NCBI GenBank assembly: GCA_045597865.1
Contig: JAZLKX010000052.1
Coordinates: forward strand, 160,001-224,000
Length of the DNA: 64,000 nt
Direction: 5' to 3'
DNA from: Bacilli bacterium
GTDB lineage: Bacteria; Bacillota_I; Bacilli_A; RFN20; CAG-826
Below, one piece after another: positions 1 to 64,000 of the stretch (its first letter is position 1; the number at the start of each line of letters is the position of its first letter). The translations under genes were made by a program, and so were the position numbers. The notes under the pieces are model-generated. The model did no database searches. It saw only the letters and a program-made list of their open reading frames with translations, and was not told the origin of the DNA.

Positions 1-152
1 ACTTTGGTATTGGCGTAGGTGGTATGACTGGCGCTGACCAAGGTATACCAATGGGTGGTGACTGCAAAGCCGTTGTTGCAAAAAGAATGGACGGTGGAAC
101 ACCTGTTAGCCGTTTTCGCAGAAGAATCAAGAAAAGAAGAAAAGCTAAGTAA
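1..152 (+). CDS. 3' end of a protein containing a copy of the mature major-capsid N-terminal segment plus a basic tail (partial)
   Basis: Frame from nt 3 reads FGIGVGGMTGADQGIPMGGDCKAVVAKRMDGGTPVSRFRRRIKKRRKAK*; the TAA at 150-152 overlaps the next ATG; it matches MCP DFGIGVGAPLGADQGIPHGGDAKAV. Confidence 0.75.
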   Translation, partial: FGIGVGGMTGADQGIPMGGDCKAVVAKRMDGGTPVSRFRRRIKKRRKAK

Positions 153-637
153 TGAACGAAGATTTTGAAAGAACAAGCGAAGTTGTAAACGGCTATTTTT
201 ATACATACGCTTATAAAGCAATAAGCGCAGATCCTGAATACGACGAAATGCCGTTTATTTACTGCTTAGCCCCACATCCTAAAAGTCAGAATTGTTTCGT
301 TGGCATAAATCTTCACCATTTACCAACCAGTGAACGAATAGATTTTCTTCTTGAACTTGAAAGACTATATCACATATTGGACAATGAAGAAAGAGCCATT
401 GTAGATATTGATGTTATTAGACGAACGATGCCTTCAGCCAAACTTGCCTTGCGTGTTTATAACAGAAAAAATGTTAGCCGTTGCTATCGTGTTTTAAATA
501 AAGCAGTTGGCAGATACATAGATAATGATGGCAATATTTACTTGGCTGAACCATCAACCATTATGAACAAGTATTGGACAAACTATGCTGGCGCTAAATC
601 CGCCAAATCTCAGGAGCCTGAACAAAAGGAAGAGTAA
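152..637 (+). CDS. DNA end protector protein (T4 gp2-like)
   Basis: YDEMPFIY...FVGINLHHLP..ER motif resembles the gp2 family YD.FPL..F.GLNLHYLP. Confidence 0.65.
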   Translation: MNEDFERTSEVVNGYFYTYAYKAISADPEYDEMPFIYCLAPHPKSQNCFVGINLHHLPTSERIDFLLELERLYHILDNEERAIVDIDVIRRTMPSAKLALRVYNRKNVSRCYRVLNKAVGRYIDNDGNIYLAEPSTIMNKYWTNYAGAKSAKSQEPEQKEE

Positions 638-641
638 TCGT

Positions 642-917
642 TTGAATTACGGCTTAATTTATCATACACTGATTAGCCGCGCACAAACTCGAGACGAATA
701 CATACCATATACCGAGCAGCATCACATACTGCCTCGGTCAGAAGGTGGATCTAATAAGAAAACAAACAAGGTGGAGCTTACGCCCAAAGAGCATCACCTA
801 TGCCATTTGTGCTTAATAAGAATGGGCATGTGCTTAAAGTATTGTTTTAGACATTTGAATATCCGCGAGTATTGCGAAATGAAATACCAAGAAAAGAAAA
901 AGAAGCATCTCATTTAA
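642..917 (+). CDS. small HNH endonuclease (Mob-like N-terminal HNH domain only)
   Basis: NY..IY..LI.RA start and EQHHILPRSEGGSN...LTPKEHHLCH HNH motif; probable TTG start at 642. Confidence 0.75.
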   Translation: MNYGLIYHTLISRAQTRDEYIPYTEQHHILPRSEGGSNKKTNKVELTPKEHHLCHLCLIRMGMCLKYCFRHLNIREYCEMKYQEKKKKHLI

Positions 918-1004
918 CATTCAAGAATAAATTTTTTGGTTGCTAGCCGTAAAATGCTAGCAACTTTTTTATATTTTAATCAGAAATCAAATAAGAGGTT
1001 TTTA

Positions 1005-2885
1005 ATGGGTGAATATACCGCAAACAGCATTGACTTTTTGAAAGGTCTTGAAACTATTCGTAGAAGAGCCGATATGTACGTCGGCGCAACTTCCGGAGAT
1101 CCATCCGCTGCATTGTATCGTCTGTGTCGTGAAGCTATTGATAATTCTCTTGATGAATATCTTGGCGGTCACAACAAGCAGCTTTATGTTTTCTATGACA
1201 GCAAAACATTTGAAACGACCGTTGTAGATAATGGTCGTGGCATTCCTGTTGGCTACAATGAAAAAGCACAGCAGGATTCTTTGACTCTTGTATTTACACA
1301 GCTTCATGCTGGTGGTAAATTTGACCACGATGCATATAAGACATCGTCAGGTAAGAACGGCATTGGCCAAAAGGCTATCTCTGCACTTTCTAAACGCCTG
1401 CAGGTTTGGTCAAACAACAGCAAGGGCAAAAAGTGGTATACACAGGTTTTTGAAAAAGGTGAAATCAAATCAGAAGTTCTTCATAATGATCCGCCTAAGG
1501 AATTGAAGAGCTTAATTTCCACCACAGGTACAATTTTAAGATGGACACCTGACCCAACAATTTTCACAGATAGCTGCCGTCTTGATGTTGCCCGTTTGAA
1601 ACACGAGCTTCATGACATTCAGTATCTGTGTCCATTCTTGCACATTCATATGATCATTGATGGAGAGGAAATTGAATTCTTCTCTGAAGATGGACTTGGC
1701 GAACTTGTCGCAAAGAATCCGACTGATGATTGCATTTTTTCTTATTCAGATGAATTTACGGATGTAGCATTGAATTTTACAAAGGGCGATGGAACAACAT
1801 TTAAGTCCTATGTGAATATCTGTTACACAAATCTTGGTGGTACACATCTTGATGGCTTGAAGAAGGCTATCACGAATGTTGTCAAGGATAATTCAAAACA
1901 GAAGATTACCAATGACGATATTCTTGAAGGCGTAATTGGCGCCATTCATCATCGCATGGCTGAACCTCAATATCAGGGACAGACAAAGAACGAACTTACT
2001 AACTCCGAAGTTGAAAAGGAAATCATTGACAAGATGACACCTGCTTTGGAAAAGTTCTTCAAGAAGAATAAAGATGTTTTGAAGCGTATTGTTGAGTACG
2101 CTGAAAAGATGCTTGAACAAAGAAATAAGATGAAAGCATCTAAGGACTTGTTGAAAGGTCTTAAGACACTTAACGCTTCTGCAAACAGAATTTCTGATAA
2201 ATTCCTTGATGCTGACCGCCGTAAGTTCAAGAATCCTAAAGATCTTGAAATGTTTATCGTTGAAGGTGACTCTGCGGGCGGTCACTTTAAACAAGCTCGT
2301 GAAGGTTTCCAAGGTGAACTTAAGATCCGCGGTAAAATCATTAACGCTGCGAAAGCAAATCCGGAAGACTTGTTTGGCAAGCCTGGCAAGAAGGATGGAA
2401 AAGACGGTAACCGCGAAATCAAGGATCTTGTAGCTGCTTTAGGTTGCGGCGTTGGTGAAAATTATGATGAAGCAAAACTTCGCTTCAACAAGGTCATTAT
2501 TCTGTCTGACGCTGATGTTGACGGACAACATATTGCTAACCTTTGTTTGGCATTCTTCATCAACTATATGCCGGATCTTGTAAAGAACGGACATGTCTAT
2601 ATCATTGATGCACCGTTGTTTATCGCTACATCTGCAAAGCATAAAGTATTTGGTATGACTCGTGCTGAAGTTGACAATCAGATGAAGAAACTGAAATGTT
2701 CAGATTATACCGTTACACGTCTTAAAGGTTGGGGTGAAACTTCCGCTGAACAGTTGAGCGAACTTTGTCTAAATCCGAAGACAAGAAAACTCATTCAGAT
2801 TAAATGGACTGACGCTACTGAAAAGATGTGCGAATCTACAATGGGTGGCGATGTTGCATTCCGTAAGGAACTGCTCGGAATTTAA
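1005..2885 (+). CDS. gyrB: type IIA DNA topoisomerase subunit B (GyrB/ParE-like)
   Basis: GHKL motifs EAIDNSLDE, DNGRGIP, LHAGGKF; TOPRIM motifs VEGDSAGG and DADVDG; RLKGWGE; GAGG RBS before ATG 1005. Confidence 0.93.
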   Translation: MGEYTANSIDFLKGLETIRRRADMYVGATSGDPSAALYRLCREAIDNSLDEYLGGHNKQLYVFYDSKTFETTVVDNGRGIPVGYNEKAQQDSLTLVFTQLHAGGKFDHDAYKTSSGKNGIGQKAISALSKRLQVWSNNSKGKKWYTQVFEKGEIKSEVLHNDPPKELKSLISTTGTILRWTPDPTIFTDSCRLDVARLKHELHDIQYLCPFLHIHMIIDGEEIEFFSEDGLGELVAKNPTDDCIFSYSDEFTDVALNFTKGDGTTFKSYVNICYTNLGGTHLDGLKKAITNVVKDNSKQKITNDDILEGVIGAIHHRMAEPQYQGQTKNELTNSEVEKEIIDKMTPALEKFFKKNKDVLKRIVEYAEKMLEQRNKMKASKDLLKGLKTLNASANRISDKFLDADRRKFKNPKDLEMFIVEGDSAGGHFKQAREGFQGELKIRGKIINAAKANPEDLFGKPGKKDGKDGNREIKDLVAALGCGVGENYDEAKLRFNKVIILSDADVDGQHIANLCLAFFINYMPDLVKNGHVYIIDAPLFIATSAKHKVFGMTRAEVDNQMKKLKCSDYTVTRLKGWGETSAEQLSELCLNPKTRKLIQIKWTDATEKMCESTMGGDVAFRKELLGI

Positions 2886-2888
2886 GGA

Positions 2889-3086
2889 GTGCTTATGCCT
2901 AAGAAGGTAATGGTATTTTACAAGCCTTTGAACTGTTTAAGTAAGCCAGAATTTGATGTAGCCCACGAAGTTATCATTCCTGATAGCTGGAGTGACGCAG
3001 AAATCAAAGAATGGTATACGAAAAGACATTCACACATCAACGGTGTTGGGATAAAAGTATTTGATATTACTTACTTAGATAATTGA
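2889..3086 (+). CDS. hypothetical protein
   Basis: ORF with AGGAG upstream, between the topoisomerase subunits. Confidence 0.6.
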   Translation: MLMPKKVMVFYKPLNCLSKPEFDVAHEVIIPDSWSDAEIKEWYTKRHSHINGVGIKVFDITYLDN

Positions 3087-3111
3087 CAAAGCTAATGTAA
3101 GTTAATATATT
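3083..3111 (+). promoter_or_regulatory. sigma70-type promoter TTGACA-17 nt-TATATT
   Basis: Perfect -35 at 3083-3088, 17-nt spacer, TATATT at 3106-3111, ATG at 3118. Confidence 0.65.
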
Positions 3112-3117
3112 TACTAT

Positions 3118-3489
3118 ATGAACAGGGGTGATTTTATCAGCAAGATCTTACGCCGTTATGCAGCGTTTTACGATGAACGCATTGTCAAGGTTGACCGAGG
3201 AATGGCGGTTCATTTCAACTGGAAGTATGATACGGCTTTCGCAATGAAGCCTATCTTTACAGCAGACAGTATTTTATATGACTATTCGGCGCTGCTTGAC
3301 ATGGAAGTCAACCGAGAGAACTATGAAAAGTTCCTGCGTGATCCGTGCATGGGTGTCAAAGCATTTGAAATAAGCAAAGTCTCGTATAGTAAAGCTGAAG
3401 AAATCATGCTGCGTAATTTACATGCACACGAAAGATTTGAAAAGCTAATCGCAAAAGCAGAAAAAATTAAAACAATCATGGAGGAATAA
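3118..3489 (+). CDS. hypothetical protein
   Basis: 123-aa ORF whose stop overlaps the gyrA start. Confidence 0.7.
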   Translation: MNRGDFISKILRRYAAFYDERIVKVDRGMAVHFNWKYDTAFAMKPIFTADSILYDYSALLDMEVNRENYEKFLRDPCMGVKAFEISKVSYSKAEEIMLRNLHAHERFEKLIAKAEKIKTIMEE

Positions 3490-4964
3490 TGGGTATCTCC
3501 GACTTTCTTGAAGTAGAAACTGATCCCAATCAGAAGACTGTTGATGCTGACAGCCTTTTAAAGAAAAACATTTATGATTACGGTATGGATGTTATATCCG
3601 ATCGCGCGTTATCCGACTACCGTGACGGACTAAAGCCTGCACAAAGACGCTTGCTTAAGGCAGCTGAAGATCTTCATGCAACTTGGAACAATAAGACCGT
3701 TAAGTCAGCTCGTATCACAGGTGACTGTATGGGTAAGTATCACCCGCACAGCGCTGCTTATGGTTCACTTGCCACAATGGCGACATGTGAATATCCGATC
3801 ATTCACGGGCAGGGTAACTGGGGATCTTTGACTGATGGACCGGCTGCGGAAAGATATACTGAAGCGAAGATTTCACAGCTTGGCATGAAGATGCTTGAAT
3901 GTAATGATGTCGCTGATATGGTTCCAAATTACACAGGTGAATTTATGGAACCCGTTGTCATTCCGACTCGTTTTCCAAACTTCTTTGTCAATGAATGTTC
4001 AGGTATCGCTGTTGGTTTATCCGTGAACATTCCGTCACACAACCTTAAGGAAATCGTTGAAGCGATGAAGGTCGTTGTTAAGAAGGGTCAGGCAACAAAG
4101 GTCAAGGATATTATGAAGTATCTGAAAGGACCTGATTATAAGTACGGCGGACATATCATTTCAACACCAGCAGAAATCGCGGAAGTATATGAAAAGGGTG
4201 AAGGCTCAATTAAGTATGAATGCGATTATACATTAAAGGCAGAAAAACGAAATGTACTTTTGACAGTCACTGGCTATTGTCCTGGCTTCTCGCCGAATGC
4301 TTTTATGAAAAAGATGGACGATCTTATTGATGAAAACGTCGTCTTATATGTTAACGATTCTTCAACCAAAACTGACCCATGTAAGATTGAAGTTTTGATT
4401 AAGTCAAAGGAAGATTTTGAAAAGAAGATTCATAAGCAGCTTATTAAAGCAGAATCTTATCGTTTCTATGCTATTGAACGAACAAAGTCTAACGCTGTTG
4501 AGAAAGATGTTGATACATCTGTATTGATTCCTAATATGGTTGACCTGATGAATATGTGGGTTGACTGGAGAAAGGATATTGAGACTAAAATGTGTAATGT
4601 TGAAAAAGGCATTACACAGGACAGGAAAAAGAAGGCTGAATGGCGTCTTCTTGCAAGCAAGAATTTGAAGGTCATTATGAAGGGTCTTGAAAGCGATGAT
4701 CCTATTGCATACATTGCTGAAAATCTTCCTGGCTTAAAGGGTGAACCTGATGCAACTGAAGGTGCTAAGTACATCTGTGACCAGCGTGTAATTTCACTTC
4801 GTAAGATTGACCAGGAAAAAACTGAACAGGACATCAAGGATCTTCAAACTCACATTAATGAACTTGACTATGACATTGCACACATTGCCGATGTTGTCAT
4901 TCGTGAACTTGATAAACTGAAACCGTTCTTCCGTGACAGAAAGTTGGCAGTCAATAATGAATGA
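3489..4964 (+). CDS. gyrA: type IIA DNA topoisomerase subunit A (GyrA/ParC-like, no C-terminal pinwheel)
   Basis: RDGLKPAQRR, KSARITG, GKYHPH, GQGNWGS, catalytic AAERYTE, GIAVG...IPSHNL; only 491 aa. Confidence 0.93.
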   Translation: MGISDFLEVETDPNQKTVDADSLLKKNIYDYGMDVISDRALSDYRDGLKPAQRRLLKAAEDLHATWNNKTVKSARITGDCMGKYHPHSAAYGSLATMATCEYPIIHGQGNWGSLTDGPAAERYTEAKISQLGMKMLECNDVADMVPNYTGEFMEPVVIPTRFPNFFVNECSGIAVGLSVNIPSHNLKEIVEAMKVVVKKGQATKVKDIMKYLKGPDYKYGGHIISTPAEIAEVYEKGEGSIKYECDYTLKAEKRNVLLTVTGYCPGFSPNAFMKKMDDLIDENVVLYVNDSSTKTDPCKIEVLIKSKEDFEKKIHKQLIKAESYRFYAIERTKSNAVEKDVDTSVLIPNMVDLMNMWVDWRKDIETKMCNVEKGITQDRKKKAEWRLLASKNLKVIMKGLESDDPIAYIAENLPGLKGEPDATEGAKYICDQRVISLRKIDQEKTEQDIKDLQTHINELDYDIAHIADVVIRELDKLKPFFRDRKLAVNNE

Positions 4965-6051
4965 GCTTAATCTAAAGCCAGCGATGGAATATGAACATAT
5001 AGGGACGAAGTATTGCTTTAATGTAATTGACTCCCTATACATTCAAGCTATACCCTTTGATAAATTTGAGAAGGGTTATGCTTGGTTTTCTTGTCCGTGC
5101 TTTTGCTATGCAAGTATCGTGAAGAAAATTCATGACCAGTATAATGATGTATGCAACTTTCCGTTAGAGATTCTTAATTCAGAAAAACGAATTGAATTCT
5201 TGAAACGAATTATTGAGCGAAAAGACTATAAAGACTGCTGGGGTTGTCCAAAGCTTGAAATGGCGCCGACAACAGGATTTTGGAATCGTGATGATTTTGA
5301 GTATGCTTGGGGTGAAGGTGGCCTTGACATTTGGCGCCAGTATGCAAATAGGAAACTGACCAATCCGTTGCCTTACACAATTGTGTTCAACCTAGATACA
5401 TCGTGTAACTTGAAATGCAAGACTTGCCGTCCTGATTACATTCGTCATACATACGACATTACTGAGGAAGATTCAAAACAGCTTATTGAAATGGCTAAGA
5501 TGGTTCCTCATATTTCCATTGGCGGTGACGGTGAATTTTTTGCTAGTCATAACTATGATGCTTTATTAGCTGCTGATTTGACTGAGAATAGTAAGCTAAG
5601 ATATATAACACTGTATACGAACGGCACACTGATGAATGAAACGAACTGGAACAAAATCAATCTTGCCACAAGACAGAAACTTATCAAGGAAATCAAGGTA
5701 AGTATGGACACTGCTTGCGAGGAGACCTATTTGAAGGTTCGTGGTCCGTGGTGGAATCAGCTAATGAAAAACCTTGACTTCATTCGGCCTATCGCAAAAA
5801 CTTATGGCATTGAAATGTTCACGACATTTACTATAAGCAAGTATAATGTTCAAGATGTTTCAAAGTTTCATGACTTTGCTAAATCGTTAGGCTTTGACCG
5901 CGTAATGTTCCAGTTTGCTCGTGAGATATTCCACCCAGAGCTTGGGGAAGGTGAAGACTTTATTGTTCCGCCTGACCAGCGAAAGGACATTATGGACTAT
6001 CTGCTTGAACTTCAAAGACAGGAAGGGCCAACGAAGGTAATCATTGAATGA
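4957..6051 (+). CDS. radical SAM protein
   Basis: CNLKCKTC (CxxxCxxC), GGDGEFF, YTNGTL, VSMD; extra N-terminal Cys residues. Confidence 0.85.
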   Translation: MNELNLKPAMEYEHIGTKYCFNVIDSLYIQAIPFDKFEKGYAWFSCPCFCYASIVKKIHDQYNDVCNFPLEILNSEKRIEFLKRIIERKDYKDCWGCPKLEMAPTTGFWNRDDFEYAWGEGGLDIWRQYANRKLTNPLPYTIVFNLDTSCNLKCKTCRPDYIRHTYDITEEDSKQLIEMAKMVPHISIGGDGEFFASHNYDALLAADLTENSKLRYITLYTNGTLMNETNWNKINLATRQKLIKEIKVSMDTACEETYLKVRGPWWNQLMKNLDFIRPIAKTYGIEMFTTFTISKYNVQDVSKFHDFAKSLGFDRVMFQFAREIFHPELGEGEDFIVPPDQRKDIMDYLLELQRQEGPTKVIIE

Positions 6052-6332
6052 TAAAACATATTAAGATTAAAGCAAGCGAACTTACAGAGGAGATGGCATC
6101 GTCTCCTCTTTTTCCTAGTTTTGTAAGAAAGCAAATTGCTGACATAGCTGAGGCCATCGCCCGAGATAAGATTGCCATTTCACAGAACCCATGGATGGAC
6201 GAGAATAAAGAACTTTGGCTTAATAAATATGAACACATGGAATTGAGCTTTTATTATGATGACAGTAATAACAATGACAAGCTGGCCGAAACGAATACAT
6301 CGAGTGAAGCCAGCGATAGAACGTTTTCTTAA
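6048..6332 (+). CDS. hypothetical protein
   Basis: ATGA overlap with the radical SAM gene. Confidence 0.5.
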   Translation: MIKHIKIKASELTEEMASSPLFPSFVRKQIADIAEAIARDKIAISQNPWMDENKELWLNKYEHMELSFYYDDSNNNDKLAETNTSSEASDRTFS

Positions 6333-7614
6333 GCAGCAAACAATTAAGCCAGATTACTTTTATCTTTGGCTAGCTGAAAGCGAGTTTCCAAACAAAGAAA
6401 AAGACATTCCAGCAACATTGATGCGCTGCTTGATAGACAACAACGTAAAGTTATGCTGGGCACCTAATAACGAATACTGTCATAAGCGCTGGTATGTATA
6501 CCCACGCCATTTTGATGATCTTGTTATCGCCATTGACGAGGACCAAGTTTATCCTGATGATCTGATTAGGCTCGTTCAGAATAGAATGAACGATTGCCCA
6601 AATACAATTATCACTATTGCCCGTACAGAATACAATAAGTTAACTTTCAATGATTCTTTCAGGCCGGTAATTGAACCAACTGAAAACTTACACATTGATA
6701 CGCCGATGTTCTGCGGTCAGTGTGCTTTTCCACCAGGTACATTTCCACTTGAAGCAGTAATGCAAAAGTACCTTGGAATACGAGATGCCTTTACGCCTAA
6801 GTGCGATGAATGCTGGCTATTGCCTTGGCTTATTAAGACTGGCAAATATGATATTACAACAGTAACCAAATTAAATGAACTTGACGACGATGATACCGCG
6901 TTGTATAAAGAACTTCGTGCTGTTAATTTGGAAACATGGAAAGAACCAAAGTGGATTTCTATGTACAATGTGTTGAGTAAAATCGCTGCGTTGGATAAAT
7001 GGCAGAAAATTTTCAAAGGTTACAGAACCCCTAAGGTCAATGAAAAACGACAGGTTATTCTTGCTTTAAACTGCGGTTCAAATGATGTTCCTTGGAAGGT
7101 AAGGCAAATTATTGACTCAGCATTAAACGGCCTCTATGCGCCTGATAAGGTTATTGTAAATCGTCCATTAGTTGATATGCCGGATAAAACTGAAACCATT
7201 ATGGCTATGTCAATGAATGAAAATTGTGCAAGTAGAATAGCCGACAAGGATGCGATTATTATTTCCGTTAGCACCAATTATGCTGAGTTCCGTAAGGACA
7301 CCATTTCAACATTGCTGAAGACATACTTAAACGGAAACACGCATGTTGTGTTTGGTGAAGAATTTAGAAAGTATGAAAACAACGGAAATGTATTCTACTC
7401 ACCGCGTGTAATGCTTTTTGATAACTCAGCTAACATTGACTTCTATGATGTGCCTTACTTCAACCCGCATCTTGATACATGCTTGAAGGTTTGTCAAGCA
7501 TATCATAATGATTTTGCGATAGCACCAACAAGCTTAGATAATGTAACCGAAGAATGGGAGAATTCTTCACCTGAATTTAAAGGAATGATTGAACATGCAT
7601 ATTTTGGTTCCTAA
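6256..7614 (+). CDS. GT-A fold glycosyltransferase
   Basis: ITMTSWPKRI, LWLAESEFPNKE, IAIDEDQVY (DxD); paralog of 54716. Confidence 0.75.
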   Translation: MMTVITMTSWPKRIHRVKPAIERFLKQQTIKPDYFYLWLAESEFPNKEKDIPATLMRCLIDNNVKLCWAPNNEYCHKRWYVYPRHFDDLVIAIDEDQVYPDDLIRLVQNRMNDCPNTIITIARTEYNKLTFNDSFRPVIEPTENLHIDTPMFCGQCAFPPGTFPLEAVMQKYLGIRDAFTPKCDECWLLPWLIKTGKYDITTVTKLNELDDDDTALYKELRAVNLETWKEPKWISMYNVLSKIAALDKWQKIFKGYRTPKVNEKRQVILALNCGSNDVPWKVRQIIDSALNGLYAPDKVIVNRPLVDMPDKTETIMAMSMNENCASRIADKDAIIISVSTNYAEFRKDTISTLLKTYLNGNTHVVFGEEFRKYENNGNVFYSPRVMLFDNSANIDFYDVPYFNPHLDTCLKVCQAYHNDFAIAPTSLDNVTEEWENSSPEFKGMIEHAYFGS

Positions 7615-8563
7615 AGATGTGGCTGTTCCAGCGGCAAATTCTCGGAATAAGAAATACCTAACCGAGATTTGTCTTTTGGTGAAAACGAATAATGCTAGTG
7701 ACTTAGATGATTGGCTTACATGGCATTTGGAAAAGATTGGCATTGAGCATATTCACATTTACGATAACGAATCGGTGGTTTGCATTCCTCGTATGATTAA
7801 GAAGTGGGGAGACAGGGTTTCGTACACTAAAGTTGAAGGCACACCGCACCAAGCTGACATTTACACGAAGCATATTGGCGAAGTTAGCGAAGCTAGATTC
7901 GTATTGCCGCTTGACGATGATGAATTCATTTTCTCAGGCGTTGATTTTAACGAATATGTAAAGTCAATGGAACTGCCAAAGTTTGCGTTAAGATCAATCT
8001 TGTTCGTACCAAAGAAACCAACTGAAAAACGACACGGCGGAAATGTATTTGAACTGTGTGATCATATTGCATTACACAAGTGCCGCGAAAACCGTGAAGT
8101 GAAGTGCATGGTTGATACCACATATCGGCATCTATACTTTGATGTAAAGCGATATGAAGACGCTCATAGAATGGAAAATGGTTTAATTGACTATCAAGAC
8201 GAAGTAATTGGACCTGATGACCAACCTATGGACACTAAGCATAATCTGGACTTTAACTACACAATGCTTGGTAATGTTCATAACCCGATTACTCTCGATG
8301 AAAACGGCAATCGCATTGACGCACTTGACATCAACCTAAATCCAATCTATGGCTTTATGGCATTCAATAATAATACGCCATCTGACATTTTCATTGCTCA
8401 CATGAAAATTCGTTCAAAGGAAGAATGGGATTGGAAATGCGATAGCAGAAAAGTCGTTGCTGATATGGACCCAGCCTATTATGATACACAGCGAGATTTA
8501 TACAGTGAAGTATATGAAGACGAACTACAAAAGTTCACTGGCTTCAAAGAGCTGTATAAATAA
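7595..8563 (+). CDS. glycosyltransferase (GT2/GT92-like)
   Basis: DWLTWHL..G..HIHIYDNES and VLPLDDDEFI motifs. Confidence 0.8.
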   Translation: MHILVPKDVAVPAANSRNKKYLTEICLLVKTNNASDLDDWLTWHLEKIGIEHIHIYDNESVVCIPRMIKKWGDRVSYTKVEGTPHQADIYTKHIGEVSEARFVLPLDDDEFIFSGVDFNEYVKSMELPKFALRSILFVPKKPTEKRHGGNVFELCDHIALHKCRENREVKCMVDTTYRHLYFDVKRYEDAHRMENGLIDYQDEVIGPDDQPMDTKHNLDFNYTMLGNVHNPITLDENGNRIDALDINLNPIYGFMAFNNNTPSDIFIAHMKIRSKEEWDWKCDSRKVVADMDPAYYDTQRDLYSEVYEDELQKFTGFKELYK

Positions 8564-8566
8564 TAT

Positions 8567-8917
8567 ATGATAAACGAATTTAGTATATTTGGCAAAAAGA
8601 AGAATCAAGCAATTCCTATGAAACGCATTAAGGAATTGTTTAGCCAGTTTGGTTTTATCATTTTTCAGGTTGATGACTATACTGGCTTTTTGTCAAGGCC
8701 GCCTTATGATATTCGTTTTGCTCCAGTTGAATATAAAGACAAAATCGGAACACGTTTAACTTATAAGATCGGCGACAGCGTTCAGGAAGATTCTATATAC
8801 TTTCATGAACGCGACATTTTAGAGTTCTTGTATCAAAACAGTAATACTATCCGCCGCGGTCATAAAGTTTTGGAAGATACATTCCAGGAAGATTTGTTGA
8901 GGTTCTTGCATGAGTAA
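8567..8917 (+). CDS. hypothetical late protein
   Basis: TATAAATA 4 nt upstream of ATG. Confidence 0.65.
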   Translation: MINEFSIFGKKKNQAIPMKRIKELFSQFGFIIFQVDDYTGFLSRPPYDIRFAPVEYKDKIGTRLTYKIGDSVQEDSIYFHERDILEFLYQNSNTIRRGHKVLEDTFQEDLLRFLHE

Positions 8918-10220
8918 TTGGAAACAAGAAGGATATGATCCGTCGCAGCATAATTGGCATAAAGGTGAGATTGACGGCTTGCCTCGTGGCGGTTATGCAA
9001 CAAATTATTTCTTTGCAGATACATTCCGCTGCATTGATACGGCCTTCGGTAGCTTTTTCAATAACATGCATATTTACCGTTTGACTAAAGAAGGTGAACC
9101 GAAAAAAGAAATTGAAATACCTATTAAGTACGGTCCAAGAACGAAAGCATTTGACTACCGTACTGAAAAGGAAACTGGTAAAAAGTATTACATACAGTTA
9201 CCTAACTTAACATATCAGCAGACTGGTGCTCAGTGGGCTAGCGACCGTGCTTCCGGACAGCGTGAAATAAGAACATTCTATGCTGATTATTTTGATAAGA
9301 ATGGCGTTGACTATCCAATGCAAGAAAAATTCTGGAAGGATATTCAGCCAGTGCCGTATGACATTACATACGAGTTAGTTGGACATTTTGAGTTCTTGGA
9401 CGATGCCAATCAGTTCGTTGAACAGATTCTTGGCCGATTTAGCCCTGAATGTTATTTGAATGTTAAGGAATTTTGGTTCGCAAATATCCGTCGTTCATTG
9501 AAGATGAAACTTGACTCATATTCACGCGAAGCAAACGTTGACTATCAAGAAGAAGAAAAACGCGAAATTACGGTTACTTTCCAATTTACCGTTGAAGCAA
9601 TGATCTATAAGCCGATTGAAATTGGCTACATCATTGACCAGATCGTTACTACATTGAAGGTAAACAAAGCTGGTACAGATCATGCCTGGCAGTTCGGCAT
9701 TAGCGGTAACTACGATGGCTCATTTGATAGCCGTTATAATTTCAAGGATATCTATGGGACTAAGATTGGACGAGTTTCGGCAGTAATTCCTGAAAGCACA
9801 ATTCCTGATTATGTTTATGAAGGCGGCGTAGCCAAATCATGGTCAGCCAGATATGCTTACGAAGAATACGCTGACATTACGAACTACCCATTTGGTTCTC
9901 GCCAGTTCTATGGCATAAGCGGTGTTCGCGATGATGACAAGAGCATTTATAATTCATTAGTGAAACCTGATGGCACACCTATCAATGAAGCATGTTCAGC
10001 CATCGTTGCATCAGCCGATAAAGACTGTACTTTCTGGTATGATGTTAAATGGTCAAACTGCTATACCACAATTAAGACGTACAAAGACCTATCAGGATAT
10101 GGTGATTTTACTTCCTCATCTGTTTTCCGCACTGGTACAAAGGACGCTGACCTTGGCACAAGAGTTGTCAAAGAAGCTCCGTACATCACATCTGCAGGGA
10201 TCTTGCACGAGGATAAATAA
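8910..10220 (+). CDS. tail sheath stabilizer / tail completion protein (T4 gp15-like) with C-terminal extension
   Basis: AFGSFFNN.HI.R, IPIKYGPR.K, PVPYDITYEL, QFVEQIL..F.P motifs. Confidence 0.85.
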   Translation: MSNWKQEGYDPSQHNWHKGEIDGLPRGGYATNYFFADTFRCIDTAFGSFFNNMHIYRLTKEGEPKKEIEIPIKYGPRTKAFDYRTEKETGKKYYIQLPNLTYQQTGAQWASDRASGQREIRTFYADYFDKNGVDYPMQEKFWKDIQPVPYDITYELVGHFEFLDDANQFVEQILGRFSPECYLNVKEFWFANIRRSLKMKLDSYSREANVDYQEEEKREITVTFQFTVEAMIYKPIEIGYIIDQIVTTLKVNKAGTDHAWQFGISGNYDGSFDSRYNFKDIYGTKIGRVSAVIPESTIPDYVYEGGVAKSWSARYAYEEYADITNYPFGSRQFYGISGVRDDDKSIYNSLVKPDGTPINEACSAIVASADKDCTFWYDVKWSNCYTTIKTYKDLSGYGDFTSSSVFRTGTKDADLGTRVVKEAPYITSAGILHEDK

Positions 10221-10251
10221 ATAAAACAGGAGTTAATTTTAGGAGATTTTC

Positions 10252-10770
10252 ATGAAGTATAAGAAGTTGAACGAATGTGGTGTTAACCGCGACCAACTCG
10301 AGGACGCTATTGACGCTTACATGGATCATTCTGATAAGTATGATGTTCCGTTTAGCCACACTGATATGCTAAAGTTTGTTGCTGAACAGCTCGGTCTTGA
10401 TGAGGACACAGTTGACAATGAATTTGGTAGAATCATTGATGCAGCCGTCAATTTTGATGAAGACGCTTATATCAATGCTTGCGATGCTAAATTCCGTGAA
10501 CAGGAACTAAAAGATTCTTTCATGGATTTTGTCCACAAGAAGCTTGCTCGTATGAACGAAGCTAAGGGACTTGATAAGGCTGAACTTATGAAGGATCCAG
10601 GCCTCGCTGCTTACCGCAAAACACAAGCATATCGTGCCTCTGACCAGGAAGGCAAATACCGTATGTTATGGCGCTATATTGTCAGCGAACATAGTGCTAA
10701 AGTAAAATCTGAAGATGAACTTGCTGATGTATGCATGGAAATTGCCATGTACGACGACCAACAGTTCTAA
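10252..10770 (+). CDS. hypothetical protein, probable head-internal protein
   Basis: Late promoter, AGGAG RBS, LNE and MNE protease-type sites. Confidence 0.6.
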   Translation: MKYKKLNECGVNRDQLEDAIDAYMDHSDKYDVPFSHTDMLKFVAEQLGLDEDTVDNEFGRIIDAAVNFDEDAYINACDAKFREQELKDSFMDFVHKKLARMNEAKGLDKAELMKDPGLAAYRKTQAYRASDQEGKYRMLWRYIVSEHSAKVKSEDELADVCMEIAMYDDQQF

Positions 10771-10794
10771 TAAATAAAAGAAAGGAGATTTAAC

Positions 10795-11202
10795 ATGAGT
10801 TTTAAGACATGGCTTCATAACGATTACAGAGCAATGAACGAAGAAGCGGACCAGGGTCCACTCGACGTTGAAGCTGCAGTTGACCAGCAAGCTACCGCAG
10901 CTGAAGCAAACAAACAGGGCGCAGCACCTTCCAAGTTTGGTGAATATCTTGTTGCCCAGGATTTGACTGAACATCTAGCAAAGCTTGGTTCCGATGTTGG
11001 TGACGCTGTTTTGAACTTCGCAACAAAGACATTCGTTAAGCCGGAAATGTTTGATAGCAAGGACGCTTATGATAAGTATATCAATGCTATGAATCAGAAG
11101 ATTGGCCTTGACTATAAAAAGAAGATGATTGAAGTTTTGAGCAATGCTGGTGTCTTCATTGAAAACACTAAGCGTTCTCTTGGTAAGAAATCTTCTACCT
11201 AA
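10795..11202 (+). CDS. hypothetical protein, probable head-internal protein
   Basis: MSFKTWL...MNE leader similar to a T4 capsid targeting sequence; late promoter. Confidence 0.6.
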   Translation: MSFKTWLHNDYRAMNEEADQGPLDVEAAVDQQATAAEANKQGAAPSKFGEYLVAQDLTEHLAKLGSDVGDAVLNFATKTFVKPEMFDSKDAYDKYINAMNQKIGLDYKKKMIEVLSNAGVFIENTKRSLGKKSST

Positions 11203-11233
11203 GATTTTGCTTCTTAACTAATCAACTCCTTGG

Positions 11234-11261
11234 AAGACCGAGCATTTGCTCGGTCTTTTTT
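11234..11261 (+). terminator. rho-independent terminator
   Basis: AAGACCGAGC-ATTT-GCTCGGTCTT followed by a T run. Confidence 0.85.
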
Positions 11262-11290
11262 CATTGGATAAATATATTGGAGGATGATTT

Positions 11291-11791
11291 ATGATTAAAA
11301 CCATTTACTTAGATATGGACGGCGTTTTAGCTGATTTTGAGAAAGGCTGTAAAGACGGCGGTATTATGGGCGACAATGGTAGACCCATTTGGCCTAAGCT
11401 TTTTAAAGCAGGTCCTGACTTTTGGGCTAACCTAGCATGGATGCCAGGTGCACAAACATTCTATACATGGCTAAACAAGTTCTGTAAAGACAATAAGATT
11501 GACCTGTGCATTCTAAGTGCAGCAGGTAAAACAGGTTGGAAAGCTGCTGATACTGGTAAAAAGGATTGGTTGGCTAAGAACTGTCCTGAAATTCCACAGC
11601 AGAACATTTATATCGTTCAGACTGGCGATGGCGTATCTGCTGCTGAAAAGAAAGCAAAGCATGCAAAAGACAATGCACTGCTAATTGATGATTATGGTAA
11701 GAACATCAATGCTTTCATTATGGCTGGTGGTCAGGCTATCAAATACGAAGATCCTAAAAAGGTAAGAGACGCTATCTTGGAGCTTGTATAA
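11291..11791 (+). CDS. HAD-family 5'(3')-deoxyribonucleotidase-like protein
   Basis: IYLDMDGVLADF, ILS, K..WL, LLIDD motifs. Confidence 0.85.
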   Translation: MIKTIYLDMDGVLADFEKGCKDGGIMGDNGRPIWPKLFKAGPDFWANLAWMPGAQTFYTWLNKFCKDNKIDLCILSAAGKTGWKAADTGKKDWLAKNCPEIPQQNIYIVQTGDGVSAAEKKAKHAKDNALLIDDYGKNINAFIMAGGQAIKYEDPKKVRDAILELV

Positions 11792-12642
11792 TGACCGACT
11801 TTGCCTCAGAATTTGCTCGTGTATTTGGTAACGGCTGCGATGTCAAGAATACTGACTGGAACGGCAAGCGTTATTTTGATAGTCTGAACAACCCTGACTA
11901 TGAAGCTGAACATGCACTAGCACAATCTCTTACTTCTGAGGCTTATATGCAGTCAGGCTTTAGCGTCCAGTATTTTATAAAGAAGAACTCAGTTGACCGC
12001 GATAAACTGTATGGCGAAGACGCTTTAGAAAACTTTGAAAGACGCTTTAAGTTACAGGTATATGCCGACAGCGTGCCAAGCCTGCAGAAAATGTATCAAC
12101 TGCAAGGTATGATCTATACTGAAATCGTTACAGTGCAAGCAACCATCATGCATTTTGAAGAAGCGTCAACTGTTGACTTTGTTACCGGCGAAGCATCATG
12201 GCCGGCTGCCGTGCCTGCTATTGGTGATGTGATGTATTTCCCTTGGTGTGACCTTTACTATGAAGTTTTGAATGTAAAGGAATTTGCTGAAGGCACTGCA
12301 TTCCTGTCAAGGCCAATTACATATACATTCAGCTTGCGTGTTTGGCGTAATTCGCATGAAGATGTTGATATTGCTCAGGCCAATGATGATAAGATGGAAC
12401 ACCTACGCAGCTATGTTGAACTGTCTGAAGTGTTTGATATGAATCATAAGACTTCACCTACTGAACACGAAAATGAAAGCCTTGGCATTGCTGAGGATAT
12501 TCCATTGCCTACATCAAAGGTAAAAGCTGATGGTGATGTTTTAGCCATCAATCGTAATTTAGAAAATGATACCAATTCACAAGTACTTTGGAAAAATCGT
12601 GAAAAAGACAAGCCGTCAGTTGACCCTTGGGCTGGCTGGTAA
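11791..12642 (+). CDS. neck / head completion protein (T4 gp14-like)
   Basis: E..L.QSL..EA....G..V.Y, DKLYGED, P.IGDV.YFP, YEV..V pattern. Confidence 0.75.
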   Translation: MTDFASEFARVFGNGCDVKNTDWNGKRYFDSLNNPDYEAEHALAQSLTSEAYMQSGFSVQYFIKKNSVDRDKLYGEDALENFERRFKLQVYADSVPSLQKMYQLQGMIYTEIVTVQATIMHFEEASTVDFVTGEASWPAAVPAIGDVMYFPWCDLYYEVLNVKEFAEGTAFLSRPITYTFSLRVWRNSHEDVDIAQANDDKMEHLRSYVELSEVFDMNHKTSPTEHENESLGIAEDIPLPTSKVKADGDVLAINRNLENDTNSQVLWKNREKDKPSVDPWAGW

Positions 12643-12666
12643 TAAATAATTCAAAGAGGATTTAAT

Positions 12667-13923
12667 ATGGAAGGAAATGTTAGGGATAAACTATTTGATA
12701 ATGCAGTGGACTTAGCCGATGAAGACGGCTATATTGATGAAGTTGACCTTACCGTTCAACCGTGGAATAGAACAACGGTTGCTGATGGCCAATGGTTAAA
12801 TGACCATGCCATTAAACCACTAAGCTCACGTGATTTGTTTCTAGCCGACTGCATTGACGCAGCAAATTTACAAATTAAAACAATTTCAGCAAACCTTGCT
12901 GCTATTGGTGTTGGTGGAGATGGCAGTGGATCATCTGGAACAAATGGTATAGTTGCTAGTAAGCTGGGAAGATCAAACACAACATTCTCAGATAACAGCG
13001 ATAACATGAATGATAGGAGTGTTGCCCGTGTGCCGGGAGGTCTTGCCGACACCGTTCAGCCGGCATATTCATTGCAGTATTTTGGTTTTGGCCCTAAGGC
13101 TTTAGGAGATGAAAACCTACCAAAAAATTTAATTAAGCAGGACAAAAACGCAATCATTCAAGCAAACATGCATACAGGAATCGCTAGTCAGATTGCATTA
13201 ACACCTAGCGGCATGTATTATCGTGGCATTGAAGACTTATTTCCGTCCGACTATGTAGTACGAAATCCAAAAGATTTCTTACAAGTAATGATGAGTCCAG
13301 TTTTAACAACTGATACATCTGGCGTCATTAATTATAGTACTGACACAAATACATTTAGCATAGTTGCTTTGCCAGCTGCTACAACGGCGGTAACTGGTGT
13401 TTCTGGAAGTCATCTTATATTAACTGATAATAAGGTACATTTTGCATCTACTTTTGCCAGCGACAAATTATATTTTGTGTGTAAGTCTGGATTTAAAGAA
13501 TATACAGCACCACAGCCGCAATTAAAAACAGATGGTGGTCTTAGCGCCGATGCTCAAGGCGGACTTCAACTTGCTATGCCTAAACAAGACGGGATGTTTG
13601 CTTTTAACTATAATAAAAACGCTGGTACGGTCACGCCTACATCATTTTCTCTACCAACATATGAAACGACAATATCTGCATTTAGTGCAGACGAAGTTAA
13701 CTCATTTACAGATAATGGTTATATTTCCAAGGCTGGTACTACAATTACACCATTTATTGTTGTGAAAGACTCAGAAGGCAAAGATCCTAATCAAGGAAGA
13801 CTAGGCGTAAATGTTAATTTCCTTCTAAATGGTTTTGCTGTTAATGACACCGGATCAGCATTAGATCAGGTATTAACTGATTTTGAAATCCGCATCGCTG
13901 CACTGGAACAGAAGCTTAACTAA
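12667..13923 (+). CDS. putative structural/fibre protein
   Basis: Late promoter; WN..TVADGQWLN..AIKPL..RD.FL N-terminus; C-terminal coiled coil RIAALEQK. Confidence 0.5.
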   Translation: MEGNVRDKLFDNAVDLADEDGYIDEVDLTVQPWNRTTVADGQWLNDHAIKPLSSRDLFLADCIDAANLQIKTISANLAAIGVGGDGSGSSGTNGIVASKLGRSNTTFSDNSDNMNDRSVARVPGGLADTVQPAYSLQYFGFGPKALGDENLPKNLIKQDKNAIIQANMHTGIASQIALTPSGMYYRGIEDLFPSDYVVRNPKDFLQVMMSPVLTTDTSGVINYSTDTNTFSIVALPAATTAVTGVSGSHLILTDNKVHFASTFASDKLYFVCKSGFKEYTAPQPQLKTDGGLSADAQGGLQLAMPKQDGMFAFNYNKNAGTVTPTSFSLPTYETTISAFSADEVNSFTDNGYISKAGTTITPFIVVKDSEGKDPNQGRLGVNVNFLLNGFAVNDTGSALDQVLTDFEIRIAALEQKLN

Positions 13924-13952
13924 CGGATAATAACCAACAATTTAATTCAAAT

Positions 13953-13979
13953 AAGACGGCGTAGAAACGCCGTCTTTTT
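13953..13979 (+). terminator. rho-independent terminator
   Basis: AAGACGGCG stem plus T run. Confidence 0.85.
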
Positions 13980-14070
13980 GTGTTTGCATTCTAATAAATA
14001 AAATAAATTAGTTCAAAAAATGTGAGTGAGTGATTTTATTAGATGTTTAATTTGCTAAAAGAGGTATTTT

Positions 14071-17000
14071 ATGGCAAAGTATTCAGTTCCGGGAATTAGA
14101 TTTACCGAGATTGATAATTCTGTCCGTACCAACGCCGAACCAGGCCTTGGTATTGGTGCTATCGTCATGAAGTCCAATAAAGGCCCTGTTAACCAGCGCA
14201 TTATGACTTCCTCTTACGATGAATTTACAAGAATTTTTGGCCAGCCTGAAGAACTAACTGACTATGGTCACTTCGCTGCTGAAAATTATCTTACTAACTC
14301 AAATCAGCTTTTCGCTATCCGTGCCACAATGGGTGACGAACAGTATGCTCAGATTCAGTTTCCTTATTCTGATGCTGAAGCAGATTACCGCTATCAGTCT
14401 CAGGACGTATCGCAGTTTAAGTATGTAAACAACGAAGATGTATCTGACCTTGTTTTGCTTGATCCGCTTGATGGTCCTGATGTAGGCGTTGACCTTTATA
14501 CATTTACAGGCAATAACGAATACAATGCGCCAAATGCTGATAAGCACTTTTATGTTAATCAACGTGCACAATTCTGCACGATTAGAGATTTAATCACTGA
14601 CGCTGCACCGGCCGTAGCTGTTTTCAAGACTGTTGGTGATGACACTGTTAGCTTAGATACAGTAGCTCCTGTTTCCGCTGGTGCTGGTGTGTATGTTGAA
14701 TATGCACAGAACGTTTCTAGAGATGGTACTATCACTAAGAAATATGATGACCTTATCTTCAAAAAGGAAGTCTGGGATAATACTGAACGCAAGATTTTGG
14801 CAAATCAGTGCATTATTCCTACGACTGCATATAGCATCGTAAACATTGATAATGAAGAAGTGAAGGGTTATAAGGTGCAGTTCACTGTGCCATCAGCTGA
14901 TACATTGGACGAACATAATGTCGCTGTTACCTGTTGGCTCACTGAATCATGTGTTGCATCTCTCTCCGCAAGCCAGTTGTCATACTCACAGCTATTCCAG
15001 AACTATAATTTCTATAAGGGTAAGTTAAGTACTTCAGCTGAAGGCTACTGTGATGATCCTGCAGCAGCAACTAAACTAGAGTTTATTGACTGGGATGATT
15101 TGAACACCAAGACATATTATGTTAAGGACAATGATATTGCTAATACCGTTGGTCAGGCTGCTGCTATTGCATACCGTGAATATGGCATGGCTGATACTGC
15201 TGAATCTTTGATTATGGTTGATGAAGGCAACTATAAGCTAAGCATCGCAAAGGTTCCTGATGTTATTCGTCAGGTAGAAAAAACTGATGACGAAGGTAAC
15301 GTTATTGAGGAAAATGGCCGCAAGCTCATGACACGCATTGCTGCTGAATATGGTCTTGACCTGGCTGACATCAACAATGACAAATTCTCGCTGCTTTCAT
15401 ACTGTGATGTTTGGTCTGGTAAACTGAATGACAGCGATGCAGCTGCTGAAAAGGAATATGCCGACGAAATCCGTTGCTACAAGATCATTTATACTGAATC
15501 TATGGATGGCTACTTGACCGATCCGACTAAGTATAATGAAAACTTGTTCTGGGTTATTTCTAAGAAGGATTCTCGCAAGACACAGCTACTATCTGTTTAT
15601 ACTGCTGCTATGCCTGATCTTGTAACCATTCCTTGGCAGGACGGCATGATTAACAACAACGCATCAGAAGCTAACAGAACTTCAATCACTAAGATGGTTG
15701 CTTATCCTACTTCCGAAGTACTTAACGGTACAAACGGAACATATAAGGACGGTTACACCATGACTATAGAATCCGATGAAGAACCTGGTAATGGTGACGT
15801 TGAACAGTATGTTTCAAATAAGCAGAATCAGCTTATCATCACATCTATCGGCCCTGGTAAATACGGTAACGATATTGGCGTTAGCGTGATTACCAACGAA
15901 TGTGCTGATATTCCAGCACTTAACCACCAGAACGCATTCTGCTGGAAGTACAAATATGATGACGAAGATCTGGTAAATACTGATGATCCTAGTGTTGACT
16001 TCACATGGAAGAAGGTATATCGTATCAACGTTTACGCTAAGCTCAAGACACAAACTGCTGAAGCAGCTTGGGGCACCGGCATGGACGCATTGCTGAAGGA
16101 TCCGGTTGAATCTTGGTTCGTTTCTAACGATCCGCAGGCTAAGGACGGTGAAGGCAATAGCTTGTATGCACCGAACGTTATTAACGGTCACTCTGAATAC
16201 ATCTATGTTAGCCGTTCATCAGTAACTGACGCTATGTCTGGTGTCGGTACATACGCTCAGCCTGTCCAAACTTTCGCTATCTATGGTTTGACTGGTGGTA
16301 TTAACTCTAAGAAGAACAATATCGCTGAAAAGACTGCTGCCTTGAAACTTTACGTTGACCGTCAGAAGTCTGATTTTGATATCTTGTTCAACGTTGAAGC
16401 TATTGACACATTCAATGGCAAGCAGCGCTATGCATCACATCAGCGTCGTATTGCTGAAATCGCTGCTTCAAGAACAATGGACATCGGCGTTGTTCAGCTT
16501 ACATCTAAGGAAGCTATGACTATTAAGCGTCAGTTGAGCGAAGGTAAGGGATTCTCCTTCAACAATGGTTCCTATGTGGCACCATACGCTGGATACGATA
16601 AGTACTATAACACAACATTGGCATCATGGATTTACTTGCCGAAGTCAGTAGCTGCTGCTTGTTCTATGGCAAACTGCGATATGCGTTACTACCCGTGGAT
16701 GGCACCTGCTGGCGTTCTGCGCGGTACCATTGCATATACCACTAACCAGCTTGCTCGTTTGAGCGATGATGAAATTGGTCAGTTGTACGACAACAACATC
16801 AATACATCTCGTCTCTGCGGTGCTTACGGTGAAGTTCTTTGGGGTCAGAAAACTGCTCTTAAGAAGGAATCCGCTTTGAACCGTATCAACGTTCGCCGTT
16901 GCATGAACTACATTGAAAAGCAGCTTGAACAGATGATGACACCGTACTTGTTCCAGCAGAACACAGCAAATACTCGTGCATCTGCAAAGAACTCCATTGA

Positions 17001-17184
17001 TTCCTTCTTGAGCCGCGTCAAGGCTGCCGAAGGTATCATTGATTACGCAACATCAGTTGTTGAAGATGACGATGATCCGCATATCATGCTCGTTAACATC
17101 ACCGTTAAGCCTGCTGAATCTATCGAGTTCATCGATGTTAAGATTACCGTAACTCGTGATTCCGTTACTACTGAAGAAGGCTAA
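14071..17184 (+). CDS. tail sheath protein (T4 gp18-like) with a large insertion domain
   Basis: SVPGIRFTEID, GPVNQ, FGQP, PWMAPAG..RG, LWGQKT, LNRINVRR, KPAESIEFI. Confidence 0.93.
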   Translation: MAKYSVPGIRFTEIDNSVRTNAEPGLGIGAIVMKSNKGPVNQRIMTSSYDEFTRIFGQPEELTDYGHFAAENYLTNSNQLFAIRATMGDEQYAQIQFPYSDAEADYRYQSQDVSQFKYVNNEDVSDLVLLDPLDGPDVGVDLYTFTGNNEYNAPNADKHFYVNQRAQFCTIRDLITDAAPAVAVFKTVGDDTVSLDTVAPVSAGAGVYVEYAQNVSRDGTITKKYDDLIFKKEVWDNTERKILANQCIIPTTAYSIVNIDNEEVKGYKVQFTVPSADTLDEHNVAVTCWLTESCVASLSASQLSYSQLFQNYNFYKGKLSTSAEGYCDDPAAATKLEFIDWDDLNTKTYYVKDNDIANTVGQAAAIAYREYGMADTAESLIMVDEGNYKLSIAKVPDVIRQVEKTDDEGNVIEENGRKLMTRIAAEYGLDLADINNDKFSLLSYCDVWSGKLNDSDAAAEKEYADEIRCYKIIYTESMDGYLTDPTKYNENLFWVISKKDSRKTQLLSVYTAAMPDLVTIPWQDGMINNNASEANRTSITKMVAYPTSEVLNGTNGTYKDGYTMTIESDEEPGNGDVEQYVSNKQNQLIITSIGPGKYGNDIGVSVITNECADIPALNHQNAFCWKYKYDDEDLVNTDDPSVDFTWKKVYRINVYAKLKTQTAEAAWGTGMDALLKDPVESWFVSNDPQAKDGEGNSLYAPNVINGHSEYIYVSRSSVTDAMSGVGTYAQPVQTFAIYGLTGGINSKKNNIAEKTAALKLYVDRQKSDFDILFNVEAIDTFNGKQRYASHQRRIAEIAASRTMDIGVVQLTSKEAMTIKRQLSEGKGFSFNNGSYVAPYAGYDKYYNTTLASWIYLPKSVAAACSMANCDMRYYPWMAPAGVLRGTIAYTTNQLARLSDDEIGQLYDNNINTSRLCGAYGEVLWGQKTALKKESALNRINVRRCMNYIEKQLEQMMTPYLFQQNTANTRASAKNSIDSFLSRVKAAEGIIDYATSVVEDDDDPHIMLVNITVKPAESIEFIDVKITVTRDSVTTEEG

Positions 17185-17215
17185 TCGCTAACTCAATCAA
17201 AAACGGACAATTTTG

Positions 17216-17243
17216 AACCTGCTCAGAAATGGGCAGGTTTTTT
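17216..17243 (+). terminator. rho-independent terminator
   Basis: AACCTGCTC...GGGCAGGTT plus T run. Confidence 0.8.
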
Positions 17244-17294
17244 GTTATATTTTGTTGGTATAAATACTACATAAATTTATTAGTGAGGTGATTT

Positions 17295-18569
17295 ATGAGT
17301 AACATTAGATGGGTATCATTTCAGCCGCTCGTGGGAGGAATGGTACTCGGTGCAGAAAATGCTTTTGGCTGTAAGCCGGTTTGTAACATTGACTTTGAAG
17401 GTCCAGATAAAGGCAATTCGTCTGCCTATATGTATTATCAGAACGAAGTAAAGAAAGCTGGTTTGAAGCACCTGATTCTTAATGGTGGTATTCTTTCAAT
17501 GAGCACCGAATTTAAGGATCCGACCGACGAAGAATGGTTTGTTAAGAACTGCCAGAACATTGATGTTGTTTCAGCGGTGCCTATCTGCTCAGGCTTGTCT
17601 GCAGCTAACGCAGTCAATGATAGCTCAAAGGCTACTAAGCGTGGTGCTGATGCCCAGCAGAATAACAATATGTATGGTATCGCAAAGATGACTTTTGAAC
17701 GCATCAAGCCAAAGGTATTCATCTTTGAAAATGCTCCTGCTTTGTTCACCAACTGTGGTAAGCCTGTCCGTGATAAGATTATGGAAATGGGCACAGCAAA
17801 TGGCTACTGCGTTACTTGGGTAAAGACAAATACCAATAAGCACGGCAACCCGCAGTATCGTTCTCGTACATTTGGTATCTTCTGGAAGGATACACAGACA
17901 CCTCAGCTTAAGTATGTGAATAAGCCGCATGCTTCTATCGTTGAATATCTAAGCACTATTGACCCTAAGGCAGAATACAATACATTGGAATATGCCAATA
18001 ACACAAAGGTTGGCGAAAGCGGTTGGTATAAGTACGCTAAGGCTAAGTTTGGCGATAATTGGCGTGACTGTATCGCTGGTAAGCTTGGATTCTGGGCACC
18101 GTTCCTTTCTGAATTTAGCAAGACAGGCAAATATGACTTCTCTGAACTTAAGCCTTATCTGAATGAAAAGGAATTGAAGATGGTTGAACACATTGAATAT
18201 AAGCTCTCAATTCATAAGGGCTTTATGGACTGTTCAACACCTGTCTATAAGGGACCGAATGATATTCCGACCGTATTCCACCGCCATATTCAGACGCTTG
18301 TACACCCAACAGAACTTCGTGGCTACACACTTCGTGAATTGATGAAGTTCATGGGTATGCCTGACGATTTCGTCTGGCCGAACGCTAAGAAGACACATAT
18401 TTGGGTATCGCAGAACGTTCCCGTTGTTACTTCTCAGGATTGGCACGCTCAAATTCGTGAATACCTTGAAGGAAAGCTTCCAGGCACAGGCGAAAAGGAA
18501 ACATACTTTAACAATGAAAAGGGTGAACCTGAAAAATCATTGTTAGAAGACATGTTGAATAACGGTTAA
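17295..18569 (+). CDS. C5-cytosine DNA methyltransferase (phage type)
   Basis: PICSGLS catalytic Cys, PKVFIFENAP, HGNPQYRSRTF, TLRE...MGMPDDF, SQNVPV; motif I is degenerate. Confidence 0.85.
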   Translation: MSNIRWVSFQPLVGGMVLGAENAFGCKPVCNIDFEGPDKGNSSAYMYYQNEVKKAGLKHLILNGGILSMSTEFKDPTDEEWFVKNCQNIDVVSAVPICSGLSAANAVNDSSKATKRGADAQQNNNMYGIAKMTFERIKPKVFIFENAPALFTNCGKPVRDKIMEMGTANGYCVTWVKTNTNKHGNPQYRSRTFGIFWKDTQTPQLKYVNKPHASIVEYLSTIDPKAEYNTLEYANNTKVGESGWYKYAKAKFGDNWRDCIAGKLGFWAPFLSEFSKTGKYDFSELKPYLNEKELKMVEHIEYKLSIHKGFMDCSTPVYKGPNDIPTVFHRHIQTLVHPTELRGYTLRELMKFMGMPDDFVWPNAKKTHIWVSQNVPVVTSQDWHAQIREYLEGKLPGTGEKETYFNNEKGEPEKSLLEDMLNNG

Positions 18570-18581
18570 TAAACTGTACAT

Positions 18582-18611
18582 AGACGGTCAATAAGAATTG
18601 GCCGTCTTTTT
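18582..18611 (+). terminator. rho-independent terminator
   Basis: AGACGGTCAA...TTGGCCGTCT plus T run. Confidence 0.8.
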
Positions 18612-18676
18612 AGTCTTAAGAAATTATTTTGTTATCAGTTTAGCAAAACCAACATAAACTTTATTAAATTTGTTAT

Positions 18677-20434
18677 ATGAATAAAGAAGAAATCATTGAA
18701 CAATGTGAAACATGGGCGAAGGCCAACCTTGACCCAAACTTTGAATTTAGAAAATACCAGCTTGAGTCAATAGTCTGTATTATTGAGCGTGTTATTGGCA
18801 AAGTAAAAACACAGGTTATGAATGCGCCAACAGGCTCAGGCAAATCGCTGACTGCTATTATTGCAGCTGGCGTGCTTTGGGAGTATTACAAGAAAAGAAC
18901 ATATATTCTTGTTTCTGACCTTAGCTTGTTTGACCAATATGAACAGGATCTTGCTCGCTATAACCTTCCTTGGGGTCACCTCAAAGGTAAAGACAATTAT
19001 GTTTGTGCAAGAAATGGCAATATCGTCAGCTGTGGTGAATGTGCTTTGAATATGGTTGGTACGACTGTGCTTAGTGACGATGCTCAAGCAGCCCAGCGTG
19101 GTTATGACTGTGCTAAAAACTGCGAATACATCAAGATGCGAAATCTTGCTATCAAGGCACCTGTCACTGTTATGACATACCAGCTGTATTTGATACAAAG
19201 GAATTATGTTGACACATTGATGGCTGCTGCAACAGGTGAAGCACCGTTTCCAGCCCGTGATTTTGTTATCTGTGATGAAGCTCATAAACTGCCTGATATT
19301 ATTCAGAACCACTTCGCACCGCGCATTCCGACCAAAGAACCTGAATTTATGAAGACACTGAATGAATATGCTAAGAAGCACAAACTAGCTGTTCCGAATA
19401 GCAAACAGGTTACTACCATTTCAGCTAACATACAGGCAACTGATAATCATAACGCTATCATTGCTATTATGCAGCGTTATAGTAACCTATTGTCGCAGTA
19501 TACTTCCATTAACGAAGAAGTTCGCAAGTTTGCCCAGGCGTCAAAACAGTTTAAGACGCTGAACAAATACCTAGCTGCTGGAAATCTTGCTAGGGAATGT
19601 AATTGTAAGTTTGGTGACTTCCTTACTTTGTGTGGTGAACTAGGTAATTCTATTGCCGTAAAAACTGATGGTGAAGATGAAACAGTAATCAACTGTACTT
19701 ATGAAGGACAAATGATTACGAAGTACTTCCATAATGTCAGTGAATGTGAATTGCTTATGAGCGCTACTTTAGGAAACCTTCAAATGTACCGCGAATGCAT
19801 TGGGTTAAAGAATGCTGCTGATGATATGTATAGAGGGTTGGATATTCCGTCTACATTTGACTTCAGTAAATCACCTATCTATTTCAGCGACAAGAACCCG
19901 ATGAGCTATAAGGAAAAAGCAACAAGCATTGGACCAATTTGTCAGCAGATAGCCGCTATTATTAAGACCCACAAGGGACAGCGAGGTATTATCCAAACGG
20001 GTAATTACGAGAACTCGCGAAAGCTCATGGAGAAGCTTCCAGCCGATCTTAAAAAGCGCATTATTCTTTACGGCTCAGCAAAAGAGAAAAATTACGCAAT
20101 GTCAAAATACCTAAATTCCACTGACGGTATTCTTGTTGGACCGACATTGCTTGAAGGCTTGAACTTTGATGGCGATAAATGCCGGTTCTGTATCTGTATG
20201 AAACTGCCGTATGGTAATCTGTCCAATAACCTTGTGGCGGCTAAAATGAAACTGATACCTGATTGGTATAGCTATGACTGTGCGGCTCGCCTTGAACAAG
20301 GCTTTGGACGCGGCGTTCGTTATAATGGCGACTGGTGTGTAAACTACATCCTAGACGGCTGCATAGCCAATTTCTTACGATACAGTTCAAATCAGTTTAG
20401 CAGAAACACAATGGCAAGGTTTAAAAAACTATAG
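18677..20434 (+). CDS. DinG/XPD-family Fe-S helicase
   Basis: Q motif FRKYQ, APTGSGKS, KGKDNYVC, DEAH, MSAT, EGLNF, QGFGRGVR. Confidence 0.92.
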   Translation: MNKEEIIEQCETWAKANLDPNFEFRKYQLESIVCIIERVIGKVKTQVMNAPTGSGKSLTAIIAAGVLWEYYKKRTYILVSDLSLFDQYEQDLARYNLPWGHLKGKDNYVCARNGNIVSCGECALNMVGTTVLSDDAQAAQRGYDCAKNCEYIKMRNLAIKAPVTVMTYQLYLIQRNYVDTLMAAATGEAPFPARDFVICDEAHKLPDIIQNHFAPRIPTKEPEFMKTLNEYAKKHKLAVPNSKQVTTISANIQATDNHNAIIAIMQRYSNLLSQYTSINEEVRKFAQASKQFKTLNKYLAAGNLARECNCKFGDFLTLCGELGNSIAVKTDGEDETVINCTYEGQMITKYFHNVSECELLMSATLGNLQMYRECIGLKNAADDMYRGLDIPSTFDFSKSPIYFSDKNPMSYKEKATSIGPICQQIAAIIKTHKGQRGIIQTGNYENSRKLMEKLPADLKKRIILYGSAKEKNYAMSKYLNSTDGILVGPTLLEGLNFDGDKCRFCICMKLPYGNLSNNLVAAKMKLIPDWYSYDCAARLEQGFGRGVRYNGDWCVNYILDGCIANFLRYSSNQFSRNTMARFKKL

Positions 20435-20444
20435 GAGAAAAATT

Positions 20445-21047
20445 ATGTCTTTATCCATACACCAGCTTGATGATGACATTAGGCATTATGAAACAAAGCT
20501 GGCTTTTCATAAAAAACTAAAAGCTGATATTGAAAGCTGTGAGTTTATACAGAAGTTGTCTGCAATGCCAAATATCAAGGTTAATATCGAGTACCCAAAT
20601 CAAGGACGAAACTTCAGCCGAGACTTTGTTGGATATACTGTACATTTTTATGCATCTGGAAAAGACAGCCAAGATCTGCCTAGCCTTTTCTATATCACAG
20701 GTAACATAAAACCATCTACTGAAGATAACGAACAATGGATAACTCTAAACCGTATTTCTTTTACTGGTCTTTGCCATGCAAAAACCGGTGCTTTATATAA
20801 AGCTGTAGATAACGCAACATTTAGAAAGTATAGTGGTGCAGGCGATATGAACAAAGCTTTTGACTTATTCACTATGATAAATGAAGTTATCACTAGCTGT
20901 GATGATTACACATACGAAACATATTGGAATGGCGCTAAATACAAATGTCCGTCACAATCAATGGTTGATGGTTTAACTAGAAAGTTTACTGTTATCAAGC
21001 AGAAAGCGGACATTATGAAAGAGTCCAAAAGGCTGAAAGCTAAGTAG
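20445..21047 (+). CDS. hypothetical protein
   Basis: 200-aa ORF with AGGAG RBS. Confidence 0.7.
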   Translation: MSLSIHQLDDDIRHYETKLAFHKKLKADIESCEFIQKLSAMPNIKVNIEYPNQGRNFSRDFVGYTVHFYASGKDSQDLPSLFYITGNIKPSTEDNEQWITLNRISFTGLCHAKTGALYKAVDNATFRKYSGAGDMNKAFDLFTMINEVITSCDDYTYETYWNGAKYKCPSQSMVDGLTRKFTVIKQKADIMKESKRLKAK

Positions 21048-21052
21048 CACCT

Positions 21053-21091
21053 AACTAAACCTCTAGTAATAAATATATTAGAGGTTTAGTT
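21053..21091 (+). promoter_or_regulatory. RBS-sequestering hairpin with late promoter in the loop
   Basis: AACTAAACCTCTA / TAGAGGTTTAGTT 13-bp inverted repeat around TAATAAATA. Confidence 0.8.
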
Positions 21092-21092
21092 T

Positions 21093-21962
21093 ATGATGAA
21101 TTTTAAAGATCCGCGTCCTGCGCCGCCATCTCCGGCTCCATACGATCCTAAGCGTCAGCCGGATCCACAGCCAGGCAATTATTGTGCAGCCCAAGATGGC
21201 TTTATGGCTGCTCATCGTATTCAGAATGTAGCTGAACTGCGTGCTTATATCAAAAGACAGCTTGGTTCTCCTGTTATTTGTGTTGAAATTTCTGACGAAC
21301 AGCTAGATGACATTATCCGCGATACTGTTCAGTATATTCAGCGTTATTATCTAGGTCAGGGTAATTATAGCGATTACCTTATTATGGAATTACTGCCAGG
21401 TGTTTCCAAGTATAAATTATGTCAGGAATTAGAGTCAGTCGTTGACTTCAAGACTTCCAATTATTTTGGCGGTATTAACGAACTTTTCACGGTTCCGCAT
21501 GCTTTGCTATATGACCAGGTTATGGGCATGAACTGCTGGCAGGGTAACTGCTTCGGTAACTCAGCTTCTTATGGTAACATTTTGGGTAACTGGAAGGCAA
21601 CCTTGACATGGCTTGCCGAGGCTGATGAAATGTTTGGTGAACACTATGTTGTTCGCTATAATGAAAAAGAAAAAGAGCTTGAAGTTATGCCTCCACCAAA
21701 AACGCCTGTTAAGGGTATGATGAAGGTTTACAAGCGTCAGCGTTCAGAAAAGATTTTCAATGACTGGATGTTCAAAAAGATGGTTGTTGCTAAGGCTGGT
21801 ATGGTATGGACCAACGCGCTGAGGAAATATCAGTTAGCGATTTCAGGCGGCGGTTCCTTGAACGCCGACTCGCTCTATACAACATACAAAGAAGACTGGG
21901 ATTGGTGCGTAGAACACATTGAATTTGAAAGTCCAAATGGCCACTGTTTCGCGGTAGGTTAA
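21093..21962 (+). CDS. neck protein (T4 gp13-like)
   Basis: ELRAYIKRQLGSPVICVEISDEQLDD; W..AL.KY....GG..LN. Confidence 0.88.
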   Translation: MMNFKDPRPAPPSPAPYDPKRQPDPQPGNYCAAQDGFMAAHRIQNVAELRAYIKRQLGSPVICVEISDEQLDDIIRDTVQYIQRYYLGQGNYSDYLIMELLPGVSKYKLCQELESVVDFKTSNYFGGINELFTVPHALLYDQVMGMNCWQGNCFGNSASYGNILGNWKATLTWLAEADEMFGEHYVVRYNEKEKELEVMPPPKTPVKGMMKVYKRQRSEKIFNDWMFKKMVVAKAGMVWTNALRKYQLAISGGGSLNADSLYTTYKEDWDWCVEHIEFESPNGHCFAVG

Positions 21963-22093
21963 GTAAACAAAATTTTACATTAAGGACAGATAGGTTGTCA
22001 ATTCCTATTTGGCAGGGCACGCCAATGCCCTGCCTAACTTATATAAATAATATAGACGAATTGGCGTTCGTCTTAAAATAAAGGAAATTGACA

Positions 22094-23839
22094 ATGGATA
22101 TAGAAAATGCTATTTTTATTGATGAAAATGCAGATCTTCATCAAATTAAAAACACCAATACAGTAAAATTCATATGCAAAGACTGCGATAACGCAGTCTA
22201 TATGATTTTTAAATGCTTCAAAAAATCCAAATTATTTTTGTGTAAGTCTTGTAAAACAAAAAAGACATGCACCGTTAAATATGGCAGTCCAAATATGTTT
22301 GCGTCAGATGCTTTAAAGCAGGCGAGACTGAAAAAACAAAATGGCAAATGGATAACCGATGATGCTAAAGAAAAAATGAAAACGACTAAGACAGAAAAAT
22401 ACGATGATCCGTATTATACAAATAGAGCAAAATCAGCAGAATCCTTTAAACGTCACAAAGAAGAAAAACCGCATTTCTTAGAAAGCATTAAAGAAAAAAC
22501 AAAAAATACATGCATGCAAAAATATAATGTTGAACATGTTTCACATACACAAGAATGGCAAGATAAACATAAATTAACTTGTTTAGAAAAATACGGCACC
22601 GAATGGTATTTTCAGTCAAATGACGCTAAAACCAAAATAACGCAATCATTGCTTACTAGATATAATGTTGAACATGCACTACAATGCGATAAATTTAAAA
22701 CCAAGGCATTTAGCAAACATGGCATGACACGTCCTGAAAAAAAGATTTATGAATTTTTAACTAATCGTAAATTTCAATTCAAACACCAGTATGCAGTCAA
22801 TGGCAAGTCATTTGATTTTGCGATTTTTAATAATGATAAATTGGAAATCTTAATTGAAATAGACGGCGTGTATTTTCATGGACTGTTGGAAGACTGCAAT
22901 GGCAAACACAGCCGCGGTGAACTAGACCATGAAAGATTTGCATTAGTTCCAGAAAATGTTAAATTTATAGTATGCGATGACAAAAATATTGACGCATGTT
23001 TTAGTGAAATTCTAAAAGTGTATGATATTAACTATGATAAATGGATTGATGATATGATTGAAGCATTACCGGCTAATTTTCCATACCCATCATATACTTT
23101 GAAACGAATGATGAAAGATTATGATCATTTAATTAAAAACGATTATAACAAACACGCAAATTTAGGATTAAGTATCATTCATAACTTTCATAAATCAATA
23201 TGGACTGCGCATCGTGAAAATATGTTATCTCCAGTATCATGCTGGCAAGATCCTGAAAAGTTAAAAAAATCAGTTAAGAATCGTGTAATATACAGTTCAT
23301 CATTATCATCACAGCAAATTGCTCGTGGATTTAATATTAGTGGTATAGCGAAAACCGTTTCAGTTTTCAACGCATCATTAGCAAAACACATCATTGAAAC
23401 ATATCTTGCTGAATATGATACTGTTTTTGACCCATTTAGCGGTTTTAGTGGCAGAATGCTTGGAACATGTGCATGTAATAAAAAGTACATTGGCCAAGAT
23501 ATCAATGAAAAACATGTAAACGAAAGCAATGAAATCATCAAAACATTTAATCTAAATGCAGCAGTCACAGAAAAAGACATATTTGAAAGCGAAGGTGAGT
23601 ATGACTGCCTATTTACATGCAGTCCGTATCATTTAAAAGAAATCTGGAATGAAACTGAAACTGACATGAGCTGCGATGCATGGATTGACGAATGTCTTAA
23701 ACGATTTAAATGTAAACGATATGTGTTTGTGGTTGACGAAACGGAAAAGTATAAAGACTTCGTTGCTGAGACATTAGTCAATAAAAGTCATTTTGGTAAA
23801 AACAATGAATTTATCATCGTAATAAATAATATAAAATAA
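22094..23839 (+). CDS. free-standing endonuclease (Vsr/DUF559-like) fused to an amino-DNA methyltransferase domain
   Basis: Zn-ribbon, T(C)xxKYG/N repeats, PEKKIY...FDFAI...IEIDGVYFH nuclease, VFDPFSGFSGR (motif I), IGQDINE, LFTCSPY (motif IV-like); AT-rich. Confidence 0.75.
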   Translation: MDIENAIFIDENADLHQIKNTNTVKFICKDCDNAVYMIFKCFKKSKLFLCKSCKTKKTCTVKYGSPNMFASDALKQARLKKQNGKWITDDAKEKMKTTKTEKYDDPYYTNRAKSAESFKRHKEEKPHFLESIKEKTKNTCMQKYNVEHVSHTQEWQDKHKLTCLEKYGTEWYFQSNDAKTKITQSLLTRYNVEHALQCDKFKTKAFSKHGMTRPEKKIYEFLTNRKFQFKHQYAVNGKSFDFAIFNNDKLEILIEIDGVYFHGLLEDCNGKHSRGELDHERFALVPENVKFIVCDDKNIDACFSEILKVYDINYDKWIDDMIEALPANFPYPSYTLKRMMKDYDHLIKNDYNKHANLGLSIIHNFHKSIWTAHRENMLSPVSCWQDPEKLKKSVKNRVIYSSSLSSQQIARGFNISGIAKTVSVFNASLAKHIIETYLAEYDTVFDPFSGFSGRMLGTCACNKKYIGQDINEKHVNESNEIIKTFNLNAAVTEKDIFESEGEYDCLFTCSPYHLKEIWNETETDMSCDAWIDECLKRFKCKRYVFVVDETEKYKDFVAETLVNKSHFGKNNEFIIVINNIK

Positions 23840-23867
23840 GATTTATTTACATTAAACATAGGTTAAA

Positions 23868-24521
23868 ATGCTTTTGTCTGAGGCAAATCAAATACTTAAT
23901 TCGGCTGGATATAGCCTTATCTGTGAAGAGTTTGAAAAAGTAACTCCTGAAATCCTAGATAAGGTTACTCAGCGTGTTTCTGACCATATTACTCGCGTTA
24001 AGCATTTCTATAATGTATTGCTTAATAGTAATATGATTCCTGCTGAATACAAAAATACAGCAAGCGTAATGAAACATGACCGTGATAAATTAGCTCCACG
24101 TAACTTAAAAAGACAGGCATTGCGTTACTGCTATACTGAAGAAGAAATGACACCTGAAATTAAGCGTGAAATTAACGCAGTGGTTCAAGAACATGTAACT
24201 GCTAACAAGCATCACGCCGAATACTGGTGGTCAGGTGACTGGAAAGACAAAAATCAAGACTGTACATCAATGCCGCTTGAATACATTTATGAAATGATGG
24301 CTGATTGGGCTGCTACTGCTGAAGAGCGCGGAACCTCGTTAGTCAAATGGTATACAGACGGTGTAGTTAATGTTGGCGGTGTTCATTGGAAATTTACTGA
24401 TGAGGCTGCTGCTGAAATTGCTAAATGCGTCAATTTCCTTAAAGACAAAATTGACCCATCAATGAAAAGAAACTATGGGCTAACACAAATCGCATCATTA
24501 ACGGCGATGCTGGCTAAATAA
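23868..24521 (+). CDS. HD-superfamily (DUF5662-like) protein with MLLSEA leader
   Basis: H...V, HDRDK, NKHHAEYW, MP.EYIYEMMADW motifs. Confidence 0.7.
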   Translation: MLLSEANQILNSAGYSLICEEFEKVTPEILDKVTQRVSDHITRVKHFYNVLLNSNMIPAEYKNTASVMKHDRDKLAPRNLKRQALRYCYTEEEMTPEIKREINAVVQEHVTANKHHAEYWWSGDWKDKNQDCTSMPLEYIYEMMADWAATAEERGTSLVKWYTDGVVNVGGVHWKFTDEAAAEIAKCVNFLKDKIDPSMKRNYGLTQIASLTAMLAK

Positions 24522-24556
24522 TTTGTCCCGGAGATAGTGCTCTGGAACTTACCCAG

Positions 24557-24585
24557 GCTAGGGAACAAAAGTTCCCTAGCTTTTT
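24557..24585. terminator. terminator between convergent genes
   Basis: GCTAGGGAAC-AAAA-GTTCCCTAGC plus T run; near-identical stem at 38803. Confidence 0.8.
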
Positions 24586-24588
24586 AGT

Positions 24589-25116
24589 TTACAGTTCCAT
24601 ATACCGATCGTCCCACATTGGAACATCTTCATCGCAAATAGATTTTGACCCAATAGTCAACGGTTCAGATTCCATGTCAGTTTCGCCGTTAAAATCTTCA
24701 AGTTGAAATCCGTAGTTTTGATAACATGCCTGAGCAGTCAAATTATCTCGTCCAGTATAGAGACGAATGTACTTAAATCCCAGCCTTCTTGCTTCTGCCT
24801 CAAACAGCTCAAGGATTTTTGTGCCATATCCTTTTCTACGATGTTCTGGCAAAACGGAAAACCATCCGAGCCAGGCTGATTCCTTTTCTTCGATTTTCGT
24901 TGTGTATAGACCCCATTGCCCAACCAAAGTATCTTCGTCGTAAACGAGATAATACTTTACATTTACATCACCTATGCCCAAAACGGAACATTCAAAAATG
25001 TCTTTACCGTCCATAAATGTATAGTCAAGTGCTGCTTCTTTAGGAAAGTTTGTCTTCCAAAGATCCTGAATTATTTTAAGATTATCTTTGTTAATAGGTA
25101 CGCTTCTAAGATTCAT
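24589..25116 (-). CDS. GNAT family N-acetyltransferase
   Basis: WFSVLPEHRRKGYG acetyl-CoA motif, N..A...Y..YGF; the only convincing minus-strand gene. Confidence 0.88.
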   Translation of the reverse strand: MNLRSVPINKDNLKIIQDLWKTNFPKEAALDYTFMDGKDIFECSVLGIGDVNVKYYLVYDEDTLVGQWGLYTTKIEEKESAWLGWFSVLPEHRRKGYGTKILELFEAEARRLGFKYIRLYTGRDNLTAQACYQNYGFQLEDFNGETDMESEPLTIGSKSICDEDVPMWDDRYMEL

Positions 25117-25172
25117 ATGATATTCCTTATCTTTCTTTGCTTATTTATAAATAAATCAAAGGAGATTTTAAT

Positions 25173-25838
25173 ATGGAAGACGCAAAGTATCTTTTGCAGG
25201 AAGCCAACCTAGGCGACCAGCGCTCAATCTGCGAAGACTATAACGGTGAAAAATTCATGTACTTGGAAGGTCCGTTCCTTGGTGCTGAAAAACGTAACCG
25301 TAATGGTCGCATTTATAAGCGTTCTCTTATTGAACGCGAAGTTAACAAGTTCCAGACAATGATTAAGAATGCTGAATCTTTTGGCGAGTTGAACCATCCT
25401 GATTCTGCTGTTCCTAATCCTGACCGTTTCGGCGTTTTGATTACCAAGCTTGATATGGACGGCGACCTTGCTATCGGTAAGGCTCGTGTTTTGCCTACGC
25501 CTTGTGGTAAGACTATTGAAGGCATTATCCGTGGCGGTGGCCGTTTGGGTATGAGTTCTCGTGGCACAGGTTCACTTGGTGCAGACAATATCGTTTGTGA
25601 AGACTATAATTTGATTACTATTGACTGTGTATTCATGCCGTCTTGTCCAGATGCATATGTGAACGCCGTTAATGAATCTACTCAATGGGTTCTTGACGAA
25701 TCTACCAATCTTTATATCGAAAAGAAGGTTGCTGTTGACCAAGCTTATAATAAGTTCCACAAGGAAATTGATAAACGCGGCTCAAAAGCAATAGTCAATG
25801 CTTTTAAAGACTATTTGAATGTGATTAAAGGTTGCTAA
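25173..25838 (+). CDS. prohead core protein protease (T4 gp21-like)
   Basis: LEGPFLGAEKRNRNGRIY, GELNHP, TPCGK, GMSSRGTGSL, PSCPDAYV. Confidence 0.95.
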   Translation: MEDAKYLLQEANLGDQRSICEDYNGEKFMYLEGPFLGAEKRNRNGRIYKRSLIEREVNKFQTMIKNAESFGELNHPDSAVPNPDRFGVLITKLDMDGDLAIGKARVLPTPCGKTIEGIIRGGGRLGMSSRGTGSLGADNIVCEDYNLITIDCVFMPSCPDAYVNAVNESTQWVLDESTNLYIEKKVAVDQAYNKFHKEIDKRGSKAIVNAFKDYLNVIKGC

Positions 25839-25847
25839 TAAATAGAG

Positions 25848-25878
25848 TACAGCTAAGCCAGAACTTAGCTGTATTTTT
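25848..25878 (+). terminator. rho-independent terminator
   Basis: TACAGCTAAG...CTTAGCTGTA plus T run. Confidence 0.75.
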
Positions 25879-25914
25879 ATAAGTTAACGCCGTCTAAATA
25901 CCGAGGTGTCCTGA

Positions 25915-27636
25915 ATGATTTGTAAAGAATGTGGATGTGATGTTGGCTCGCTAGGTATGCACATTAAGCATAAACATGGAATGAATGCTGAAACATACTA
26001 TAATAAACATATAGCTGCAACTAATGGAATTTGTAAAACATGTGGAAAGCCAACAAAATTCATTGGTATAGAAAAAGGCGGATATAGACAATACTGCAGT
26101 GTTAAATGCATGGCTAATTCTGAAGAAATTAAAGATAAGCGTGAACAGACTAATCTTAAAATTCGTGGAGTCAAATGTAATCTAGCTTCAGCAGAAAATC
26201 GTGAAAAACAGTATGAAACGTGCCTAAAGAAATATGGAACGAAATTTCCACAACAGTTAGATAGCATTAAAGAGAAGGCGAAAACAACCAATCTTGAAAG
26301 ACGCGGAACTGAATGGTTTGTGCAAACAGATGAATTTAAAGAAAAGATAAAACAGAACTGTTTGAATAAATCAGATGGAAAATACACATGGACTTCGCAG
26401 TTTCCTGAAACCATTGAAAAACGTGTTGCTGCGTTTAAAGAAAATCATGAACAATGGTTAAACCGTTATACCGAAACGTGCAATGAACGTTATGGCGTAA
26501 ACAATCCAATGCAAGTTCCGGAAATTCGTAAAAGATCTCAGCACAAATATACATATGATGGAATTAACTTCGACAGTAGTGCAGAACTGGCATATTATAT
26601 CTGGCTTACAGACAAAAATGTTAAGTTTGAATACCAGCCAAATGTTTCATTTAGTTTTGCTTATAATGGAAAAGAACATTCATATCAGCCAGATTTTCTA
26701 GTAGATGGCAAATACATAGAACTAAAAGGAAGTTACTTTTTTGAAAATGGTAAAATGATAAACCCGTATGACAGAACACAAGACGGTTTATACGAAGCAA
26801 AACATCAATGTATGATTGCTAATAATGTACAGATAGTCACTGATTATTCGTCATACAAAAACTATGTAGACGAAAAGTATACAAAAGACTTTCTTCAACT
26901 ATTTAGAAATGATCTTCCATTTCCATATATAAATGCTGACTTATCTGATACAAGTGATTTAGGCGTAATTCATCACTTTCATAAATCAATATATGAAGCT
27001 TCCAGAAAAAATACCGTTTCGCCGCTGCTTGCGTGGGAAAACAAAGAATTGGTTAAGAAGTGTGCATTGAATAGACTTAAATATGTTAAACGTTGTAAGC
27101 CGGGAGATATTCTTCAGGGATTTAATGTTGCCAAAATAGCGCCAAAAGTTTCATTATTTAAGCCAACATTGGCTGAAAGGCTAATAAACAAATATCTTGC
27201 CAAATATGATACCGTTTTTGACCCATTTAGTGGTTTTTCGGGAAGAATGATCGGCTGTGAGAACTGTGGCAAAAAATATATTGGACAAGACATAAATGAA
27301 AAACATATATCTGAAGGAAACGAAATCATTGCATATAAAAACTATCAAAATAGCAGCTTAGCCGTTCAGGATGTTTTAACCGATACCAATAAGAAATTTG
27401 CGTGTTTGTTTACTTGTCCACCCTATGGCGGTAAAGAACATTGGAATATAAATAATGATGAAGTTGAAAAAACATGCGATGAATGGATAGATATCTGTTT
27501 AGAAAAGTATGATTGTGAATCATATCTTTTTGTTGTGGATAAAACTAATAAATATAAATATAATATCGTTGAAACTATTACTAATAAAAGTCATTTTGGC
27601 AACAATAATGAATATGTTATATTCATAAAGAGGTAA
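25915..27636 (+). CDS. free-standing PD-(D/E)xK endonuclease fused to an amino-DNA methyltransferase domain
   Basis: C2H2 and CxxC Zn fingers, TCxxKYG repeats, FDSSAE...EYQP...YQPDF...IELKG nuclease, VFDPFSGFSGR, IGQDINE, LFTCPPY. Confidence 0.75.
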   Translation: MICKECGCDVGSLGMHIKHKHGMNAETYYNKHIAATNGICKTCGKPTKFIGIEKGGYRQYCSVKCMANSEEIKDKREQTNLKIRGVKCNLASAENREKQYETCLKKYGTKFPQQLDSIKEKAKTTNLERRGTEWFVQTDEFKEKIKQNCLNKSDGKYTWTSQFPETIEKRVAAFKENHEQWLNRYTETCNERYGVNNPMQVPEIRKRSQHKYTYDGINFDSSAELAYYIWLTDKNVKFEYQPNVSFSFAYNGKEHSYQPDFLVDGKYIELKGSYFFENGKMINPYDRTQDGLYEAKHQCMIANNVQIVTDYSSYKNYVDEKYTKDFLQLFRNDLPFPYINADLSDTSDLGVIHHFHKSIYEASRKNTVSPLLAWENKELVKKCALNRLKYVKRCKPGDILQGFNVAKIAPKVSLFKPTLAERLINKYLAKYDTVFDPFSGFSGRMIGCENCGKKYIGQDINEKHISEGNEIIAYKNYQNSSLAVQDVLTDTNKKFACLFTCPPYGGKEHWNINNDEVEKTCDEWIDICLEKYDCESYLFVVDKTNKYKYNIVETITNKSHFGNNNEYVIFIKR

Positions 27637-27638
27637 AC

Positions 27639-28244
27639 ATGAAGTTAAATGAAGGATTCTTTAAATCTGCTTACGAACGTTATGTTCAAAAAGTTCTAAA
27701 GCTAGCTGCTAAAATGGCTGGACAACCTATTGTACTAACTGCCAAAGTTGAAGATTGGATTAAAGATTTCTATGAAGACTCGTTTGACCCTATGGACTGT
27801 GCTCATGCCGTTGTTGACAGCTGTCTTAGAGAAGGCTTTATAAATACTACCCAAACGTTAAAAGAAGAGGTGAATATGAATGGTGAAGAAGAGTTGATGA
27901 TCGCAAAACGCACTGCTGAACGTGCCGGCTACAAGGTTGAAATGCCAAGGCCTTCTGCTCGTGGTGCTATTGCAGATAACGCTGCACGCATTGCTGCTGC
28001 GAAGGCACGCCTTGGTTATGGTGATGCACCGCAGGCAGCACCTGCTAGATCTGTTGCTGATGATTTGGACCGCCTAGCTTTGGCAGCTCGTACTGCAGAA
28101 AAGGCTGGATATACGGTTCGTAAGATTGACGCTGCCCCGGCACCTGCTCCTGAACCAGCACCTGCACCGCAGAGTGAACCTACTAAGAAGGAATACTCTC
28201 CGTGGCTTGCTGGCGCTGCAAAATTCATGAGTCGTGAACAGTAA
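27639..28244 (+). CDS. hypothetical head-associated protein with an internal repeat
   Basis: MKLNE start; twice-repeated RTAE(R/K)AGY.V; Pro/Ala linkers. Confidence 0.65.
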   Translation: MKLNEGFFKSAYERYVQKVLKLAAKMAGQPIVLTAKVEDWIKDFYEDSFDPMDCAHAVVDSCLREGFINTTQTLKEEVNMNGEEELMIAKRTAERAGYKVEMPRPSARGAIADNAARIAAAKARLGYGDAPQAAPARSVADDLDRLALAARTAEKAGYTVRKIDAAPAPAPEPAPAPQSEPTKKEYSPWLAGAAKFMSREQ

Positions 28245-28263
28245 CGCTAAAAAGAAAATTTTT

Positions 28264-28294
28264 AGGCGGTCGGTAATTCCGACCGTCTTTTTTT
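28264..28294 (+). terminator. rho-independent terminator
   Basis: AGGCGGTCGG...CCGACCGTCT plus T run. Confidence 0.85.
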
Positions 28295-28397
28295 ATATTT
28301 ACATCAGGATTTAATGTAACTGCCTAATAAATAAATCACCATCAAATTGAGTATGTTTATTTGACGTGAATTTATTGTTAGGATAAAAGAGGATAAT

Positions 28398-30821
28398 ATG
28401 ATTAAAAATGTAAAGAAGCGTGACGGGCGTTCACGAGTTTTTAATGCAGAAAAAATCGTTAATGCGATTAACTATGCTTTTAAGGAATCTAAAGAAAGCA
28501 TTGAAAACGAACGGCTTGACCACATTATTGAGCGAACCCTTGAAGAGGTGGAAAAGCTCGGTAAGAAAACTGTTCAGTCCGCCGCGATTGAAAAGATCAT
28601 CAAGGAACTATTGATGAATCACGGCTATCATCAAACTGCCGAAGCGTATATCTTGTTCAGCGCTGAAAAACAAAGGGTTCGTGAAACTAACTCAGAACTT
28701 TTCAAGACCATTCGCGAAATTGGCGCAGCTGACCTTAAGAACTCCAGTCTGCTCAGAGACAATGGAAATGTCAATGGTGCTACTGTTGCATCAAGCTATG
28801 CTAAGGCAGGCGGTGAAGCTTGGAAAACATACAATCTCATGACCCATATCAAGCCAGCAAACCGTATTGCTCATTTGAATGGCGACTTGCATATTCATGA
28901 CCTTGATTACTATTCTTTGACGATGAACTGTCTGTTTATTCCATTGGCAGACTTGTTGAAACGCGGGTTTGACACAGGCAACGGCTATATTCGTCAGCCT
29001 CACAGTATTGGCTCAGCCGGTGCATTAGCAGCTATCCTTATTCAGTCATCACAGAACCAAATGTTTGGGGGTCAAGCATTTGCTCACCTTGATGATGATT
29101 TAGCTCCGTATGTTGAATTTTCATTTAAGAAAAATCTCAAAAAGCAAGTAGACGCATATAAGCGCTATACTGGTATTGATTTTGATGATTCTGACATTGA
29201 TAAAGTTTCTATCAATGATCCTGTTTCGGGACATACCATTCCAGATCCTATTATCAAAGCTGCTATTGAAGAAACGGATAAGGAAACTTATCAGGCAATG
29301 GAAGCTCTTGTTCATAATCTCAACAGTTTGTTTAGCCGCTCAGGTAACCAACTTCCATTTAGCTCAGTAAACTTTGGTTTGAATACAACACGTGCTGGTA
29401 GAATGGTTTCATTGAATTTGCTTAAGGCAACTGAAGCTGGTATGGGCGATGGCGCCACCGCAATCTTCCCGATTAGCATTTGTAAAATGATGATGGGTAT
29501 CAATGTTGACCCTGATGATCCTAACTATGATATTTGGGAAAAGTCATGCGAAATCTGTGCTAAGCGTTTCTATCCTAATTTCGTTAATGCAGATGCCTCA
29601 TATAACAAGCCAGGCGTTCGTTGGACTGAATGGAAAGTTGATATGGGCAATTCTATTGTCCTTAAGAAGATCGCTGCTGATGATGTGGTTACAGCAACCG
29701 CTGATACCATTAGTCAGTATATTGGCAAGTGGGAAAAGAAGAATACGTCCGATGGTAATTGGTATACTCTATCATCAATAGATGGTTCAGAATTAACCTT
29801 TAAACGTCTCGTCCCTGAAAGTGTTATCGCGACGATGGGCTGCAGAACAAGGAGCTATGAAGACGTTAATGGCGTTACTCAGACTGACGCAAAGGGTAAC
29901 CTCTGGTTCACAACTATCAACCTTCCGGCTATCGCTATTCGTGCTAAGAAGGCAAAAGATCCTATTGAAGCATTCTTCACTGAATTGCAGCAGCGTTGCG
30001 AACAGTGCCGCGACATTATGGAAGACCGATATGAACTCATTGCTAAGCGTCATTATGAAAACTTCCCGTTCTTGATGCAACAAGGCGTCTATATGGATTC
30101 TGATCCGGCCAATCATAAGCCTGAAGATGAAATTCGCGAAGTGTTAAAACATGGCTCAAATGCTATTGGCTACATCGGTATCTACGAAGTTTGTAAGCTA
30201 TTGCTTGACAAGACACTTGGTGTTGACCAGGAAGCTTTTGATCTTGGCTATCGCATTGTAAAGCACATTCGTGATTACACCGATAAGGTAAAGAAAGAAA
30301 CCCACCAGAACTGGTCTTGTTTCGCAACACCGGCAGAAAACGTTTGCGGACGCTTTGCTGAACTTGATAAGAAGCGCTATGGCGAAATTGCTGACATTAC
30401 TGATAAAGGTTATTATACCAACAGCCACATGCTGCCATTTGATTTGAAAACAACTCTAGCAAATAAGCTCAAGAATGAAGCTCCGTTCCACAAGCTTTCC
30501 AATGGTGGACACATCTTCTATCATAAGCTTGATGGTAATCCTGCTATGAATGTTGAAGCGGTCAAGAAAGCTATTCGCGCTATGTATGACGCTGACCTAG
30601 GATATTTCACTATAACATTCGACCAAGATAGGTGCCGTGAATGTGGCCATATTGGAATCATCGCTGATGAATGCCCTAACTGCGGCGCTAAGGACGACGG
30701 CGTTAACATTTTGAGAATCCGTCGTATTACAGGGTATTTGGTGGGCAGACCTGGACAGTCTATTGAAAAGTCCTGGGGAACAGGAAAACAAAATGAACTA
30801 AAGAAACGCGTTAACATCTAA
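28398..30821 (+). CDS. nrdD: anaerobic (class III) ribonucleoside-triphosphate reductase
   Basis: ATP cone VKKRDGR, HIHDLDY, MFGGQ, TMGCRT, ATPAE, YYTNS, CxxC...CxxC, glycyl loop RRITGYL. Confidence 0.95.
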   Translation: MIKNVKKRDGRSRVFNAEKIVNAINYAFKESKESIENERLDHIIERTLEEVEKLGKKTVQSAAIEKIIKELLMNHGYHQTAEAYILFSAEKQRVRETNSELFKTIREIGAADLKNSSLLRDNGNVNGATVASSYAKAGGEAWKTYNLMTHIKPANRIAHLNGDLHIHDLDYYSLTMNCLFIPLADLLKRGFDTGNGYIRQPHSIGSAGALAAILIQSSQNQMFGGQAFAHLDDDLAPYVEFSFKKNLKKQVDAYKRYTGIDFDDSDIDKVSINDPVSGHTIPDPIIKAAIEETDKETYQAMEALVHNLNSLFSRSGNQLPFSSVNFGLNTTRAGRMVSLNLLKATEAGMGDGATAIFPISICKMMMGINVDPDDPNYDIWEKSCEICAKRFYPNFVNADASYNKPGVRWTEWKVDMGNSIVLKKIAADDVVTATADTISQYIGKWEKKNTSDGNWYTLSSIDGSELTFKRLVPESVIATMGCRTRSYEDVNGVTQTDAKGNLWFTTINLPAIAIRAKKAKDPIEAFFTELQQRCEQCRDIMEDRYELIAKRHYENFPFLMQQGVYMDSDPANHKPEDEIREVLKHGSNAIGYIGIYEVCKLLLDKTLGVDQEAFDLGYRIVKHIRDYTDKVKKETHQNWSCFATPAENVCGRFAELDKKRYGEIADITDKGYYTNSHMLPFDLKTTLANKLKNEAPFHKLSNGGHIFYHKLDGNPAMNVEAVKKAIRAMYDADLGYFTITFDQDRCRECGHIGIIADECPNCGAKDDGVNILRIRRITGYLVGRPGQSIEKSWGTGKQNELKKRVNI

Positions 30822-30845
30822 TCTTAATAAACATACAATAAAATT

Positions 30846-30877
30846 GAGCCACAGCGAAAGTTGTGGCTCTTTTTTTA
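30846..30877 (+). terminator. rho-independent terminator
   Basis: GAGCCACAGC-GAAA-GTTGTGGCTC plus T run. Confidence 0.85.
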
Positions 30878-31035
30878 GTATACGGTTTTTGAACCCATAA
30901 AGCGTGTTTAATGTATTCAATTTTAAAAGCAATTTAATTATTCAGCGTGCTAAAACAAAGCGTCTACATTCATTTATCAGCGTCATCACTGCTGCTTTGG
31001 AAACGTAATAAATAAATAAATCAAAGGAGAAATTT

Positions 31036-31821
31036 ATGAATCTTAATGAAGCATTGAACATTCTTGAAAAACATGGTTTTATCACAGAAGCTAGCAATGA
31101 GATAATTACTATTCCTGGCCGTATTAAAAACGATGTTCTTATAATGGCGGCCCGCCGCATTGGAATTTCCAAAGCAGAAGTGGCGGAATTCATTAATAGT
31201 AATGAAAAAGTGCAGCAAGGATTATCATACATTTGTCTGCATACTCGCGATATGAATAATCCTGAGGCTTACGTTGACGCATTGGAAAAATACTGGAATG
31301 AACTGATTTATATGGGTGAAGCTGCTGAACCTGGCTATATGCATGGCGATATTTCAGCTTGGGACCGTGAAAAGATTAACAAAGGCCAAACACCAAGATG
31401 GGCTAAGAAGGTAACTGATATTGGCCCTCGTAAGAAAGAACTTCGTCAGTCAAGCTCTTATTCTGAAATTGCTATGAGAAGCGTGAATACACCAGATGGC
31501 AAAGCAAAGCAGCCTTACACTGAATCTGATTGGCGCCGTGATAAGGAAAATGCAACAGCAATGAATCAACGTATTGCTGATACGGTAGCAAACTTGCTTT
31601 CAAAATTTGAACCGTTTGACCATACTGACGCAAACCAGGAATATGCTTCTATTTATGTTAAAGCTAAAGACGGCCAGTTAGATGAATATCGCGTATACAA
31701 CCGTATGCGTGGTTATATTGTAAAGTTCATCGGACATGAATCTGTATTCAGCCGCAAATCAGAATCAGTTGAAAACATCCATGCTGTAGCAATTTACATT
31801 AAGAATGGAGGAAAAATCTAA
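31036..31821 (+). CDS. putative capsid-packaged internal protein
   Basis: MNLNEALNILEKHGFITE leader; late promoter. Confidence 0.65.
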   Translation: MNLNEALNILEKHGFITEASNEIITIPGRIKNDVLIMAARRIGISKAEVAEFINSNEKVQQGLSYICLHTRDMNNPEAYVDALEKYWNELIYMGEAAEPGYMHGDISAWDREKINKGQTPRWAKKVTDIGPRKKELRQSSSYSEIAMRSVNTPDGKAKQPYTESDWRRDKENATAMNQRIADTVANLLSKFEPFDHTDANQEYASIYVKAKDGQLDEYRVYNRMRGYIVKFIGHESVFSRKSESVENIHAVAIYIKNGGKI

Positions 31822-32042
31822 TGCTATTGTCTGAAGCAAAAAGAATCTTGAAGCAACATGGCTGTAAGCTTAATGAAAACTACAGCGAAGATCAGATTAA
31901 CACGGCAGTTGATAAAATTGAAAGAGCAATTTATGAACTTAGACAAAAGGGCAATGATTACTTTGATGATTTCGTAGATGATGTGTATTCTGCTATTAGC
32001 GAATATGTCTACGTTGATGACGATTATGACGACGAGGACTAA
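31821..32042 (+). CDS. putative capsid-packaged internal protein
   Basis: MLLSEAKRILKQHGCKLNE leader. Confidence 0.65.
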   Translation: MLLSEAKRILKQHGCKLNENYSEDQINTAVDKIERAIYELRQKGNDYFDDFVDDVYSAISEYVYVDDDYDDED

Positions 32043-32663
32043 ATGCTATTATCAGAAGCTAAAGAAATCCTTATGCAAAATGGCTACATTGTAGAAAGCA
32101 GTGTAAAAGGCGATTTTGTAAAAGGTGAACGTGGCGGCGAGAAATATAAAGAATTGTCTAACGACTATACTTATGATGACGCTAGACGATTTTTTATAGC
32201 TGCTATATACGGTGAAAGCGTTGCTAACGATCCTGAACAACTTGAAAACCGCTGGAATACATATTTGACTAAGTCTAGAAAAAATCAGTTTGAAAAGACT
32301 TACGCTGCCTTTGAAAAGATTAAAGCTGCGGGCAAGGCTAAATTATACCGAGGTGTTGTAGTAAATAAAGGCGAAGAAATTGATACTGAACATGCTGGTG
32401 TTTGTTGGTCATTCAGTGCCAGCATGCCTCGCCGTTGGGTTGAAGGCATCTGGGACAACATGGTGTATAATCACGTTGTAAATAGATCAGAATTGGAAGA
32501 CTGCCATAAGGTTATTTTCACCGCAACTACTTCTGTTGATAATATGTTACTTCCATATTCATTCTGGCTTGCTGGAAGATTTGAAAGACCTGAATGGGAA
32601 ATCAGATTAAAAGATGAAAATGCCGTAAGCAGCATTACAAAGAGATTTATTGACGAGGAGTAA
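32043..32663 (+). CDS. putative capsid-packaged ADP-ribosyltransferase-fold protein
   Basis: MLLSEAKEILMQNGYIVE leader; LYRG ... CWSFS ... EWE (R-S-E triad). Confidence 0.6.
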   Translation: MLLSEAKEILMQNGYIVESSVKGDFVKGERGGEKYKELSNDYTYDDARRFFIAAIYGESVANDPEQLENRWNTYLTKSRKNQFEKTYAAFEKIKAAGKAKLYRGVVVNKGEEIDTEHAGVCWSFSASMPRRWVEGIWDNMVYNHVVNRSELEDCHKVIFTATTSVDNMLLPYSFWLAGRFERPEWEIRLKDENAVSSITKRFIDEE

Positions 32664-32666
32664 TAC

Positions 32667-33407
32667 ATGCTATTAAAAGAAGCAAAGGAAATTTTGAAAA
32701 AGAACGGTTACATGTTGGAAACAACTGATGCTATTTCCAATGATGATCTTATTGCATTTGCCAAATTAAATTGTTCAAAAGCATTAGGTGCTGGTGTTAC
32801 AGTTAAAGAAAGATCAGAATATCCTTTCGCTGAAACTGATATGTATGGCGAAACTACCATTAAGAAGTATAATGGTCCTTGTATTACTGGCTATTTTAAA
32901 GAAAGAACTGGCGCCGGTGCTCGCCGTGGTGCCGCTAAGTATTTTTCATTCTTTCCTGAAGAAAATAAACTTGTTGTTGGTCCTTCAACAACAGAACGCG
33001 TCAATGGTAAGTTATGTAAGATAATTACGGATGAATATACTTACAATTCATGGAATGACATTATCAAGTTCTTTAATCATAATAATTTCAATACGACAAA
33101 GATGCCTAAGACTGTTCAGCTAGAATCATGTAGGACTCTTGCTGAAAATGCTTATTCTGACATTGAGCTTAAAAGCTTAGAAGTCAAAGACGGCGAACTG
33201 TACGCAACATTCGTTATTGCTGCTGATGTGGAACAGTACATCAAGGACTATAACATTTGGCCAGGCGATGAATTTACTTCTAAAGTACATTTCAGTGATA
33301 AAGGTGACCCGTATGTTACTGGTCTAAATCATTCTGTCTATAGATGGTATTTCGGCGACGGTGATTACCGTAAAATTGTTGCTAAAGCCCGTAGCTTACG
33401 TCGTTAA
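32667..33407 (+). CDS. putative capsid-packaged internal protein
   Basis: MLLKEAKEILKKNGYMLE leader. Confidence 0.65.
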   Translation: MLLKEAKEILKKNGYMLETTDAISNDDLIAFAKLNCSKALGAGVTVKERSEYPFAETDMYGETTIKKYNGPCITGYFKERTGAGARRGAAKYFSFFPEENKLVVGPSTTERVNGKLCKIITDEYTYNSWNDIIKFFNHNNFNTTKMPKTVQLESCRTLAENAYSDIELKSLEVKDGELYATFVIAADVEQYIKDYNIWPGDEFTSKVHFSDKGDPYVTGLNHSVYRWYFGDGDYRKIVAKARSLRR

Positions 33408-33416
33408 AGGTGCATT

Positions 33417-34085
33417 ATGAATCTGATTATTAAGTCATCAACGACCAATACATCTTCAAAGAAAAACCGTGAAATAAAGTTCATCGTAATTCATTATACT
33501 GCGGGTGTTACATCAGCAGGTAAAAGTGATGAAAACACAACAGCTTGGTTTAACCGCCTTGAAACAAAAGCTTCATCAGATTACATCGTTGATGATGATT
33601 CAGTAACGCAGTTCAACACCGACATCAGGAACCGATATACATGGCATTGTGGCGGCTCGCTATACAAGACCAAAGGCGGTTCTTATTTCAACATTTGCAA
33701 GAACTCAAACTCTATTGGCGTTGAAATCTGTTCAAATAATGCAACGAAGAAAGTAACAAATGCAAATGACGCCAATTGGTATTTTACAGAAGAAACTTTA
33801 AATAACGCTGTAGAATTAGTTAGACAGCTGATGAATGAATACAACATTCCAATTGAGAATGTTATTCGTCACTATGATGTAAACGGCAAGCCTTGTCCAG
33901 GTATTATTGGCTGGAACGCTGATACAGGTGATGAAAGTAAATGGCTTGCTTTCAAGAATAGACTTGTGGATTCTGTACAATGCGACCATGAATCCGAAAT
34001 TGAGAAACTTAAAGCTGAAGTTGAACTTTGGAAGAATAAATATATTGAATTAAAGAACAAGCTAAAACTGCTTGCGGAGGAATAA
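33417..34085 (+). CDS. N-acetylmuramoyl-L-alanine amidase (Amidase_2), probable endolysin
   Basis: IVIHYTA, WHCG, NSNSIGVEIC, VIRHYDV.GKPCP. Confidence 0.9.
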   Translation: MNLIIKSSTTNTSSKKNREIKFIVIHYTAGVTSAGKSDENTTAWFNRLETKASSDYIVDDDSVTQFNTDIRNRYTWHCGGSLYKTKGGSYFNICKNSNSIGVEICSNNATKKVTNANDANWYFTEETLNNAVELVRQLMNEYNIPIENVIRHYDVNGKPCPGIIGWNADTGDESKWLAFKNRLVDSVQCDHESEIEKLKAEVELWKNKYIELKNKLKLLAEE

Positions 34086-34089
34086 TTTT

Positions 34090-35030
34090 ATGCTATTAAG
34101 CGAAGCTAAAGAAATCTTGAAAAAAGAACGGTTACACACTATCAGAAGATGCTTATACTGATGAATACACGCCTGATTATGTGTCAAAGCTTGATAAGAT
34201 TTTGTTGAATTTGGATTTTGTGAAACTGCATAAACAAGTCCATGAACATGATTTATCATATATTGGTTTCATTACAGGAACAAAGTATATGTTACATTTT
34301 ATGGTAGATTCAGACGATGTTATTACTTGTAATGTTGTAGAAACAGATAAACAAAAAGCACAAAAAGTACAGAAAGTAACTATGGGTATTGATTCTGATA
34401 ACTATGATAGAGAATACATCGATGTAAATGACTTTATTGAGAACAGTGAATATTATTTAGAAAATGTACAGAAAGTCGTTGAAAATGTTAAAAAGATAGA
34501 TAGAAGCAGTAAGTCAAAGCTAGGAAGAATTGCTAACGGTATAACAAAAGCATTAAGTAATGATTTTGATACAAGATATAGCGGTTTAAGAGATATTGGC
34601 GAAGCAGTAAAACTATTAAAGAAAAATGGCTACCGTCTTACTGAAGCATATGATGCTGTAACTGCGCATAAAAACGAAAAAGGAGCAGATAACAAGGATA
34701 GTTATTATACCAATGTGCTGGTAAGATTAAAGAATGCTTTAGCTGAAGAAGGCATTGAAAGTAAAGTTAGTAGTACTCTTGCACAAGGAAGAAACGCAAT
34801 TAAAAACGTTTTTGGGATTCGGCAGATACCGTGTAACGCTTTACAATGTAGATTCAGCCTTTAGTCCAGTTGATGGAAATATTATGGACGACAACCGTGC
34901 TGGGTATTCCGAGATGGAAAATGAGGTAACATTAAAACTTTTTGCTGATTGGAAACAAGTATCAGCTGCCGACTTTGACGTTAGAAATATACCAAGTATG
35001 GTAAAATGGATTCTTACCAACATTAAATAA
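34090..35030 (+). pseudogene. MLLSEA-leader gene broken by two +1 A insertions (or homopolymer sequencing errors)
   Basis: ATG 34090 MLLSEAKEILKK; removing one A from the runs at 34120-34125 and 34802-34806 joins ORFs 34181 and 34755 into one 312-aa frame. Confidence 0.7.
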
Positions 35031-35078
35031 AAATTTGTAGCTCCAAGCCTGATAAGATCGGACACGTTTCAAGCTACA

Positions 35079-35108
35079 ACCCTGGGCGGTCTGCCCAGGG
35101 TTTCTTTT
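35079..35108 (+). terminator. rho-independent terminator
   Basis: AACCCTGGGC-GGTCT-GCCCAGGGTT plus T-rich tail. Confidence 0.8.
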
Positions 35109-35316
35109 ATGTTTAAAAACTTGATTTTTCAAAAAAATAAGCAAAAATCCATTCTTAAATTTCATAAATTTAAGCAATTTTATTACAGTTTTTCGTCAAA
35201 AACATCTGTGGTTGTGTTGTAATTCATTATTACGGTCAATTATCAAGCAAAACACAAAAACTGCGGTTTTTCTCCCATTTTGCTGTAATAAATACATTAG
35301 TGAGGTTTCCTATATT

Positions 35317-36219
35317 ATGTTTAAGAAAAATGAAAATTTGAAGGCAGCTGGCGAAAAAATCCAAATGACACCTGAGCAAGTACAGGAGTACATTAAGTGC
35401 CGTCGTGACATTTTCCATTTTGCGAATTATTTCACAATTATGGCTGAAGACGGTGAACATCCGATTAAGCTGCGTGGCTATCAGAAAAAGTTAGTAAAGT
35501 CAATTACAACCAAAGTACCAGAAAAGAATAACAGAATCATTATGATGGGTCGTCAGTCAGGTAAGACGACTATTGCTACTCTATATCTTACTTGGTTTGC
35601 ATTATTCAACAAAGCAAAGATTATCGCTGTGCTTGCTAACAAGGCAGCACAGGCTGATGAAATCATGCTTCGTATTCAACAGGCATATATGAACTTGCCG
35701 TTATGGTTACAGCAAGGAATTATGAAATGGAACCAATCTGAATTTATTCTTGAAAATAAAACACGAGTATTTTCAGCAGCTAGTTCCTCAAGCTCTATTC
35801 GTGGTAAAACTGTTGACCTTGAACTTGTAGACGAATTTGCTCACTTGGACGATAACATAGCTGACGCATTTATGGCATCAGTGTTCCCTACACAGGCATC
35901 TAGACCTGACTCAATGCTTTTGCTAATTTCAACGCCTAAGGGTATGAACCATTTCTATGATATCTGGCAGAAAGCTAAATCCGGTCGTAATTCATTTATC
36001 CCATGTAAAATCCAGTGGTGGGAAATTGATGGTCGTGACGAGAAATGGAAGGAACGAGTCATACGTGATAACGGCATCAAATACTTTAACCAGGAATTTG
36101 CCTGTGTAACTGGTGAGACGCAAATAACAGTAAAAGATGATGCCGGCAAAGTAAAAACTGCCCCAATCGCTGAAATTTGTGATTGGTTAAAAGACGTAAA
36201 CTCGCTCCAGACGGCTTAA
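35317..36219 (+). CDS. terL: large terminase ATPase half (T4 gp17 N-terminal) ending in a split-intein N-fragment
   Basis: GRQSGKTT Walker A, LVDEFAH Walker B, ISTPKGMNHFY, FNQEFA then CVTGETQITV... and stop; no nuclease domain. Confidence 0.9.
   Translation: MFKKNENLKAAGEKIQMTPEQVQEYIKCRRDIFHFANYFTIMAEDGEHPIKLRGYQKKLVKSITTKVPEKNNRIIMMGRQSGKTTIATLYLTWFALFNKAKIIAVLANKAAQADEIMLRIQQAYMNLPLWLQQGIMKWNQSEFILENKTRVFSAASSSSSIRGKTVDLELVDEFAHLDDNIADAFMASVFPTQASRPDSMLLLISTPKGMNHFYDIWQKAKSGRNSFIPCKIQWWEIDGRDEKWKERVIRDNGIKYFNQEFACVTGETQITVKDDAGKVKTAPIAEICDWLKDVNSLQTA
36103..36219 (+). other. split intein N-fragment (38 aa)
   Basis: CVTGETQITVKD...PIAEI matches intein block A (C..G.T.I) at the terminase QEF.|C site. 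Confidence 0.8.
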
Positions 36220-36240
36220 CTTACTTTATATGAAAAACAT

Positions 36241-36271
36241 AACCTCTATCTAAATAAATAATCTAGAGGTT
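36241..36271 (+). promoter_or_regulatory. RBS-sequestering hairpin with late promoter in the loop
   Basis: AACCTCTA / TAGAGGTT inverted repeat around TAAATAAATA; ATG at 36277. Confidence 0.75.
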
Positions 36272-36276
36272 TAAAT

Positions 36277-37686
36277 ATGTTTACTTGTAAAATTTGTAAT
36301 GAAACGTTTGAAAAAATCAATGGTTTACTGACACATATACAGTTCAACCATAAAGAACATTCGCCTGAGTCTTACTATAGACAACATATCATGGCTGTTG
36401 GTGAAGGCTTTTGTAAAACATGTGGTAAACCAACAAAGTTCAATGGTATCAAAACCGGCTATCAAACATACTGTAATCGTAAGTGTGTATGGGCAGATCC
36501 TGAAATCAAAGCAAAGCGTAAAATTACAAATAGCGCCAAGACTGATTCTGAAATTCTTGAATGGAAAATAAGAAATAAAGAATCCCGGCTAAAAAAGAAT
36601 AACGGTAATTATTCGCCGTTACATGACTTAGCTAAAAGACAGGAAATTAGCGAAAAGCATTTTAAGGAATACTTTGCTAAGTGTAACTGCGAATTTATTA
36701 AGTATGATGATAAAGTTCACTTTCGCTGCAATAAATGCGGCTGTGAAGATGCATTTACTCGTAGTGTTATTGACCGTTATGACAGAACTAATGATTATGA
36801 CGTTTGCCACTATTGTAATGATAGGCGTTTTGTTAGTACGCCTGAACGCGAAATACGTAAATACATAGAAACGTTTTATGAAGGCAAGATAATTTCAGGC
36901 GATAGACTTGTTTTGAATGGAAAAGAACTAGACCTATATTTTCCTGACAAAAAGCTCGCTATTGAATATGATGGTTTTCATTGGCATAATGAAAACTGCA
37001 TTCCCGCAGGCTATCATCTAGAAAAAACAAATGCATGTGAAGCAAATGGTATTCAACTTATTCATATATTTGAAACTGAATGGTTGAATAAGCCAGAAAT
37101 CGTTAAAAGTAGAATACGAAACTTATTTGAAGGCAACAATAGGATCTTTGCACGTAAATGCAGGATTAAGGAAATATCAGCAGATGCCGCAAAAACTTTT
37201 TTACAGCAGAATCATATACAGGGGTGGTGTTGCTCAAAATGGCGATATGGTCTTGAATACAATGGCGAGCTAGTTTCGCTTATGACATTTGGTAAATCAC
37301 GATTTAAAGATGAATATGAACTTTTAAGATTTGCGAATAAGCTAGATACGAATGTTATTGGCGGAGCATCAAGACTTTTTAAACACTTTGTTAATGACCA
37401 TTCAGAAATAAAGAAAATCATTTCTTTCGCTGACCGTAGATGGAGCATTGGCAACTTATATGAAAAAATTGGTTTTACTAAAATTGGCGCAACGCCGCCA
37501 TCATACTACTACAGAATAGACAATGAACTTAAGAACCGAGTCAACTTTCAAAAACATAAGCTCGTTGCTAATGGTGCTGACCCTAATAAGACCGAACATG
37601 AGATTATGAAAGAACGCGGCTATCTAAGAATATACGACTGTGGCTGTCTGAAGTATGAATGGTCTGATGATTCACAATCAGTATAA
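36277..37686 (+). CDS. free-standing Hef-like endonuclease: Zn fingers, Vsr/DUF559-like nuclease and GNAT/Mom-like C-terminal domain
   Basis: ELDLYFPDKKLAIEYDGFHWH, GIQLIHIFETEW; then IFARKC, NHIQG, YELLRFA, GGASRL, IISFADRRWS.G.LY..IGF. Confidence 0.75.
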   Translation: MFTCKICNETFEKINGLLTHIQFNHKEHSPESYYRQHIMAVGEGFCKTCGKPTKFNGIKTGYQTYCNRKCVWADPEIKAKRKITNSAKTDSEILEWKIRNKESRLKKNNGNYSPLHDLAKRQEISEKHFKEYFAKCNCEFIKYDDKVHFRCNKCGCEDAFTRSVIDRYDRTNDYDVCHYCNDRRFVSTPEREIRKYIETFYEGKIISGDRLVLNGKELDLYFPDKKLAIEYDGFHWHNENCIPAGYHLEKTNACEANGIQLIHIFETEWLNKPEIVKSRIRNLFEGNNRIFARKCRIKEISADAAKTFLQQNHIQGWCCSKWRYGLEYNGELVSLMTFGKSRFKDEYELLRFANKLDTNVIGGASRLFKHFVNDHSEIKKIISFADRRWSIGNLYEKIGFTKIGATPPSYYYRIDNELKNRVNFQKHKLVANGADPNKTEHEIMKERGYLRIYDCGCLKYEWSDDSQSV

Positions 37687-37693
37687 ATAAAAT

Positions 37694-38017
37694 ATGGCGA
37701 ACATAACATATCGTACAAACTTTCTAAAGGACGTTGAAGTTGATGACATTGTTCAGAAAGACATGTCATCAATGAATTTTGGCGATTTTGATTTTGGTCC
37801 TGTTAGCTATTATAAATGTACGCAATTTGATATTGGCCGTCCAGATTTAATTTCATACAAGATTTACGGAACAACGAATTACTGGTGGTTCTTGATGTGG
37901 TTCAATGGCGTATCTGACGCGTGGAATGATATTAGAGAAAATATGCTAATTGCTTTCCCGTCATTAGATATGGCACGTGAAGCACTAAAGTTTGCTCGTA
38001 AGAGGAGTAACAAGTAA
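37694..38017 (+). CDS. baseplate wedge protein (T4 gp53-like, LysM-like)
   Basis: RPDLISYKIYG...YWWFLMWFNG. Confidence 0.8.
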   Translation: MANITYRTNFLKDVEVDDIVQKDMSSMNFGDFDFGPVSYYKCTQFDIGRPDLISYKIYGTTNYWWFLMWFNGVSDAWNDIRENMLIAFPSLDMAREALKFARKRSNK

Positions 38018-38364
38018 TGAAATTGACAGAAGCATTTCATATTCTTTCTAAGAACGGATACGAATATACTCGCTTGAATGAAAATAACGATTTAAGTGAT
38101 TATTTACTTCAGCGAGTATATCAAGTAGCCACTGAAATTTATACCAGGGAGATTGCAGATCATGCACCTAATCTTGATTCTACAAATCGTCCTGACCATG
38201 ATTATCTGCAGCGATTTGACTATCTTTCTGATAGTTTGAAAGCTGCGGTAAAACGCGCGGCAGTCGCTCTGAAAAATGACCTCGCTGCTGAAGGTTTTGA
38301 TATTCATGAAACGAATGTTGAAACCGAAATCTTTGACGCATTGAAACTTTACGCCAAGGATTAG
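38017..38364 (+). CDS. putative capsid-packaged internal protein
   Basis: MKLTEAFHILSKNGY...LNE leader. Confidence 0.6.
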   Translation: MKLTEAFHILSKNGYEYTRLNENNDLSDYLLQRVYQVATEIYTREIADHAPNLDSTNRPDHDYLQRFDYLSDSLKAAVKRAAVALKNDLAAEGFDIHETNVETEIFDALKLYAKD

Positions 38365-38402
38365 AATAAATAAAACAAAAGCTCATTTAAGGAGATGATA
38401 TA

Positions 38403-38771
38403 ATGAATCTTTTTGAACAGTACATTAAGAATGCCTGCCGTTTTGTTAACGAAGGCTTAGAAGATGAACTACCAGCTGAAGCTCCAGCCGAACTTCCTGC
38501 TGAAGGTGGCGAAGAACTTCCTCTAGATGGTGAAGAAGAACTTCCTACTGAAGGTGATGAAGACCAGGCATGCGAAGAATCTATGGAAGATCTTAAGGCA
38601 CAGATTGCTGACCTTCAGAGTCAGGTTACTGAATTGCTTGAACTTGTTCAGTCATTGACAGGCGAAGCTGCTGAAGGCGCTGATGATCTTGCTGGTGAAG
38701 ACGAACTTCCTGCCGAAGGTGATGAAGACCTTGCTGGCGAAGATCCTGGCTTCGAAGACGAAGACATTTAA
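38403..38771 (+). CDS. acidic prohead core-like protein
   Basis: VNE site, ELPAEG repeats, short coiled coil; late promoter. Confidence 0.55.
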   Translation: MNLFEQYIKNACRFVNEGLEDELPAEAPAELPAEGGEELPLDGEEELPTEGDEDQACEESMEDLKAQIADLQSQVTELLELVQSLTGEAAEGADDLAGEDELPAEGDEDLAGEDPGFEDEDI

Positions 38772-38802
38772 TTTCTAGTTTCACGGGAAAGGCTTATACA
38801 TA

Positions 38803-38833
38803 GGCTAGGGAAATAAAACTCCCTAGCTTTTTT
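38803..38833 (+). terminator. rho-independent terminator
   Basis: GCTAGGGA...TCCCTAGC plus T run. Confidence 0.8.
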
Positions 38834-38864
38834 ATGTCTAAAAAATGATTATATTTGATACTGT

Positions 38865-39170
38865 AAAATCATTAAGCCGTTTCCTCGGAACGAAACTCAA
38901 CCCAATGACGCTGTCGGTAGAGGGACGCCATTTGAGCTAGAATTGCTTAGCTCGTGAATAGAAATGAAAATGCAATAGCGAAGTGGAAACTAGCCCTTTC
39001 CACATATAGCCGCCAATAGCATTATGGGATGTAGCCGGAATACAGGTTGACCGCTCCGTAAGCCCATAAGTGAGTCTACTTACAACGTCATACGGTTCAC
39101 CAGTCAAAACAAAGACTCGGTATTCTTGACGGTAAGCTCTACCGGGCTTACTGTCTCCGGTTACCATATC
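38865..39170 (+). ncRNA. candidate structured non-coding RNA (unclassified)
   Basis: GC-richer gap without a credible ORF, with multiple nested helices; TATATTTG upstream. Strand is inferred. Confidence 0.5.
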
Positions 39171-39206
39171 AAACAAAGAATAAATAATAAAAAGGAATTG
39201 TTTAAT

Positions 39207-39824
39207 ATGGGAATTAAATCAATTTGGGATAACACATTTTATCAAAAACCACCATTACCAAAATGGTGCTTTGAAGTCGTTTTTGATGATTTATTTAAGC
39301 ACCATACTCAATACGCAAACACATTAAATCAAGCGATAGTAAACTGCCAATGGGGTAAACGCGAAATTAGTATTGTTAAAACTTACTATGCTGGTATTGA
39401 AGCAAACTATCCTGGTCGTGTTCAAAACACAGGTGAGCTTAATCTTACTTTTAATGAAAACACGGGTATGGAAGTATCGCGTATTTTGGAAGAACTATTT
39501 AACGGTGAATGTTCTAATGACCGTTACTTTGATGATAACAGCCGTGATAGAGGATACATTTATAATAAAGATTTTACAAAGATCGGCCGAAACATTACAC
39601 TAAGAATCCATCGTCCTGACGTTAACATGGAAATGAACCAGGATGGTGCTGAGGCTATATGCGGCGAGGTTACATTTTATAACTGTATTTTAACATCAAT
39701 CAATGAAGAAGAATTTAGCTATGAAAGCGTTGATGATACAGTTACACGTACCGCAAGATTTTCATATGATTATATGATTGATAATCGTAAGAAATTTTCT
39801 GGCCGACCAATGAAGGGAGGTTAA
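39207..39824 (+). CDS. tail tube-like protein (gp19/gp54 paralog)
   Basis: YPGRV...GEL.LTFNE, YNC..TSI...FSYE, F.YD pattern shared with 55460. Confidence 0.65.
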   Translation: MGIKSIWDNTFYQKPPLPKWCFEVVFDDLFKHHTQYANTLNQAIVNCQWGKREISIVKTYYAGIEANYPGRVQNTGELNLTFNENTGMEVSRILEELFNGECSNDRYFDDNSRDRGYIYNKDFTKIGRNITLRIHRPDVNMEMNQDGAEAICGEVTFYNCILTSINEEEFSYESVDDTVTRTARFSYDYMIDNRKKFSGRPMKGG

Positions 39825-39828
39825 ATAA

Positions 39829-40464
39829 ATGTGGACGAAAGCTAAATCACCTAACCAAGCCAAGCCTGGGTCAAATACATTACTTGAAAGTAAAAATGTC
39901 AATGGTTCATTTACTAAGTATCAAATGCACGGCGGCATGGCATCGCCTGTGCCTAACTGGTTATTTGATATAAAGTTTCAATGGACTAAGTGGGCTAAAG
40001 AAACATTTGATATTGCTGATGGCGAAAATTTAAACGATTCATTTAAGTGCATAAAAGCAGACCTTCCTGAATACTCACAGGCAACAAAAGAAGTTTGGTA
40101 TTTTGGTACCAAAAAGACATTCGTGATAGGCCGTGATATGTCAGGTGAAACTGTACTTGAATTTTGGCTTCGTAAAGGTGCACAACTTAAAGACGACGAT
40201 AATGATAAACTTGAACTTTTAGATGTTCTTGTGCCTGACCGTTCTATGAACCGTCAAGATAAATATCAACACTATGAATGGGTTCGTTTATTTGATGCAA
40301 TAGAAATTGATATGCTTAACATTGATACTGATGTGCATAGAACCTATAAATTGATTAACCCAATAGTTACCAATTTTTCACACAGCGGTGAATTGAACTA
40401 TGAAGGCGAAGAAGGATTAAAAATTTCTATTACTGTTCATTATGATATGTGGGAGCAGTTCTAA
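39829..40464 (+). CDS. tail tube-like / baseplate-tube junction protein
   Basis: LPEY, YFGTK, YKLINP.V..F....LNYE, I..YD.W tube-fold pattern. Confidence 0.55.
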   Translation: MWTKAKSPNQAKPGSNTLLESKNVNGSFTKYQMHGGMASPVPNWLFDIKFQWTKWAKETFDIADGENLNDSFKCIKADLPEYSQATKEVWYFGTKKTFVIGRDMSGETVLEFWLRKGAQLKDDDNDKLELLDVLVPDRSMNRQDKYQHYEWVRLFDAIEIDMLNIDTDVHRTYKLINPIVTNFSHSGELNYEGEEGLKISITVHYDMWEQF

Positions 40465-41889
40465 ATGTCAGCCGGTTCTATTTTTTGTGAATACATTTAT
40501 GGCTCGTTTTTGTTAGTGTCAGCTGCACTTGAAGTTGGCATGTCATTGGCAAAGACGACTTTAGCAGTGTTGTCTACGATGTTTGATTCCTGCATTAGTT
40601 TATTTAGGTTTACGATTGATGTAGGCGTAAAAATGATTATGGACGGTGTGAAGGTTTTACAGAAACAGCTAGTTGACTTAATATGGGATGGTTATCAGGA
40701 TGAAGAAGAACTAGACCCTGAAACTGGTGAAATGGTTAAAACTGGTAAAAAGAAATCAAAGTTCTGTAATAACTTATATAAATGTAACATTTTTATTGAA
40801 GAATTGACTGATAGTAATTCACTTATTTGTAAGACTTTAATTTCGTTAGGTGTAATTACAGCTGAACAGCAACAGTATGTAAATGAAATCATTTCTGAAT
40901 ACGATGAGTTTATGAATACAATATGTACTTATGGTTTTACATTCAACTTTGGCATTTCAGCGTTAAAGAAACTGCTTAACTGGTATAAAAAACAGTTGCA
41001 TAAATTTCTTGATATGATTGAACGCAAGAAAGAAGACATTCGCCGTTTTATTCAAAAGTACATGAATAAGCTACAGGATTCTGGTATATTTGATATGCTA
41101 GCAAAATTAAGAAAGTTCTTTAACTGTATTCTCGACCAAACCGATTCTTGTACCTCTCTGAAAACCACTGAAAACTTCTATACGAATGCCTTAAAGAAAA
41201 TGAAAATTGAGGAATCAGGAACAGGCGGATATAAACTTGAAGCTAGTACAAACAATTCAATGATGAATGCATTTGACGCACGCATAAACCAAATCAATAA
41301 TGCGAAGGATGAAATTCAGAAAGGGATGGACGCTTTGGCAAGTCCGTCAGCAATTCGCGCAGCATCAAAAGCATTTAACTTGTCAAAACATGTTTTCCCA
41401 GGCGGTATGAATTGGCCTGATATTCAGAAAGGTCGCTGGCAAAAGAACTCAATGGTAAAATACTTCACAGCTAAGAAAGACAAGTTCATGGAAATATTCA
41501 TGGGAAGACATAAAGAAAAACTTCCAGGCGATACATCAACTGAGTTCTTACTTGGCGGCATGAAAATCAATGATAAGACTGGTAAAATTGTCATTGATGT
41601 AAATGGTGTTCGTGAGGAAATTGATATGAATGATCCGGCTACTGCAAACGCATACGCTAGTGCTGTTCAGTATCATGTTTTGGCTAATCCTATTGAGTAT
41701 TTCGTTGAAGGCGATGAGAACGCTGATGCACCTGATGCGTTCTGTTATAATGGTGAAATTATTTCCGCGCTTCGTGCATCATTAATGATTGCGGTTGAAC
41801 ATGATACAGAAATGGAAAAATTCTGTGATGAACGCGTTGCTGGTGTTGCTGGTAGATTACGTGAAGATCAGTTAATGGTTGAATGGTGA
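40465..41889 (+). CDS. hypothetical protein (helical, possibly baseplate-associated)
   Basis: 474-aa ORF in a baseplate gene context. Confidence 0.65.
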   Translation: MSAGSIFCEYIYGSFLLVSAALEVGMSLAKTTLAVLSTMFDSCISLFRFTIDVGVKMIMDGVKVLQKQLVDLIWDGYQDEEELDPETGEMVKTGKKKSKFCNNLYKCNIFIEELTDSNSLICKTLISLGVITAEQQQYVNEIISEYDEFMNTICTYGFTFNFGISALKKLLNWYKKQLHKFLDMIERKKEDIRRFIQKYMNKLQDSGIFDMLAKLRKFFNCILDQTDSCTSLKTTENFYTNALKKMKIEESGTGGYKLEASTNNSMMNAFDARINQINNAKDEIQKGMDALASPSAIRAASKAFNLSKHVFPGGMNWPDIQKGRWQKNSMVKYFTAKKDKFMEIFMGRHKEKLPGDTSTEFLLGGMKINDKTGKIVIDVNGVREEIDMNDPATANAYASAVQYHVLANPIEYFVEGDENADAPDAFCYNGEIISALRASLMIAVEHDTEMEKFCDERVAGVAGRLREDQLMVEW

Positions 41890-41893
41890 TTTT

Positions 41894-42274
41894 ATGAGTA
41901 AAGCAGAAAAACAAAGAGACATACTTTTTGAAGCATGCAAAAAGATAGCAACAAATAAGAGAACACCTGATTGGATCTCAGGTGCGCTTACACAAGCCGT
42001 TATGGCAGCAAAAGCGGTGCAAGACGATATATGGGACGAAGGTCTCAATTCAATTATTGAGCCAAAAGTTCAGTTACCTCCTACTGTTGGTAAACTTGCA
42101 CATATTGACATGCTTGATAATTTGCCATATAAGATAAAGCTTTTAAGTGAAAGCGAAGAAGTTGAAGGTGTAAAACTATGGCATGTACAAATTGTTGAAG
42201 GCACTGGCCCACATAAAGTTGGCTCAATAGTTTATAATGTTCCTGAAACATGGATTCATGATGTGGAGGCATAA
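41894..42274 (+). CDS. hypothetical protein
   Basis: ORF with probable ATG at 41894. Confidence 0.6.
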   Translation: MSKAEKQRDILFEACKKIATNKRTPDWISGALTQAVMAAKAVQDDIWDEGLNSIIEPKVQLPPTVGKLAHIDMLDNLPYKIKLLSESEEVEGVKLWHVQIVEGTGPHKVGSIVYNVPETWIHDVEA

Positions 42275-42684
42275 TGTTACCATTATCAGCAAATAACGAT
42301 TTTAAGAACCAAGGCGAATATAAAGCAGAAAATCCTTTTCGCGATTGGAATGGAGAATCTTTAAAGCATAAAGCCGAAGTATATGGAACCGACGCCATTG
42401 ACCAAGCCATTGAAGCAGTTATTGTTACTGAACCCCACGAACGTTTATTCAACCCTGAGTTTTGTTCGCCGTTTTATAGGTTGCTATTCCAAAATGAAAG
42501 TTCGGCTGAAGAAATCATTGAGGAAGTTTTTAGACGCGTTGAGGTTTGGTGCGGCGTTGAAATTGACCGTGAGAACGCTTTGGTAGAAGTTGACTCAGCT
42601 AATCATTCTGTTGAATTAACGATACCTTACTATTATAACAACCGTTTAAGTAAACACATTTTTAGTAGAGCTATTTCAGCATAA
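42274..42684 (+). CDS. baseplate wedge subunit (T4 gp25-like)
   Basis: AIDQAIE.VI.T.P.ERLFNPEF.S..Y.LLF. Confidence 0.82.
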   Translation: MLPLSANNDFKNQGEYKAENPFRDWNGESLKHKAEVYGTDAIDQAIEAVIVTEPHERLFNPEFCSPFYRLLFQNESSAEEIIEEVFRRVEVWCGVEIDRENALVEVDSANHSVELTIPYYYNNRLSKHIFSRAISA

Positions 42685-42710
42685 TAAATAATTCAAAAGG
42701 TTGATACATT

Positions 42711-43154
42711 ATGCAGCAGTTTATGTCATTTAGTGATTATGTTCAGGCACAGATGAACCAAGCGTATAACCGCGAGGACATTCGTGAAACGCCTACAGTA
42801 AATCCAGAGACTGATAAACCGTCTGGTGTTATGGCAAAGCTGAACCCTAAGACATGGAACGCAAAAATCATTGGTGATGAAAAGTATCTATTCTTTAATA
42901 ACCATCAGTTAAATGTATCAAAACTTAAAAACGAAATACAGCAACTATACAAAGCCAAAGGTTATGAACACTATGGCTTTAGTAAGCTTGGCGAGAGTGA
43001 GCTTGTGAGATACAAGACACTTAGAGATATCCTAATGTCAGAATTCCTTCGTTACGATACGAACGATGAGCTCGACCCTGCGGAAATAGCACAAATCATT
43101 TTTGACCACGAGGCTAAGGACTTTACTTGGCAGCCTGAGCCTTTAACGTTATAG
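42711..43154 (+). CDS. hypothetical late protein
   Basis: Late promoter; MSFSDYV leader-like segment. Confidence 0.6.
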   Translation: MQQFMSFSDYVQAQMNQAYNREDIRETPTVNPETDKPSGVMAKLNPKTWNAKIIGDEKYLFFNNHQLNVSKLKNEIQQLYKAKGYEHYGFSKLGESELVRYKTLRDILMSEFLRYDTNDELDPAEIAQIIFDHEAKDFTWQPEPLTL

Positions 43155-43166
43155 GAATTTTTTCTC

Positions 43167-43583
43167 ATGACAAGCACAACAAATAAGTTACTTGAAGTCA
43201 GACTAAAAGTTGATGCGTGGATAATTGAAGAAACGCTTACACGCATGGGCATACCTGACATCAAGAATAAAGTTTTATACCAGTCCTGCCATTTGTTAAA
43301 ACAATTTGGTACATATTACATTGCACATTTTAAGCAGCTTTTTGTTCTTAGCCGTGGCAAAGATGGTTATCCAGGTTTCGGCAATGTTTCTCTTGAAGAC
43401 ATTGAGCGTCGTAATTCTATTGCATTCTGTTTGTTGAAATGGAACATGATTGAGATCGTTGAACCAGAAGAAATAGAAGAACATTCAACACGCATCTTTG
43501 TTTTGCCACATGCTGAAAAACATAACTGGCAGCTAATCAAGAAGTTTAATGTCAAAAATTTAGATAGTGAGTATATTCAATGA
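43167..43583 (+). CDS. regA: translational repressor RegA
   Basis: ETLTRMGI, LYQSCHLL, YYIAHFKQLF, RRNSIA..L..W, K.NWQLI.K. Confidence 0.92.
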   Translation: MTSTTNKLLEVRLKVDAWIIEETLTRMGIPDIKNKVLYQSCHLLKQFGTYYIAHFKQLFVLSRGKDGYPGFGNVSLEDIERRNSIAFCLLKWNMIEIVEPEEIEEHSTRIFVLPHAEKHNWQLIKKFNVKNLDSEYIQ

Positions 43584-44659
43584 TTAAGAAAAGAATGCTT
43601 AATGAAGCTGAATTTAGCGATGGTTTTAAACTCTCCGATGATGAGAAAACAATCATTGGATTTAATGATCAGACCGCTGCTGATGAATTTGGCAACAAGT
43701 TCAAAAAAGATGAGAACGGCAAATGGAAGTTTGAAGGTAAAAAACACAGCTATGCAGTTTCCGATGATATGCAAGATAAAATTGCACAACTTGTTAATAA
43801 ATGGAAAAAGAATAATAAAAGCAGCAGTAATAACAATGAATACAATACCCCAAGTATATGGGAAAACATTGGTAAGTCACTATGCTTCTTAGTTATTCAT
43901 AACTTAACTGATGGTAAGATGAAAGGGTTTGAAGCTAGCGGTGGCGATAAAAACATCAGCGGTGAAAAATTTGCTGAGAGCGTTAAACCTGAGGATATGC
44001 TTGACCGCTTCAAAAACGCATTTAAAAACATTGATGAAATTGACGATAATTTCCTTAAGAAGAATAACATCTTCCAAATTATGGATAACTTCGCGGCGCG
44101 TGCAGCATATCAGGAAGCAAAAAATGAAGGCAAACTAAATCAGGACCAACTTGACAAATACGGCACTGAAGAAGATGGCAAATTTAAATACAACATTGAT
44201 TTTATTAAGTCAAACACAGCAACCAAATCTTATTACACAAAAATCTTTAATGAATTTCAGGACGCATTAGATGAAGGTGTAAAGGCTGGTAAAGCTGAAG
44301 TTGATAAGTTAAAATCTGGTGAAGGCGGTAAAGTAAAGGACCCGCTAACTGGTCAAACTGTTAGTGTTGATAAAGACAGTTTTAAAAAACAACTTGCAAA
44401 AGGCGCATTAAATAAAGCAGGCGAAATTGCTGGAGATTTACTTGGCATTAATGATGGCAAAGATATTTTCAGCATGGCCATTAGAGGCGTTATCGGAATG
44501 ATTAAAGATAACGGCGGCATTCGCAAAGTTTTAAAAATGGGTAAACAAATTGCTTGGAAAAAGAATGTAAAACTAAAAAACAAAGATGTTAAAAAACATG
44601 TTGATGAACTAAACAAAGACATTGAAAAACGAGCTAAGAATAAGGAAATTCCAGAGTAA
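43580..44659 (+). CDS. hypothetical protein, probable head-internal protein
   Basis: MLNE site near the N-terminus; K/D-rich. Confidence 0.6.
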   Translation: MIKKRMLNEAEFSDGFKLSDDEKTIIGFNDQTAADEFGNKFKKDENGKWKFEGKKHSYAVSDDMQDKIAQLVNKWKKNNKSSSNNNEYNTPSIWENIGKSLCFLVIHNLTDGKMKGFEASGGDKNISGEKFAESVKPEDMLDRFKNAFKNIDEIDDNFLKKNNIFQIMDNFAARAAYQEAKNEGKLNQDQLDKYGTEEDGKFKYNIDFIKSNTATKSYYTKIFNEFQDALDEGVKAGKAEVDKLKSGEGGKVKDPLTGQTVSVDKDSFKKQLAKGALNKAGEIAGDLLGINDGKDIFSMAIRGVIGMIKDNGGIRKVLKMGKQIAWKKNVKLKNKDVKKHVDELNKDIEKRAKNKEIPE

Positions 44660-44670
44660 GAGGTTAACAC

Positions 44671-46236
44671 ATGGCTGATAAAAAACAAGATCAGTTTGCT
44701 GAAATCAATAAAAAGGTTAAAGACCAGGTTGCAGAATGTTTTAATCTAATCTGGGGTAAGCATATTGCTAATTTTGGCCTAGCAGATGCGCCAATTGGCG
44801 ATAGAGCTTCAACTGAAGGTGAAGAAATTTTTCTTACTAATGAGGATGATGAACAAAAAACTGTTTTTATGCTTTGTCCATCAAATATAGATAAAGGAAC
44901 ATCTTTTGTAAATCACAATAAGAAACTTTTATCAGAAGCTATTGGCATATATTTGGATTTTTACAACAAGTCATTAAAACGGTCAAAAACTTGGAGATCA
45001 CAAAAGGCATTTGAAGGTGCTAAGGGCGATTATCTACTTAAAGGCGAATCATTAAAGCTAAAAGACAAAGTTGAATTTGAAAACCCTGAGGACGAAAAAA
45101 CTGCATTGGCTAAAGCTAGCGAAATTGAAAAACTTTTTGGCATAATCAATAATTACCAACTTAATAGAATCGCTGAATGTTCAAATGAAAAAGCCGCAGC
45201 TGAATTAACAAAATTCAAACAAGAACTTGATGGCATTAAAATTGAAAATTTTGAAAACCCTATTCCTGTTAAAATAGTTGGCGAAGAAAATAAAGACGAT
45301 GAACAGGAAATACCGCAGGAAGTTGAAAAAGATGCTGGCAATGCACTAAAGAGTACAATGGCTATGCCTCAGCATGTTGCTGATGAAGACTATGATAAGA
45401 AACTTGAGGCAACAAAGAAACAAATTGAAGAAGGCCGTAAAGCATTAGAAGACTGGATGAAAAATGACGAAGAAGCTGCTAACATTATCATGAAGGCAAT
45501 TAAGCCTATTGAAAAATACAAGCAGCAAATGCTTCCACAGGTTTGGCTATTTGCTCATGTGAATAAACTAAAGGCTATGTTTGAATCATTGTTGGAATAC
45601 AATGAAATGTATAACTTGTTGCTTGAAGCTGGTGAAGAAACCAGTGAAGACGGTACAGGCGATTCATCAGAACAACCTAGTGGTGCTGAACCTGGTGGTA
45701 ATGATGCTGCTGAAAACGATGCTGCTGCCAAGGGCAATGATGACCAAGCAAATAAAGAAAAAGAAGAATGGAAGAAAAAAGCGGGTGAACTGCTTAAAGG
45801 CATTGACGAATTATTAAAGAAAGAAAAACCGTCAGAATTTGCTTCTGCTTATGAATCTTGGGGTAAGGCAGTTACTGACTTATTCAATAACATGGCCGCA
45901 AACGATAAGTTGAAAGAAAAATTGGCTGAAATCAAGGATGAAGACCCATACGTCAAACTTTGTACTGTAGGTCATATTGTTACTGCTAAAGAAAAGGAAG
46001 GTGAAGGCGATATGGATCCTAAGGAAGCTGAAGCAAAAATCAAAGACGCATTGAAAGGTAAGAACCCTGATGATTTGACTGATGATGAAAAAGGTGCTAT
46101 GCTTACTGGACTGCAAGGACAAGGCGTTCCAGAAGATATCATTAAAAAGACACTAAATATGGCTGAAGCTTTCACAAATAAAAACTTCTTAACATCACTA
46201 CGTAGTTTCCTAAAAGAATCAGTTAAGTTAGTATAA
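44671..46236 (+). CDS. hypothetical acidic protein, probable head-internal protein
   Basis: Several LxE sites (LLSEA, LLEA, FLKES). Confidence 0.6.
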   Translation: MADKKQDQFAEINKKVKDQVAECFNLIWGKHIANFGLADAPIGDRASTEGEEIFLTNEDDEQKTVFMLCPSNIDKGTSFVNHNKKLLSEAIGIYLDFYNKSLKRSKTWRSQKAFEGAKGDYLLKGESLKLKDKVEFENPEDEKTALAKASEIEKLFGIINNYQLNRIAECSNEKAAAELTKFKQELDGIKIENFENPIPVKIVGEENKDDEQEIPQEVEKDAGNALKSTMAMPQHVADEDYDKKLEATKKQIEEGRKALEDWMKNDEEAANIIMKAIKPIEKYKQQMLPQVWLFAHVNKLKAMFESLLEYNEMYNLLLEAGEETSEDGTGDSSEQPSGAEPGGNDAAENDAAAKGNDDQANKEKEEWKKKAGELLKGIDELLKKEKPSEFASAYESWGKAVTDLFNNMAANDKLKEKLAEIKDEDPYVKLCTVGHIVTAKEKEGEGDMDPKEAEAKIKDALKGKNPDDLTDDEKGAMLTGLQGQGVPEDIIKKTLNMAEAFTNKNFLTSLRSFLKESVKLV

Positions 46237-46291
46237 ATAAGTATAGCGTGGAAATAAAACTCCACGCTATCTTTATGATGAAAGGTGGTTT

Positions 46292-46600
46292 ATGACTGAC
46301 AGTGAAATTGATGAATGTTTGTCTGAAATAAAGGCTATCCTAGAAGATGTTTCAATTTTAAAAAGAAACAACATTTCATATGAACAGGTATGCAGCGTTC
46401 CGCAATTCTCAAATATGATATTGTTGTTTAATTACTGGGGTTTATATGAATCTGACCCCGAACTAATTAAGTTAGCTATGTATTATGCAACTAATGACAA
46501 CTGGGATTACATTAACGAGAAAATTTCAGATATATGGCTTAAAAAAGCTAACCTTGAAATTGAGCAAATTATTAAGGAAATTGAAAATTCTTCGGACTGA
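46292..46600 (+). CDS. hypothetical protein
   Basis: 102-aa ORF with RBS. Confidence 0.6.
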   Translation: MTDSEIDECLSEIKAILEDVSILKRNNISYEQVCSVPQFSNMILLFNYWGLYESDPELIKLAMYYATNDNWDYINEKISDIWLKKANLEIEQIIKEIENSSD

Positions 46601-46636
46601 TGACCTTTATAAATACAATATAGAGGTAAAGACGGT

Positions 46637-47686
46637 ATGATTTACGAAAACAACCCAAGTAGACCAGGATACGTTCCTTTTCCGGAACCGCATCATGTTC
46701 GCCAGCCATATCCGTACCCAGTTCCGCCTCGTCACATGAGTGACCTAGAACCGGCTTTTGTTGTACGCCCTGGCGAAGAATGCTGCCCAGGCCCGCAGCC
46801 TGAATGTGAATGTGTAACATCAGGCGATGTTATGCGTTGGAACCATGCCGCCGATATTACTGAAAGTTTGACTGAAGAACAGCTCTCTGGGCTATCTTCA
46901 ATTCCTGATGTTTCTGAACTCGTTGCATCTGCTTCAGCCTGGAATAGCAATTACGATACTGTTTCTGCTAATTCAGCTGATTGGGAAGAAATTCGTAAGC
47001 TATCAAGTTTCTCAGCCGATACGCTAAATAAGTTTGATGAAATTGATAGTGCATTTACTGCTGTAAATGAAAACATCAATGCCGTTGAACAGAAGATTCC
47101 TGACTATCATTTTGATACGTCCGGATATTATCCGTCAATGTCAGGCGATGGCACTGTCGGCGCGCCATTCGGCGTAAATGGATGGCAATCATACGCTAAT
47201 GTAAGAACTGAACTAAATACAATTTACAGTCACATTATAGAAATACCGCCGTCTGATTGTTTACCGCTTAGCTGGATTTTTGACGGCACAAAAGCTTATG
47301 TTGACAACATCAACGTTAGATTCTCAGCCGTTGATGAACATGATAATAAACAGGATATGGAAATTGCACATTTGTGGCATGAATTGTCAAGTGCTCAATT
47401 ATATTCACAATCCGCGTTAAATGAAGTTAAAACTTACCTACCAGGGCACGGCATTACAATTCTGCCGTATGCACAGGGTGAAACTAATGAATATGTTGTT
47501 TCTATCAATACGCATGATCTTGATTATGTTATTCATGACCAAGTTAAAGAAATCGCAAAAGAAACAACTAACAGTATACTTAATGGTAAACGTTATGTAG
47601 AGTTTGTAAATATGGGAACATATCCAAAAACCACCGGTGATCTTGTTAATGCTACTGCTCATAAAACAATTTATGTAGCGGTATAG
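46637..47686 (+). CDS. putative structural/fibre protein
   Basis: Late promoter, Pro-rich N-terminus, YDTVSANSADW and GDGT..PFGV segments. Confidence 0.5.
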   Translation: MIYENNPSRPGYVPFPEPHHVRQPYPYPVPPRHMSDLEPAFVVRPGEECCPGPQPECECVTSGDVMRWNHAADITESLTEEQLSGLSSIPDVSELVASASAWNSNYDTVSANSADWEEIRKLSSFSADTLNKFDEIDSAFTAVNENINAVEQKIPDYHFDTSGYYPSMSGDGTVGAPFGVNGWQSYANVRTELNTIYSHIIEIPPSDCLPLSWIFDGTKAYVDNINVRFSAVDEHDNKQDMEIAHLWHELSSAQLYSQSALNEVKTYLPGHGITILPYAQGETNEYVVSINTHDLDYVIHDQVKEIAKETTNSILNGKRYVEFVNMGTYPKTTGDLVNATAHKTIYVAV

Positions 47687-47694
47687 GAAATATC

Positions 47695-48105
47695 ATGGAA
47701 CAAGTTCTAACAATCCTTTTGTCTAGCGGAAACGTCGTTGGCATTGTCGCCTTCGTTGTTTGCTATCTTATCATTTACTTTCAGCGCAAGAACACTGGAG
47801 AAAAGCGAAATAAAGTTGAAGAAGAATTACGTCTTCAAATTAAATTAGCAAAAGAAAAAGCAGAAGCCGCTGAACTAGCAGCCCAACAGAAAATTGAAGA
47901 CGCTGTTGAGGATATGCAAGCTGAAATAAATACATTAAAGACAGAGAGGCTTCTGATGGCAAAAGACATTGAAGTTCTTAAGAACGATGTTGGTGGCGTT
48001 AAAGAAGATGTTAAGGAAATCAAGTTAACATTGAGCAATATCGCCGTTTCAATAGCCGAACTTGCTGCAGCTGCTAAAGTTAGAAACGAAGAAAAACAAG
48101 GGTAA
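47695..48105 (+). CDS. membrane protein with coiled coil (holin-like)
   Basis: N-terminal hydrophobic helix VVGIVAFVVCYLIIYF followed by a long coiled coil. Confidence 0.5.
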   Translation: MEQVLTILLSSGNVVGIVAFVVCYLIIYFQRKNTGEKRNKVEEELRLQIKLAKEKAEAAELAAQQKIEDAVEDMQAEINTLKTERLLMAKDIEVLKNDVGGVKEDVKEIKLTLSNIAVSIAELAAAAKVRNEEKQG

Positions 48106-48107
48106 GT

Positions 48108-48521
48108 ATGGACAAAACTTTTACTCAATTTTTAGCTGAAAGTAAGGTGTTTACATCAAAGGAAGATAACCCTTTGATTTACACACTAATCATACCAAAG
48201 CTAGTTCAGTATGATGGTTGTAAAGACACCGTAAAGGATGATAAGGCGCTTTTTGAACTCGTCAATAAAGTTGAAAAACTGATGAGTAAACTAGACGTTA
48301 AACAGCTTAAAAAGTTATATAATCCTGTAGTAATGTTTAATGTGTTTGAACAGGAAAGCACGAAGAAAGCAACAAAAGAATTTGTGCTTCAATACTTTAC
48401 TGAGTTTGAACAGCAAATTGCTGGCGAAGAAGTTACTTTTGAAGGTGCATATAAAATACATTCCACATTTAAGCAGTTAAAGGATAGCGAAGAATTTAAA
48501 GCATATCTGCAGTCCTTATAA
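48108..48521 (+). CDS. putative internal head protein with a T4-type capsid targeting sequence
   Basis: MDKTFTQFLAE closely resembles the T4 IP leader MKTYQEFIAE. Confidence 0.6.
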   Translation: MDKTFTQFLAESKVFTSKEDNPLIYTLIIPKLVQYDGCKDTVKDDKALFELVNKVEKLMSKLDVKQLKKLYNPVVMFNVFEQESTKKATKEFVLQYFTEFEQQIAGEEVTFEGAYKIHSTFKQLKDSEEFKAYLQSL

Positions 48522-48553
48522 ATAAAATATAAAAGGTTTTAGGAGATCTAAAA

Positions 48554-49315
48554 ATGGCAAAGAAACAACAGAAGGCTACTCGCCGTAAGACAAATTTGTA
48601 TGAAGGATTCCTTGATGGTGCTGATGATGAAGTAAAGACACCAGAGGAAGCTCCTGTTGAAACATCTGAAGAAGGTGCAGAAGGCGCTGAAGAAAGCGAC
48701 ATCGCTGAAGAACCTATAAGCGATGATGAACTCGACGGCAATGGCGACGGCGAAGCTGATGACGCTGCATCTGATGAAGAAGCCGGCGTTGAACCTGAAG
48801 GTTCTGAAGCTGAAGACAATTTACAAGATACATTGCAGACACTTATCACTGCAGTTCAGGGTTTGACTGACCAAATCGCAAAACAGAATGGTGAAGGTGG
48901 TGATGAATCTACAGGCGATGATGATTCCGCTAGCGAAGAAACCGCTGATGAAGAAACTGCTGAACCTGAAGAAGACGATTCTGATTTTGAAGGTGATGAA
49001 GAATCATCTGAAGAAAGCTCTGATGAAGAATCATCTGAAGAATCAGGCGATGAAGAAAGTTCTGATGAAGAAAGTTCCGACGACGAAAGCACAAACGAAA
49101 TGTTGAAACCTTTCTATAAGCGCGGCAAAATGCTTCATGAAGATTCTTCTTCCTTACTAGGTAAGCTTGCTCATTATCGCTTTGACAAGCTTGAGCCGAT
49201 TTTCATGGCTATCGTTGAGTCAAAGATTCGCCGTCGCATTGAAGGCGCTAAGACTCAATTCCGTCAGGAAGCTATTGCTGCTCGCTTGAACGGCATCTCT
49301 TCCGACGAAGAATAA
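48554..49315 (+). CDS. highly acidic prohead core-like protein
   Basis: LYE and LHE sites, D/E/S low complexity, late promoter. Confidence 0.6.
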   Translation: MAKKQQKATRRKTNLYEGFLDGADDEVKTPEEAPVETSEEGAEGAEESDIAEEPISDDELDGNGDGEADDAASDEEAGVEPEGSEAEDNLQDTLQTLITAVQGLTDQIAKQNGEGGDESTGDDDSASEETADEETAEPEEDDSDFEGDEESSEESSDEESSEESGDEESSDEESSDDESTNEMLKPFYKRGKMLHEDSSSLLGKLAHYRFDKLEPIFMAIVESKIRRRIEGAKTQFRQEAIAARLNGISSDEE

Positions 49316-49340
49316 TCGTTAAACATTTCTAAAACCTATT

Positions 49341-49372
49341 AAACGGTGGTCGGTTTCCGGCTGCCGTTTTTT
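49341..49372 (+). terminator. rho-independent terminator
   Basis: AAACGGTGGTCGG...CCGGCTGCCGTTT plus T run. Confidence 0.8.
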
Positions 49373-49388
49373 CATATATAAATACTAT

Positions 49389-49994
49389 ATGAAACAGTTT
49401 GATAAATTATGTGATACATTCAATATAGATGGCGTAAGCGAAAGCGTCATTAATGCTGCAATAGCACCTCCGGCACCAGTTGTAGTTCCTGATGAAGACG
49501 AGGACGAAACTGATGAATCTGCTGAGACACCTGAACCACAGCCGCAGCTGACATATAAAGGTCAAAAATATACACTTGACTCATTCCGCTATATGAAGTC
49601 TTTGCTACAACAAAAGATTCAAACGGATAGTGATGTTTTGGCTACAATGCAACAGATGTGTAAGGTTGGTGCTAACGCTCGTCTATTTGAAGTATATGCA
49701 ACTTTATCAAATACTGTTGCTGCGCAGATTAAACAGCTGCAAGATATGGAAAAGGTGATGACTGATTATCAGGTCACTGAAGAACGCGAAAAAATGCAGC
49801 GCGAAAATATGGCTCAAAAGGAACGCCTTTTACAGATTAAAGCTGAAGCTGGTTCTGGTGGCAATACTTATAACATTCAGAATAACACAAACCTTTGCTT
49901 AACCTCAACAGAACTAGAAGCAATGCTTGAAAAGGCAGACACAGATCGGCAAATAAATACTGCACAGATTTCAACGGATTTTGATTTGGAATAA
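49389..49994 (+). CDS. small terminase subunit (T4 gp16-like)
   Basis: ARLFEVYATL...QLQD.EK and NIQNN.N..LTSTEL..ML pattern. Confidence 0.7.
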   Translation: MKQFDKLCDTFNIDGVSESVINAAIAPPAPVVVPDEDEDETDESAETPEPQPQLTYKGQKYTLDSFRYMKSLLQQKIQTDSDVLATMQQMCKVGANARLFEVYATLSNTVAAQIKQLQDMEKVMTDYQVTEEREKMQRENMAQKERLLQIKAEAGSGGNTYNIQNNTNLCLTSTELEAMLEKADTDRQINTAQISTDFDLE

Positions 49995-49995
49995 G

Positions 49996-51036
49996 ATGGT
50001 TAAGTATTCAACTTTTTATAGGATTCAAGAACGCGATAAGTTCTTCAACGGCTTTTGTAAGCGATACATAAAGACGAATGACGAGTCTTTACGCGAAAGC
50101 ATGGAAGACACTGCTTTTGAGCTTATGGAAGTCATTGTAAAGATGCTTCTTGATGATAACCTTGAAGATTTAGTTTATATCTTGTCAAAGCAAAATGCTA
50201 AACACGCTCGAGTTTTCTTTGACTATTTCACTGGCCTAAAAACAAAACATATGAAAAAGGCCGATATCGTTTCGAGTGTGAATGAATTTTTTGACCAAAA
50301 GGAGAAAGACATGAAAGACATTGCGGCTTACCTTAAGGAAACAGTCAAGCCTGTAAAGCTTGAACTAAAGTATAAGCCATTTAAGTTAAATGAAGCTGAC
50401 GATGATGGCGACGATATGGGTGGTGACGACGCAGGTGGCGATGATCCGTTTGGTGATGACGCTGGTGGCGATGATCCATTCGGAGACGATGCTGGCGGTG
50501 ATGATCCGTTTGGCGATGGCGGCGATAGCGCTGGTGGAGATGGCGATAGCGACGGTGACGGCGATGAAGAAAAGGACGGTGACGAAGAAGAAACTGAAGA
50601 AGATGAATACGATATTGAAGGTCACGAAGACGATCCTGAATTTAAGGGCGTTCAGAAAACAGGCGATGTCGTAAAGCCGGCAGCTGCTGCAGCTTGCGTT
50701 GTTAGCATTGATGAAGTGATGGTTGCTTTGAATGCGATGATTAACTCATTGCCTGATAATCAGCTTGCTGAAATTGAAGCAGTTAAGAAAGCCGTTACTT
50801 TGATTTTCAATGGTAAGATTCTTAAGCCTGAAGATGTTACATTCCAGAATCCGAAAAACGCTGCCTTCTTAATCAAAAAGCTCAGCGATAACTTGAATGA
50901 AAAAACTCGCCATTATTTGGTCCGCAAAATCAAGGAGCCTTTGATTAAGCTCCGTGACCAGAACAAGGAAGAACTGGCTGCTATGAAGAACGATACTCAG
51001 AATATCAGATCTACCTTGTCCAAAATGGACATGTAA
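49996..51036 (+). CDS. hypothetical protein with acidic GDDAGGDDPF repeats
   Basis: ATG 49996; internal RBS and ATG at 50311; LKE and LNE sites. Confidence 0.65.
   Translation: MVKYSTFYRIQERDKFFNGFCKRYIKTNDESLRESMEDTAFELMEVIVKMLLDDNLEDLVYILSKQNAKHARVFFDYFTGLKTKHMKKADIVSSVNEFFDQKEKDMKDIAAYLKETVKPVKLELKYKPFKLNEADDDGDDMGGDDAGGDDPFGDDAGGDDPFGDDAGGDDPFGDGGDSAGGDGDSDGDGDEEKDGDEEETEEDEYDIEGHEDDPEFKGVQKTGDVVKPAAAAACVVSIDEVMVALNAMINSLPDNQLAEIEAVKKAVTLIFNGKILKPEDVTFQNPKNAAFLIKKLSDNLNEKTRHYLVRKIKEPLIKLRDQNKEELAAMKNDTQNIRSTLSKMDM
50422..50511 (+). repeat. 3 x 30-nt coding tandem repeat (GDDAGGDDPF)
   Basis: Synonymously diverged direct repeats. Confidence 0.85.
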
Positions 51037-51072
51037 TAAATAGATTAGTTTAAAATTTGAGGTGAATTTATT

Positions 51073-52260
51073 ATGTTAAATGCAACGACGAATGATGGTA
51101 AAAATTTAGCGCTAATCCTATACGGCGACACAAGCGGCTGCTCACACTACAGGCTCCGCTGGAATGCTTTGTACTATGCCGGACATGAACATCTTGGCTT
51201 TGTACCTTTGCTTATGCCATTTCCAATCTTTGATGGTAATTACCTAGCTCGTGCAAAGGCCATCATTATGCAGCGTCCTGTATCGCAACAGCATATTGAA
51301 ATTGTAAAGCGATACAAAGCACTTCAGCCGAAGTTTGGTTATAAACTTGTATTTGAAGTAGATGACCAGGTGTTCAAAATTGATGGCCAATGCGTTCCGC
51401 CGTATAATACAGCATCCTTACATTTTGATGGTGAAGACACAACGAATGCATGTCGCGAAGTATTACCCTTGTTTGATGAAATCGTTGTTTCAACTGATTA
51501 CTTAAAGCAAAAGATGGAAGAAATCTTTGACGTACATAATGTAACTGTTATTCGTAATGTTGTGCCACGCTTCCTCTGGTCTTATCCACGCAAGCAGGAA
51601 ATTACTGAAGACATCAAGAAACCAACTGTAGTGTATTCTGGTTCGCCTTGTCATTATCGCAATCCTGTTCCTAAGCGTGATCCGTCGCCACAAGAGCCAA
51701 ACGGTTTCCCAGGTATTTCTCCATTGAAAGGCGATATGGATAATGCTTGGTGTGATTGGGTGATTAAGAATGTTCGCGAAGATAAAATTAACTTTGTTGT
51801 AATGGGTGCATTGCCTTGGTTCTGGGAGTGCATTAAGGACAAGATTAGGTTTATCCCGTGGGTTGACTGCAATAGCTTCCCAAGACAGGTAATGGAAACC
51901 GGCGCTGACTTTAGTTTCGCACCGCTTGTAAACAATACATTCAATAAGTGTAAGTCAAGTCTTCGCTTTACTGAATCTTGTGCCGCAGGACAGGTATTCT
52001 TAGGAACCGTATTCACGGCTGATAAGGATAGTCCTTACGAAGAAATTCATGAACTGGGTAAAGTTCCTGATAATGCAACAGTTGAACAGATTGATGAAAA
52101 GTTCTGGAATCTCTGTAAAAAGGAAAACTATAATAAGGTACTTAACTGGCAGTATGATTTCATCAATAATGCAGGCTATTGGCTTGAAAGCGATAAGCAT
52201 GCAAATCAGTGGCTATCAATGATTGACAGTGGCGCGGTTTGCAAGACACCGTTTATCTAA
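51073..52260 (+). CDS. GT-B fold glycosyltransferase
   Basis: SGCSHYRL, QRP, FEVDD, VVSTDYL, APL..N.FNKCKS.L...E. Confidence 0.75.
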   Translation: MLNATTNDGKNLALILYGDTSGCSHYRLRWNALYYAGHEHLGFVPLLMPFPIFDGNYLARAKAIIMQRPVSQQHIEIVKRYKALQPKFGYKLVFEVDDQVFKIDGQCVPPYNTASLHFDGEDTTNACREVLPLFDEIVVSTDYLKQKMEEIFDVHNVTVIRNVVPRFLWSYPRKQEITEDIKKPTVVYSGSPCHYRNPVPKRDPSPQEPNGFPGISPLKGDMDNAWCDWVIKNVREDKINFVVMGALPWFWECIKDKIRFIPWVDCNSFPRQVMETGADFSFAPLVNNTFNKCKSSLRFTESCAAGQVFLGTVFTADKDSPYEEIHELGKVPDNATVEQIDEKFWNLCKKENYNKVLNWQYDFINNAGYWLESDKHANQWLSMIDSGAVCKTPFI

Positions 52261-52278
52261 TCAGTTAGATTCATTTAT

Positions 52279-52303
52279 GAGGGGACTTAGGCCCCCTCTT
52301 TTT
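52279..52303 (+). terminator. rho-independent terminator
   Basis: GAGGGG...CCCCTC plus T run. Confidence 0.7.
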
Positions 52304-52335
52304 GTGTATAAATACAAAAAGGAGAATGGTATCTA

Positions 52336-53088
52336 ATGGATTGGTCGGAATATCTAAATCAACAACTGACTGAAACCCTTAAAAAGAAAGTAGTCATTCG
52401 TAATTCAAAGAAGGTCTATAAATGGGTTAGCTCAGACCCTGATAAGTATGATGTCGTTCGTGATGAAAATGGCAACTTTCACGAAGTACCGCGTGATAAA
52501 GCATTGGACAAGAAAAAGTCGTTAATCGCAAAAGTGGTTCAAAAAACATCAAAGAGCAAAGGTAAAGCAAAACGTGCAGCATCATTCAAAGCTCGTGAAC
52601 GCATGAATCTTGAATATGATAAAGAGCTACCTGATATTGTTCGCTCAAGAGGTCCTGGTGGGCACACACCAGGCGGACCAATGAAAGAGTCAACACTTAA
52701 TGAAGCACCGCATTCATACTTATACAGCGATGATGCAGGCGACCATATCTGGGACTTTTATGCTGAGATTAGAAACGACTGCAGTTGGCTTCTTGACGTA
52801 GTTTCAATTTATCAAGAACGTAAGTTATTGACTCAGGACGGTGGTGCTCAAGAAAACGAAGAGCTACTTGATATTCCTGAAGAAGCGCTTCCTGAGATTA
52901 CTGACAACCTAATGTATAACATTGAGTTCTTACTTATTGCTGCTAAAGATTTTGTAAGAGCTCCAATGGATATTAAAAACAAGTTCAAAAATGGCATTCC
53001 TGTTAAACTTTTTGATGCGTTAAAACCTTACATTGATAAAATGCAACGCAAAACTCCGCTGTCCGACTATCAGGACGACAATAAATAA
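52336..53088 (+). CDS. hypothetical head-associated protein (basic N-half)
   Basis: MDWSEYL...LTE leader, LNE site, late promoter; lies just upstream of the portal gene. Confidence 0.6.
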   Translation: MDWSEYLNQQLTETLKKKVVIRNSKKVYKWVSSDPDKYDVVRDENGNFHEVPRDKALDKKKSLIAKVVQKTSKSKGKAKRAASFKARERMNLEYDKELPDIVRSRGPGGHTPGGPMKESTLNEAPHSYLYSDDAGDHIWDFYAEIRNDCSWLLDVVSIYQERKLLTQDGGAQENEELLDIPEEALPEITDNLMYNIEFLLIAAKDFVRAPMDIKNKFKNGIPVKLFDALKPYIDKMQRKTPLSDYQDDNK

Positions 53089-53108
53089 ACTAGCAGTGAG
53101 GATATAAA

Positions 53109-54716
53109 ATGGATTTTCAATTATGGAACCCGTTCTCTAGCCGATTCTTGCAGGTGATACCTGATAAAGCACAGACTAGAGAAAAAGAAACAAAGCTAAA
53201 TTCATACGGTGTTGGCGAAGATACACTTGACTTGGGTAAGCTCATTCGCGGCTATTCAAATTCAAGCACAGTAACCACATACCCATTTGAACAGAATAAC
53301 ATCGTCTTTGATACTTTGTTCACAACAAAGCGTCAGCGTGTGAACTGGTACCGCACAATGTCAAACTATTCATTCGTCAAGAAACTTATCAATATCATTT
53401 GTAATGAATGTGTTGCTAAGGGCGTAAATGGTGAAATGGCAAGGCTAGAAATTGACCCTGCATATCGTGACCAGTTTACTGACTATGAATACAATTCGTT
53501 GGTCAAGGAATTTAACTACATCATTAACGCTGTGCTTCAAAAGAATAAGCTCAAAAAGCTTTTCCGTAAGTGGCTTATTGACGGTGAATTATTCCTTGAA
53601 GTTTGCTTGAATGATGAAGGCGACTGTATCGCCGGTGTTAAGGCATTGCCTCCGTACTGCACACTTTGTGTTTACAATGAAGGCATTTTGACTGGCTTTG
53701 TTCAGGACCCATCTTTGATTAGTCCAGAACATTCAAAGAATGAAATCAAAACATTTACACGAAACCAAATCGCTTATTCAAACTACGGCGTTTACGGCAA
53801 TAATCTCAATGATGTTAAAGGTCACCTTGAGGCTGCTATTCGTCCAGTGAATATGCTTCGTGCTTTGCAGGACGCACAGAACGTTTATTTCATGACTCGT
53901 GCACCAGAAAAGAGAATTTGGAAAATCAATGCTGGCGGTAAGCCGGCAGCCCAGCAACAGGAATACTTACAACAGTGCATCTATCAGTACCGTCAAGATC
54001 TTCGTTTAGATCCTCACTCCGGTCTTGTAAACGGTGCGCAGAATACACAAGCATTGACTCAAGACTTCTGGTTTACAACTGACCGTAATGGTCAGGGTTC
54101 AACTGTTGAAACATTCCAGGGTGGACAAACACTTCAGGGTTTGACTGAATCTATTCAGAGCTATCGTGAAGAAGTCGCTGATGCTATGGAAGTTCCGGGT
54201 ACCCGTTGGAAGGGTGAACCTGGTTCATCACAGTATGTTCAGGGTGTTGAAGGCTTGAGCATTGATGAAAGCTCATTCCAGTTACGCTGTGATGAATGGG
54301 CTAGCGATTTTGCTGAAATCATTAAGCAGCTTCTTATCGTTCAGCTACAGGTTGCTGGCTACGATGAAAAGTATTTGGACAATAAGATTTACAACATCTC
54401 ATTGATTCCTGCTACTGATACAACAAAATATCGTGAAATGGCTCTCGCAGAAAAACGCGCTGCTGTTCTTGGTTCTGTTGCTACTATGATGCCTACCAGA
54501 GCTAATATCAAGGACGATGGCGATGAAGCTCCTCCGATGTTTGCTACCAACTTCGTATTGGGAGAAATGTGTGGTTATTCAACTGAACAGTTAATGAAGA
54601 ACCGTCAGTCTCTTGAAAACGAAATCGCTGAAATGAGAATTAAGGCTGAAGCTGCTAAGGAAGAAGGCGGTGATGATGAAGACGGCGACAGCGATGATGG
54701 TGACATGGACTTCTAA
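53109..54716 (+). CDS. portal protein (T4 gp20-like)
   Basis: FRKWLIDGE, HLEAAIRPVNMLRALQDA, RAPEKRIWKI, QDFWF, T..GGQ. Confidence 0.93.
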   Translation: MDFQLWNPFSSRFLQVIPDKAQTREKETKLNSYGVGEDTLDLGKLIRGYSNSSTVTTYPFEQNNIVFDTLFTTKRQRVNWYRTMSNYSFVKKLINIICNECVAKGVNGEMARLEIDPAYRDQFTDYEYNSLVKEFNYIINAVLQKNKLKKLFRKWLIDGELFLEVCLNDEGDCIAGVKALPPYCTLCVYNEGILTGFVQDPSLISPEHSKNEIKTFTRNQIAYSNYGVYGNNLNDVKGHLEAAIRPVNMLRALQDAQNVYFMTRAPEKRIWKINAGGKPAAQQQEYLQQCIYQYRQDLRLDPHSGLVNGAQNTQALTQDFWFTTDRNGQGSTVETFQGGQTLQGLTESIQSYREEVADAMEVPGTRWKGEPGSSQYVQGVEGLSIDESSFQLRCDEWASDFAEIIKQLLIVQLQVAGYDEKYLDNKIYNISLIPATDTTKYREMALAEKRAAVLGSVATMMPTRANIKDDGDEAPPMFATNFVLGEMCGYSTEQLMKNRQSLENEIAEMRIKAEAAKEEGGDDEDGDSDDGDMDF

Positions 54717-55423
54717 TGAATTATAATGGCCAAAAGGCAATTATTAGTTTGACTTCGTGGGCTGGGCGAATTGGTGATACTGCACCAGTTGCCCTCCACA
54801 ATATCATTACTATGTGCCCTGATTTTCATATCGTATTGGTTTTAAGTGAAGACGAATTTCCAAACAAAGAAGCTGGCCTTCCACCGATGATACAACAATT
54901 AGCTGAAACTCGTATTGAAATTTTATGGGTTAAGAAAAACTACAAAACATTAAAGAAAGTTTTATTCACAATGGCTAAGTATCGTGATGTGCCAATAATT
55001 TCAGCTGATGATGACCGTGTATATCGCTGTAATTTTGCGCAGATCCTGTATGACGAATGGAAAGCAAGCGGAAACAAGATTGTCACTATGGATGTAGCTG
55101 ATTTTCGTAATGGAAATTATACTGCTGGGTGGGGTACTTTGTATGCGCCAAATTGTTTTGAAGACATTGATGGAATCATCGCGGAAATAAATAAACCTGA
55201 GAATAAAATTTACTATGATGACGATGATGCTTATATGGAAGTATTGCGGTGCAGACATGTGATTTTTCCTAAACATGCAACTATAGAAGGTCCTTCAAAT
55301 GAACAGTTAGCAACCATGAAAGATCAGTTTAAGATTTATACGAATGCAGAATTACATGGTAAAATAAGAATGAAACAGGGTAAAGACACAGATGGTTTCA
55401 TCTTTACTTACTTAGGACTATAA
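54716..55423 (+). CDS. GT-A fold glycosyltransferase
   Basis: IISLTSW..RI, EDEFPNKE, IISADDDRVY; start overlaps the portal stop. Confidence 0.75.
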   Translation: MNYNGQKAIISLTSWAGRIGDTAPVALHNIITMCPDFHIVLVLSEDEFPNKEAGLPPMIQQLAETRIEILWVKKNYKTLKKVLFTMAKYRDVPIISADDDRVYRCNFAQILYDEWKASGNKIVTMDVADFRNGNYTAGWGTLYAPNCFEDIDGIIAEINKPENKIYYDDDDAYMEVLRCRHVIFPKHATIEGPSNEQLATMKDQFKIYTNAELHGKIRMKQGKDTDGFIFTYLGL

Positions 55424-55459
55424 ACATTATAAATAAAATATAGAAAGGAGATTTTAATC

Positions 55460-56041
55460 ATGGCCGAAAACAATATGAGCGTTTTTACTACTAATATCAA
55501 GAACTTAGAAGACCTTGCTAAACAGTATCTATTTCAGGTAAATTTCAAGTTTGATAATAAAGCACTAGCTGACATGCTTGGCACTGAAGATTTGATGCTT
55601 CGTGCTAAGACTGCATCTATGCCTGCTAAATCATTCGGTGAATTAACCACTGAATATATGGGCTCAAAGCTTGTTTACCCTGGTAAGGCAACTGTAGATG
55701 GTGACCTTTCCATTACATTTGATGAATTCCAGGATATGACAATTTCTAAGACATTCCATCGCTGGCAGAACTTAATGTTTAACCATGCCATTGATGATGA
55801 CATTGATGCACAAGGCACCACAGGTGGCGCATATTCAAATATGCTTAAGGATTATACTGCAACTATCACCGTTGACTTGTATGATTCTACTTTGACTACA
55901 AAGCTACCAATTTCCTATGAATTCAAGTTTGCATGGCCTAAGGAATTTGCATCCGCTGAATTGAATATGGAAGGTGACGGCAAGATTCAGCGTTCTGTCA
56001 CATTTAAGTATTCTACTTATAAAGTAATTTCAAACCGTTAA
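55460..56041 (+). CDS. tail tube protein (T4 gp19-like)
   Basis: DLA..YLFQV, AKTASMP, YPG, F..W.N, AWPK......L, VTF.Y. Confidence 0.85.
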   Translation: MAENNMSVFTTNIKNLEDLAKQYLFQVNFKFDNKALADMLGTEDLMLRAKTASMPAKSFGELTTEYMGSKLVYPGKATVDGDLSITFDEFQDMTISKTFHRWQNLMFNHAIDDDIDAQGTTGGAYSNMLKDYTATITVDLYDSTLTTKLPISYEFKFAWPKEFASAELNMEGDGKIQRSVTFKYSTYKVISNR

Positions 56042-56051
56042 GAGGTAAACA

Positions 56052-56399
56052 ATGGATTTAGCACAGTACGCCATCAGCGAGTTGGAAAGCACTCGCCCCG
56101 TAAATGAATCTACATCGGTCTACGGTAAGACTGATGTATTCAAGGGTGATAAGTACTGCGGTCCTCACCATCACGATTACGTTTTGTGGGCACCCCAGAT
56201 TGGTTGGGGCAAGACCGGTGACGCATTAGACGATCCTGAAAAAGGCAAGATCTGTGCTGGAACCCATGAACATATGATTGTTGATGGTAAGGTACTTGAA
56301 GCATTTGGGCATACTCATAAGCTTCTTGCAGGTACTAATGTTCTAGATACAAACCCTGCTCCAATGCAGGCAACAAAGGTAGTGGAGGTTGATGACTAA
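56052..56399 (+). CDS. His-rich putative metal-binding protein (YmaF-like HxH repeats)
   Basis: GPHHHDY, GTHEH, GHTHKL; VNE site. Confidence 0.55.
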   Translation: MDLAQYAISELESTRPVNESTSVYGKTDVFKGDKYCGPHHHDYVLWAPQIGWGKTGDALDDPEKGKICAGTHEHMIVDGKVLEAFGHTHKLLAGTNVLDTNPAPMQATKVVEVDD

Positions 56400-56872
56400 T
56401 GGAAAACGAAGTTCAAATTGAAGTTCAGACAACTGCTCAGAAAGAACAGGTTCCAACCGACTTCCTTTCATTCCTTGCCAGCACAACAGACAATGAATGT
56501 TCAAAACTTTACACCTTTGCAGTTGATGCACTAACCTTTTCAAATAAGGTAAACATTTATCATTGGACTTGTAAGTCCGGTTTCCAGCATACACACTTTG
56601 AAGAAGTTTACGAAATCATCAGAAAGTTTGCTGACAGGCTCGTTGAAACGGTCATGTCAATGGGTTACGAATTTAAGATCGAGTCAAAGAACTATCTGAT
56701 TAACGGTGAACTATTTGATTTTGAAGGTGCTATGCTAAAGCTTCAGGCATTCCGAGATGAGCTAGAAGCGAAAAAGAAACAGTACTCTACTAAGATTTCT
56801 TTGGATAATCTCTTTGGCGATACCATTGAGGCGTTGGATAAAGAAATCGGGCTCTTAAAGAATTTTACCTAA
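56399..56872 (+). CDS. ferritin/Dps-like four-helix protein
   Basis: IYHW...G..HT.FEEVY...D.LVE pattern. Confidence 0.65.
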   Translation: MENEVQIEVQTTAQKEQVPTDFLSFLASTTDNECSKLYTFAVDALTFSNKVNIYHWTCKSGFQHTHFEEVYEIIRKFADRLVETVMSMGYEFKIESKNYLINGELFDFEGAMLKLQAFRDELEAKKKQYSTKISLDNLFGDTIEALDKEIGLLKNFT

Positions 56873-56889
56873 GGGTTTAAAACATACTG

Positions 56890-56918
56890 CCGTGGACTGA
56901 AACATGTCCACGGTTTTT
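56890..56918 (+). terminator. rho-independent terminator
   Basis: CCGTGGAC...GTCCACGG plus T run. Confidence 0.8.
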
Positions 56919-57019
56919 CAGACTTATAAACCTAGGATATTGGGTTTGAAAACCTAATAAATAATTTAAGAGTATGGAAATAACACATCTCGGTGTATAA
57001 AACAAATTGGAGGATTAAC

Positions 57020-57982
57020 ATGGATAAGATTATTGAAAAACTTGCTGGTGTCCTTTCCGCAGAAGACTTGAATGAAGTCAAGGCTGCATTTGAGGCTGCT
57101 GTCACTGAACGCTTGCAAGCTAAACTTGATGAAGAAACTTCAAATCTTGCCAAGAAAGCTGAAGAATTCTGCCAGTTGAGAATCAAGGAAGCAGTTGAAA
57201 AGAAGACTGCTGAATTGGAAAACCTAGCTAATAAGTATTGTGAAGAACGCTGTGCCAAGATTACTGAAAAGGCACAGGCTCGCCTTGATGCTCAAACCAA
57301 GCAGTTGGAAGAAGCAGCTCAGCAATACATTTACATGTTCTTTGAAGAAAAGTATCAGGAACGTTGCGGCCAGGATCTCAAGGAGCTCGAAGAAAGCTTG
57401 ATTGGTACCCTTGACAATTATCTTGAGTATACTATCTCCGAAAAGATTAGTCCTGCACTTATTAAGCAAACTGCTATCAACGAAACATACGAGCCGATCA
57501 TCAAGGTCATTCAGAACGCTTTTGAAGACAAGTTTGTGCCGCTTGACACAACTGGTACTCGCAAGATTCAGGAATGCAAGGTTGAAAACGCTCAGTTGAG
57601 AAAGGATCTTGCTACTCAGTGCAATGAAGTTCATCGCTTGAATGAAATGGTGGACAAGGCTAATAAGCGTGCCCTTATTGCTGAAAAGACAGCTGGTCTA
57701 GCACCCTCACAGGTTGCTAGAGTCAAGAACATGTTTGAAAGCAAGAGCTATGCTGCTACAAAGAAGGAAATTGATTCCTATGTTGAAGTAATGAATGAAC
57801 GTGCCCCTCTTATGAAGAGACCGGCTCAGCGCCTTCAGGAAAACACAACATTGAAAACAAAATCCTTGAATGTAGAAGATACCACGGAAGATATCATTAC
57901 TGAAAAATATCAGCCAAAGAAGAAAATGTCACAGACGGATTCCTTCTTGCTCCAGGCTGCTCACTTTTCAAGAGAAAAATAA
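57020..57982 (+). CDS. prohead scaffolding protein (T4 gp22-like)
   Basis: FEAAV, LDNYLEY, coiled coil; directly upstream of MCP; GGAGG RBS. Confidence 0.85.
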   Translation: MDKIIEKLAGVLSAEDLNEVKAAFEAAVTERLQAKLDEETSNLAKKAEEFCQLRIKEAVEKKTAELENLANKYCEERCAKITEKAQARLDAQTKQLEEAAQQYIYMFFEEKYQERCGQDLKELEESLIGTLDNYLEYTISEKISPALIKQTAINETYEPIIKVIQNAFEDKFVPLDTTGTRKIQECKVENAQLRKDLATQCNEVHRLNEMVDKANKRALIAEKTAGLAPSQVARVKNMFESKSYAATKKEIDSYVEVMNERAPLMKRPAQRLQENTTLKTKSLNVEDTTEDIITEKYQPKKKMSQTDSFLLQAAHFSREK

Positions 57983-58064
57983 AAAGTCAAATAATAAATA
58001 AAATAAAATGACAAACTAAATAGTTTGTCTCAGTGATTTAATTCAAAACTCATCGGAGGATTAA

Positions 58065-59348
58065 ATGAGAGGAATCAGACAAGAAATCGTTGAGCGCTGG
58101 ACAAAGGAAGTTCCGGAAGGAATTTCTGTCGCCGACATTCAGAATCGCTATATCCGCGAAAACGTCGCTCAGTTGATGGAAAACCAGCAGAATGACGCAA
58201 TGCATTCTACATTGAACGAAGACTTTGGTATTGGCGTGGGCGCTCCGCTCGGTGCTGACCAGGGTATCCCACACGGTGGTGACGCTAAGGCAGTTTTTGC
58301 TCCAGTTTCACTTGCACTCGTTCGCCGTGTGTTCCCGCAGTTGTTCGCAAACGTTCTCGTTGGCGTTCAGGCAATGCAGGGTCCTGTAGGTCTTGCTTAC
58401 GCTATGCGTACTGTCTATAAGGACGAACTTGACCAGGGTAAGGTTGTTGAAGCTGCATGGAAGGACGTTCCAGAATACTCTGGCTTCACAGGTTCTACTG
58501 CAAATACTTCTGGCAAGATTGATGCTGGTACTGCAGTTGAAACTCAGGCTGCTGAAGGTTGGTCTATCAATGATCATGACAAGCAGGGTAAGATCCCTGA
58601 ATTGGCTATCATGTTCAGCCGTCAGGCTATCGTAGCTGGCACTCGTAAGATTGCTTCTAGCTTCAGCCTTGAATCTATTGATGACATCAAGAAGATGCAG
58701 GGTGTTGACATGGTTAACGACATGGTTAACGTTCTTCAGTACGAATTGACTGCTGAAATTGACCGTGAAACAATCGCTCGTTGTAAGGCTCTTACCAAGC
58801 TTAAGACAATCCGTCCTGCTGCTGAAGCTGCTACTGACGGTTGGTCTGGACGTTGGTCTCAGGAACGTTTGAGCAACATTGTTACTCACATTATCGCTGC
58901 TTCTAACGATATTGCTATCGCAACTCGTAAGGCACCTGGTAACATTGCTGTTGTTTCTCCTGCTGTCGCAACTGCTCTTCAGTCTGCAACACAGTTCTTC
59001 AACAAGATCACACACGAAGTAACAGGTTCTACTGCAACAGTTGAAGTTGGTACTTTGAACGGTGGTCAGATTAAGGTTTACCGCGATGCTTACGCTGTAA
59101 ATAAGGGCGTTGATAACGAAGAAGTTCTCATCGCTTATAAGGGCGCATCTAACGATGACGCTGGCGTAATCTTCTGTCCGTACGTTACTGGCGTGGTTAA
59201 CCAGGCTATTGACCCGAACACATTCAGCCCTCGTATCGGTATCATGACTCGCTATGCATTTGCTAACAACATGCTCGGCGCAGATAACTACTACCGTACA
59301 TTGAAGTTCGAAGGTCTTGCTGGTAAGATTGCTGGTGATACATACTAA
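58065..59348 (+). CDS. major capsid protein (T4 gp23-like)
   Basis: LMENQ, LVRRVFPQL.A..LVGVQAMQGPVGLAYA, EIDRE, FCPY, F.PRIG.MTRY; predicted LNE|D maturation site at residue 52/53. Confidence 0.96.
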   Translation: MRGIRQEIVERWTKEVPEGISVADIQNRYIRENVAQLMENQQNDAMHSTLNEDFGIGVGAPLGADQGIPHGGDAKAVFAPVSLALVRRVFPQLFANVLVGVQAMQGPVGLAYAMRTVYKDELDQGKVVEAAWKDVPEYSGFTGSTANTSGKIDAGTAVETQAAEGWSINDHDKQGKIPELAIMFSRQAIVAGTRKIASSFSLESIDDIKKMQGVDMVNDMVNVLQYELTAEIDRETIARCKALTKLKTIRPAAEAATDGWSGRWSQERLSNIVTHIIAASNDIAIATRKAPGNIAVVSPAVATALQSATQFFNKITHEVTGSTATVEVGTLNGGQIKVYRDAYAVNKGVDNEEVLIAYKGASNDDAGVIFCPYVTGVVNQAIDPNTFSPRIGIMTRYAFANNMLGADNYYRTLKFEGLAGKIAGDTY

Positions 59349-59400
59349 TCGGTAGTCGGTAAATTAACAAGAAACATTTTTTCATAGGAGAAATAAAAAT

Positions 59401-59910
59401 ATGAAACCTACAGTTCAAGCTCCTGACTTCTACAAGATTGGTAATGACTACGCTCAGGCACCGCTTTCTAGTTTCTTTGATACATCAGTATTGCCTGCTG
59501 ACGAAATTGAAAAGAAGGCATTGGCAATTCTTGGTTATAAGGCAGTTCCCGCAGAAGTTACAGATGAAACTCAGGCTGGTTATGATAAGTGGATGACATG
59601 GTCAGCACTTACTGCACAGCTTGCTGAAACACCTGCATTCTATCAGGATGGCATCTATACCAAGCTCGCTGCTGATCTCGCAGCTGGCGAATACAGCGCT
59701 GCTCCGTTCAAGAATCCGGAAGGCTTTAACAAGCGCCGCGTATACGAAGATGACAAGACTGTTCTTCTTAACGTTGGTGAAACCTACGGTAAGGACGGCG
59801 AAAACGTTAAGGTTACTGAAGACAAGGAACAGCCTGCATACGACTCTAAGCAGTACGGTGCAGCTGATATCGTTGCCGAAGAACAGTACGTTGAAGGTGA
59901 CGAAGCCTAA
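59401..59910 (+). CDS. probable abundant capsid-associated (decoration-like) protein
   Basis: Co-transcribed after MCP, AGGAG RBS, codon usage like the MCP gene. Confidence 0.5.
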   Translation: MKPTVQAPDFYKIGNDYAQAPLSSFFDTSVLPADEIEKKALAILGYKAVPAEVTDETQAGYDKWMTWSALTAQLAETPAFYQDGIYTKLAADLAAGEYSAAPFKNPEGFNKRRVYEDDKTVLLNVGETYGKDGENVKVTEDKEQPAYDSKQYGAADIVAEEQYVEGDEA

Positions 59911-59931
59911 TCTGAAAGTCAGATAAAAATT

Positions 59932-59962
59932 AAAAAGCTACCCTTTCGGGGGTAGCTTTTTT
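59932..59962 (+). terminator. rho-independent terminator
   Basis: AAAAAGCTACCC-TTTCGG-GGGTAGCTTTTT. Confidence 0.9.
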
Positions 59963-60010
59963 CGTCTAATAAATACAACAAAAATTAAACCATTCGTGAG
60001 GTGATTTATT

Positions 60011-60838
60011 ATGGAATCTAAAAAGATTATTCGTAATGTCAATGTCGGCGGCGAACTTGGTTCCGCTGCTGAAGATGCAATGACACAGGCAGGTGTTGGC
60101 GTATCGCAAATGCCTGAAGATGCCGTTATTATTAACAATTCTATGCTGCCATCAAAAGGTGTATGCTATGGCGGAAAACAGCTTTATATTACGCCGTTGA
60201 CTTCCAAGAACTTAAAGGACCTCAATACAATGACTGAAGAAACAGCAAACGCAACGCTTAATAATGTTCTTGCTGAACGAATTGGCGGTATTGACCATCG
60301 TGATATTCTTCAGGGTGATAAGATCTGGCTTATCTTCTACCTTCGTGCAGTTACATACGATGATTTCCCAATCTTTATGAAGTACAACTGTCCAGACTGC
60401 AAACGCGCTGATGTTTATAAAATGCGCATGGCTGACTTGAATGTCAATTATGTTAAGGAAGATTTTGACTTCAAGCTAAAGCTACCTAAGTCAAATGATT
60501 TGCTTACTTTGCGTTTCCCAACATTGGGACATGAAGCAAAGGGCGAAAAGCTCAAGAATGATACCAACATCATTGAAGCAGTTGACCCTGAACTTGTTGA
60601 CGTATCTTTGTATATTGCTGAAGTAAATGGCGAAAGCTTGACTACATACGAAGCATATAACTACACAAAGAACATGAAGGCATTGGACTTCGCAGCATTC
60701 ACAAACAATATGATTGACAACAACATTGGTCTAAACCCAATCGTTGAAATCCCTTGTGCATGTGGCATAGTTGTATCTAAGAGAATTGGATTTACACCTG
60801 ATTTCTTCATGCCTAAGTTTGATAAGTATCAGGCTTAA
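60011..60838 (+). CDS. baseplate hub assembly protein (T4 gp26-like)
   Basis: LPSKG..Y, GD...L...LRA..Y, CPDC, LRFPT, C.CG, FF. Confidence 0.8.
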   Translation: MESKKIIRNVNVGGELGSAAEDAMTQAGVGVSQMPEDAVIINNSMLPSKGVCYGGKQLYITPLTSKNLKDLNTMTEETANATLNNVLAERIGGIDHRDILQGDKIWLIFYLRAVTYDDFPIFMKYNCPDCKRADVYKMRMADLNVNYVKEDFDFKLKLPKSNDLLTLRFPTLGHEAKGEKLKNDTNIIEAVDPELVDVSLYIAEVNGESLTTYEAYNYTKNMKALDFAAFTNNMIDNNIGLNPIVEIPCACGIVVSKRIGFTPDFFMPKFDKYQA

Positions 60839-60857
60839 TTGATTTACCATCTAGCTT

Positions 60858-60884
60858 GGGTGACTATTTTAGTCACCCATTTTT
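60858..60884 (+). terminator. rho-independent terminator
   Basis: GGGTGACTA-TTT-TAGTCACCC plus T run. Confidence 0.75.
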
Positions 60885-60918
60885 CTTTATAAATAATATA
60901 AAGAAAGAAGGTACATAA

Positions 60919-63648
60919 ATGGCAAGCAATACAGACTATACCCGTTTTACCTATCAGGAGCTATTGGAGGATTTCCAAAACCGTTTAGCTTCTGATGAAC
61001 GTTTTAAGAATTTATCAGCTGCATCTATTTATCAGATGTTCATGGAATTGCTGACTGGTACAATGGACCAGACTAACTTCATGATTCAAAGAACTGCTGA
61101 AGAAGCTTTTATTGATACTGCACGTTTAGACAGTTCAGTTATTAAGTACGCAAAGAACCTTGGCTATTCACCGCGACGTCCTGCACCAGCTCAGACTGAA
61201 TTGGTAATTAAGATTAAAGGACCACTTCCAAAATCGCTGCGTCCAAAGGCAACTATATATTTCTCACAAGAAGAAGTTGACTTAACGTATAATGATAACA
61301 AGTTCATGCTAAGTACTGACTATTCCTATACATTTGATGAAGCTGATATTCGTGACGGTCAGTCAGCTACTTGGTCCAAAACACTTGTGTTTGCCAGAAA
61401 TTCCTCGTCAATGCGTTATTATGAATTGGGAGGTATTAAACTGTATTCATCAGCTGACGCCGTACCTTTAAAAGCATTTCAGGGTGAATTAAAAGTTGAA
61501 GTAATCAAAGGTACAGCCAATGTAAGAAAACTAGGGAAAAACTACCAGTATTATGATGTTGATGACCTTGAATGGTCAAACTGGTATGGACGCCGCGACC
61601 CCAATGCGTACTCCCGTGGAAGGTATTATAAGACGGCTGGATACACCAAGATTGGTATCGGTAAAACACAAAGCGAAGCTTTCAAAGAAGACAACCTCTT
61701 TGATATTGAAGACTGTTCAATTTACTTAAATGAAGGCGTTTTTGAATTTGAAGATTCCGATGAAAATGATCCACTTCGTGTATGTCAGGTTACAACTAAC
61801 CAAGACAAGACCGTTCGTATTCAGTTCGGCGATGGTGTCATTGTAAGAAACGGTATGATCCGTGATACTGAAAACATTTACATTCAGTATCTGAAGACTA
61901 AAGGTTCCGACGCAAATGCGTTGGGTACTAAAGGCAGTACCTTTACTACTACATGTAAGTTCTATGCTACGCAGGCAGGCGGTACAGTTGATGTTACCAA
62001 TAACATCCAGATTCAGTTGAACTCAGATATTCTTGATGGTACTGATTTTGAAACCGCACAGTCAATTAAGAACAATGCTCCTAGGTATTATGCTGCCGCT
62101 GGCCGTTTGGTTACAAAGAGCGATTTCATTTCATACTTCAATGCTATGACCGCCCCTGTCAAGGTTGCTAATGCAAATGCTTGGGGACAGGATGAAATTG
62201 AAGAATTATATGAAGGCGGCACAATTACTTATAAGTACCTACAGAACTTGATTATGTACTGTATTGCCGCAAGTACATATAACATCAATGGTAAAGTGAA
62301 TAGCGTAAGAAATGTTCTTGATGAAGATGATGATGCCTTTGGCGCATTTACGGTATTTGGATCTGGCACATCATACCTACAGCATTTAACAGATTACATC
62401 AAAATGCTATTGAGTTTCAACTCATTCAACTCACAGCAATACATGCGTAACCCGTCAAAACAATGGCAGAAAAATATCAAGAAAATTCGTCAGCAACTAA
62501 ATGACAGAATGATTATGAATAGCCGCCTATACGCTATGCCGCCATTCGTACAATACTTTGATGTATGCGGTTCAGTAGAAATTGAGTCGCTTGCTAAACT
62601 TCAGGATTATAAGCTAAAGGTTGAAAATGACATTTATGAATGGCTGAATGATCATAGTGCATTCAACACGCCAATCTATAAAGCTGACATTCTAAAGTTC
62701 TTTGCTAATCGCCCAGAAACAAAAGCAATTAACCTTGACATTAAGGTATCAGAATGGATAAAGGGAACTGAAAACTGTCTGTCATACAACATCAGCGATA
62801 AATCATTTAACCAGATTTATTCAATGAATCGCAACTTACCCGGGGCTCCTTCATATACAAATGAAGGCGACCATATCAACTATAACGTAATCACATTACC
62901 AAGGACTGATGCAAATGGTAATCGTTTAACTGCTGACAGTTTACGAAACAAAAACATTCGTATAAAGCTATATGGCTATAACTCCGCCGACCGTGAAACA
63001 AAGTTCAGAAATGAATTCCAGTTTACTCCGTACGAAGTAACTGAAACATCGCAGAACATTGTGATTAGCATGTATGGTTACCAATCACGTTCGAAATATG
63101 ATGTGATTAACCAACAGGCAATGATTTATGTTTACGTAGTTTCATCTGGTGACTTTGCATCTACAACAAACTTCTCAACAGCAAACGCACAATCTTACGG
63201 TCTTACTCAGGCTCAGGTAGCTGCGGTTGAAAATGATCTTAAGCGTTGGATTCAAAACGCTACAGTTGTTCGTGAAGCTGACCGTGCTATTCCATTGCCG
63301 TATTATGTTGAAACGATGGACGAGATTACTCGTCAAGAAACAATCTTGCGTGTTGGCGCTGTACAGAATCAGCTTGAAACTGAATTGACTGAAAAATCAT
63401 TCTGGCAGTATATGGTGCCACAGATAATTTCAAAATACTACTATTCATCATTTACTGATATGAATGATGAAGACGTGAATGGCACTTTATGGAATAACAT
63501 CAATAACCTTGTGGTGGATATATATAAACTGATGAAGGCAACATTCTGTGATTCAGTTCTTGATGATAACAATAACATCGTGAACTTCTCAATGGATAAT
63601 GAATTGCCCGTCGTTCGTTTGAACATCACCTATAAGTATAGGAGCTAA
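60919..63648 (+). CDS. baseplate wedge protein (T4 gp6-like)
   Basis: EAFIDTARLDSSV...AKNLGYSP, IQFGDG, YLKT.G..AN, E...SIK.NAP......RLVT..D. Confidence 0.9.
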   Translation: MASNTDYTRFTYQELLEDFQNRLASDERFKNLSAASIYQMFMELLTGTMDQTNFMIQRTAEEAFIDTARLDSSVIKYAKNLGYSPRRPAPAQTELVIKIKGPLPKSLRPKATIYFSQEEVDLTYNDNKFMLSTDYSYTFDEADIRDGQSATWSKTLVFARNSSSMRYYELGGIKLYSSADAVPLKAFQGELKVEVIKGTANVRKLGKNYQYYDVDDLEWSNWYGRRDPNAYSRGRYYKTAGYTKIGIGKTQSEAFKEDNLFDIEDCSIYLNEGVFEFEDSDENDPLRVCQVTTNQDKTVRIQFGDGVIVRNGMIRDTENIYIQYLKTKGSDANALGTKGSTFTTTCKFYATQAGGTVDVTNNIQIQLNSDILDGTDFETAQSIKNNAPRYYAAAGRLVTKSDFISYFNAMTAPVKVANANAWGQDEIEELYEGGTITYKYLQNLIMYCIAASTYNINGKVNSVRNVLDEDDDAFGAFTVFGSGTSYLQHLTDYIKMLLSFNSFNSQQYMRNPSKQWQKNIKKIRQQLNDRMIMNSRLYAMPPFVQYFDVCGSVEIESLAKLQDYKLKVENDIYEWLNDHSAFNTPIYKADILKFFANRPETKAINLDIKVSEWIKGTENCLSYNISDKSFNQIYSMNRNLPGAPSYTNEGDHINYNVITLPRTDANGNRLTADSLRNKNIRIKLYGYNSADRETKFRNEFQFTPYEVTETSQNIVISMYGYQSRSKYDVINQQAMIYVYVVSSGDFASTTNFSTANAQSYGLTQAQVAAVENDLKRWIQNATVVREADRAIPLPYYVETMDEITRQETILRVGAVQNQLETELTEKSFWQYMVPQIISKYYYSSFTDMNDEDVNGTLWNNINNLVVDIYKLMKATFCDSVLDDNNNIVNFSMDNELPVVRLNITYKYRS

Positions 63649-63651
63649 TTT

Positions 63652-64000
63652 ATGTCAATGTATGTTGACACAAAATACCAAAACTTTTTAGCAACGATTA
63701 CGGTTAAGAGTGACTCAATAGACGCCATTGATTTATATAATCCAGCGTTTCATATTGACTTTACTAATCAGTTTGATGCTGCTGCGAATGCAATTAAAAT
63801 TGCTGAGCTGATTGATGAAAGAGCTGGCTATGAAAAGATAAATGCAGCTGCTATTGCCGAAGCTGAAAATGTATTGGATGATTTACACAAGAAGCTACGT
63901 TATGTAAGCACAGCTGCGGAAAAAGATGAACTGCAAAATGAATGTAAGAAACAAACTGTTATAATCAATTCATTAACACAAGAAATATGGCAATGTGAGC
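63652..64000 (+). CDS. hypothetical protein (partial, runs off the window)
   Basis: AGGAG RBS, ATG 63652, open to the end. Confidence 0.55.
   Translation, partial: MSMYVDTKYQNFLATITVKSDSIDAIDLYNPAFHIDFTNQFDAAANAIKIAELIDERAGYEKINAAAIAEAENVLDDLHKKLRYVSTAAEKDELQNECKKQTVIINSLTQEIWQCE

Follow-up and report, generated by a model that had tools for sequence, protein, structure and literature searches.

Several split inteins have been described in the large terminase (TerL) of T4-like phages. The N- and C-fragments (IntN and IntC) have 25/104 aa in AceL-TerL, 37/115 aa in GOS-TerL and 30/104 aa in the consensus Cat (PDB 6DSL), and these inteins splice at 1.7e-3 to 1.6e-2 in the table of PMC11766414. 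They resemble the locus reported here in having a T4-like terminase host and a short IntN that starts with Cys1, and their IntC is long. In the fractured loci treated in PMC2677866, the three coding regions stand together, unlike the window (the whole 64-kb stretch of DNA that was analysed), which has no C-half within 27.8 kb of the N-half and whose terminase split is fixed in a lineage. Halves at separate loci represent step IV of gene breaking, an end state that PMC2677866 cites only for the cyanobacterial split DnaE and the Nanoarchaeum equitans DNA polymerase. Unlike the terminase of the window, those are polymerases of cells, and their IntN is long and their IntC short, as is usual.

The Vibrio phages Va1, K469, and VP-1 carry split inteins at the same insertion site as the window, and the IntN of Va1 consists of 32 aa followed by a stop. 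However, their halves are adjacent and an endonuclease-like region is fused to one intein fragment. This fusion is in frame with IntN in kaaroe, K469, and VP-1 and with IntC in Va1 (loci L012, L013, L016, and L017, from cultured E. coli and Vibrio phages). According to PMC3322345, an intron with an endonuclease interrupts the terminase of Campylobacter phage IBB_35. The same locus (L011, HM246721 42250-46537) reads as a split intein, with a short IntN and a stop, an intervening ORF, and an IntC.

Distant halves are found in Fletchervirus, whose members with a split terminase include F336, F207, CP81, CP30A, Los1, NCTC12673, and others. The Campylobacter phage F336 encodes a terminase N-part of 207 aa with a 31-aa IntN at 108355-109071 on the minus strand and an IntC-terminase at about 1490-2815 on the plus strand. 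F207 has an intact 100-aa IntC. The IntC gene of F336 is frameshifted near an A-run (L006 1490-1560) where F207 is intact, and a sequencing error is possible. The halves are 22.0-26.2 kb apart and on opposite strands in 14/14 genomes for which the gap was computed from both coordinates; 39 records contain the N-half. The GenBank annotation of Fletchervirus notes the IntC domain. Since these are cultured phages, we infer that an uncoupled split terminase is viable. Fletchervirus resembles the window in its distant halves and in a 31-aa IntN homologous to that of the window. However, its insertion lies right after Walker B and cuts the ATPase, whereas that of the window lies at the ATPase-nuclease junction. 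The two splits are most likely separate events because the sites differ and the exteins are only 30% identical. The sequence-only reading of this DNA stated that the C-half of such inteins usually lies near the N-half; distant halves have a precedent in the annotated Fletchervirus genomes. No paper on the split-intein terminase of Fletchervirus was found, which is weak evidence as subscription papers were mostly outside the search. In the same scope, no literature was found on trans-splicing inteins of the terminase large subunit or on terminase inteins of rumen phages.

The features of the locus are as follows.

35078..35102, plus strand: terminator-like hairpin closing the upstream unit (11 pairs, T-rich tail)
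35287..35305, plus strand: T4-type late-promoter-like AATAAATA and Shine-Dalgarno-like GTGAGG of terL-N (putative function)
35317..36219, plus strand: terL-N ORF, 300 aa counted from ATG
35317..36102, plus strand: TerL N-extein with the whole ATPase domain, 262 aa (Terminase_6N, PHROGs, and T4 gp17 matches)
36103..36219, plus strand: split-intein N-fragment, 38 aa, atypically short, Cys1, then stop (profiles, relatives, and P0366 alignment)
36235..36282, plus strand: predicted mRNA hairpin over the Shine-Dalgarno and start codon of the endonuclease, with a TAAATA late-promoter-like repeat in the loop
36277..37686, plus strand: free-standing Hef-like homing endonuclease, 469 aa (phrog_3339; CxxC motifs)
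37682..37689, plus strand: TATAAATA, which overlaps the stop codon of the endonuclease and is a likely late promoter of the following gene
37694..38017, plus strand: baseplate wedge gp53-like gene (Pfam E 0.0026; PHROGs tail/baseplate families)

The product of 35317-36219 is an intact T4-like terminase ATPase followed by a 38-aa intein N-fragment. The terL-N product matches Terminase_6N (E 7.5e-17) and T4 gp17 (E 3e-41). Walker A (residues 78-84), Walker B (170-173), and the ISTP motif (204-207) were identified, and their core residues are invariant in 49/49 aligned sequences, which were selected for possessing the tail and are 58-84% identical to the window protein. The Walker A, Walker B, and coupling motifs that define a T4-like large terminase are all intact.

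The tail opens at Cys263 and consists of 38 residues closed by a stop codon, i.e. a short Cys-starting IntN in frame after the terminase N-extein. Its homology to characterised IntNs is seen in CatN, in the IntN of F336, and in the continuity with P0366. The tail profile built from relatives has a sole significant match in the F336 genome, which is the split-terminase IntN (E 2.3e-6). The clade profile matches CatN (6DSL_A 1-31) at profile positions 260-290 in the right register with E 0.075, which is weak taken alone and is the top non-terminase match among 177,635 sequences. The alignment of the window protein with P0366 also runs across the junction and reaches into the intein of the latter, which is contiguous. 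Searches of PDB and NCBIfam with the single IntN sequence gave nothing useful, and the detection was by profiles only. At the level of sequence, these comparisons confirm the tail as an intein N-fragment homologous to the Cat TerL IntN. The IntN is much less conserved than the extein (median identity to the window 29% versus 66%).

The insertion lies directly before a conserved host Cys, as is characteristic of an intein site; the residue after the site in unsplit relatives is most often Cys, with Asn or Val in some. The site corresponds to about residue 353/354 of T4 gp17, near the ATPase-nuclease boundary, the numbering of which was deduced from chain lengths (2O0H is a 360-residue ATPase construct). 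Contiguous inteins occupy the same TerL site in P0365, P0366, and P0378. The CatN alignment suggests that the AceL and GOS inteins are also at exactly this site.

The window comes from the genome of a T4-like phage and encodes portal, gp23 capsid, prohead protease, sheath, RegA, topoisomerase, and baseplate proteins. Only one annotated gene is on the minus strand, and ATAAATA occurs 44 times on the plus strand and 3 times on the minus strand. No tRNA genes were found in the 64 kb. A cow-rumen-2 RNA (RF02947) is located at 38977-39082 between two late genes (score of 106 bits, where the cut-off is 66). This RNA and the yak-omasum record of the relative L003 suggest a rumen phage. The packaging genes are scattered, as a small-terminase-like gene (phrog_445, E 7.8e-5) is located at 49389-49994, about 13 kb downstream of terL-N. 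The terminator-like hairpin upstream of terL-N has a z of -2.7 (region 35040-35130).

The Hef-like endonuclease matches phrog_3339 over residues 21-463 (E 4.8e-117), i.e. it is a full-length member of that family, and also has weak MTES_1575 nuclease and Mom-like matches. Its GC3 is 0.29 compared to 0.37 for terL-N. The hairpin over its start has -11.1 kcal/mol and z -2.1, with 8/200 shuffles equally stable, which is modest support. Together with the late-promoter element it corresponds, again modestly, to the hairpin and late-promoter arrangement upstream of gene-fracturing endonucleases given by Dassa et al. (2009), as far as the account in PMC2677866 goes. However, the Hef-like gene is followed not by an IntC gene but by gp53, which occupies the place of the IntC-terminase gene in a classical fractured locus. 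The order of N-half, endonuclease, and C-half on one strand (Dassa et al., 2009) is thus absent here. Endonucleases of the phrog_3339 type occupy 11 places in the F336 genome. The Hef-like endonuclease is a predicted passenger of the locus, and it could be either what is left of the fracturing element or a gene that arrived later. Two other genes of the window, 22088-23839 and 25915-27636, combine a homing-endonuclease-like N-terminal part (DUF7487, phrog_3339) with a methyltransferase-like C-terminal part, and the first 80 aa of the latter product are 49% identical to the Hef gene product. A similar N-terminal motif (L.EA..IL...GY-like) is found at the start of several unrelated ORFs at 31036, 31821, 32043, 32667, and 38017 of the window and at 2800 of L003. 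This motif could be a capsid-targeting leader, as in T4 internal proteins.

The partner of the IntN was searched for in the window with one profile built from 30 IntC sequences and another from 32 C-extein sequences, without filters, against all 1217 six-frame segments of at least 25 aa. Neither an IntC (best E 0.61) nor a terminase nuclease half (best E 2.2) was found in the 64 kb, and pairwise searches and a motif scan of the window likewise yielded no partner. The same profiles detected the control genome F336 (IntC 1.1e-18, C-extein 2.8e-57); for IntC this control is partly circular, as the training set includes a close F207 IntC, whereas the C-extein control is free of such overlap. The 351-aa ORF at 49981, behind the small-terminase-like gene, would fit a C-half in size, yet the searches matched it to nothing (best E 0.36 and 3.9). 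The window extends 27,781 nt to the right of the terL-N stop and 35,316 nt to the left of the terL-N start. Therefore, given a faithful contig, a partner must lie at least 27.8 kb downstream or at least 35.3 kb upstream. The sequence-only reading had described a gp17-type ATPase half ending in a 38-aa IntN, followed by an endonuclease and then gp53, with no IntC-terminase ORF in the 64 kb and at least 27 kb between the halves. The gene and its tail are upheld by the CatN, F336, and P0366 evidence, the gene order by the phrog_3339 and Pfam/PHROGs matches, and the absence and the distance by the empty profiles, the detected control, and the position of the stop.

The same split was identified in the relatives of terL-N. 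A total of 368 matches of 165-525 aa were found, of which the best 120 (59-99% identical) were used. A Cys-initiated tail with a total length of 28-39 aa is present at the same site in 117 of these 120, as counted with a pattern, QE(F/Y/H)x-Cys plus tail, that itself requires the Cys. The other three (P0098, P0100, and P0101) were counted as misses; their sequences depart from the others shortly before the junction, as if by a frameshift or truncation. Among longer relatives, the best 120 of 1650 matches reach 47% identity at most, so this word-based search revealed no unsplit allele within the lineage. The split N-exteins form a single clade (support 100, stem 0.49). Its placement among the reference proteins is poorly resolved, as the AU test kept two alternatives (p 0.17 and 0.08) with 2000 replicates, which were flagged as too few. 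Judging from these proteins, the terminase split is a trait of the whole lineage, a point absent from the sequence-only reading. Six of the relatives (P0004, P0008, P0014, P0038, P0089, and P0110) come from long contigs of 245-417 kb.

The scan of genome contigs yielded three loci, which are two relatives (L002 and L003) and one unrelated unsplit gene. The two relatives are the only close ones with genomic context, each on a contig of about 3 kb. In both, terL-N runs straight into a neck-protein-like gene without endonuclease and without IntC, so the endonuclease is not a fixed part of the locus. The terL-N of L003 is frameshifted (1200-1270), possibly through a sequencing error. No close cultured relative and no complete genome of the lineage were found in the phage collection, with a top TerL match of 44% (all under 60%), top capsid matches of about 32%, and matches of 31-37% to the candidate partner P0463 among the 15 matches listed. 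A complete genome of the lineage was not found in the plasmid collection either. An atlas look-up with the homologue P0014 returned only viral terminase-fragment clusters.

Candidate partners were identified among database proteins. Same-site IntC-nuclease proteins make up 25 of the best 120 of 136 profile matches, and a filter-free search with P0310 added further ones (64 of 147 new representatives). Many of these proteins fit the partner shape that had been predicted from the sequence alone, with an IntC of about 100-120 aa ending in HN, followed by Cys and an RNase H domain. The IntC profile matches CatC with E 1.5e-26. The tree of nuclease halves exhibits a nine-member clade without unsplit members (SH-aLRT 97) that consists of P0463, P0428, P0473, P0407, P0390, P0380, P0422, P0443, and P0393. 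The unsplit reference proteins beside this clade are also those next to the N clade. Its IntCs have 82-119 aa, 9/9 end in Asn-Cys, and 8/9 have a block B His. The P0463/P0380 clade is the best candidate, and a candidate only, for the partner of the window IntN. A second all-split clade (P0403, P0409, P0411, P0445, P0379, and P0506) is the alternative. No C-half tied to the window genome or to any contig with an N-half was found in the collections searched. The window IntN is acidic, and the candidate IntCs have no consistent positive charge to match; charge complementarity as a partner guide singled out no IntC.

The complex of the window IntN with the IntC of P0463 was also modelled. The model scored 0.55 compared to 0.00 for the best control, its runs share at least 81% of contacts, and the partner pLDDT is at least 67. 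The mark for this model is met by 116 of 157 solved pairs and 2 of 215 mismatched pairs, and the range at or below 0.60 holds 18 of the 157 solved pairs and both mismatched ones. The model weakly suggests association, and a pass by likeness is probable because the Cat complex has already been solved.

The findings in this work are best explained by fixed, uncoupled protein trans-splicing of the terminase in a T4-like phage lineage, to which we assign a probability of about 0.8. We infer the location and family of the partner, the splicing itself, and the history as follows. Two far-apart, separately transcribed genes, both expressed late, would supply the large terminase. The terL-N locus would make ATPase(1-262)-IntN(38), and the distant gene would make an IntC of about 100-120 aa with a His-Asn end, followed by Cys+1 and an RNase H-like nuclease domain. 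The short IntN would dock into the IntC to complete the HINT fold. Class 1 splicing would then proceed by the N-S shift of Cys1, transfer to Cys+1, and Asn cyclisation, a chemistry carried over from the AceL, GOS, and Cat inteins as presented in PMC11766414. The product would be an ordinary terminase of about 510 aa. The intein may have entered at the conserved Cys of the ATPase-nuclease junction and later been broken near its own N-terminus, and the halves would have been uncoupled in the ancestor of the lineage (step IV of the Dassa model, as outlined in PMC2677866). The Hef gene would be a free-standing passenger under its own late promoter.

The two halves might instead form a two-subunit terminase without ligation, with the intein fragments only docking or cleaving without joining. 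The site is near the end of the 2O0H ATPase construct, so each half could fold alone, and intein-less fractured phage enzymes do work (Aeh1 NrdA, as cited in PMC2677866). However, this is quite unlikely in view of the invariance of Cys1 in the 49 aligned proteins (chosen for the tail) and of Asn and Cys+1 in 48/48 same-site IntC proteins (selected by motif), and the homologous AceL, GOS, and Cat TerL inteins do splice according to the table of PMC11766414. RNA-level joining by intron splicing or ribosomal bypass in place of protein splicing is scarcely credible: the tail is a HINT N-fragment, Rfam intron families are absent from the window, and no downstream exon lies within 27.8 kb, although a similar Campylobacter phage locus was described with an intron in the account of PMC3322345.

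It is very unlikely that an assembly chimera or a recent local rearrangement explains the locus. The true locus would then be a classical fractured gene from which the contig switched after the endonuclease; the N-half, the hairpin and late promoter, and the endonuclease do resemble a Dassa-type locus that lacks its last third, some phages carry several copies of Hef-like genes, and the endonuclease-gp53 junction is known from one assembly only. However, the endonuclease ORF is intact and its residues 46-462 align with relatives, its stop overlaps the late-promoter motif for gp53, no long repeats were found at 34900-38500, and the adjacent C-half is missing in the two independent relatives (L002 and L003) as well. 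The partner that was neither found in the window nor located elsewhere would also fit a dead remnant or a helper-dependent phage whose genome lacks its own C-half. This is highly improbable given the invariant ATPase motifs across proteins 58-84% identical to that of the window, the relatives on contigs up to 417 kb, and the portal, capsid, protease, sheath, and baseplate genes of the window.

TerL inteins with an atypical split were known already, as were uncoupled split inteins and, in annotated Campylobacter phage genomes, unlinked halves. New in this work are the large number of short IntNs and the lineage-wide fixation of the split at the ATPase-nuclease junction. It is conceivable, though unlikely, that the uncoupled split is domesticated rather than tolerated, with two unrelated phage lineages, Fletchervirus and that of the window, having fixed trans-spliced terminases at different sites. 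Because the cut is at the motor-nuclease junction, separate expression or conditional splicing could under such domestication gate the coupling of DNA cutting to the motor, and diverged IntN/IntC pairs could decide which co-infecting relatives exchange or rescue terminase halves. The Fletchervirus genomes make the uncoupled split terminase testable in cultured phages. The lineage offers more than 100 natural short IntN variants (28-39 aa), a size wanted for chemical protein labelling once the cognate IntCs are paired. Phage classification based on the terminase would score such genomes as truncated. If the trans-splicing reading is correct, an essential enzyme of virion assembly relies on trans-splicing between distant genes across an uncultured phage lineage.
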